Notes: generated by a model from the sequence alone, not told the origin. A DNA stretch of 39,062 nt from Candidatus Omnitrophota bacterium (GCA_013202745.1 JABMRJ010000056.1:1-39062); one strand, 5' to 3'; positions 1 through 39,062 are shown, numbered from the stretch's first letter. Made by a program: numbers and translations.

Positions 1-398
1 TATTCTTCCAGGGAGAGGCTGCCCGGTGACTCACTCTTTGGATTTACCAGGCCTATCCCTGTATCACTTTCAGCCAGGGCAACCATCTTTCCAAGCCATC
101 CTGCCGTCGCGACGGTATCATTATTCATAAGGCATACATAAGGGGACGCCGCCAGCCTCAGGCCCTGATTTGCCGCCTTTATAAATCCCATATTCTCGCT
201 ATTCCTTATCAGCGTAACTGAATCGCGTCCTCTTGCCAGGCCGTTTAGGTATTCCGCCGTATACTCATCACTATTGTTGTCTACCAAAATAAGCCTGTAA
301 GGATAATGTGTAGAACGCTCTATCGCATCTACGCACTTTCTGGTAGCAGTTAGCTGGTTCCAGACGACTATGATTATGTCACACTGAGATTCGTTCAT
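1..398 (-). CDS. Glycosyltransferase family 2 (partial, runs off the left edge)
   Basis: Not in the ORF track; translated by hand from ATG at 398: MNESQCDIIIVVWNQLTATRKCVDAIERSTHYPYRLILVDNNSDE...NMGFIKAANQGL...YVCLMNNDT, with GT2 motifs (VDNxS, NxGF, LNND). Confidence 0.85.
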   Translation of the reverse strand, partial: MNESQCDIIIVVWNQLTATRKCVDAIERSTHYPYRLILVDNNSDEYTAEYLNGLARGRDSVTLIRNSENMGFIKAANQGLRLAASPYVCLMNNDTVATAGWLGKMVALAESDTGIGLVNPKSESPGSLSLEE

Positions 399-1503
399 TT
401 CTCGCATGGCTCTTTACCACCTCAAAGACTTCTCTATAATCTATTCCTCCCAGGCACTTAAGGTCACCACATTTCGGTATCTTAAACCTTCTGTAGCATG
501 GGCTGCAATCTATGCCGCTTTTCAATGCGATATGCTTATCACTCTTAGGGTACGGGCCGTAAACGTTAGGGTCAGAAGGCCCGAATATGGATACCGTCCT
601 CGCACCGGCAGCCGCAGCGATATGGAGCGGCCCGCTGTCATTGCAGACTACTGCATCACACTGCGACATCAGCGCTGCAAGTTGCCCTATGGTCGTAGGG
701 GGCGCTATGACCGGTTCCCCCTCCATCATGCCCTTGATCTCATCTATCAAACCCTCTTCACCGGGTCCCCACATCAAGACTACCTCGGTCCCGGGTTCCT
801 TCATAAGCTTGTCAGAGAGGGCGGCAAAGCTTGAGGCCGGCCATCTCTTAAATACTATATTCTCTTTCCCAAAGCTTATACCGCCTCCGGGTGAGATACC
901 TATAACCCTCTTACCATATAGGCGCTTCTCTTTAAAAAAATTGTCTATATATTCTATATCCATGCTGCCGAACCATATGCCGGAAGGCGCGTCGTATATA
1001 TCGAGGTCTATCAGCCTCAATAGATCCTTATAGTACTCACCTATAGGCTTGTCGTCAAAACCTTTAAACTTCAGTTTGGCCGTCTGGAATCTCCCTCTGC
1101 CCTTATAATCAAACCCTACCCGCTGGGGTACACCTATAAGTTTTAGAAAGAAGCTGTATTGATGGCCAAGCGACATATCTATCGCAATATCAAAACGTTC
1201 TCTCTTAATCTGTTTTGTAAATTCCACAAAACTCTTAAGGGATAATATCTTATTCTCTCTCCATAGCCTCTTCTGGTCGCCTTTTTCAAATACATAAACC
1301 TTGTCCAGCTTAGGGCACTTCTCGATAACATCGTATGTCCTCTTGTTACAGACGAAACATAGGTACGAATCGGGAAAGCGGGTCTTTAGGATCTCTATCA
1401 ATGGCGTAGAGAATATTACATCCCCTATGCCAAATGGGTTTATGAGGAGTATCCTTAAACCTTCTGCACCGCTTTTGGATGTACCCTTTTTACTGCTTCG
1501 CAT
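379..1503 (-). CDS. Glycosyltransferase family 9 (LPS heptosyltransferase WaaF-like)
   Basis: ILLINPFGIGDVIFSTP N-terminus, KRWP motif, and CNDSGPLHIAAA..SIFGPS motif typical of GT9. Confidence 0.9.
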   Translation of the reverse strand: MRSSKKGTSKSGAEGLRILLINPFGIGDVIFSTPLIEILKTRFPDSYLCFVCNKRTYDVIEKCPKLDKVYVFEKGDQKRLWRENKILSLKSFVEFTKQIKRERFDIAIDMSLGHQYSFFLKLIGVPQRVGFDYKGRGRFQTAKLKFKGFDDKPIGEYYKDLLRLIDLDIYDAPSGIWFGSMDIEYIDNFFKEKRLYGKRVIGISPGGGISFGKENIVFKRWPASSFAALSDKLMKEPGTEVVLMWGPGEEGLIDEIKGMMEGEPVIAPPTTIGQLAALMSQCDAVVCNDSGPLHIAAAAGARTVSIFGPSDPNVYGPYPKSDKHIALKSGIDCSPCYRRFKIPKCGDLKCLGGIDYREVFEVVKSHARNERISV

Positions 1504-2582
1504 ATCTGATCCACATCTACCTTATCGTTGCACTTCGGCTCCACACTGCACTCGCTTTTCCAGCACGGTCTGCAGTCTACTTCGGCCGTAATCACCACGC
1601 CTCTGTCGTATAAGTCTATCTCATCTACGCACGAGATGGTAAACCAAGCAATTATCTTCTTTTTGAGGGCAACTGCAATATGTAACCCCAGCGTATCACC
1701 GGTAAGCACAATATCGCACAGGGCCACAAAGAGCAGCCCCTTTCTCAGGCCCTGCTCTGTCGGCGTAGAGATAACCTTGTTCTGCAGTTTTTTCTTAAGA
1801 AGATTGTTATTCTCCGTATCTTCCTTGCCGCCTAACAAGAGTATCTTATCCTGCGGGAATATCTTAGAGAGCTTTTTTAGAAGGAGGAGCTGTTTATCAA
1901 AGCTCAGTTTTTTATACGGATACGTGTTTGAGCAGCCTGTATTGAAACCTATGACTGCCTGGCCTTCTTTTATGCCGGCCTCTTTTTTGTATCTCTCTAT
2001 GAATTCCTTTTCTTTATCCGTAAGGTTTAAGATATATTCGTCTCTTTTATATTCGAGCACCATGGCCTCGCAGAGGAGCTCCTGCTCGGTCTTTTTATTA
2101 TCTTTGAATTTAAGCCGGTCGTTTAACCCCACCTCGTAGAGGTATTCCGCCTCTTTATTAAACGGATATATTACACCGGTCTCCGCTATACCGAAACCGA
2201 GCTTCTCTTTTGCGTCCACAAGGTTTGCGAGTGAACCGCCCACTTTCGATTTATCGACACTCATGACCAGATCAAATTTTTCTGTCAAAAGGAGGATGGC
2301 GCTTTCAGAGGAATACTCAAGCACCCTGTCTATATAATGGTTATTTTCAAGCAGCTTTACAGCACCTTTCGATGAAAGCCATGTTACATGGCTTTCAGGA
2401 TATTTCCTCTTCAACGGATGGAGCATTGCAGTCGTCCTCAGGACATCACCCAGTGCATCAAGGTTTATGATCAATATCCTCGTCCCCATCGGTGAGTAAT
2501 CCCTGCAATCCTGGCATAATTTCCCTGGCGAACACGGCTTATAGCCGCTAAAGAGCCTGCAATCAAGTTTATACTTTTCCAT
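1455..2582 (-). CDS. Glycosyltransferase family 9 with Cys-rich N-terminal extension
   Basis: ILIINLDALGDVLRTT, TGDTLGLHIAVAL and C-terminal CRPC; N-terminal DCRLFSGYKPC..LCQDC. Confidence 0.88.
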   Translation of the reverse strand: MEKYKLDCRLFSGYKPCSPGKLCQDCRDYSPMGTRILIINLDALGDVLRTTAMLHPLKRKYPESHVTWLSSKGAVKLLENNHYIDRVLEYSSESAILLLTEKFDLVMSVDKSKVGGSLANLVDAKEKLGFGIAETGVIYPFNKEAEYLYEVGLNDRLKFKDNKKTEQELLCEAMVLEYKRDEYILNLTDKEKEFIERYKKEAGIKEGQAVIGFNTGCSNTYPYKKLSFDKQLLLLKKLSKIFPQDKILLLGGKEDTENNNLLKKKLQNKVISTPTEQGLRKGLLFVALCDIVLTGDTLGLHIAVALKKKIIAWFTISCVDEIDLYDRGVVITAEVDCRPCWKSECSVEPKCNDKVDVDQICEAVKRVHPKAVQKV

Positions 2583-3840
2583 TTTGCATCCCTACCTTTT
2601 TTATCCCCATTAATAACCCTAACGAGAAATAGAATAATACCACAAGCTTCAGAGAATATAGCGACGTCTCCATGCCGCTATGGAAAAGGAATGACATTAT
2701 CCCGCAGAAGAGCCCGAGATATGCAAATCTCAGGAACTCGTCATTTATTCGCCTCCATGACTTAATCGAAACGACAGCCGTCTTTATTATCATCCAGAGA
2801 AAAGAGAGCAGGCCAAATACCCCTATCTCCGCTGCCATCTGCAGATAACAGTTGTGCGCATACCATATACCTTCTTCATGCGGGCCCCTAAAGGCCTCGT
2901 AATTTGCCATGAATGTGTTAAGCCCCTGGCCTGTAAACGGCCTATCCGCAAACATCCTCCATGCCGTCGCCCACATCCTCAACCTATGCTTCCCTGAGGT
3001 ACCATATGATACGATGTTCGACAATCCTATGGGTTCCTTCAATTCCTTTGGCAAAAACAAGATCAACAATATAATGACCGCTGCCAGGCTAAAGAAGACT
3101 ACACGAAATCTCTTGCCGCTTATCAAGAAAAGAAACAAGGTAAGACCCGCTGCAAAACTTATAAATGCGCCCCTTGTATAAGTGAAGAAGAGCGTATAGA
3201 GGATCAGGGCAACCAGTATATAATTTATCGCCTTAGGTAAAAGATGGTTCTTGTGATCTCCGGTCAAAGAAGAACGTTTTGTAGTATATAAAAATGCGAG
3301 GCTTGCAAACGGAAAGAATACCATAAGCAGCCATGCGCTCAATCCATTCGGAAACTTAAAACAGGATGTTACGCGTTTAAGATTAAACATGCTATATCCT
3401 CTTATAAAATCTATGCCGATAGCCTTCTGATATAGGCCGTCGATACACACGAGGAAGGCCGATGCCGCTAATATGGCAATAAGATTGCGGACTATCCTCT
3501 TCTCGCATGCCATCTCTGCAACGATAAAATAGAGAATTACATACTCGCTAAGTTTGCGCACAAAGGCGCTTGCGCTAATATTAGGATGCGTAGACCAGAA
3601 TATACTCAACAGGCTTATAAAGTAGAATACCGCGATGGGCAAGTTTATATCGGTCCTCAGGCCATCCAATCCCTCCCTACCCAATAGGATCCTCTTTATG
3701 ACCCAACATATTATAGCTAGTGTGGCGCATATCTCTATAAGAGTTTTTGAAACGGGGATTGAGAATAAGAGGATGTAAAGAGACCACTCTATGATCTTAT
3801 TCAGGGTCTTGACCGTACTATTCTTTGCTTTTGGACTCAT
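2569..3840 (-). CDS. O-antigen ligase (WaaL/Wzy_C family) membrane protein
   Basis: Many TM segments with TYTRGA, RLRMW, GQGLNTF and AHNCYLQMAAEIG motifs. Start moved to ATG 3840, which gives an ATGA overlap with the upstream stop. Confidence 0.85.
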   Translation of the reverse strand: MSPKAKNSTVKTLNKIIEWSLYILLFSIPVSKTLIEICATLAIICWVIKRILLGREGLDGLRTDINLPIAVFYFISLLSIFWSTHPNISASAFVRKLSEYVILYFIVAEMACEKRIVRNLIAILAASAFLVCIDGLYQKAIGIDFIRGYSMFNLKRVTSCFKFPNGLSAWLLMVFFPFASLAFLYTTKRSSLTGDHKNHLLPKAINYILVALILYTLFFTYTRGAFISFAAGLTLFLFLISGKRFRVVFFSLAAVIILLILFLPKELKEPIGLSNIVSYGTSGKHRLRMWATAWRMFADRPFTGQGLNTFMANYEAFRGPHEEGIWYAHNCYLQMAAEIGVFGLLSFLWMIIKTAVVSIKSWRRINDEFLRFAYLGLFCGIMSFLFHSGMETSLYSLKLVVLFYFSLGLLMGIKKVGMQNGKV

Positions 3841-4862
3841 CCCTTTCGCCTTCCAGCACTCCCTACCTTGACCATCCCGAGTCTTATACCTAATGCTACC
3901 ATACAAAAAAATGCGACAAGCGCTATCAGGACAGCGGCCAATGGTGTCTTTACTCTGGACAATACAAAACCGGAGAGCCCAAGACAGAAATTTATAAAAA
4001 ATATCAAAAGCACCGCTCTTCTCTTCTTTAAACCCAGGAGTGCCAGCCTGTGAGATGAGTGGTCCTTACCCCCCTGGAATATTGACCTACCCTGGCTTAG
4101 CCTCGATATAATAACGAGTGTCGTATCGAATATAGGGTACCCCAGTATAAAGAAAGGTATGGTCAGAGAGGTAAGCTTTGTGGGCGCTGACCAATTTCCG
4201 AGTATGGCTATGACAGAGAGTAGATAGCCTATGAAGAGGCTGCCTGCGTCTCCCATGAATATATGCGCCTTGGGAAAATTATGCCTCAGGAAACCGAACG
4301 TGCTCCCGCACAGGGCAAACGCAAGGGTTGCTACCATGAGATCTCCCCTTAACCATGCCAGTACGCCGAAGAAAAAGGCAGCTATCATAGTTATGCCTGC
4401 AGATAAGCCATTAAGATTATCGAGAAGATTTATTGCATTCGTTATGCCTATTATCCAGAAACAGCTAAAGAGCATAGAGAGGTAATAATTCTCGATAAAC
4501 TCCACCCTTATGCCCAGCCTGAACACTATCAGAGCAGCCACTATCTGTCCAAAGAGCTTTAATTTCGGCATTATACCGAATCTGTCATCAATTATACCTA
4601 TGGTAAAGAGTATAATACCTCCCGTCAGTATACCTGCAACTTTTTTATCCATTCCTGCAACAAAAATTACAGCCAGGAAATATGCTGTAAAGATAGCCAA
4701 ACCTCCCAATAATGGTGTAGGATGGGCATGCGCCTTTGTGCTCTTTGGCTTGTCGAGGAGGCCTATCTTATTTGCAAAGAGGCCTGCTGCGGGTGTCAAA
4801 AGATAAGATAGTATTGCCGACAAAAAGAGCGCGCTTATTATATCTATAACTGTAAGAAACAT
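3837..4862 (-). CDS. wecA: Undecaprenyl-phosphate GlcNAc-1-phosphate transferase (WecA/TagO, MraY family)
   Basis: PTPLLGGLAI, GIIDD, NAINLLDNLNGL, NFPKAHIFMGDAGS and DHSSHRL motifs. Confidence 0.88.
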   Translation of the reverse strand: MFLTVIDIISALFLSAILSYLLTPAAGLFANKIGLLDKPKSTKAHAHPTPLLGGLAIFTAYFLAVIFVAGMDKKVAGILTGGIILFTIGIIDDRFGIMPKLKLFGQIVAALIVFRLGIRVEFIENYYLSMLFSCFWIIGITNAINLLDNLNGLSAGITMIAAFFFGVLAWLRGDLMVATLAFALCGSTFGFLRHNFPKAHIFMGDAGSLFIGYLLSVIAILGNWSAPTKLTSLTIPFFILGYPIFDTTLVIISRLSQGRSIFQGGKDHSSHRLALLGLKKRRAVLLIFFINFCLGLSGFVLSRVKTPLAAVLIALVAFFCMVALGIRLGMVKVGSAGRRKG

Positions 4863-4873
4863 ACTCTATTCTC

Positions 4874-5848
4874 CTACTTCTCAAAATCTTTTATTATACT
4901 ATCGAGCATCTCATCTATATCCACTTTTGGCTTGAAACCTACATGCTCCTTAATCTTGCTAATATCGGGCTGCCTGTTTCTCATATCTTCAAACCCTTTT
5001 TCGTATGCCTTCTCATAAGGTATGTGGACTATCTTTGAGGTTGAGTCGGTCATCGCCTTTATCTTCTCGGCAAGTTCATTTATGGATATAGATTTGGGAT
5101 TGCCTATATTATATATCTCGCCCACTGCACCTAGGTACTTAGCAAGCGCAATCAGGGCCTTCACTACATCATCTACATAAGTGAAGCTGCGAGTCTGCCT
5201 GCCATCTCCAAAAACCGTAATGGGTTGATTCAATAGCGCCTGTTTAACAAAACGCGGTATGACCATTCCGTATCTGCCTGTCTGTCTCGGGCCGCAGGTA
5301 TTAAATAGCCTCACTACAACGATCGGTAGTTTCTTCTCACGGTAATATGCAAGAGCCAGAAACTCATCGAGCGCCTTTGTGCAGGAATAACTCCATCTTG
5401 AGATACTGGTTGTGCCCAATATCCTGTCGTCATCCTCCCTAAAGGAGGCGTGCCCATCTTTATTCTTGCCGTATATCTCAGAGGTCGATGCCAGTACGAC
5501 CTTCTTCTTTGGATTGCTCTTATTGGCAAGCTCAAGGACGATCTCAGTACCCCTTACATTGGTCTGTATAGATTCAAGCGGGTTGTCTATGATATACTTA
5601 ACACCTACGGCCGCGGCCATGTGATATACCATATCGCTGTCATCTGTCAGTCTCTTCATGAGCCGCTTATTCATGATCGTATCTATGTGGTTCGCGAACC
5701 TCTTATTGTCTTTGAGGTGGCTTATATTGTCCATGCTTCCCGTAGAAAGGTTATCTATGATTACAACCTTATGCCCCTTCTTCAATAAGACATCCGCAAG
5801 ATGCGACCCTATGAAACCTGCACCACCTGTAATAAGAACTCTTCTCAT
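4874..5848 (-). CDS. NAD-dependent nucleotide-sugar epimerase/dehydratase (UDP-glucuronate decarboxylase-like extended SDR)
   Basis: [23 protein letters not shown] (YxxxK) and RLFNTCGPRQ. Confidence 0.85.
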   Translation of the reverse strand: MRRVLITGGAGFIGSHLADVLLKKGHKVVIIDNLSTGSMDNISHLKDNKRFANHIDTIMNKRLMKRLTDDSDMVYHMAAAVGVKYIIDNPLESIQTNVRGTEIVLELANKSNPKKKVVLASTSEIYGKNKDGHASFREDDDRILGTTSISRWSYSCTKALDEFLALAYYREKKLPIVVVRLFNTCGPRQTGRYGMVIPRFVKQALLNQPITVFGDGRQTRSFTYVDDVVKALIALAKYLGAVGEIYNIGNPKSISINELAEKIKAMTDSTSKIVHIPYEKAYEKGFEDMRNRQPDISKIKEHVGFKPKVDIDEMLDSIIKDFEK

Positions 5849-7032
5849 GATATACCTCTCCTGATTAACTCCTCTTCGTATAACGCCTCTATATCTTTAA
5901 AAAGCCTCTCTTTAGAAAATCTTTCGCTGACGGCCGCCTTGCCCCTCTTGCCCATCTCTATACGCATATCTGGGCTGCGCAGAAGTTTGAGAAGCTTATC
6001 GGAAAAGCCTTCGACATCTCCGCTCGGGCTCAAGAGACCTGTGTCATCATTGACGACCACATCAGAGACACCACCTATCCCTGTTGCCACAACAGGCTTA
6101 GACGAAGCCATCGCCTCTATAAGGGATATGGGTGTACCTTCATTAAGGGATGTGAGACACACTATATCAAGATCCTTATATATTAGATCAGGTGATGCCG
6201 CCCATCCGGTGAAGAAGACCTTATCGTCTATCTTTAATTCCTTTGCATAAGCCTCGAGCTCACCCCTTAATGTGCCGTCCCCTACTATCAGGAATCTCAC
6301 GTCTATATCTCTATCTTTAGATATTACCCTCCTGGCCGCTTCGAGAAACATCCTGTGGTTCTTGACCTTCTCGAGCCTTCCCACTATGCCGACCAGTAAT
6401 GTTTCTTTTCTTAAGGAGAACTGCTTCCTCATATTGTCTTTTACATCCCCGTTCAAATATGGCCTGAGATTCAGTCCCAGGGGTATGACTGAGCACTTCT
6501 CAACCGGAGCAATCCTATACGTATCCCTGACATCGTTTAACTGATTATTACTTATCACAACGATCCTGCTCGTAAAAAGGGCCAGGATCTTCTCTATTGT
6601 AATAAAGATAAACGTCTTGGCCCTTCCAAAATAACTATGGAATATGTGGCCGTGGAACGTATGTATCGTGATCGGTACCTTGTTCAAGATAGCCGCTGCC
6701 CTGCCGAGCACCCCGGCCTTTGCAGTATGTGTATGTACTATGTCAGGCTTTATCTTCCTTATCAGGTTGTATAATTTGAAGAATGCACGCATATCATTGG
6801 CAATCCTTATCTCCCTGGAAAGCTCGGAGATCACGAGCGGATCTACACCCATCTGTCTCGCTTGCCCTGTAAGATCACCTTCACCATCAGCTACAGTACC
6901 GGTAACGAGGTATGATAGGAATCTCTCTTTATTGAGGCCCGATGTCAAAAGGATGACATGTGTAGCCGGTCCGCCTACATTGAGCCTGGCGATGATCCTC
7001 AATACCTTTACCCTGCCTCTATTCGTCGTCAT
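5845..7032 (-). CDS. Glycosyltransferase family 4
   Basis: IARLNVGGPA, VHTHTAKAG, HTFHGH and SLNEGTPISLIEAM (Ex7E). The likely start is ATG 7032; the ORF-track start at 7080 overlaps the upstream gene. Confidence 0.9.
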   Translation of the reverse strand: MTTNRGRVKVLRIIARLNVGGPATHVILLTSGLNKERFLSYLVTGTVADGEGDLTGQARQMGVDPLVISELSREIRIANDMRAFFKLYNLIRKIKPDIVHTHTAKAGVLGRAAAILNKVPITIHTFHGHIFHSYFGRAKTFIFITIEKILALFTSRIVVISNNQLNDVRDTYRIAPVEKCSVIPLGLNLRPYLNGDVKDNMRKQFSLRKETLLVGIVGRLEKVKNHRMFLEAARRVISKDRDIDVRFLIVGDGTLRGELEAYAKELKIDDKVFFTGWAASPDLIYKDLDIVCLTSLNEGTPISLIEAMASSKPVVATGIGGVSDVVVNDDTGLLSPSGDVEGFSDKLLKLLRSPDMRIEMGKRGKAAVSERFSKERLFKDIEALYEEELIRRGIS

Positions 7033-7033
7033 A

Positions 7034-7741
7034 TCAGTCGCGGTCTCGTTCCAATTTGCGCTTAAACTCTTCGTTTGCATCTCTTCCTGTAATCTCCGTC
7101 CTCTTCAATTCGTATAGATCCGCAGTAGAGTCGTTTACACCGTCAACAGTGGTACATGCTGCCCTGTAGCCTGCATCTTTTGCAAGCAATGAAACAGCCG
7201 GGTTGTAAAAACCGTATGGATAACTAAAAGTATCTATATCAATACCAAGCGATGAGCTCAGTTCATCCCTGGATGAGAGTAGTTCTTTTTTCGCAGCCTC
7301 GCCCGTAAGGGACCTTAAGTCTACATGATGCATACAGTGAGATCCTATGCGGTGGCCTCTTTCTGCAATCTCTCTGAGATCCATCCACTCCATGCATCTC
7401 CAGTGCTGCCACTCTCTATCCGGATGAGTCTTGGTAGTCCCCAGGAAACTTACCGTTATAAAGAACGTTGCCTTAATGCCGAACTCCTCCATTATAGGAA
7501 CGGCGTTTACTATATTATCCCTGTATCCGTCATCGAATGTGATGACCAGGCCATTGTCAGGTAACGAAGCCCCCTCATCGATATATTGCACAACATCCTT
7601 TAAGTCTAGGATATTAAATCCGTTACCCTTTATAAACTCCATCTGCCTTCTGAAATTATCTATATCTACACGTATGCCGAGTGAATCCCTTTTGTCTATC
7701 CTGCCAACTGAGTGGTACAGCAATATCCTGATGCCGGCCAT
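7034..7741 (-). CDS. Polysaccharide deacetylase (CE4/NodB domain)
   Basis: ILLYHSV, ITFDDGY, IGSHCMHH and FSYPYG motifs. Confidence 0.9.
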   Translation of the reverse strand: MAGIRILLYHSVGRIDKRDSLGIRVDIDNFRRQMEFIKGNGFNILDLKDVVQYIDEGASLPDNGLVITFDDGYRDNIVNAVPIMEEFGIKATFFITVSFLGTTKTHPDREWQHWRCMEWMDLREIAERGHRIGSHCMHHVDLRSLTGEAAKKELLSSRDELSSSLGIDIDTFSYPYGFYNPAVSLLAKDAGYRAACTTVDGVNDSTADLYELKRTEITGRDANEEFKRKLERDRD

Positions 7742-7742
7742 A

Positions 7743-8843
7743 TTATTTAAGAAAATCTTTTATACAACCCGCTACCGCCTCTACTTCCATCTTCTTCAAT
7801 TCAGAGTAGACCGGTACGGCTAATGTATTTGCTGCTGCCCATTCTGAAATCGGAAGATCGCCCTTCCTGTATCCAAGGTCAGAATAACACTTCTGAAGAT
7901 GGAGCGGAATCGGATAGTAGACCCTCGATTCTATGCCTTTAGAGTTGATATATTTAAGCAGGTCGTCTCTCGATTCAGATGCCAGCACATACTGATGGTA
8001 AGTATGCGTATTATATTCTGGAACGAATGGCGTAATGACACTCACTCCGGAGAGCATCTCATTATAATATGCGGCGTTCTGCTGGCGCTTTTCTATCCAT
8101 CCCTGGAGAAATTTCAATTTCACCCTGAGTACTGCCGCCTGTAGGTTATCGAGCCGGCTGTTATAGCCCACTACATCATGGTAATATCTCTTTGTGCTTC
8201 CATGGACACGGAGTACCTTTATCTTCTCCGCAAGCGCTTTGTCGTTCGTCACTACCATGCCTCCGTCGCCAAACCCTCCCAGGTTCTTGCTCGGAAAGAA
8301 GCTGAACGCCGCCAGATCCCCCAGTGAACCGGCCTTCCTGCCTTTATAAGTAGCGCCTATAGACTGCGCGCAATCTTCAATGACCTTCAAACCATTCTTC
8401 TTCGCTATCTCTGATATGGCATCCATATCAGCACATTGGCCATATAGGTGGACCGGCATTATTGCTTTCGTCCTCTTCGTTATCTTAGATTCTATAAGTG
8501 AAGGGTCGATATTATAGGTCTTCCTATCTATATCTACAAAGACAGGCTTGGCATTCAAGTATGATATCACCTCGGCCGTTGCTATAAATGTAAAAGGTGT
8601 TGTAATGACTTCGTCACCCCGCTCAATTCCCAATGCCTTCAAAGAGAGAAACAGTGCATCGGTCCCGGATGCTACTCCTATGCCGTATCGCGCCTGCGAA
8701 AAATGCGCAATTTCATCTTCCAGGCTTCGCACCTCGTTTCCGAGAACGAATGCCTGCTTCTTTATGACGTCCTTCAGGACATTTTCTATCTCGTCCTTTA
8801 TCGATTCATACTGGGTCTTCAGATCTAACAACGGTATCTTCAT
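7743..8843 (-). CDS. DegT/DnrJ/EryC1/StrS family PLP-dependent sugar aminotransferase
   Basis: SGTDAL, PVHLYGQ, IEDCAQS, FSFFPSKNLG (PLP lysine) and GYNSRLD. ATG 8843 is preceded by a GAGGTG RBS; alternative GTG start at 8849. Confidence 0.92.
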   Translation of the reverse strand: MKIPLLDLKTQYESIKDEIENVLKDVIKKQAFVLGNEVRSLEDEIAHFSQARYGIGVASGTDALFLSLKALGIERGDEVITTPFTFIATAEVISYLNAKPVFVDIDRKTYNIDPSLIESKITKRTKAIMPVHLYGQCADMDAISEIAKKNGLKVIEDCAQSIGATYKGRKAGSLGDLAAFSFFPSKNLGGFGDGGMVVTNDKALAEKIKVLRVHGSTKRYYHDVVGYNSRLDNLQAAVLRVKLKFLQGWIEKRQQNAAYYNEMLSGVSVITPFVPEYNTHTYHQYVLASESRDDLLKYINSKGIESRVYYPIPLHLQKCYSDLGYRKGDLPISEWAAANTLAVPVYSELKKMEVEAVAGCIKDFLK

Positions 8844-8854
8844 CTTCACCTCAT

Positions 8855-8923
8855 ATATTGTACCGGGTACAATCTCAATCTCGTACCTGGTACAAGCTCA
8901 ATATTGCACCCGGTACAAGCTAT
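8855..8923. repeat. Three tandem 23-bp units, each containing the palindrome TTGTACC-N-GGTACAA
   Basis: ATATTGTACCGGGTACAATCTCA (8855-8877), ATCTCGTACCTGGTACAAGCTCA (8878-8900) and ATATTGCACCCGGTACAAGCTAT (8901-8923). Copy 1 holds a perfect 17-bp odd palindrome, ATTGTACC-G-GGTACAAT (8857-8873). Confidence 0.9.
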
Positions 8924-9141
8924 TTGTGGTTGAGGAGGATGCTTCTGTGTTTATTCAGTTTTCTCTGTATATAGCCTTTCTTCTCAAGCGCAAGGAGCTT
9001 GTCTATGGCGCCTTTATAAGATACTATGCTGCATCCTTCCTGTATCTCCCTTATATAAGGCGCGCGATTGTTCTTCTCTATATACGCCTTTATAAAGCTA
9101 TAGACCGCGTCCTGCTTCTTTGTTAAAAGATAACTCGGCAT
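8920..9141 (-). CDS. Stand-alone LexA-type winged-helix DNA-binding protein (no peptidase domain), 73 aa
   Basis: LTKKQDAVYSFIKAYIEKNNRAPYIREIQEGCSIVSYKGAIDKLLALEKKGYIQRKLNKHRSILL follows the LexA N-terminal domain pattern (LTxxQ..P..REI..S...L.ALEKKGYI.R.....RSI). A GGAGG RBS lies upstream of the ATG. Confidence 0.8.
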   Translation of the reverse strand: MPSYLLTKKQDAVYSFIKAYIEKNNRAPYIREIQEGCSIVSYKGAIDKLLALEKKGYIQRKLNKHRSILLNHK

Positions 9142-9164
9142 ACTAGATACCTCCGGATCAACTC

Positions 9165-10091
9165 TTACTTAAACCACGCTATTGTTTTCTTAAGTCCGTC
9201 ATTTAAAGAAATCTGTGCCTGCCATTTAAGCCGCTTCTTTGCAAGTGCATTATCCGGCCGCCTCATTTTAGGGTCATTCACAGGAAGGGATTTATACTCT
9301 ATCCGTGATTTTGAACCGGCCATCTTAATGACAGTCTTGGCAAGCTCCAGTATGGTAAGCTCATCAGGGTTGCCGAGATTGACCGGATCATTTATGTCTG
9401 AGACCATCAATTTATATATACCCTCTACGAGATCTGATATATAGCAAAAACTCCTCGTCTGCTTTCCCTTGCCGAATACCGTAAGTGGTTTTCCATCAAG
9501 CGCCTGTTCCACAAACGTAGGTATCGCCCTGCCGTCATCCCGGCGCATCCTTTCGCCGTAAGTATTGAATATACGCACTATCTTGGTATCTAATTTATGC
9601 GTATTATGGTAGGCCATCGTTATGGCCTCTGCAAAGCGCTTCGCCTCATCATAACATCCCCTCGGCCCAACACAGTTTACATTGCCCCAGTAGCTTTCAG
9701 GCTGTGGATTTACAAGGGGGTCTCCGTAAATCTCCGATGTAGAGGCCAGGAGAAAGGTCGCCCCTTTTGCCTTAGCTACACCGAGCGCATTGTGCGTACC
9801 GAGAGAGCCCACCTTTAATGTCTGTATAGGAAAAACTTTATAGTCCATGGGGCTTGCAGGCGATGCAAAGTGGAGCACATAATCGATCGCCTCATTTATC
9901 TCTATATATTTTGTGACATCCTGTTCTATAAACTCAAAGTCCGATCCGCCCTTTAAGTGCGCTATATTTTCATGCTTCCCGGTAATGAGATTGTCCATCG
10001 CTATAACACGATATCCTTTTTTCAAGAGATAGTCGCATAGATGAGAACCGATAAAACCGGCACCGCCTGTTATGAGTACGTTCTTCTTCAC
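9165..10091 (-). CDS. UDP-glucuronic acid decarboxylase (UDP-xylose synthase family)
   Basis: [46 protein letters not shown] and RIFNTYG. Confidence 0.92.
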
Positions 10092-10111
10092 ATCGCCTCC
10101 ATCTCTATAGA

Positions 10112-11062
10112 TTAAGAGAGTTCTACCTTGTTTGCATCAAACCACTTAAGCGTCTCTTTGAGCCCATCTTTAAAGCTGATTTTGGGAATCACCTTAAGTT
10201 TCTTCTTTAGCTTGCTCACATCGGCCTCTGTCCTCTTTACATCCCCTGCTCTCGTAGGCCCGAATTTGGGCGTAATATTCTTCTTCATAAGCTCGTTTAG
10301 GATATTGACCAGATCGAGGATAGAATACGCTTCCCCGCGCGCTACATTGAATACCTCGCCGCGTTTTCCAGTCTTAAACGAGGATGCCTTTATGTTGGCG
10401 TCCACGACATTCTTGACGAACGTAAAGTCCCTCGACTGCTCACCGTCGCCATCTATTAGCGGAGACTCACCTTTAAGCATCCTGAATATAAAGGCCGGGA
10501 TGACACAGGAGTACTTGGACTCAGGGTTCTGCCTTGGTCCGAATACGTTAAAATATCTCAGCGAAACCGTCTCGAGCCCATACGTTGCAGTAAACGTCTT
10601 GCAGTAATACTCCCCTGTAAGCTTTGAGACGGCATATGGTGATATGGGGCCCGGAAGATCTTCCTCATTCTCAGGAAATTTATTCGTCTCGCCGTAGCAG
10701 GAGCTGCTCGATGCATAGACAAGCCTCTTGACGCCGGCTTCTTTAGCCGCTATAAGGACATTGAGTGTCCCGTTTACATTTATATCGTTTGTGAGCGTTG
10801 GATTATCCACAGATTTTGGTACTGATCGGAAGGCGGCCTGGTGCAGGACAAACTCTATCCCCTTGGTGGCTTTTCTCATATGATCGATATCTCTTATGTC
10901 ACCTTCAACAAGCTCTATCTTTTCCATTACATCTTTTAGGTTCTCTCTTCTTCCTGTCATAAAATTATCTATGACCCTCACGTCATGCCCTTGTCTTAGA
11001 AGCTCGTCCACTATATTTGAGCCGATAAAACCCGCGCCTCCTGTTACCAGAAATTTACTCAT
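10112..11062 (-). CDS. UDP-GlcNAc/GlcNAcA 4-epimerase-like extended SDR (WbpP/TviC type)
   Basis: [31 protein letters not shown] and [13 protein letters not shown]. Confidence 0.85.
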
Positions 11063-12366
11063 AATTTTATAACTCTCCTTCCCTTCTTCAATATATTCTT
11101 GGTAGCGTTTCTCGTATCAAAAACAAGCTTTGAGTTCTTGACTATGCTTCCATAATTATATGCGCTATGGTCTGTAATAATAGCCACGCAATCCCTCTGC
11201 TTAAGCATCCTCGGTGTAGGCTCAACAGCCCTAAGGCGCCTGCCTTCCACGATGCACTCTTTCGTGTACGGGTCAGAATAGGATATATCCGCCCCCTTAT
11301 TCTTAAGGAGCCTCAATATCTCAAGCGCCGGAGATTCCCTCGTATCGCTGACATCCCTTTTATATGATATGCCTATTACGTGGACCTTTGCGTCCATTAC
11401 GGTCTTCTTCTTCTCGTTTAATATACCTATTATCCTTGATACCACATACTCCGGCATGCCAGAATTTATCCTGTCTGCCAGATCTATAAACTTTGCCTCA
11501 AACCCGTGCAGCCTCGCCTTCCATGCAAGATATATAGGATCGAGCGGTATGCAATGGCCTCCTATGCCCGGCCCCGGGTAGAAAGGTATGAATCCAAAAG
11601 GTTTCGATCCTGCGGCATCTATCGTCTCCCATACATCGAGCCCCAGCTTATTGCACATGAGCGCTATCTCATTTACTAGGGCGATATTGACGCTTCTGAA
11701 TGTATTCTCAAGGAGCTTGGCCATCTCAGCCGTCTTGGTAGATGAGACGAGGAATACGTCCTTTACCACAGATTTATAGAGATCCCTTGCCAGTATGCCG
11801 GAAGACCTATTAATGCCTCCCACTATCTTCGGTATATCCTTAGTCTTGTAGACCTTATTGGCCGGATCGACCCTCTCAGGAGAAAAAGCAAGGTAGAAAT
11901 CCTTGCCGCATTTAAGCCCATTTGATTCTAATAGCGGCAAGACTATCTCATCGGTAGTCCCGGGATATGTGGTACTCTCCAATACTATGAGCTGCCCGCT
12001 CCTCTTGTGTTGCATTATGGACTTAACGGCACTGAGTATATAAGAGATATCGGGCTCCTTTGTCTTAGAGAGAGGCGTCGGTACGCAGATTATAATCACG
12101 TCCAGGCTCTTTATCACGCTGTAACTTGTTGTGGGCCTGAATGCCTTGCTCTTGAGGAGTTTCGCAATGTCAGATGAGAGTACGTCCATAATGTAGGACC
12201 GCCCTTTCTTAAGCTTCTCTATCTGCTTTTTATTTATGTCGATGCCGTATGTAATAAACCCTGCCTTTGCGAATTCGATAGCAAGTGGGAGGCCTACGTA
12301 CCCCAGGCCTATAATACCTACTTTCGCTTTTCTATTATTAATCTTTTTATGTAATACCTTATACAT
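11059..12366 (-). CDS. UDP-N-acetylhexosamine 6-dehydrogenase (WbpA/WbpO/TviB family)
   Basis: GLGYVGLPLA, ICVPTP, LESTTYPGTT, FSPERVDP, KLLENTFR and GPGIGGHCIPLDP. Confidence 0.9.
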   Translation of the reverse strand: MYKVLHKKINNRKAKVGIIGLGYVGLPLAIEFAKAGFITYGIDINKKQIEKLKKGRSYIMDVLSSDIAKLLKSKAFRPTTSYSVIKSLDVIIICVPTPLSKTKEPDISYILSAVKSIMQHKRSGQLIVLESTTYPGTTDEIVLPLLESNGLKCGKDFYLAFSPERVDPANKVYKTKDIPKIVGGINRSSGILARDLYKSVVKDVFLVSSTKTAEMAKLLENTFRSVNIALVNEIALMCNKLGLDVWETIDAAGSKPFGFIPFYPGPGIGGHCIPLDPIYLAWKARLHGFEAKFIDLADRINSGMPEYVVSRIIGILNEKKKTVMDAKVHVIGISYKRDVSDTRESPALEILRLLKNKGADISYSDPYTKECIVEGRRLRAVEPTPRMLKQRDCVAIITDHSAYNYGSIVKNSKLVFDTRNATKNILKKGRRVIKL

Positions 12367-13279
12367 CCTTGCCTCTCCTTTTTAGTAAGATATAATCTTC
12401 AAGCGCTCTGTTCCAATTTCTTAAAGGTTTACCGGAAAGTTTAATATAACGGTTATTGTCCAGCACAGACATCCTCGGCCTCTCTGCAGGTCTATCGAGC
12501 TCGTCCGATACTATAGGTATAAGCTCTACATCGTAAATCCTGTAGTATTCCAGTGTCTTCTGGGCCAATTTGTACCATGAACAGTCATCGTTATTCGTAA
12601 TATGATATACGCCTCTTGATATTCTCCTCTGCGCAGCAATCTCTAGCAATCTTTTGACGGCAGAGGCCAGATCCAGGGTGTATGTCGGTGATCCAAACTG
12701 GTCGCTTACAACCTTCAGGTTCTTGGCATTCTGCGCATTCTTTATTATAGTATCCACAAAATTCTTCCCTCCCGGGCCAAAGATCCAGCTCGTCCTTATG
12801 ATGAAGTAGCTCTTCTCCTTCATTATCTCTTTTATAAACCGCTCACCATCGAGCTTGGATCTGCCGTATACATTTATAGGGTTTGGGGTATCGTCTTCCG
12901 CATACGGCACCCTCTTCCGGCCGTCAAAAACAAAATCTGTGCTTATATATACAAGTGTTGCATTACACTCCCGAGCGATCTCTGCTATATGGCGCGTACC
13001 CAATCCGTTTGCAGTCTCCGCCTTGTCCGGATCGAGCTCGCAGCCGTCTACATCCGTAAAGGCAGCGGCATGTATTATGGTATCCGGCTTTATCTTCTTT
13101 ACAGCTGCAGTCAATTTATCATAATTAGTCACATCGCATTTTACAAAAGAGCTTGGCTTCTTACCGCATTTTGTTGGCGTTAAATCCATGCCCGCTATAT
13201 TGCATGACGCATCCTTTGAGAATGCATCACGCAGGGCGTACCCCAGCATGCCGCTTGAGCCTGTTATGAGCAGCTTCAT
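12359..13279 (-). CDS. rfbD: dTDP-4-dehydrorhamnose reductase
   Basis: ITGSSGMLG, AAFTDVDGCE, YISTDFVFDG, YGRSK and DQFGSPT. Start at ATG 13279 overlaps the rfbB stop (TGATG). Confidence 0.92.
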   Translation of the reverse strand: MKLLITGSSGMLGYALRDAFSKDASCNIAGMDLTPTKCGKKPSSFVKCDVTNYDKLTAAVKKIKPDTIIHAAAFTDVDGCELDPDKAETANGLGTRHIAEIARECNATLVYISTDFVFDGRKRVPYAEDDTPNPINVYGRSKLDGERFIKEIMKEKSYFIIRTSWIFGPGGKNFVDTIIKNAQNAKNLKVVSDQFGSPTYTLDLASAVKRLLEIAAQRRISRGVYHITNNDDCSWYKLAQKTLEYYRIYDVELIPIVSDELDRPAERPRMSVLDNNRYIKLSGKPLRNWNRALEDYILLKRRGKDV

Positions 13280-14247
13280 CAAACGCTTCTCTCCTTTAGG
13301 GGTCTCCACCAGGTTCTATTATCCTTGTACCATTGCACGGTAAGTTCTAACGCCTTATAAAAATCGCACTTTGGCTTCCAGCCGAGGGTCTCAAGCTTGC
13401 GGGAGTTTACAGCATACCGCTTATCATGGCCGGGCCTATCCTTTACAAACTCTATGAGGCCTTTAGGCTTTTCCATTATCTTGAGGATGGTTTGCGTGAG
13501 TTCTAGATTAGTCTTTTCGTTGCCACCGCCTATATTGTAGATCTGGCCTGCTTTACCTTTCTGGAAGACACAATTTATCGCCTCGCAGTTATCGAGGACA
13601 TATATCCAGTCACGCTTATTCTTGCCGTCTGCATAAAGCGGGAGTTTTTTGTCTTCGAGCGCATTGGTTATAAAGAGCGGTATTACCTTCTCGGGAAATT
13701 GATATTGCCCGAAATTGTTCGAGCTCCTGACTATTACAACGGGGGTCTCGTATGTAACAAAATAGGAGTGGCAGAGAAGGTCCCCTGCGGCCTTGCTTGC
13801 AGAATACGGGCTTGAAGGCATAAGACAATCGGTCTCTTTAGAATAACCCTCTTTTACGCTGCCGTAGACTTCATCGGTCGAGATCTGAATAAATCTGGGA
13901 ATGGAAAATTTTTTGACGGCATCAAGGATCACCTGGACACCGCCTATATTTGTCCTCATAAAACTCTCGGGATCCTTTATCGACCTATCGACATGTGACT
14001 CTGCCGCGAAATTTATGACCGCATCACATCCTAAAACAAGCTTCTCTACTATTGCCTTGTCGCATATATCGCCCCTTACGAATTTATAACGCGGGTCTTT
14101 CTCGCAATCCTTCAAATTATTTTTATTTCCCGCATAGGTAAGCTTATCAAGGTTGACTATCGTATAATCTCTGTAATTATTCAGGAAATATCTTATAAAA
14201 TTTGAGCCTATAAAACCGGCCCCGCCTGTAATGAGGATCTTCTTCAT
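13279..14247 (-). CDS. rfbB: dTDP-glucose 4,6-dehydratase
   Basis: [43 protein letters not shown] and DRPGHDKRY. Confidence 0.95.
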   Translation of the reverse strand: MKKILITGGAGFIGSNFIRYFLNNYRDYTIVNLDKLTYAGNKNNLKDCEKDPRYKFVRGDICDKAIVEKLVLGCDAVINFAAESHVDRSIKDPESFMRTNIGGVQVILDAVKKFSIPRFIQISTDEVYGSVKEGYSKETDCLMPSSPYSASKAAGDLLCHSYFVTYETPVVIVRSSNNFGQYQFPEKVIPLFITNALEDKKLPLYADGKNKRDWIYVLDNCEAINCVFQKGKAGQIYNIGGGNEKTNLELTQTILKIMEKPKGLIEFVKDRPGHDKRYAVNSRKLETLGWKPKCDFYKALELTVQWYKDNRTWWRPLKERSV

Positions 14248-14248
14248 A

Positions 14249-14989
14249 TCATCCCTTCCCCTTACCTTTTTCGTCTCTCATCTCCGCTACGAGGTTATTC
14301 GCCCTAAGCAGCGAATCGAATGTCCCGGAATCAGACCACCATCCATCAAGGATCTCATACTGCAGCTCGCCCTTTTTGAGATAGGCATTATTTACGTCTG
14401 TAATCTCAAGCTCGTTGCGGCGCGAAGGTTTGAGCAACTTGATAATATCGAAGACTTGATTGTCGTACATGTAGATGCCCGTGACCACACAATTAGACTT
14501 CGGCCTCTTGGGTTTCTCTTCTATGGATATGATCTTTTTATTCTTTATCTCCACAGCCCCAAAGCGTTCCGGATCGGTGACCTCTTTTATGAGTATCCTC
14601 GCCCCTGCAGCCTGTCTCCGGAAATTGGTAACGGCCTTCTTGATACTCTTTTCTATTATATTGTCACCCAGCATCACGACGACCTTGTCGCCGTCCGCAA
14701 AATGTTCTGCAAGATCAAGGGCTGCGGCTATACCGCCCTCACCTTCCTGGTATGTGTAATTTAAGTGTTTGAGGCCGAATTCTGAGCCATTCCCCAATAA
14801 CCGCAAGAACTCACCTGCATGATTGCCGCCCGTCACTATGAGTATATTTTCTATGCCGGCATCGACCAATGTCTGGAGAGGATAATATATCATAGGTTTA
14901 GAATGGATCGGCAATAGGTGCTTATTCGTTACTTTCGTTAAAGGGTATAGCCTAGTACCGAGCCCGCCTGCCAGGATTATACCTTTCAT
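14249..14989 (-). CDS. rfbA: Glucose-1-phosphate thymidylyltransferase (short RmlA/SpsI type)
   Basis: ILAGGLGTRLYPLT, NKHLLP..KPMIYYP, EEKP, ELEITDVN and WWSDSGT. Confidence 0.9.
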   Translation of the reverse strand: MKGIILAGGLGTRLYPLTKVTNKHLLPIHSKPMIYYPLQTLVDAGIENILIVTGGNHAGEFLRLLGNGSEFGLKHLNYTYQEGEGGIAAALDLAEHFADGDKVVVMLGDNIIEKSIKKAVTNFRRQAAGARILIKEVTDPERFGAVEIKNKKIISIEEKPKRPKSNCVVTGIYMYDNQVFDIIKLLKPSRRNELEITDVNNAYLKKGELQYEILDGWWSDSGTFDSLLRANNLVAEMRDEKGKGKG

Positions 14990-15014
14990 CCTTACCTCCT
15001 TCTAGATACAGATA

Positions 15015-15464
15015 TTATAAAGTACATAATTTGTCCCAATCGTAAAAGGTATTCTTTACACGGAATTCATCAGGGTCAGATCTGTTGTATTCGTAGTCTA
15101 TGCAGTTTATCACGATGGCCTCGCCTTTCACACTCTTGAAGGCATGGAGAACGCCATTCGGTATCTTGATCATACGAGGTTCATCCTCACCTATCTTGAA
15201 TTCATTTATCTCGCCCTTTGTGCCGGAACCCGCTCTTGAGTCGACCAAGACAAGCTTCATCACCCCTTTTATGCAGGTAAAGAAGTCTGTCTGCCTCTTA
15301 TGCATATGGAAATTATCTTTATCCTTAACGGTTCCTTCGTATGCGGTAGTCATGTAGACCTGCTGAGGCCCTACACCGCTGTCTGATACGCGGAATATCT
15401 CCATGAGCCTGCCCCGCCCATCTGAATGGACTTTCAGTTTTCTAACCTCTACGCCATCTATCAT
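15015..15464 (-). CDS. rfbC: dTDP-4-dehydrorhamnose 3,5-epimerase family cupin (short RmlC type)
   Basis: HSDGRGRLMEIFR, HMHKRQTD and IPNGVLHAFK; adjacent to rfbABD. Confidence 0.8.
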   Translation of the reverse strand: MIDGVEVRKLKVHSDGRGRLMEIFRVSDSGVGPQQVYMTTAYEGTVKDKDNFHMHKRQTDFFTCIKGVMKLVLVDSRAGSGTKGEINEFKIGEDEPRMIKIPNGVLHAFKSVKGEAIVINCIDYEYNRSDPDEFRVKNTFYDWDKLCTL

Positions 15465-15485
15465 AATGACCCCTTAAGATTATTT

Positions 15486-16787
15486 CTATTTATTCCTGCC
15501 TATACCTATATATTTAAAACCCAGCCTCTTCATTTTCTTTGGATCGTATATATTCCTGCAATCCATGATAAACGGCTTGTTGAGCAATTTTTTTATCCTT
15601 GTAAAGTCCAGCTCCTTAAATTCATTCCATTCGGTAATCAATATAAGACAGTCGCTCTTTTCGGCAGCAGCATAAGGGCTCTTGCAGAATTGGATGCCCT
15701 TCAATTCTTTCTTTGCCCTCTTCATAGCCTTGGGGTCATATGCCTTTATCTTGGCCCCTTCGCTCTGGAGTATCCTTATTATATCGATTGCAGGGGCATA
15801 TCTTATATCGTCTGTATTCGGCTTGAAGGAGAGGCCGAGCACGCCTACGACCTTCTTATCGAGATCCTGCAAGTTCTGTTTTATCTTACCTATAATTACT
15901 GCCTTCTGCTCTGTATTTATCCTATCGACTTCCCTAAGCAGTCCGAAATCATACCCCAGCTTTTCGCAGATATGGACAAACGCAAGCAGGTCCTTGGGAA
16001 AACAGAAGCCCCCGAATCCTGCACCGGCATTCAGGAATGCCTTTCCGATCCTCTTGTCCATGCCCATGCCCCTGGCAACCTCTATGACATCGGCCCCGGT
16101 CTTTTCGCATATATTGCTTATGGCATTTATGAATGATATCTTGGTAGCGAGAAAAGAATTTGAGGCGTGTTTAATGATCTCTGCGCTCTTTATGTTGGTT
16201 ACAATTATGGGGGCCCTCAATGGCCTGTAGAGCTCTGCAAGGAGCCCTTTTGCCTTTTTAGTCTCAACGCCTATTACTATGCGGTCCGGATGCATAAAGT
16301 CATCTATGGCCGAACCTTCACTTAAGAATTCCGGGTTGGAGGCGACATCAAAAGAGACCTTCCGCTTAAGATTCTGCTTTATTATCTGCTCTACCCACTC
16401 TCCGGTCTCTATTGGAACTGTACTCTTCTCCACTATCAGCTTATATGAGGTCATATTATTCGCGATTTGGCAGCAGACATTTTCAACATATGTAAGGTCC
16501 GCCTCTCCGCTTGGTTTAGGCGGTGTCCCTACGGCTATAAATATGATCTGTGCATTCTTCATGCCCGCCTTTATGCTCGTTGTAAAGAGAAGCCTCTTTT
16601 GCCTTAGGTTGCGTTTTACAAGCTCCTTGAGGCCCGGTTCGTATATTGTAACCTTGCCCTTTTTGAGGCTATTTATCTTAGACTTGTCAATATCGACGCA
16701 GACGACCTTATTGCCAAGCTCTGCAAAGCATGTGCCGGTTACCAAACCCACATAACCTGTGCCTATTACGCATATATTCACGATCAT
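15486..16787 (-). CDS. ugd: UDP-glucose 6-dehydrogenase
   Basis: GTGYVGL, IAVGTP, KSTVP, SNPEFLSEG, GFGGFCFPKD and FKPNTDD. Confidence 0.95.
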   Translation of the reverse strand: MIVNICVIGTGYVGLVTGTCFAELGNKVVCVDIDKSKINSLKKGKVTIYEPGLKELVKRNLRQKRLLFTTSIKAGMKNAQIIFIAVGTPPKPSGEADLTYVENVCCQIANNMTSYKLIVEKSTVPIETGEWVEQIIKQNLKRKVSFDVASNPEFLSEGSAIDDFMHPDRIVIGVETKKAKGLLAELYRPLRAPIIVTNIKSAEIIKHASNSFLATKISFINAISNICEKTGADVIEVARGMGMDKRIGKAFLNAGAGFGGFCFPKDLLAFVHICEKLGYDFGLLREVDRINTEQKAVIIGKIKQNLQDLDKKVVGVLGLSFKPNTDDIRYAPAIDIIRILQSEGAKIKAYDPKAMKRAKKELKGIQFCKSPYAAAEKSDCLILITEWNEFKELDFTRIKKLLNKPFIMDCRNIYDPKKMKRLGFKYIGIGRNK

Positions 16788-16833
16788 TCCTCCTCTTTAA
16801 ATATTACCATATTTGAGCGTTCTTTAGGGTATT

Positions 16834-16862
16834 ATAGTATCATAATTATATTATATAAGCAA
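16834..16862 (-). promoter_or_regulatory. Sigma70-type promoter for the ugd-led polysaccharide operon
   Basis: Minus strand TTGCTT-17 bp-TACTAT with an extended -10 TG, about 45 bp upstream of ugd; GAGGAG RBS before the start. Confidence 0.65.
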
Positions 16863-16879
16863 GAAGAATTAGGGAGGGG

Positions 16880-19126
16880 TTAGTTTGATGTTGGAATCTT
16901 CCTCTGTACGCCGGCCGTAGGGCCGCGATAGCTCGCGCTGAACATCTTAAATGGCAATTCCGGGAAGGCCTTTATGCGGAAGGTGATCCAGAATCTATGT
17001 TCCAGATCCACCTCCTGCTCTTCTGTCTCTTTTAACTGATAATTGAATTCGACAAGCCAGCAATGGAGATCCCGTTCTATACCATAAGTCTGCTCTTCAA
17101 GCACAAACTTATTATCATCGGAATCATTCTTTATCCTATGGTATGACTTGAGCTTCCATCTGGGGCTCAAGACATAAAAGGCATCACTGGTAAATTGGCT
17201 GCTTGAACTCTCCTGTTCATCCTCTTCAAACCTGAAGCCCCAGGCAAGGCCCCAGTGGCGCTCCATTCCCGCTATAAGATCTGCATTTATGCTATTGAGC
17301 CTATTCTCTTTCAGGTCATAATGTGAATCCGAATGGATCTCAAGCCAGGAGTACGGCCGCAGTATGAGCCCTGTGCGTATGTCTTTTATGCTCTTATTAT
17401 CCCTGGCGTGGAGCAAGAGCCCGGTGGAGGTTGAGAATCTTACGAGGTCGTGAACCTCCATATCGTCGCCGCGCTTGGTCTGCAGGGTATTTACAAGTGT
17501 GAAGTCCACCCCATTATGGCCCTCGATAGCATCTACACTATCAAACTGCTTAATGTCTTCCGTCTTCATATTGGGGGTGGGCGTATAATAATAGTCTATC
17601 AGTGGATTGATGACATGTCTCAACTTATTTATATCGAGCGCTAATGCATCTGTCTCGACATCAAATACCCTAAAAAATTTGGTGGAGAACCGCGTACCAA
17701 AGGTATAGACATGCCTCAGCTCATTCTCATTCTCCATATCATCCTCGGAGTACCACGTCTCCCTAAGGCCGATATAAGGATTACATGTCAAAAACCCGAA
17801 CTGTTTGCTAAGATGTGAAATCTCTTGTTCTGTATCAAACCTGTTTGCCTTTAGCTTTGGTTCTGTATCAGTATCCTTCATACGTCGAAACTTTCTCTGG
17901 AGCATTGCAAAGGATGTAGTGGATGTGTAATAAAAATCTGTCTCCCTTACCCTCTGGCTCGTTATATTCATCTTTAGCTCCGGGAGTTTTTCAACGACTT
18001 CATAGAAATTGTGGAGGCGGTACTTTGTCAAAAAGCTGAGATTATATCCGGGCCGAGTCTTTATTACAGAAAAGTAATTCTGTGGTTCGGATTCCTTGTC
18101 AAACTCATCCAGATAATAATAATCTTTCACAAAGAGGGAGTCGCTTACTTTATGGAACTCGCCTGTAGCAAGCGTATCCTGATCTATCTGCCACTTATGC
18201 CTCAGCTGCACCCTCCACCTCTTGTTGCCTACGCCCCTGCCCAGCTCTGATTCTTCAGGAGTAATCGAATGATTTTCGTCTGTATAGTAAAAACGGAGTA
18301 AACCTTTCCCAAAATAGCCTAACTTATATTTATAGTCGAAGCCCTCGGCAAAGCCCTTCTTCTCTCTCCAGTCAAGCCTTACATAACCGCGTGACCATTC
18401 GTGAAAATAGTATCTCCATGCGGTTAGGACATAAGCTCCCCATCTTGAGTTTCTTCCGGCCAGTATCGTTACGCGCGGCCTTTTGTCATTGAGCCAGTGG
18501 ACATAATAAGGAAAGTAGAACATAGGAAAGTCGCCTATAAAGATGATGAGGTGCCGGGCCTCGATCCTGTCATTGATAAATAATTTTATACGGCGCGCCT
18601 GTATCCTGTAATGCGGATGCGGCAGGTCGCACGTTGTAATAAAACCTCTCTCTATAGCGTACTCCCCATCTGCCACCTTTGAGCCTACCTCGCCTTCTCC
18701 ATACCACGGATTGCTTCGTACCTCCGCTTCTATGATAGTGCCTCTCTCTGTATCAAAGTTATAATTGACCTTTTCGCCCCTTATTATATTCCCGTGCTCG
18801 TAGAGCACGACATTGCCTTCGGCAAAGGCCTCCTTCGTCTCCATATGCACGACGATCTTGTCGCATGTCATCTTTACATCTTTATAGGTAATGACGACAT
18901 TCTTTACGCCTACAACCTTCTTCTCTTCATATAGATATTCGACCCTGTCTCCATCTACTATAATGGGTTCCTTATCTGAACCTGCCTCCGCTTGCGCGGA
19001 ATCGGAATCGAACATATCCTGCGCATATCCGATAACGGGATAAAAGACAAAGGGGATTATAATGCAGAAGAATGCTATTAAAATGAATAGTTTTTTTAAT
19101 TTATTATATATTTCCATCTCTCTCAA
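16880..19126 (-). CDS. lptD: LPS-assembly outer-membrane protein LptD
   Basis: N-terminal signal/TM, OstA-like jellyroll (AEGNVVL, GEKVNYNF), FITTCD.PHPHY motif, beta-barrel-like C-terminus with RDLHCW. The start codon is uncertain. Confidence 0.85.
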   Translation of the reverse strand: MREMEIYNKLKKLFILIAFFCIIIPFVFYPVIGYAQDMFDSDSAQAEAGSDKEPIIVDGDRVEYLYEEKKVVGVKNVVITYKDVKMTCDKIVVHMETKEAFAEGNVVLYEHGNIIRGEKVNYNFDTERGTIIEAEVRSNPWYGEGEVGSKVADGEYAIERGFITTCDLPHPHYRIQARRIKLFINDRIEARHLIIFIGDFPMFYFPYYVHWLNDKRPRVTILAGRNSRWGAYVLTAWRYYFHEWSRGYVRLDWREKKGFAEGFDYKYKLGYFGKGLLRFYYTDENHSITPEESELGRGVGNKRWRVQLRHKWQIDQDTLATGEFHKVSDSLFVKDYYYLDEFDKESEPQNYFSVIKTRPGYNLSFLTKYRLHNFYEVVEKLPELKMNITSQRVRETDFYYTSTTSFAMLQRKFRRMKDTDTEPKLKANRFDTEQEISHLSKQFGFLTCNPYIGLRETWYSEDDMENENELRHVYTFGTRFSTKFFRVFDVETDALALDINKLRHVINPLIDYYYTPTPNMKTEDIKQFDSVDAIEGHNGVDFTLVNTLQTKRGDDMEVHDLVRFSTSTGLLLHARDNKSIKDIRTGLILRPYSWLEIHSDSHYDLKENRLNSINADLIAGMERHWGLAWGFRFEEDEQESSSSQFTSDAFYVLSPRWKLKSYHRIKNDSDDNKFVLEEQTYGIERDLHCWLVEFNYQLKETEEQEVDLEHRFWITFRIKAFPELPFKMFSASYRGPTAGVQRKIPTSN

Positions 19127-20078
19127 GTGAAACGAGTACGGCGGCGCCTACAAGCCCGGCATCCCGGCCCAGACTCGCCCTTACGATCTTTACATGCCTG
19201 CGCTGTATATTCATGGCGCGCTTCTTTACAGTCTCTTTTATAGGATTTAGAATAAATCTGCCTGCCTGCGCAACCCCGCCGCCTATGATTACCTTATCAG
19301 GGCTTAAGAGGTTTATGACTCCGGATAACATAACACCTATACGGAATCCTATCTCCTTCCAGAAGACGACAGCAAACTTATCCCTTCTCTTTGCAGCCTT
19401 ATATAATAACTCAGGGGTAATCCGCGAAACATTTCCCCCTGCCAGTCTCTTTATTATAGTCTTTTCTCCGCGGCCTATTCTGCGCTTCACTTCTTTTATA
19501 ATATAGCTGTTTCCTACATATGATTCGATGCAGGCGATGCCGCCGCAATTACACCTGGGGCCGTCTACATTTATCGGTATATGTCCTATCTCGCCAGCCG
19601 AAGAGAGGTGTCCTCTGTGCAATCTTCCGTTTATGATAATGCCTCCGCCTACACCCGTACCAAGTGTAATACATACTAAGTTCTTCTTACCCTTTCCAGC
19701 GCCCTTATGCAGCTCTGCGAGTGTCATAACATTGACATCGTTATCGATATATAATGGGATCTTTATCCGCTTTGCGAATAATCTCTTTATATTGACTCCG
19801 TTAAATCCTTTTATATTAGTTAAAGAATATATGATCCCCTTTTTGATATCCATCTGGCCCGGTATGCCCATACCTATACCTATGACATCCCTTCGGGTCA
19901 ATCCGCGCTTCTTTAAGAGGTTATTAACGGAATTGCATACTGCGGAAACAAATCTCTGAGGAGTCTTAGACGTCCTGGTAGGAAAAGAGGCCCTATCGAG
20001 AATTGCGAATCTCTTATTTATAAGAGCCACTCTCGTATTGGTACCACCCAAATCTATTCCAATAAAATACTTTTTCAT
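19104..20078 (-). CDS. ROK family sugar kinase (glucokinase-like)
   Basis: GIDLGGTN, NDVN, TLGTGVGGG, GEIGH, CNCGGIACIE zinc motif and AGLVGAA; no N-terminal HTH. Confidence 0.9.
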   Translation of the reverse strand: MKKYFIGIDLGGTNTRVALINKRFAILDRASFPTRTSKTPQRFVSAVCNSVNNLLKKRGLTRRDVIGIGMGIPGQMDIKKGIIYSLTNIKGFNGVNIKRLFAKRIKIPLYIDNDVNVMTLAELHKGAGKGKKNLVCITLGTGVGGGIIINGRLHRGHLSSAGEIGHIPINVDGPRCNCGGIACIESYVGNSYIIKEVKRRIGRGEKTIIKRLAGGNVSRITPELLYKAAKRRDKFAVVFWKEIGFRIGVMLSGVINLLSPDKVIIGGGVAQAGRFILNPIKETVKKRAMNIQRRHVKIVRASLGRDAGLVGAAVLVSLERDGNI

Positions 20079-20104
20079 ATTTATAATATTATTATGTTAC
20101 ATGT

Positions 20105-20133
20105 ATTATATAAGAGCAAATAATGATTGTCAA
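20105..20133 (-). promoter_or_regulatory. Consensus sigma70 promoter for ROK-lptD
   Basis: Minus strand TTGACA (20133-20128), 17 bp, TATAAT (20110-20105): a perfect consensus. Confidence 0.85.
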
Positions 20134-20160
20134 TAGTTATAAGTGCGGGTATAGAGGCAT

Positions 20161-20362
20161 GCGGTGCTTTGCATGTTGGCTGAGCACATGGGGCTATTCG
20201 AGCGGGGCCTTTTTTTGGCGGAGCGGGCATGGTTTTTTGCTATAGATTACATACAGGCAAAAAGAGCGGAGCCAAAAAACGGAGCGAGATTTTCCACGCT
20301 GGGGAAAATCGAGCGCTCCCGCGAGAATAGCCCCATGGGCTCAGCACGGAGGCAAGTACCGC
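20161..20362 (+). ncRNA. Highly structured ~200-nt intergenic element (candidate ncRNA or non-autonomous palindromic mobile repeat)
   Basis: GCTGAGCACATGGGGCTATTC (20179-20199) pairs 20/21 with 20325-20345, the ends GCGGTGCTT/AAGTACCGC pair, and there are two internal hairpins. The structure is clear; its identity as an RNA is inferred. Confidence 0.5.
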
Positions 20363-20369
20363 GGGCCCC

Positions 20370-21602
20370 TTACCCAGCATACACGCATACCCTATTACGA
20401 CCGGCATTCTTTGCGGCATAGAGCGCTTGGTCCGAATTCTCTATCAACTCCTCTATCTCTCCTGCATTGGATGGGAAGGACGCTATACCTATGCTGATCG
20501 TCACCTCAGTAGATTCGTCATAGGCCTTGAATCTATACTTTTGTACTATCTCCCTTATCCTCTCTGCGACCAGATGCGCTTCATCCCTGCCGGTCTCCGG
20601 AAGAATAACACAGAATTCCTCGCCCCCGAATCTACCTACAAGGTCGACTTCTCTTGTATTCTGCTTCAGTATATATACAATATCTTTCAAGACGACATCG
20701 CCAACAAGGTGGCCGTATGTATCGTTGTATTTTTTGAAATGGTCTATATCTATCATGAGAAATGAGAGGTCGTAATTGTGACGCCTCGACCTTTCAAACT
20801 CCTCTCCAAGACGTTCCATCATGTGCCTCTTGGCAAATGCCTTTGTAAGACCGTCCGTTATGGCCATCTCCTCGACCTTTTCATAAAGGACTATCCTCCT
20901 CATCTCCAATGCAAACTGGGAAGCAAGGATTGAAAACTTTTCATAATCACTGGCCGGCAAGTCTTCTATAGCCAGGATGCCCATAAGCTGATCTCCTATT
21001 ACTATAGGGATTGCCATGAATGTCTGGCAATTTTCAGGGAGGAGTTCTGCATAAGGATTCTGCTCCCACTTGCTCTTTACAATCTGTATACGCCTTATCT
21101 CATCCCTTAGGATATTAGATATTTTATTGTCGTGTTCGCATAGCGGACGCGTAGCAATCTCCAGCTTTGGTATAATACCCTTTGCCTTTAACGTACTATC
21201 CTGCAGCCCTGTGGTTTCAATGACCATATTTATCGAAGAGGTCTCATCCTCTCCTTTTATAAGGATAAGCCGCGCCTTCTTAAAGAGAAATGTCATATAA
21301 AGATATTCGGATAACATCTTGAATATATCAAAAAATTTCAAGCCTTTTGACATCTCCTTGACAATTTCATAAAGGCTCGCCTGCTCTGCCAGTTTTTCAT
21401 TAAACTTAAGGTGTGCATCATAGATAGATGCCTCCTCCGATACAAATTCATTAAAACGCCTCTCATCAGAGAGGTAGGCACCGGTAAGGCCGTTTCTGTA
21501 CTCTTTAAAGGATCCCTTGATCTTGGAGAATACAAGAGGAACCAGGATAGATGCCAAAAGCATCAGCGCTATTATATGGAGATAGTTCATCAGCTCATGC
21601 AT
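20370..21602 (-). CDS. Membrane-anchored GAF + GGDEF diguanylate cyclase (I-site present)
   Basis: One N-terminal TM, GAF-like middle, DGLT, DIDHFKKYNDTYGHLVGD and REVDLVGRFGGEEF. Confidence 0.9.
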   Translation of the reverse strand: MHELMNYLHIIALMLLASILVPLVFSKIKGSFKEYRNGLTGAYLSDERRFNEFVSEEASIYDAHLKFNEKLAEQASLYEIVKEMSKGLKFFDIFKMLSEYLYMTFLFKKARLILIKGEDETSSINMVIETTGLQDSTLKAKGIIPKLEIATRPLCEHDNKISNILRDEIRRIQIVKSKWEQNPYAELLPENCQTFMAIPIVIGDQLMGILAIEDLPASDYEKFSILASQFALEMRRIVLYEKVEEMAITDGLTKAFAKRHMMERLGEEFERSRRHNYDLSFLMIDIDHFKKYNDTYGHLVGDVVLKDIVYILKQNTREVDLVGRFGGEEFCVILPETGRDEAHLVAERIREIVQKYRFKAYDESTEVTISIGIASFPSNAGEIEELIENSDQALYAAKNAGRNRVCVYAG

Positions 21603-23017
21603 ACCTTATTTCTTCCCTCTTTCTTTGCGCGGTAGAGATTAGAGTCAGCGATCTTGAGTAGATCTTCCTTGCCCATGGCATTATCGGATAAGGTTGAGAC
21701 GCCTATAGAAACTGTAACGTTGGTCTTTATCCTCCTGATGTAGAAAGGCTCTTCCTCAACCTTCCGCCTTATTTTCTGTGCCATCTTTCCTGCAGCCTTA
21801 TTATCTTCACTAAAGAGTATAACAGCAAATTCTTCGCCGCCGTAACGTGCCACTATATCACCTTTACCTACTATTGAGACAAAGAGCCCTGCCAGATGTT
21901 TCAATAATATATCCCCGGCTATATGTCCGTATTTATCATTGTAGCCCTTAAAATGGTCTATATCTATCATAAGGATCGACAAAGGATGTCTCTGCTTCTG
22001 GGCCCTCTTGATCTCTGATTCAAGGCGCTCGGTAAAATACCTATGGACAAAGAGCTGTGTCAGGCCATCTTTAATGGCGAGTTCTGTAGTCCTTTGATAT
22101 AGGATATTATTGTGCAGGGCTACGGCTCCCAGATCGCCTATAATATCCAGGAGTCTGAGGTCATCCGGATTATAGGCATCTATCTTCTCGCTATCGAGCC
22201 TGAGGAGCCCTATGACCTTGTTATGGCTCACCATTGGGACCGCTATCAGAGATTTAAAGCTTATATCTTCCAGCGATATGTCGTCATGAGAAAACCTGAA
22301 GTCCTTAGCCGCATCCAATATGATCAGCGGCTGGTTCTGCCGGAGTACCCATTTATCGAAGATGTCGCCTTTCTTAGATTTGATCTTTGCAAAATGAGGG
22401 GGCTGCTTTGCATGCTTCAATATAAGTTCCTGGCGTTCTTCGTCCACAAGATAGATGAGGGCCCTCGTAGACTTTCCCACTATATCAAGAGACTTCTCTG
22501 CGAGAAAACCTATTACCTTTTCAATAGAAAATATGTCGCTTAAGTTTTCTGCTACACTCTTAAGTTCTCCGTATCTATGCAGCTTCAACTCTAAGGCCTC
22601 TATCTGCGCGCGGTCCATCTCTATCTTTTTAGAGAGGGTATTCATCTCCTCGCCCACCTTCTCTCTCTTTAATAAATATTCTGTTTGGAACTTCATAAAT
22701 ATGTTAAGGTATTTAAAAGAGTACGCTGTCGTAATAGAAAAAGGCAGGAGGTGCAGATAATAGAGCTGATTGCCGGTTATCAGGGATATGGCGAAAATGA
22801 GTATTGCGCAAAATATCAGGACTACAATACCGCCTATCCAGCCGAAGGCGAACCAACCTGAGGCGATAACAGCATTGAATACGAGCAAATAGGAGGTTAA
22901 CTGGACAGAAAATGGAGTATCTTTATTTAAGTCTAACTGAAGTAGAAAGTAGGTAAGAAACGTTATGAGGATCAAACAAACAGCGCCTAAGAATACCCTG
23001 TCTCTGATAAGATTCAT
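21590..23017 (-). CDS. Multi-TM GAF + GGDEF diguanylate cyclase (no RxxD I-site)
   Basis: 3-4 N-terminal TM helices, coiled coil, GAF (SLIAVPM..VIGLL), DIDHFKGYNDKYGHIAGD and GKGDIVARYGGEEF. Confidence 0.9.
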   Translation of the reverse strand: MNLIRDRVFLGAVCLILITFLTYFLLQLDLNKDTPFSVQLTSYLLVFNAVIASGWFAFGWIGGIVVLIFCAILIFAISLITGNQLYYLHLLPFSITTAYSFKYLNIFMKFQTEYLLKREKVGEEMNTLSKKIEMDRAQIEALELKLHRYGELKSVAENLSDIFSIEKVIGFLAEKSLDIVGKSTRALIYLVDEERQELILKHAKQPPHFAKIKSKKGDIFDKWVLRQNQPLIILDAAKDFRFSHDDISLEDISFKSLIAVPMVSHNKVIGLLRLDSEKIDAYNPDDLRLLDIIGDLGAVALHNNILYQRTTELAIKDGLTQLFVHRYFTERLESEIKRAQKQRHPLSILMIDIDHFKGYNDKYGHIAGDILLKHLAGLFVSIVGKGDIVARYGGEEFAVILFSEDNKAAGKMAQKIRRKVEEEPFYIRRIKTNVTVSIGVSTLSDNAMGKEDLLKIADSNLYRAKKEGRNKVCMS

Positions 23018-23036
23018 ACTACTTCATAAAGTAGCT

Positions 23037-24140
23037 TTAAACTATAGTCTTTTCTGCATCCTTATCAAAGAAATGGACTTTTGACATATCAAAGACAAGG
23101 TCCATGTCCTGATTTATTACAGGGCGTGCATGCCCTCCGACCTTAGCTATAAAAGAATTCAGGCCTGTAGTGAGATAGAGATAGACCTCTGATCCCATAG
23201 GCTCGATTACCTCCACGGACGCTGTGATGGTATTCTCCGGAGGGGCTTCTGTCACAAAGAGCTTATCATAGATATCTTCTGATCTTATACCGAATGTAAT
23301 CTGTTTTCCGACATATTTCTCAAGAGAGGGAGACATCTCATCGGTAACCTTGACCTGAACTTTCCCCTCGTCGAAATACATCTTACCATCCTTCTTTATT
23401 ATCCTTCCTTCCATGAAATTCATGGGAGGCGTACCTATAAAACCGGCTACAAATTTATTTACCGGTTTATCATAAACAGTTATAGGTTCAGCCACCTGTT
23501 TTATATAACCGTCCTTCATTACCGCTATCCGGTTGCCGAGAGTCATCGCCTCTGTCTGGTCATGGGTAACATATATCATCGTCGTCTGCAGCCTTATGTG
23601 GAGTTTATTAAGCTCTGTCCTCATCTGTATCCTGAGTTTCGCATCGAGATTGCTTAAGGGTTCGTCAAATAGAAAAACATGCGGTTTTCTCACTATGGAC
23701 CTTCCCAATGCTACACGCTGCCTCTGGCCACCGGAGAGTTCTTTAGGTTTGCGCTGGAGAAGATCCTCGATATCCAAGATGCCGGCTGCCTCATTGACAC
23801 GTTCCTTTATCTCGCGCTTCGGGTATTTGCGCAGCTTCAGACTGAATGCCATATTGGCAAAGACAGACATGTGCGGATAGAGGGCATAATTTTGGAAGAC
23901 CATCGCGATGTTCCTATCCTTTGGAGGGACATCATTTACCAGCCTATCGCCTATGAATACCTCACCGCCTGTGATACTCTCAAGGCCGGCTATCATACGC
24001 AGGGTAGTCGACTTGCCGCAGCCAGACGGCCCTACGAGAACAAGAAACTCCTTATCCTCTATCTCAAGATCCACGTCTTTAACGGCACAGACCTTACCCG
24101 GATATATCTTATTTAGGTTTTTTAGTAATACTTTTGCCAT
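23037..24140 (-). CDS. MalK/UgpC/MsmX-type carbohydrate ABC transporter ATPase
   Basis: GPSGCGKST, FQNYALYPHM, LSGGQRQR, FDEPLSNLDAKLR and YVTHDQ, plus a C-terminal TOBE/regulatory domain. Confidence 0.93.
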   Translation of the reverse strand: MAKVLLKNLNKIYPGKVCAVKDVDLEIEDKEFLVLVGPSGCGKSTTLRMIAGLESITGGEVFIGDRLVNDVPPKDRNIAMVFQNYALYPHMSVFANMAFSLKLRKYPKREIKERVNEAAGILDIEDLLQRKPKELSGGQRQRVALGRSIVRKPHVFLFDEPLSNLDAKLRIQMRTELNKLHIRLQTTMIYVTHDQTEAMTLGNRIAVMKDGYIKQVAEPITVYDKPVNKFVAGFIGTPPMNFMEGRIIKKDGKMYFDEGKVQVKVTDEMSPSLEKYVGKQITFGIRSEDIYDKLFVTEAPPENTITASVEVIEPMGSEVYLYLTTGLNSFIAKVGGHARPVINQDMDLVFDMSKVHFFDKDAEKTIV

Positions 24141-24165
24141 TATTACTCCTAATGCATTAAGAGAT

Positions 24166-24193
24166 AGTATAACATATATATTATATTAATCAA
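24166..24193 (-). promoter_or_regulatory. Probable sigma70 promoter for the ATPase-GGDEF-GGDEF unit
   Basis: Minus strand TTGATT-16 bp-TATACT with an extended -10 TG in an AT-rich gap; AGGAG RBS follows. Confidence 0.5.
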
Positions 24194-25035
24194 TTAAAAT
24201 AGTCCAATATTTTTGTGAGGGAGCCCTTCAGCTCTTTCCTCTCGACTATCATATCTATAAGACCGTGTTCTAAGAGAAACTCCGATCTCTGGAATCCCTC
24301 GGGCAGTTTCTGTCGTATCGTCTGCTCTATTACGCGCGGGCCTGTAAAACCTATGAGCGCCTTGGGCTCAGCTATTATGACATCGCCTAATGAGGCAAAA
24401 CTCGCCATGATACCCGCCATCGTGGGATTCGTAAGAAAGGATATATACAAAAGACCCGCCTTGTTGTGCCTTGCCAGTGCCGCAGCTGTCTTCGCCATCT
24501 GCATCAGTGACAGCATGCCCTCATACATCCTTGCGCCTCCGCCGGAACCGGAGACTATGATCAGCGGCAGCTTCTCTTCTGTAGCCATTTCAGTAGCCTG
24601 CGTTATCTTCTCACCCACTACCGATCCCATAGACCCCATTATGAACCTAGAGTCGGTAACAGCAAATACCAGCTCGTGCCCCCCTATCGCACCTTTTCCT
24701 ACGATAGCGGCCGACTTCATATTCGTTATGCTCTTGTCATGCTTTAATTTATCTTTATATGTCTTGGGTCCTGAAAACTCCAGGGGATCCGCTGACTCCA
24801 TGTCTCTGCAGAATTCCGCGAAGCTTCCGGTATCGAGGAGTGTCTTTATCCTTTGGTGGGCGCTGAGCGTAAAGTGGTAGTTACAGCTGGGGCAGCACTT
24901 AAGGTTCTCTTCGAGTTTTTTGTTATAGATGATATTGCCGCATTCGACGCACTTTGTCCAGAGTCCGTCCGGCATCATCTTCTTCTTGGCAAGCTTAAAC
25001 ACCCTGTACTTAGGGTTATTGCCAAACAGGGGCAT
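24190..25035 (-). CDS. accD: Acetyl-CoA carboxylase carboxyltransferase beta subunit
   Basis: LWTKC..C..C..C zinc finger, FIMGSMGSVVGEK, GGARMYEG, MQMAKT, GFTGPRVIEQT and GFQRSEFLLEHG. Confidence 0.95.
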   Translation of the reverse strand: MPLFGNNPKYRVFKLAKKKMMPDGLWTKCVECGNIIYNKKLEENLKCCPSCNYHFTLSAHQRIKTLLDTGSFAEFCRDMESADPLEFSGPKTYKDKLKHDKSITNMKSAAIVGKGAIGGHELVFAVTDSRFIMGSMGSVVGEKITQATEMATEEKLPLIIVSGSGGGARMYEGMLSLMQMAKTAAALARHNKAGLLYISFLTNPTMAGIMASFASLGDVIIAEPKALIGFTGPRVIEQTIRQKLPEGFQRSEFLLEHGLIDMIVERKELKGSLTKILDYFN

Positions 25036-25671
25036 CTATTTTACCTCTATTTTTAAGAACTCTTTTGCGAGATCCACGGCCTCAGCCGCGTCTTTGCCGT
25101 ATCCGTCGGCACCGATCTGGTCGGCGAACCCTTTTGTTATAGGCGCCCCGCCCACCATCACCTTTATCTTATCGCGCATATCATTTGCCTTAAGCCCTTC
25201 TATCGTCTCCTTCATGGCAGGCATGGAGGTGGTCAGGAGTGATGATAGAGCAAGGACCTGTGCGCCGCTTGACTTTATAGATTCTATGAATTTTTCAGCA
25301 GATACGTCTATGCCGCAGTCTTCCACTTCGAATCCGGCGCCCTTTAACATCATGCAGACAAGATTTTTGCCTATATCGTGCAAGTCGCCTTTTACTGTAC
25401 CGACCAGTACCCTCCCTGCCGGCTTTATGCCGCTTTCTGCGAGATACGGCTCGAGCAGTTTAGTTGCGGCCTGCATGGCATCGGCAGAGATGAGGACCTC
25501 CGGTATGAATATCTCATTCTTCTTAAAGCGTTCCCCAATGACAGCCATCGTTGCAATTAGGCCGTCGTTGAGTATCTCACCTGCCTTGGTCCCGGAGTCT
25601 AGGAGCCTCTTAACCTCTCCTATCAGCCCTTCGGCATCTCCGTTTGAAAGTAATCTCTTTAATTCATCCAT
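25036..25671 (-). CDS. Stand-alone corrinoid (cobalamin-binding) protein, MtbC/MetH B12-domain type
   Basis: Cap domain (EIFIPEV) plus GTVKGDLHDIGKNLV (DxHxxG), SSLLTT and MVGGAP. Confidence 0.9.
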   Translation of the reverse strand: MDELKRLLSNGDAEGLIGEVKRLLDSGTKAGEILNDGLIATMAVIGERFKKNEIFIPEVLISADAMQAATKLLEPYLAESGIKPAGRVLVGTVKGDLHDIGKNLVCMMLKGAGFEVEDCGIDVSAEKFIESIKSSGAQVLALSSLLTTSMPAMKETIEGLKANDMRDKIKVMVGGAPITKGFADQIGADGYGKDAAEAVDLAKEFLKIEVK

Positions 25672-25677
25672 TATTGC

Positions 25678-26985
25678 CTAACTATCCTTCATCTTATAGA
25701 ATACTAGTCCGCTTAGAGGTTTCGGGTAGAAATATGTGGTCTTCCGCGGCATCTTGTCGCAGGAACGGGCTACATCTTTTATCTGCCCGATCCTGGGTGG
25801 ATTTAGAAAAAAGGCAATCTGATAATTTTCATTATCTACCAGGTTTACCGCATAATCTGAGTCCCTAGTATACACTACATTATCCTTCTTTTCTACCCTT
25901 TCTTTCACTTTTAAGAGATGGTCAAATATGAACTGGTGCAGTATGGTCACATCGAGCCACTTCCATTCATATTGCTTGTCCTGTTTTATCACATCATTAA
26001 GCACTTCGTTAGATCTTAAGGCCAGGGAGAGGTACCCTTCATTTTTATAATACATGCCAAAGACAAATTCGCCTTCCCTTGCCTTCTCGATCCTGCGGAA
26101 TATCTCCTCCTTAGTCTTAAAACGCTCTATAGAAAAATATTTTTTGAGCTTTGAATATATATTTTTGAATTTAAGCACCTTCACGGACCTTATGACCCTG
26201 TGTGTTGAAAGGACGGTCAGCGCCTCATTGCTCAATGCCGAAAGGTAGACCATTATATAATCATAACCCCGCTCTTTATTCCCGGCACCCTTAGCCTTCT
26301 TTTGGCAGTAATCCCGGAAATTGAGTGATACCTCATAACGATGATGCCCGTCTGCAATGAATATCTGTTTGCCTTTGATAAGATTGCAGATCCGCTTTAT
26401 GCTTTCTGTCTCACGCAGCCGCCAGAGGCGGTGATTTACGCCGGCTTCTTCAAAATCTACTATGGGTTGGCCGGCCGCCGCACTCTCCAATATACCTGTG
26501 ATGGCAGAACCTTTATCTTCGAAGAGCGCAAATATGGGGCTTGGATTGGCTTCTATCGCCTTCACGAGGCTCAACCTGTCTCTCTTTGGTTTGGCAAATG
26601 TATATTCGTGGGGTAGGACGCGGCTCTTGTGCGGGTCTTCTATCTTCATGATGCCCATGAACCCGAAACGGCTCTTTAAACTATTCTTAAAGAGATACTT
26701 CTGCTCATAAACATATAGCGACGGCTCTTTATCCTGCATGAGTATATCACGCTTTAACCACTCATCCAGATATTGCTTTGCCCTCGTATACCTGTTATCG
26801 GATTTTGTGTCGCCTTTTTTTATCTTTCCGAGAGTAAGACGGATGATGTTGTTTTTATGGAGCCTGTAGTACTCTCCCTGCATCTTATCTGATATAACAT
26901 CGTAAGGAGGCGCAACAACCTTTGAGATATCTCCTACTATCCCGGGATTATACCGTATACCCTTAAAAGGCTTTATGCGGGCCAT
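25678..26985 (-). CDS. DUF1015 family protein
   Basis: IKPFKGIRY, APPYDVI, PHEYT, IADGHHRYE and MPRKTTYFYPKPLSGL motifs. Confidence 0.85.
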   Translation of the reverse strand: MARIKPFKGIRYNPGIVGDISKVVAPPYDVISDKMQGEYYRLHKNNIIRLTLGKIKKGDTKSDNRYTRAKQYLDEWLKRDILMQDKEPSLYVYEQKYLFKNSLKSRFGFMGIMKIEDPHKSRVLPHEYTFAKPKRDRLSLVKAIEANPSPIFALFEDKGSAITGILESAAAGQPIVDFEEAGVNHRLWRLRETESIKRICNLIKGKQIFIADGHHRYEVSLNFRDYCQKKAKGAGNKERGYDYIMVYLSALSNEALTVLSTHRVIRSVKVLKFKNIYSKLKKYFSIERFKTKEEIFRRIEKAREGEFVFGMYYKNEGYLSLALRSNEVLNDVIKQDKQYEWKWLDVTILHQFIFDHLLKVKERVEKKDNVVYTRDSDYAVNLVDNENYQIAFFLNPPRIGQIKDVARSCDKMPRKTTYFYPKPLSGLVFYKMKDS

Positions 26986-26986
26986 A

Positions 26987-27247
26987 TTATTCCTTGTTTG
27001 CCTTGCACTCTTTACAGCTCTTTGCTGCAGGACACGAGGCGGGTGCCTCTTTTGGGGGTGGGGATCCTTTTCTGTAATCTGTTGCGTAGAATCCCGAGCC
27101 CTTAAATATTATGCCTGCCCCTGCCCCTATAAGTCTCTTCGGTTTTCCGCTGCATTTCGGGCATTTCTCTACCGCATCTGCCGTCATGCTCTGGAATAGC
27201 TCGAATTTGTGTCCGCAGCCTGTGCATTCATATTCATAAGTCGGCAT
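26987..27247 (-). CDS. FmdB family zinc-ribbon putative regulatory protein
   Basis: MPTYEYECTGCGHKFE..CPKC..IFKGSGFYATDY. Confidence 0.9.
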   Translation of the reverse strand: MPTYEYECTGCGHKFELFQSMTADAVEKCPKCSGKPKRLIGAGAGIIFKGSGFYATDYRKGSPPPKEAPASCPAAKSCKECKANKE

Positions 27248-27270
27248 CTTCTATTCCTGTCCTCTCTTTA

Positions 27271-28422
27271 TTATTTAAAAAGACCCTTCACCTTCTCAAG
27301 GAAGGACTTCGATAATGGATTGACGTTGTCACCGCAGGCGTCGGCAAAATCCTTAAGAAGGGTCTTCTGATTCTTGTTTAAGTTTACCGGGGTCTCTATT
27401 TTGACTCTTATAAACTGATCGCCTTTACCGTGTCCGTCCAGTCTCGTAACGCCCTTCTGCCTCAACCTGAATACCCTGCCGCTCTGCGTCCCCTCCGGCA
27501 CCCTCATCTTTGCCTTTCCGTCAAGCGTCGGTATCTCTATCTCTGCGCCCAGTACGGCCTGTGTAAAACCTATGGGTACCTCACAGATTATATCATAACC
27601 CTCTCTCTTGAAAATAGGGTGATCTCTAACTAGTATAAATACATAAAGGTCTCCGCTGTTGCCTCCGCGCTGACCCGTCTCACCTTCTCCCTGGACACGA
27701 AGTCTGTTGCCCGTATGTATACCTGCGGGCACCTTGACCTTTATATTTCTCGTCACCCTGACAAGGCCATATCCATTGCATTTTGTGCAGGGCGTCTCTA
27801 TAACCTCCCCGGCACCGCCGCAGCGGTCGCATGTCCTTGATATGCTAAAGAATCCGCTCGAAGTGAGTATCTGGCCTTTCCCTTTACATGCGGAGCACTT
27901 CGTCCTCTTTGTGCCGGGCTTGGCGCCGCTGCCCTTACACGTTGTGCAGGATTCGCGTCTCGGCACCTCAATCCTCTTCTCTGTGCCAAAAGCCGCCTCC
28001 TTAAAGTCTATATCAAGCTCATACTGCAGATCCGCGCCGCGCCTTGGCCCGCTCCTCCTGCCGCCGCTTTGACCGCTGAATATATCCGAACCAAAACCAA
28101 ATCCGCCCAGTATATCTCCGAAATTGCTGAAGATATCGGAGAACTCATCGAAGTGTGTAAAGTCAGACCACTTGAATCCTCCTCCGGAAAATGCGCTCTG
28201 CATCCCGGCATGGCCGAATTGATCGTATGTAGCCCTCTTCTGCGAATCGCTTAAAACTTCATAGGCCTCGGAGACCTCTTTGAACTTCTCCTCGGCATCC
28301 TTGTTGCCCTGATTTTTGTCGGGGTGGTACTTTAACGCAAGCTTTCTATATGCCTTCTTTATAGCCTCCTGGCTTGCATCCTTACTCAGGCCCAGTATCT
28401 CGTAATAGTCGCGTTTTGACAC
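27271..28422 (-). CDS. dnaJ: Chaperone DnaJ
   Basis: J-domain with HPD, G/F region and four CxxCxGxG repeats. Confidence 0.97.
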
Positions 28423-30366
28423 TTACTGCTTACCCTTCTCCTTATCTTCATCTTCGACCTTGTATTCTGCGTCGACAATATCTTCGTTCTTCTTATCCGC
28501 TTCCTTTGGGCCTTCCGCGCCTGCCTGCGCCTGTGCCTGCTGTTGCTTCTGGGCGCTCGCCTTGTACATCTCTTCGGCAAGTTTGTGAGCGGACTTCTGT
28601 ATCTCCTCCTGAGCATTCTTTATCTCGGTTGCATTGTCGCTCGAGAGGACCTTTTTGCCTTTCTCAACGGCAGACTCGATCTTCTTCTTATCATCGGCAG
28701 ATACCTTATCGCCATATTCTTTTATGGACTTCTCTGTCGAATATATGAGCGCGTCGAGCTGATTCCTGGCATCTACAAGCTCGCGGCGTTTCTTGTCTTC
28801 AGACTCGTGCATCTTTGCGCTCTTTACCATCTTGTCGATCTCTTCTTTGGAGAGGCCGCTCGATGTCTCTATGCGAATCTTCTGCTCTTTTTCTGTAGCG
28901 AGATCCTTCGCGGACACATGTACTATGCCGTTGGCATCGATATCAAAGGCAACCTCTATTTGGGGAATACCCCTGGGAGCTGCCGGTATACCTATCAGGT
29001 CAAATCTTCCAAGAGTCCTGTTGTCACTCGCCATCTCCCTCTCGCCCTGTAAAACATGTATAGAAACGGCGGTCTGGCTGTCAGCGGCTGTTGAAAATAT
29101 CTGGCTCTTCTTTGTAGGTATGGTAGCGTTCTTCTCGATAAGTTTAGTCATAACCGCGCCGAGTGTCTCTATTCCCAGGCTCAGCGGGGTTACATCTAAG
29201 AGGACTATATCCTTGAGCTTTGAGTCACCGCTCAATATACCGCCCTGTATGCCCGCTCCGATAGCTACTACCTCATCCGGGTTGACGCCTTTATGGGGCT
29301 CCTTACCAAAGAGCTCCTTCACCAGCTTCTGCACCTTGGGCATCCTCGTCTGGCCACCGACCATGATAACCTCATCTATGTCTGAGGGTTTTAAGCCTGC
29401 GTCTTCCAACGCCTGCTTACACGGCGGCATCGTCCTATCAAGCAGGTCGTCGACCAATTGCTCCAGTTTCGAGCGGTTGAGTGTCATGGTAAGGTGTTTT
29501 GGGCCGCTCTGGTCTGCTGTTACAAAGGGGAGGTTTATCTCTGTCTGTGCATTGCTGGAGAGTTCGCACTTGGCCTTCTCCGCAGCCTCTTTCAGCCTCT
29601 GGAGCGCCATCTTATCCTGCCGGAGATCTATCCCTTCCTTCTTCTTGAATTCATCTGCGATCCAATCTATTACTCTCTGGTCGAAGTTATCACCGCCAAG
29701 GTGCGTATCTCCGTTCGTTGCCTTGACCTCGAAGACACCGTCTCCCAGTTCAAGTATGGATATATCGAATGTCCCGCCGCCGAGATCGTAAATGGCGATC
29801 TTCTCATCTTTCTTCTTCTGGAGCCCGTACGCCAATGAGGCTGCGGTCGGTTCATTTATAATCCTCAAGACCTCAAGGCCGGCTATCTTTCCCGCATCCT
29901 TTGTTGCCTGCCTCTGTGCATCGTTGAAATATGCCGGTACCGTAACTACGGCCTGGGTTACCTTCTCACCCAGATAGTCTTCGGCGGTCTGCTTCATCTT
30001 CTGGAGTATCATCGCAGATATCTCCGGAGGTGTATACACTTTGCCGTTTGCCTTTACTATTACATTACCCTTGGAGTCTTCATCTATTTTGTATGGAACT
30101 ATTCTTTCTTCTACCTCGACCTCTTCATGGCGCCTTCCCATAAAACGCTTTATCGAGAATATGGTATTCTCGGGATTCGTTATCGCCTGCCTCTTGGCCG
30201 CCTGGCCAACAAGGCGTTCATCGGACTTGGTAAATGCAACTACGGAAGGTGTCGTGCGTGCGCCTTCTGCATTCGCTATCACCATGGGCTCGCCGCCTTC
30301 CATTATTGCAACACAAGAATTTGTAGTTCCGAGATCTATGCCTATTACCTTACCCATTGACGTCAT
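28423..30366 (-). CDS. dnaK: Chaperone DnaK (Hsp70)
   Basis: [25 protein letters not shown] and [13 protein letters not shown]. Confidence 0.98.
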
Positions 30367-30374
30367 GCCTCCTA

Positions 30375-30905
30375 TTAGTTTTGGTTTTTCTTTTTGCTGA
30401 CCTTTACCACAGACGGCCTTAAAAGGCGGCCGTTTAGTTTATACCCTGTCTGGATCTCTTCGACCACAGTATCTTCCTGGTGATCATCCGTCTCTACGAC
30501 TGCTATCGCCTCATGCACGTGCGGGTCGAACTTTTCGCCTATACTCTTAACCGCCTCTACACCATAATCCTTAAAGAGGCTGTGTAATTCCTTCTGAACC
30601 AATTTCACACCTTCTAAAACGGCATCTGATTCTTCTGTGTGCCTGATAGACGCCAGGGCCCTGTCGAAATTATCGATTATCGGTAAAAGGCGCATTATGA
30701 TATCTTCGTTGGCGAATTTTATAAACTCTTCTTTCTCCTTATTCAGCCTCTTTCTCGTATTCTCTACTTCCGCCTGTAGCCTGAGCCATTTATCATAATA
30801 TTCGTCGGATTTGCGCGCCTTCTCCACCATGGCTGTAAATTCACTTTTTTGTATGGAGATATTTTCTTTAGGTTCTTTCTTTGTCTTCTTCTGCTTATCT
30901 TTCAC
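30375..30905 (-). CDS. grpE: Nucleotide exchange factor GrpE
   Basis: [32 protein letters not shown] and [17 protein letters not shown] 30905 follows a GAGG RBS; the ORF track starts at 30926. Confidence 0.95.
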
Positions 30906-30927
30906 AAAAAAATCCTCTCGATGCACA

Positions 30928-31698
30928 TTAGATCATCTCTTCAAGGAGCCTGCTTATAGAATCGGTGATACTACTCAGTGTCGGGATGACCTTCTCATAT
31001 TCCATGCGCATAGGGCCTATAACGCCCAGGGTGCCGGCCACATCTTCGTCAATGCTGTAATTCGCCGTTATGATGGTGCATTCTTTAAAATCGGTAATCT
31101 TATTTTCGCTTCCTATGTGTAATTTTATGCCGCTGTCCTTTACATCCTCCATGAGTATCTCGAGCAGGTTATCCCGCTCCTCCAATATCCTCAAGACAGA
31201 GCATATCTTGGATATATCCCTGAATTCCGGGTGTTCTGCTAGATAGTGCGCGCCGTCGAAATAGAACCTCGACCTTTCTTCGTTTATTTCAATGCTCGGG
31301 AAGAAGGCAACTCCTGCCTGTGCGGTAAGCATGGAACATAGATGGAGGGCCTTTGAGATTACATCTTCCAAGCTGGAAGATCTAAGCAGGGAGATCTGCT
31401 CATCTGTATCGTAGTTTAACCGTTCTGAAAAATCGCTCGTCTCCATCAGGGAGTTGACAAAAAACCTGTAGCCCTTATCAGTCGGTATCCTGCCCGCTGA
31501 TGTGTGGGGCTGCCTGATGAGATCGAGCTCTTCTAATTCCGACATAATATTGCGTATGGTAGCGCTTGAGAGGCCCATCTCCTTTGAGATCATACCGGAA
31601 CCTACCGGTTCTGTGGTGCTCGTATGGTATCTTACTATCATATCGAGTACTCTCTTCTGCCTATCCTTCTTCGCCTCAAACCTCATCTGATTTACCAT
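30928..31698 (-). CDS. hrcA: Heat-inducible transcription repressor HrcA (short form)
   Basis: EPVGS, SSATIRNIMSELE, QPHTSAGRIPTDKGYRFFV and GVIGPMRMEY; located upstream of grpE-dnaK-dnaJ. Confidence 0.93.
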   Translation of the reverse strand: MVNQMRFEAKKDRQKRVLDMIVRYHTSTTEPVGSGMISKEMGLSSATIRNIMSELEELDLIRQPHTSAGRIPTDKGYRFFVNSLMETSDFSERLNYDTDEQISLLRSSSLEDVISKALHLCSMLTAQAGVAFFPSIEINEERSRFYFDGAHYLAEHPEFRDISKICSVLRILEERDNLLEILMEDVKDSGIKLHIGSENKITDFKECTIITANYSIDEDVAGTLGVIGPMRMEYEKVIPTLSSITDSISRLLEEMI

Positions 31699-31720
31699 AA
31701 AATTCTCCTGCTTTAAGAGA

Positions 31721-31747
31721 TTAGCACTCCATTATCAGGAGTGCTAA
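31721..31747. promoter_or_regulatory. CIRCE operator (HrcA binding site)
   Basis: Perfect TTAGCACTC-N9-GAGTGCTAA, 22 bp upstream of hrcA. Confidence 0.97.
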
Positions 31748-31753
31748 GTGTTT

Positions 31754-31781
31754 ATTCTATCATGCTGCGGTTTTATGTCAA
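31754..31781 (-). promoter_or_regulatory. Sigma70 promoter of the hrcA operon
   Basis: Minus strand TTGACA-16 bp-TAGAAT with an extended -10 TG, immediately upstream of CIRCE. Confidence 0.8.
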
Positions 31782-31798
31782 GTAAAATTTGAAGCGTC

Positions 31799-33043
31799 TT
31801 ATATATCTCTTTCTATTATTTTCATAACTTGTTGTGGCACTTGGGCTTCTATATAAACGCTTGTACCTTTATCTATCCTCTTTTTCACTACACCATGTTT
31901 ATATATAAGGTGTAATAACCGCATATTATCTGCAGGTAAATCAATCCGCACAAACGTCGTAAGCCCTCCAAGGTGCGACATTATCCTGTCAATAAGTTCA
32001 TCTATGTTTGTCTTATTCAGCGCAGAGATGAGGAGGCTATCCTTAAAATCCTTGAGCAGTCTTCTTTTTAAAAAAACGTCATCAATCTTATCCTCTTTGT
32101 TCAGTACGGTGATGATAGGCTTATCCTTTATCTTAAGCTCATCCAGGACAACATAGGTAGCATCTCGCTGCTCGCGCACCTTTGGATGGCCTGCATCGAG
32201 AAGGTGTACGATGAGGTCTGCCTCCACGACCTCCTCTAAAGTCGCCTTAAATGCCTCCACCAGGCTATGGGGTAATTTATAGATAAACCCTACGGTATCT
32301 GTAAAGAGTACGCTTTGATTATTCGGCAGGGTGTACTTCCTGATAGTCGGATCCAATGTGCTAAAGGGCATATTATCGGTCTGGATACCGGCACCTGTAA
32401 GCGCATTAAGGAGTGTCGATTTTCCGGAGTTTGTATAACCGACAAGCGCTATATTGAGGACGGAGAACCTGTCTCTCTTTTTTCTCCTCATAGACCTCTG
32501 CTTTGCGACACTATCTAAATCTTTCTTCAGCCTCGCCACCTTCGACCTTATGCGTCTCCTGTCGACTTCGAGCTTCTGCTCTCCGGGCCCTCTCGTCCCT
32601 ATGCCGCCTCCCAGCCTTGAAAGCATTACACCATCGCCGGAGAGACGCGGTAAGAGATACTCCAATTGAGCAAGCTCTACCTGTATCTTCCCTTCGCCTG
32701 ATTTAGCGCGCCTTGCAAATATATCGAGTATGAGCTGCGTCCTGTCTATAGTCTTGATGCCTACTATCTCTTCAATATTTCTCTGCTGCGTTCCGTTTAG
32801 GTCTTCACTGAATATTATGACATCGGCATCTTGCTCCTCTGCAATGAGGCGTATCTCATCGATCTTACCCTTACCGAGAAATAGGGACGAGGATATCTCT
32901 TTTATATTGCAGACCACCGTCTCGGCAAGCTTGACCCTGGCAGAGCGCACAAGTTCAGAAAACTCACCGGATATGTCTCCTGCGCTCCAATTATCCTTCT
33001 TTATCTTTTCTGTAATTATTATTACACCGACTGCTCTCTCCAT
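31799..33043 (-). CDS. hflX: Ribosome-splitting GTPase HflX
   Basis: DRTQLILDIFARRA, GGIGTRGPGE, GYTNSGKS, FSTLDPT, DTVGF and NKED. Confidence 0.96.
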   Translation of the reverse strand: MERAVGVIIITEKIKKDNWSAGDISGEFSELVRSARVKLAETVVCNIKEISSSLFLGKGKIDEIRLIAEEQDADVIIFSEDLNGTQQRNIEEIVGIKTIDRTQLILDIFARRAKSGEGKIQVELAQLEYLLPRLSGDGVMLSRLGGGIGTRGPGEQKLEVDRRRIRSKVARLKKDLDSVAKQRSMRRKKRDRFSVLNIALVGYTNSGKSTLLNALTGAGIQTDNMPFSTLDPTIRKYTLPNNQSVLFTDTVGFIYKLPHSLVEAFKATLEEVVEADLIVHLLDAGHPKVREQRDATYVVLDELKIKDKPIITVLNKEDKIDDVFLKRRLLKDFKDSLLISALNKTNIDELIDRIMSHLGGLTTFVRIDLPADNMRLLHLIYKHGVVKKRIDKGTSVYIEAQVPQQVMKIIERDI

Positions 33044-33044
33044 A

Positions 33045-33962
33045 TTATCCTGATATATCCTTTACTATTTGTTCTATCGCGTCTTTACTGGAGATCTTTT
33101 CTATATCTATCCAGGCTATATCTTTATCCGCCCTAAACCACGTAAGCTGCTTCTTTGCAAGATGTCTCGTATTCTTTTTAAGGAGCCCTTTTGCCTCTCT
33201 GAGCGAATACTCCCCGGCCAGATAACCCGACACCTCTTTGTATCCTACAGATGCCGAGGCCGTAATGCTCATCTTGCCTTTCTTTATTCTCTGCACCTCT
33301 TTTACAAGCCCCGCAGCAAACATCTCCTCGACCCTCTCTTCTATCCTTTTGTAGATTATATCCCTGGGCCTTATCAGCCCGAATCTCTTCACATTAAACC
33401 GCTTCTGTATACCTTCGGCCTTTTTCTTCTGCTGGGAGATGGGAAACCCTGTTAAATGGTATACCTCGAGGGCCCTTACGATGCGCCTAAGATCATTGGG
33501 GTGGATACTATCTGCTGCGGCAGGGTCTACCGCCTTTAACTTCTCATGCAATCGGCCCTTTCCGAATCTTTTTGCTTCTGCCTCCAAGCGCCTTCGCAGA
33601 TCCGTATCCTTCTTAGGCGATGGAAAGAGGCCGCCTATCAAAGCCTTTATATATAATCCGCTCCCACCCACTATAAGAGGTATCCTGCTCTTTTTTATAA
33701 TATCTTCTATTAAGGCGCTCGCCCTCTTTGCAAATTCTGCTGCGCTATATTCCTCGCCGGGATCGAGCATATCTATCAAGTGGTGGGGGACTGCCCGTCT
33801 TTGTTTCGGCGTAGGCTTCTGGCTCACTATATCCATAGAGCGGTAGGCCTGCATAGAATCGGCGGAGATTATCTCCCCGCCTATCCTCTTTGCAAGTCTT
33901 ATTGCAAACTCTGTCTTGCCAACGGCCGTAGGGCCGGCTATCGTTATGACCTTATCCTTCAT
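33045..33962 (-). CDS. miaA: tRNA dimethylallyltransferase
   Basis: GPTAVGKT, ISADSMQ, VPHHLID, GGSGLY, IHPND.RRIVRALEV and AKKQLTWF. Confidence 0.95.
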   Translation of the reverse strand: MKDKVITIAGPTAVGKTEFAIRLAKRIGGEIISADSMQAYRSMDIVSQKPTPKQRRAVPHHLIDMLDPGEEYSAAEFAKRASALIEDIIKKSRIPLIVGGSGLYIKALIGGLFPSPKKDTDLRRRLEAEAKRFGKGRLHEKLKAVDPAAADSIHPNDLRRIVRALEVYHLTGFPISQQKKKAEGIQKRFNVKRFGLIRPRDIIYKRIEERVEEMFAAGLVKEVQRIKKGKMSITASASVGYKEVSGYLAGEYSLREAKGLLKKNTRHLAKKQLTWFRADKDIAWIDIEKISSKDAIEQIVKDISG

Positions 33963-33964
33963 CT

Positions 33965-34546
33965 CTAATATGCCGTTATAGCTGCCTGGTATCCTATTCT
34001 TTTCAATTTTCCGGCAAATACTACAGCTTCTTTACGCGTTTTAAACTTCCCTATCTTCACCTTATAGATAGTGACCCTGCCTGACTGCTTTTCTTCTATG
34101 CGGACCGTATATTTTCTTCTCTTGAATTTTTTGTACAATCTATCTGCGTTTCTCTTACTCTTAAAACTCCCTACCTGCGCACAATAAAACTGTGGCTCTT
34201 TGATAGAAGGGCTCTTTTCTTGTATATACCCGAGTGCGCTGCCCGCCTCCCTTACTATGATCTCGTCTTTGGAAATATCGATTACGTATTCAAAATACTT
34301 CTTAGCCTTCACAAACTCATCCAATTTAAGATAACTTAATCCCCCGAGATAAGCTATTTCGCACTTAAACGCTGCTTTCTTATGCCCGGAGAAGAGCCTG
34401 TCGCATTCGTAGGCCGCTGCCCTGTAATCGTCCTGCAGATACAACCTCTCTGCAAGCTCCAGCTTTTTATTTATAGCGTGCGCATCATTAGCTATAAGAA
34501 AAAGGCTTAAGAAAAAAATCAACAGTATGGCAGAGCATCTTTTCAT
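33965..34546 (-). CDS. Secreted TPR-like + SPOR (peptidoglycan-binding) domain protein
   Basis: Signal peptide (..AHA), a helical TPR-like segment, and C-terminal YCAQVGSFKSKRNA..YKVKIGKFKTRKEA. Confidence 0.8.
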   Translation of the reverse strand: MKRCSAILLIFFLSLFLIANDAHAINKKLELAERLYLQDDYRAAAYECDRLFSGHKKAAFKCEIAYLGGLSYLKLDEFVKAKKYFEYVIDISKDEIIVREAGSALGYIQEKSPSIKEPQFYCAQVGSFKSKRNADRLYKKFKRRKYTVRIEEKQSGRVTIYKVKIGKFKTRKEAVVFAGKLKRIGYQAAITAY

Positions 34547-35301
34547 AAGAGCTTCTTCCCGTCTTTTTTAAATATATTGGATTGGAATATACCGCCCTTC
34601 TGGGCGACATACTGTAATCCTGTCTTTAGCACATTTAACCCGTATACAGTGCTGCGTGTAAAATTTATGGATGATGAATCATTGGCATACTTCGCAGGAC
34701 AGGCTATCTCACCTATCCTGAACCCGAAATATACGGCCTGGACGAGTATCTGGTTATCGAAGACAAAATCATCTGAATTCTCAAGGAGGGGCAACGTCTC
34801 CAATACCTTACGGCTGAATGCGCGAAGGCCTGTATGGTACTCGGAAAGTTTTTGGTTAAGCATGATATTATCATACAGCGTAAGAAATCTGTTTGCAATA
34901 TACTTATACACAGGCATACCGCCCTTTATGGCATTCTGGGCAAGGATGCGTGATCCCAGGACAATATCGTACTCGCCCGACTCTAGAAGTGAAATCATGG
35001 CCGGTATCAATTTCGGAGTATACTGATAATCGGGATGTATCATTATGATTATATCCGCCTCGCTCTCGAGGGCTTTCTTATAACAGGTCTTTTGATTGGC
35101 GCCGTATCCCTTATTTTCATCATGCGTAAAGATTGTAAGGCCTAGGCGCTTAGCTACACCTACAGTATTATCATTGCTCTTATCGTCAACTACTATAACC
35201 TCATCGACAGCACCTTTCGGTATATCCGAATATGTCTTCTCTAAGGTCTTCTCCGCATTGTATGCGGGCATAATTACGACTACCTTCTTTCCGTTAATCA
35301 T
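34543..35301 (-). CDS. Glycosyltransferase family 2 (polyprenol-phosphate glycosyltransferase/DPM1-like)
   Basis: VIMPAYNAE, VVDDKSND, NKGYGANQK, HPDYQY, VLGSR and SEYHTGLRAF. Confidence 0.88.
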   Translation of the reverse strand: MINGKKVVVIMPAYNAEKTLEKTYSDIPKGAVDEVIVVDDKSNDNTVGVAKRLGLTIFTHDENKGYGANQKTCYKKALESEADIIIMIHPDYQYTPKLIPAMISLLESGEYDIVLGSRILAQNAIKGGMPVYKYIANRFLTLYDNIMLNQKLSEYHTGLRAFSRKVLETLPLLENSDDFVFDNQILVQAVYFGFRIGEIACPAKYANDSSSINFTRSTVYGLNVLKTGLQYVAQKGGIFQSNIFKKDGKKLL

Positions 35302-36436
35302 ATAATATCCTCTTATTTTTCGATATTGATTTCTGTAGAACCAGAAGTTCCCTGTGGCGCTTCTCTTTTACTTCCCTCGGAACATCATCTTCCATCTTAG
35401 ATGAAGGGGCCGGAGGGCGCGGAGAATACTTAAATATATAAGCGGCATTGAACCTTACCTGTTTAAGCAGGCTCTTCGTGGCCTCGAAATCCTTCTCTGT
35501 CTCACCCGGAAAACCTACTATGACATCCGTAGTAAGCATGTGATCGGGGACTATCTTTCTGAAATGCTTTATCTTGCTCAGATAATATTTGGAGTCGTAT
35601 CGCCTATTCATATTAAGCAGTATCTTATCGGATCCGGACTGCGCGGGCAGGTGCAGATGCTTGGAAATGCCTTTCAGCTCACCCATCGTCTCAAATAATT
35701 CTATCGATGCATCCTTAGGATGGCTCGTCATAAATTTTATATTCTTCTTACCGTTTAAAGCGTCCATTGCCCTGAGGAGTTTTACAAAATTGATATTACC
35801 CTCAAGGTCCTTTCCGTATGAATTTACATTCTGGCCCAGGAGTGTGATATTTACATACCCCCTCACGAGGAGATCCTCCACCTCTTTTATAATATCATCC
35901 GGCCTTCGTGAGCGCTCATTCCCCCTTACATAAGGGACTATGCAATATGTGCAGTAATTATTGCACCCCCTGCTTATGGAGACGTAGGCGCTTCTCTTGT
36001 CGTTTCTGTGGCGGGGATTGGCCTCCGGCAGGTGGCCTGAAAGCTTACCCACATGCAGCTCTTTTTCGCGCTTTTTGATAATCTTTTTTATGATATCCGG
36101 TATTGTACCAATATTACCGGTCCCGCATACAAAATCAAGATGCGGCAAACTGTTAAAGAGCCCCTTACCGCGATGCTCTGCAGTGCAGCCCATTATACCC
36201 ATAATAATATCGGGGTTATCTTTCTTAATCTTCTTAAGCTGGCCCATATTGCTTATCATCCTGTCTTCGGCATGCTTCCTGACAGAGCAGCTATTATATA
36301 TGACAACATCCGCCTTATCCGGTGAGTCTGCCAGGCAAAACCCCTTCTCAAGAAGTATACCCGTCACAAACTCCGAGTCCCTCTCATTCATCTGACAGCC
36401 GAAGGTACGGATGTACACACTGGATTTATTTTTCAT
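35294..36436 (-). CDS. miaB: tRNA methylthiotransferase MiaB-like radical SAM protein, lacking the TRAM domain
   Basis: TFGCQMNERDSE, NSCSVR and MGC (UPF0004 cysteines), GCNNYCTYCIVPYVRG, LLGQNVNSY, HLPAQSGS, DVIVGFPGET and FKYSPRP. It ends at 380 aa. Confidence 0.88.
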   Translation of the reverse strand: MKNKSSVYIRTFGCQMNERDSEFVTGILLEKGFCLADSPDKADVVIYNSCSVRKHAEDRMISNMGQLKKIKKDNPDIIMGIMGCTAEHRGKGLFNSLPHLDFVCGTGNIGTIPDIIKKIIKKREKELHVGKLSGHLPEANPRHRNDKRSAYVSISRGCNNYCTYCIVPYVRGNERSRRPDDIIKEVEDLLVRGYVNITLLGQNVNSYGKDLEGNINFVKLLRAMDALNGKKNIKFMTSHPKDASIELFETMGELKGISKHLHLPAQSGSDKILLNMNRRYDSKYYLSKIKHFRKIVPDHMLTTDVIVGFPGETEKDFEATKSLLKQVRFNAAYIFKYSPRPPAPSSKMEDDVPREVKEKRHRELLVLQKSISKNKRILYD

Positions 36437-36492
36437 AACTTATTTACTTTCTTATAGTTATATAAACTACTTAGTCCGCATAGTTCATCTGC

Positions 36493-36520
36493 TTAACCTG
36501 GCAAATCTAACCAGGTTAGA
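36493..36520. repeat. Short palindrome cluster (TAACC-W-GGTTA type)
   Basis: Perfect TCTAACC-A-GGTTAGA (36506-36520) preceded 14 bp earlier by degenerate TTAACC-T-GGCAAA; also readable as TAACCTGG-N9-CCAGGTTA. Confidence 0.55.
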
Positions 36521-36607
36521 ATATTGAGAATATTGCATAAGTCTTTCTATCTCTGCCAGTTGTCATTTTGCTTCCGTTCTTTTATATAGGCTCTCAATAG
36601 TTCGGTG

Positions 36608-37396
36608 TTACCACGCTGTCCAGCCTCCATCGATCATTAAGCAATCACCCGTAACATATGAAGAAGCCTCTGACGACAAAAATAAAGCCCCGCTCACTAT
36701 CTCATTTGATCTAGCCATTCTACCCAAAGGAGTCAATTTGGAATAATTTTTAACAAATACCTTGTCGTGCTTATTAAAAACACCACCGGGGCAGATGCAA
36801 TTAATTCTTATGTTATACTTGGCAAAGTAGGTGGCAAAGTACTTCGTCATGCTAATTATGCCCCCTTTTATCAAGGGGTAAGCAGGGGGACAGGTTATTT
36901 TGGTACTATTGTATATAGAGAAATTCGGCCCTACAATACCGTAAATTGAACTAAAATTCAATATTACTCCTGATCTTTGTTTTTTCATCTGTAATGCCAT
37001 CTTTTGTGTACAAAGAAAATATCCACCAAGATGACTCAATAGATCTTCTTTAACGGACTTGAAAGGTATTTCATCCACGTTTTTTAACCGGCCTTTCGTT
37101 TTTGGCCAACTGCAGTTTACAAAAATATCGATTTTTTTAAAGGTTTTGAGTGTAAATTTTATAAGGGCCTTAACGCTAACTTCAGAGCTTATATCCACAG
37201 GATGATAAAATACTTTTCCATCCTTCAGTTTGTTTAGTTTATTTTTTAGCTGTTTTCCTTTTTTTGTATTCCTTGAAGAGAGTATAACAATCGAGCCTTG
37301 CTCTACAAATCCTTCTGACAATTCTTTTCCAATTAACCCAGTAGCGCCCGCTATTACAACAACTTTATTCTTTAGATCGGAAAAATTAACTTTCAT
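36608..37396 (-). CDS. Short-chain dehydrogenase/reductase (PtmA-like, as found in nonulosonic-acid loci)
   Basis: AGATGLIG, SSIYG, YPLIK (YxxxK), RINCICPGG and IDGGWTAW. ATG 37396 follows a GGAGG RBS. Confidence 0.8.
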   Translation of the reverse strand: MKVNFSDLKNKVVVIAGATGLIGKELSEGFVEQGSIVILSSRNTKKGKQLKNKLNKLKDGKVFYHPVDISSEVSVKALIKFTLKTFKKIDIFVNCSWPKTKGRLKNVDEIPFKSVKEDLLSHLGGYFLCTQKMALQMKKQRSGVILNFSSIYGIVGPNFSIYNSTKITCPPAYPLIKGGIISMTKYFATYFAKYNIRINCICPGGVFNKHDKVFVKNYSKLTPLGRMARSNEIVSGALFLSSEASSYVTGDCLMIDGGWTAW

Positions 37397-37400
37397 GTTG

Positions 37401-38459
37401 TCACCTCCAATATTCACCAATGAGTTTCATATCACACTGCTCAGCGCATTTAATCCCTCTTTTAACGTTAAACTGATCTTCTCTAAACCTCTTATATTTT
37501 TCGCCGTTCCAAATAGCATATAATGATTCTTTCCTCGCATCCCCCAAAATAATCTCATTATTAAAATCTTCAACGCACATAGCTGCTTCACCATTAGATT
37601 TTATGGTCATGGAAGACCATGGAAATTGGCAGAACTCTGTCCAGTGTATTGATTGGGTTGCTTCTTTCTTTGTTTCATACCATTGCTGATCCTGGCTTTT
37701 AAGGTAAATATATGCATCCAAATCTTTAAATGCCTCAATGAGTCTTTTATATTCTTTCTTTTGACCTGGCTGCTCTAGGTTCAGCATCGTGATAACAATT
37801 ATAACTTTGTACTTATGTTTTTTCTTATGTTCCAGTAATTCAAGTATTTTTTTGTAGCCCTCTGTAAAATTAGAAGCCTTCCCCCTGATGTATTTATGAA
37901 TAACATTATCGACGCTTTCGATTGAGAATTTTATGTAATCCAGTCCCTTTTTGAATAATTCTAACGTTTTTTCAATATTAATATTAGCAGGGTTACAGCT
38001 AAAATATGAGGGGATTCCTCTTTCAGTCAATATACTGACTCTCTCAGCCATATGAAGATCCAAAAGAGGGGCACCATAACCATGAAGGACGATTACCTTT
38101 GGAATTATATGCAAAAAGAAATGATTTTCGCTCATATCATTTCTATCTATGCTGTATTTTTCTTCAACAAAATTCTGCCATGCTGCCCACTCTTCTTTTG
38201 TAAATGGTTTTATTTGATCAACTATTCTTTTAAAAGTATCTACATCCAATGCCTCTATCTTTCTGGTCATCATCGTAGTTCTCGGGCACATCTTACATCT
38301 CATATTGCAAAGATTAGTTGTCTCGATATTGTATATTACGGGACCTTTACTGCGAAGTTTGTCAAATTGATCGGCAATAGATTGTTTATCAAACCGCTCC
38401 TCATTCATTAATCGTTTTTTTAATTCAAATATTTTCATATAAAAGCCGATATCAATCAT
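37401..38459 (-). CDS. Radical SAM protein with C-terminal SPASM/Twitch domain
   Basis: IETTNLCNMRCKMCPR (CxxxCxxC) and CQFPWSSMTIKSNGEAAMC..SLYAIWNG..CAEQC. The start may be 38438. Confidence 0.88.
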   Translation of the reverse strand: MIDIGFYMKIFELKKRLMNEERFDKQSIADQFDKLRSKGPVIYNIETTNLCNMRCKMCPRTTMMTRKIEALDVDTFKRIVDQIKPFTKEEWAAWQNFVEEKYSIDRNDMSENHFFLHIIPKVIVLHGYGAPLLDLHMAERVSILTERGIPSYFSCNPANINIEKTLELFKKGLDYIKFSIESVDNVIHKYIRGKASNFTEGYKKILELLEHKKKHKYKVIIVITMLNLEQPGQKKEYKRLIEAFKDLDAYIYLKSQDQQWYETKKEATQSIHWTEFCQFPWSSMTIKSNGEAAMCVEDFNNEIILGDARKESLYAIWNGEKYKRFREDQFNVKRGIKCAEQCDMKLIGEYWR

Positions 38460-38474
38460 GCCTCTACCCTTCTA

Positions 38475-39062
38475 TTATTTCAAGTGAATGTCTAACTTCG
38501 TACCAAATATATGTTTTGTTCGCAAACATACCCTCACCAGCATAAGCATAACCGGTACTTCAATTAAGACACCCACTACTGTTGCTAATGAAGCCCCTGA
38601 TGATAGACCAAAAAGCATTACAGAGGTCGCTATTGCGACCTCAAAATGGTTGCTTGCGCCGATAAGCGCAGATGGTGCAGCATCCCTGTATGGCAATTTA
38701 AGCCATCTCGCCGCTGCATATGTGAGGATGAATATAAAGCAGGTCTGTATGAAGAGCGGTATCGCTATAAGCAGTATGGTTTGCGGGTGCTTAATTATGA
38801 GCTCCCCCTTAAATGAAAAGAGGAGAATGAGCGTAATGAGCAGCGCCCCTATAGATACCGGGGTCAGGCAATGGAGGAATCTCTCCTCAAACCATTTAAA
38901 TCCTTTTCTTTTGATTATTGCCTTGCGTGAATGGTACCCCAGAAAAAGCGGCAGCCCTACATAGATAATAACTGACAAGACTATCGTCTGCCATGGTATA
39001 GGCATCTTATTTACGCCTAATAACCACCCGCCCAGTGGGGCGTATAAGAATAACATCGCTAA
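38475..39062 (-). CDS. acr3: Acr3 family arsenite efflux transporter (partial, 5' end beyond the window)
   Basis: [35 protein letters not shown] and [14 protein letters not shown] signature. Confidence 0.93.

Follow-up and report, generated by a model that had tools for sequence, protein, structure and literature searches.

A multi-copy, probably mobile hairpin element with a conserved, pseudoknotted core predicted in genomes labelled Omnitrophota and other phyla

Interspersed hairpin repeats are common, and normally they are lineage-specific and constrained at their ends or as simple stems. For REPINs, compensatory variation of the arms has been reported. RNA-folding MITEs, such as ERIC/IRU in enterobacteria, Correia in Neisseria, and RUP/BOX in pneumococci, are 120–250 bp long and have inverted symmetry over their whole length. 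The window analyzed here (the whole stretch of 39,062 nucleotides from Candidatus Omnitrophota bacterium, GCA_013202745.1 JABMRJ010000056.1:1-39062) houses a Y-shaped hairpin in the 291-nt spacer between the TAA stop codon of a GGDEF gene (20370-72) and the ATG of a ROK-family gene (20078). A preliminary description had proposed either an ncRNA of a novel kind or a mobile hairpin element that is non-autonomous and acts as ssDNA or RNA, and the two halves of this proposal are supported jointly. The finding of numerous copies at dispersed sites and of an orthologous site that is empty agrees with a mobile hairpin, and strong covariation in each helix, together with a covarying tertiary pair, agrees with a folded single strand of the ncRNA type. 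The feature in the window is thus probably one copy of a non-coding multi-copy family, a mobile and non-autonomous element with a conserved folded module. Comparison of the copies shows a family that, judged by its sequences, proliferates within genomes, is patchy over several phyla and keeps its fold by compensatory changes. The same comparison shows the predicted secondary structure and one putative tertiary contact of this new interspersed family (Table 1).

Table 1. Features of the element and of its neighborhood, in window coordinates
Feature	Position	Strand	Basis or partner
ROK-family gene, downstream	19104..20078	-	Pfam ROK, E 2e-67
Sigma-70-type promoter of ROK gene	20105..20133	-	promoter scan, 12/12 consensus positions, both hexamers
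Whole hairpin element, GGGTA...TACCC	20147..20375	+	MFE fold and empty orthologous site in G002
Outermost stem, 5' arm	20161..20169	+	pairs with 20354-20362
P1, 5' arm	20179..20199	+	pairs with 20325-20345; 7/7 modeled P1 pairs covary
Conserved core	20192..20331	+	covariance model R1, 131.5 bits
Tandem G-A loop between P1 and P2	GA 20200..20201 vs GA 20323-20324	+	conserved
P2, 5' arm (GCGGG/CCCGC helix)	20202..20207	+	pairs with 20317-20322; 6/6 covary, 94% of cells paired
Arm 1 (P3)	20208..20282	+	covariation; internal-loop motifs >=90% conserved in A3
Arm 1 stems	20208-09/20281-82; 20211-19/20271-79; GC 20223-24/GC 20266-67; 20234-40/20257-63 (TTTTTGC/GCAAAAA)	+	
Arm 1 G-A loop	GGA 20220-22 vs GGA 20268-70	+	
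Arm 1 internal loop	GGGCATGG 20225-32 vs GA 20264-65	+	
Pseudoknot, arm-1 internal-loop side, GGC	20226..20228	+	antiparallel with 20298-20300 (GCT)
Arm 1 end loop, variable	20241-56	+	
Junction A, arm 1 to arm 2	20283	+	invariant, 84/84 in A5
Arm 2 (P4)	20284..20314	+	20284-95 pairs with 20303-14; 12/12 pairs covary
Arm 2 loop, 7 nt, ACGCTGG	20296-20302	+	CCnCGCnGGGG in >=90% of A3
Pseudoknot, arm-2 loop side	20298..20300	+	covariation
P2, 3' arm	20317..20322	+	covariation
P1, 3' arm	20325..20345	+	covariation
Outermost stem, 3' arm	20354..20362	+	sequence and MFE fold
GGDEF diguanylate cyclase gene	20370..21602	-	Pfam GGDEF, E 1.2e-48

In G002, a genome of the same family, the orthologous GGDEF and ROK genes (64% identity over 409/410 aa and 60% identity, respectively) lie only 66 nt apart and the element is absent. 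At this empty site the GGDEF stop codon falls within the −35 hexamer of the ROK promoter. The same promoter, which has a 17-nt spacer between its hexamers, is found intact in the window (20133-20105), 13 nt off the 5' end of the element. Compared with the empty site, the inserted DNA amounts to ~239 nt (roughly 20134-20372), reaching from the ROK promoter to the last GGDEF sense codon. This comparison shows the window copy as an insertion that separates the GGDEF stop from the −35 box of the ROK promoter. The new TAA stop of the GGDEF gene lies within the end of the inserted element, which supplies it, and is overlapped by the GGGTA/TACCC symmetry. No target duplication is seen at the window copy, and at the ROK loci of relatives the covariance model introduced below has no match (0/11).

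Every pairing named in the preliminary description is present in the window copy at its coordinates, including that of GGGTA (20147-51) with TACCC (20371-75). The minimum free energy (MFE) of the + strand is −122.6 kcal/mol, compared with −82.6 ± 4.6 for dinucleotide shuffles (z −8.7; 0/200 as good), and that of the − strand is −110.5 kcal/mol (z −9.1). Both strands thus fold far below their shuffles, the + strand better by 12 kcal/mol. According to these z-scores the Y shape is real and well past chance, and either strand is able to form it. A kink-turn reading of the arm-1 loop appears unlikely, since the base after the bulge is G and the motif needs A. The sequence of P1 differs among genomes while its pairing is retained, and a piece resembling the outermost stem occurs again in the own genome (G000, contig C148:248-268).

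The suggested novelty of the element holds against Rfam, where no family matches it. Within 19800-20800 of the window the only match at E up to 10 is HgcG (E 6.5) at 20024-20114, outside the element, and for ten other family members nothing is reported on the element at E up to 1. Thus, it matches none of the families in Rfam 15, among them 6S, SRP, tmRNA, RNase P, ribozymes, and omega/HEARO RNAs. A published description was not found in the full-text literature, although preprint supplements might list such a cluster. Search terms did not find the element in the accessible parts of PMC10066038 and of bioRxiv 10.64898/2026.10.21.760802.

In relatives the matches cover the interior alone (about 20197-20327), and the conserved core is ~135 nt long. 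Covariance model R1 was built from 19 copies of 9 genomes with a hand-written P1/P2/P3/P4 structure; its seed alignment is 81% paired, with 32 of the 46 pairs changed on both sides. Alignment A3 (49 R1 matches from 31 genomes) has 88.9% of its cells paired and all 46 pairs changed on both sides, and alignment A5 (84 matches) has 89.8% and 47 of 49, respectively, counts that overstate independent events, given the relatedness of copies from one genome and the fitting of both alignments to the model. Among the controls for A3, none of 500 shuffles is as high, and slid structures reach at most 50% paired. Covariation is uniform over all helices of A3, and every helix covaries in A5 as well.

About 25 unpaired bases of the core are near-invariant. 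Conserved in at least 90% of A3 are AGCGGGCAnGG and GAGCGA on the 5' and 3' sides of the arm-1 internal loop, respectively, as well as GAGC at the base of arm 2 and CCnCGCnGGGG in its loop. All three tandem G-A loops pointed out in the preliminary description are present in the window copy. Two of them are conserved family-wide according to A5, namely the one below P2 (G in 75/84 and A in 82/84) and the one in arm 1 (82/84 for both), the latter being GA/GA in the family and GGA/GGA in the window copy. The arm-2 loop, however, is not, and in many relatives Watson-Crick pairs take its place (A5 columns 163-164 with 220-221). Copies from Patescibacteria have an extra G-A tandem layer outside P1.

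The argument that purine-purine mismatches favor one strand is borne out over the whole family. Among all modeled pairs GA/AG mismatches number 356 against 62 for CT/TC, and G-U wobbles 179 against 106 for A-C. The latter excess (~1.7-fold) is well under that typical of functional RNAs. Both the G-A and the G-U excess have the same direction in each class of flanking-gene orientation, which makes the asymmetry a property of the element itself that favors the + strand. A wobble pattern driven by host transcription was rejected, as the G-U excess persists in each of the context classes. Within the A3 core helices, G-U and A-C are about equal (8 vs 6 in P2, 3 vs 3 in the distal stem of P3, and 3 vs 8 in P4). 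Protein coding was rejected: core lengths modulo 3 are evenly distributed (23/27/34), and the overlapping 85-aa ORF has no Pfam match. Stop-free frames are frequent by chance in a GC-rich stretch of 130 nt and are therefore uninformative on coding.

The tertiary contact connects the two arms. Among 184 distinct sequences the arm-1 internal loop and the arm-2 loop read GGG/CGC in 174 cases and GGC/CGG in 4, with no one-sided change at the varying pair; the remaining 6 sequences have differences at adjacent positions or are spurious. In an independent scan, 401 genomes of the class were searched with a core pattern whose internal loop was set to GGCCA and whose arm-2 loop base was free to vary. 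The scan gave matches in 39 genomes, and among the 107 matches listed, 100 have a readable loop, which is CGG in 99 and CGC in 1. The reversed-pattern control gave no matches in the same 401 genomes. In A5, which takes in 30 of the GGCCA loci, the middle pair (20227 with 20299) is G-C in 49, C-G in 31, and other in 1 of the sequences. As for the flanking pairs, one is an invariant C-G (81), and the other is G-U in 57, G-C in 13, and other in 11. Given the covarying pair and its neighbors, the arm-2 loop and the arm-1 internal loop form a contact of three base pairs. The middle pair is symmetric and thus gives no information on the strand, whereas the third pair, G-U in 57/81 sequences, would be A-C on the opposite strand. 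The two sites lie at similar heights above the junction (~12 pairs in arm 2 and ~14 pair-equivalents in arm 1), which would fit arms that lie side by side, a geometry that we infer.

When compared by BLAST with the own genome, a MAG of 1.67 Mb in 195 contigs, the element matches a 163-nt copy (C78; 86% identity), pieces that stop at four contig ends (C61, C42, C158, plus near the starts of C62 and C29), and right-half pieces on C72 and C149. R1 has 3 matches in it, and other repeat modules surround the element copies in mosaic arrangements. In metagenome contigs that contain this genome, the depth across 20176-20343 exceeds that of the flanks 5- to 10-fold, and the contigs break at 20204-20233. 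No joint that skips the element is seen in these contigs, which come from four DNA runs of one study, possibly the source of the genome; no RNA run was found for window positions 18500-22500.

R1 matches 73 of 151 genomes in the class sample and 66 of 151 in the phylum sample, which includes other classes. The number of copies per genome in these samples ranges from 1 to at least 22, values that are lower bounds since at most 22 candidates per genome were scored. When one genome per prokaryote species was searched, the exact pattern of three conserved motifs gave at least 124 stretches, and R1 confirmed 79 of 80 pattern loci at full length. According to the submitters' own titles, the 80 loci are from Omnitrophota (14), Aminicenantes/Acidobacteriota (14), Patescibacteria lineages (10), Auribacterota (2), and WOR-3, Margulisiibacteriota, Makaraimicrobium, Desulfaltia, and Krumholzibacteriales (1 each), the labels of the other 35 being generic or automatic. 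Automatic labels are untrustworthy, because the locus titled Planctomycetia (L131) is sequence-identical to a contig of G236, a genome of the window's class. In whole-genome scans of named MAGs, an Aminicenantes assembly (4.0 Mb) has 69 copies distributed along megabase contigs; the counts for Auribacterota, WOR-3, Taylorbacteria (0.6 Mb), and Liptonbacteria are 28, 21, 6, and 2, respectively, and those for five further genomes 11, 19, 4, 4, and 14. For copies distributed in this way along megabase contigs, mis-binning is ruled out. A viral origin was also rejected: none of the 6 pattern stretches in viral contigs is confirmed by the model, all of them being GC-rich coding sequence that fits the pattern by chance.

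The clearest signs of mobility come from genome G024, where the unit is ~235 bp long, has shared termini, and gives 13 left-end matches. Among the 10 copies with both ends inside a contig, an exact direct repeat of 9 bp flanks 3 and one of 8 bp flanks 4, and the remaining 3 have 7 of 9 bp alike, which is no better than shuffles. Four copies are short of most or part of the core and keep the termini and the flanking repeats. Two core-deleted copies at different loci share an identical deletion junction, which means either that a core-less derivative transposed or that a deletion between repeated GAGCG motifs occurred twice. An autonomous parent with the same ends was not found, all 13 end matches being short copies. 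Target duplications were not seen by eye in G363, G156, and G484. Two inverted copies 1.7 kb apart in a single-cell contig suggested a composite transposon, a reading that was discarded because the contig is itself an inverted duplication with the same protein on both strands.

The family thus has several properties of MITEs, being short, non-coding, and dispersed in many copies, with presence/absence polymorphism at an orthologous site and with terminal inverted repeats, the whole element being a hairpin with defined termini common to the G024 copies. The agreement is partial, however, as target duplication is found in one lineage and no parent element was found.

The preferred reading, a mobile non-autonomous element with a folded module, would work as follows. 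The core of the + strand would fold as a three-way junction of P2, P3, and P4, locked by a 3-bp pseudoknot between the hairpin loop of arm 2 and the internal loop of arm 1, punctuated by tandem G-A motifs in GAGC/GCGA contexts and surrounded by a long closing stem of variable sequence. The element would be mobilized in trans. The machinery for this may vary from lineage to lineage and in one of them may be an enzyme making 8–9-bp staggered cuts. The core would act as a folded single strand, most likely as RNA from transcription of the spacer, and would probably bind a conserved partner or form a processing or stability structure. It is probably not a transposition signal, because the core-deleted copies of G024 retain intact ends and target duplications, although recognition for mobilization is a further possible role of the module.

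RNA is favored since invariant loops, the junction, the pseudoknot, and the one-strand tolerance of G-U and G-A match the constraint on a folded RNA, since copies sit in transcribed spacers, and since the core-less derivatives of G024 suggest that the core is not itself the transposition signal. The weak G-U excess, in contrast, counts against RNA, as does the mostly antisense placement of the copies relative to their neighbors. A more specific proposal is that the core represents a new class of functional RNA, either a self-cleaving ribozyme or a scaffold for an RNA-binding protein, carried on mobile elements in at least five phyla with the pseudoknotted junction as its active part; we regard this as possible, with the odds clearly against it.

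The surroundings of the copies bear on the first alternative, that of an independently transcribed small RNA gene family (trans-acting or RNP RNA) with its own 5' promoter and with copies arising by gene amplification. In its degree of conservation the element resembles known structured RNAs, having a three-way junction, a pseudoknot, and ~25 unpaired bases that are near-invariant, and in 75 of the 101 copies for which both flanks were called the 5' end points toward a gene start, i.e., a divergent promoter region. Inspection by eye of all 13 G024 copies and of the window copy places the 5' end 13–16 bp from the near-palindromic −35 box of an outward promoter, and a −10-like hexamer at the element tip 17–19 bp from that box. 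This candidate, however, is below the threshold of the promoter scan, which found no + strand promoter firing into the element in the window. The adjacency is not general either, with 26 promoter sites on the 5' side and 21 on the 3' side in a set of 123 copies, so promoter-edge targeting was dropped as a rule for the family. Moreover, there is no intrinsic (Rho-independent) terminator after the element (0 terminator-like sites on either strand, 19950-20500), and core-deleted and truncated copies persist. Some copies fill spacers of essential operons such as atp, leaving 7–16 nt on each side. Altogether, a small RNA gene family appears unlikely.

The second alternative is a cis-acting catalytic or processing RNA on the mobile element, i.e., a new self-cleaving ribozyme or a nuclease-recognition or exonuclease-blocking structure, whose core would cut or protect its host transcript. 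The arms of the junction may be placed side by side by a contact of a loop with an internal loop, and invariant bases are concentrated in that internal loop; such an architecture is reminiscent of small self-cleaving ribozymes. No ribozyme family of Rfam matches, however. The high copy number, the association with mobile DNA, and the location in transcribed spacers, operon interiors included, would also suit a cis-acting RNA.

As for orientation, flanking genes were called with a crude ORF caller. In the Omnitrophota set, 39 copies have both flanks called, and these are opposite to both neighbors in 25 cases, on the same strand in 6, between divergent genes in 7, and between convergent genes in 1; for the 62 cross-phylum copies the numbers are 27, 13, 16, and 6, respectively. 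Since 52 of the 101 copies are antisense to both neighbors, co-transcription would mostly yield the complement of the modeled strand. For a cis-acting RNA this excess might mean that the active strand is avoided in mRNAs, but 19 sense copies do lie between co-directional genes. We consider this alternative quite unlikely.

A fold at the DNA level, i.e., a cruciform or single-stranded DNA recognized by a recombinase, by a transposase of the HUH or tyrosine type, or by the replication machinery, as in REP/REPIN and attC, is the third alternative. The element is a long palindrome, and in G484 and G043 the arms of the outer stem differ among copies of one genome in a compensatory way, with complementarity kept. 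The core helices have nearly as many G-U as A-C, and of the 151 genomes in the class sample 118 have genes for Y1 (IS200/RAYT-type) transposases. The element-rich genomes G484 (28 copies; 0 candidates) and G095 (13 copies), however, have no Y1_Tnp gene, and in the own genome the repeats next to the Y1 genes belong to another family, so a Y1/RAYT transposase was rejected as the partner. The 136 flanking ORFs are assorted housekeeping genes, among which there is one tyrosine recombinase, no transposase, and no recurrent family, and integron-like cassette arrays as expected for attC are not seen. Neither a mobilizing enzyme nor a partner protein for the element was found.

Replication-strand bias was also rejected: judged by eye and with no origin mapped, the megabase contigs of G481 have mixed strands, and the complete chromosome of G486 has 8 plus and 2 minus copies with no switch. 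In addition, the conserved G-A tandems and the pseudoknot G-U favor one strand in any context. This makes a DNA-level fold a rather remote alternative. A decayed or chance inverted repeat without function is almost certainly wrong, since the near equality of the two strands when compared with shuffles is outweighed by the compensatory changes that hundreds of homologs from several phyla show in each helix and in the tertiary pair.

What makes the element unusual is that a branched core with a covarying tertiary pair and ~25 bases that hardly vary is combined with tens of copies per genome and a multi-phylum range, its carriers being genomes labeled Omnitrophota, Patescibacteria, Aminicenantes, Auribacterota, WOR-3, and others. 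Constraint at this level is usual for ribozymes, riboswitches, and RNP RNAs. The combination points to either an undescribed RNA function on mobile DNA or an undescribed structure-dependent mobilization system, and both are directly testable, because the fold, the key pair (20227/20299), and the strand are defined. On the practical side, the element breaks short-read assemblies at contig ends, rewrites gene ends (in the window it supplies a stop codon), and lies at promoter edges in two genomes, so it can confound the annotation of these small genomes.

Among known systems for comparison, integron attC sites are likewise strand-asymmetric imperfect palindromes thought to be active as folded single strands; the present element, however, is much larger, has a conserved branched core, and lacks cassette arrays or an adjacent integrase. 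Hammerhead and twister-sister ribozymes, as generally described, also have a three-way junction in which a long-range contact holds two of the arms together, along with invariant internal-loop bases and a frequent link to mobile DNA. No sequence or model match to them was found, though, and the junction of the element is almost fully paired. Orphan structured RNA motifs, such as the Rfam families of unknown function, are similarly defined by covariation and conserved loops in uncultivated lineages. In contrast to them, this element is not in Rfam 15, is highly multi-copy and insertion-polymorphic, and has no consistent gene association.

The MITEs ERIC, Correia, and RUP/BOX, as commonly characterized, are close in size, inverted symmetry, and insertion into transcribed spacers in either orientation, and the terminal inverted repeats, target duplications, and internally deleted derivatives of G024 add to this likeness. 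MITEs, however, are conserved at their ends and free to vary inside, whereas here the interior is conserved and the closing stem varies; the element also has a covarying tertiary contact and occurs in several phyla, with no parent IS found. REP/BIME and REPIN-RAYT systems share with it many-copy, non-coding, intergenic hairpin repeats that lie between genes and inside operons, often just past stop codons, form mosaics with other repeat modules, and keep arms complementary while copies differ. The unit of this element, however, is 4 to 8 times longer than a REP, branched, and pseudoknotted, its core is conserved across phyla, and the element does not depend on Y1 transposase. The REP-RAYT system of the own genome uses another repeat, and no cognate Y1 gene flanked by the element is seen. 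As far as its sequence and predicted fold can tell, the element is most like REP/REPIN, ERIC, and Correia-type repeats and unlike all of them in its cross-phylum branched, pseudoknotted interior.

In the window's genome, the insertion of the Y element has split apart the GGDEF stop codon and the promoter of the next gene. At the empty site of G002, a genome from the same family (locus L312 on contig C50, positions 1425-1460), the GGDEF stop codon falls within the -35 hexamer of the promoter that serves the next gene; this overlap is a case of extreme gene packing. At positions 1347-1960 of L085, a locus of a distant MAG labelled Omnitrophota, a Y element likewise lies between a GGDEF gene (45% identity) and a ROK gene (41%). 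It has the same orientation as both flanking genes, and its spacer, 610 nt long, also holds other hairpin repeats. This copy arose either by a separate insertion event or through an inversion.

As for the GGDEF side of the window copy, the stop of one of the two tandem genes (see table) overlaps the start of the other. Both GGDEF domains hold a 78-nt stretch, repeat D3, which is 74% alike between them, and the depth across the metagenome contigs peaks over the D3 stretch at window 20680-20763.

Pairs of Y-element copies facing each other 5' to 5', with 38-122 nt between them and a separate closing stem in each copy, are recurrent (L131, L140, L087, L150, L057, L244, and L224, as well as C5 and C6 of G481), and the 4-Mb Aminicenantes genome G481 contains five. 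In the single-cell contig L135/L136, a stretch of about 1.8 kb is duplicated in inverted orientation, and each strand encodes the same protein; an amplification chimera is the most likely explanation, rather than a composite transposon. Among the paired loci, L131 lies on a contig from a public MAG that bears the title 'uncultured Planctomycetia' and is identical in sequence to a contig of G236 (C175, locus L252), a genome assigned by the genome tool to the same class as the window. The taxon labels given automatically in this assembly series are unreliable.

Fragments of the right half of the Y element are joined to another module, of the CCACAGGCCTTATATGAAGG type, to form mosaic repeats in the window's genome, and reading by eye places a strong sigma-70-like promoter 0-15 nt downstream of the ends of several of them. 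In genome G075 (L203-L211), each of the 7 aligned copies is preceded on its 5' side, at a variable distance of about 60-110 nt, by another conserved module, CAGTCACGCGC...GTGTGGTA, roughly 40 nt long; in 3 of the 7, an inverted copy of this module is present further upstream.

Coordinates of repeat modules and genes in the window and its genome (G000)
Feature	Location	Remark
Mosaic repeat module	G000 C62:100-260	read by eye
Mosaic repeat module	G000 C29:100-260	read by eye
Mosaic repeat module	G000 C72:11800-11960	read by eye
Mosaic repeat module	G000 C149:6150-6480	read by eye
Mosaic repeat module	G000 C148:100-420	read by eye
Two tandem GGDEF genes	window 20370-23017	410 aa and 475 aa, the latter with GAF domain
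Three 23-nt tandem units	window 8855-8923	palindromic core as in repeats flanking G000 Y1_Tnp genes

Across the class sample, 118 of the 151 genomes carry Y1 (IS200/RAYT-type) transposase genes. A single genome has at most 13 matches, and most of the matches fall in ORFs of 160-340 aa. This frequency is unusually high for such small genomes.

The window's genome contains a classical REP-RAYT system. Its Y1_Tnp genes (5 matches, including those at C124:2200-3500 and on C58 and C23) have short palindromic repeats in inverted orientation on both flanks. The repeats are of two types, TTGTACCGGGTGCAA (22 copies of its core in the genome) and GGGACAGSTTG (15 copies). These palindromic repeats, which often adjoin Y-element copies, are a separate family from the Y element.
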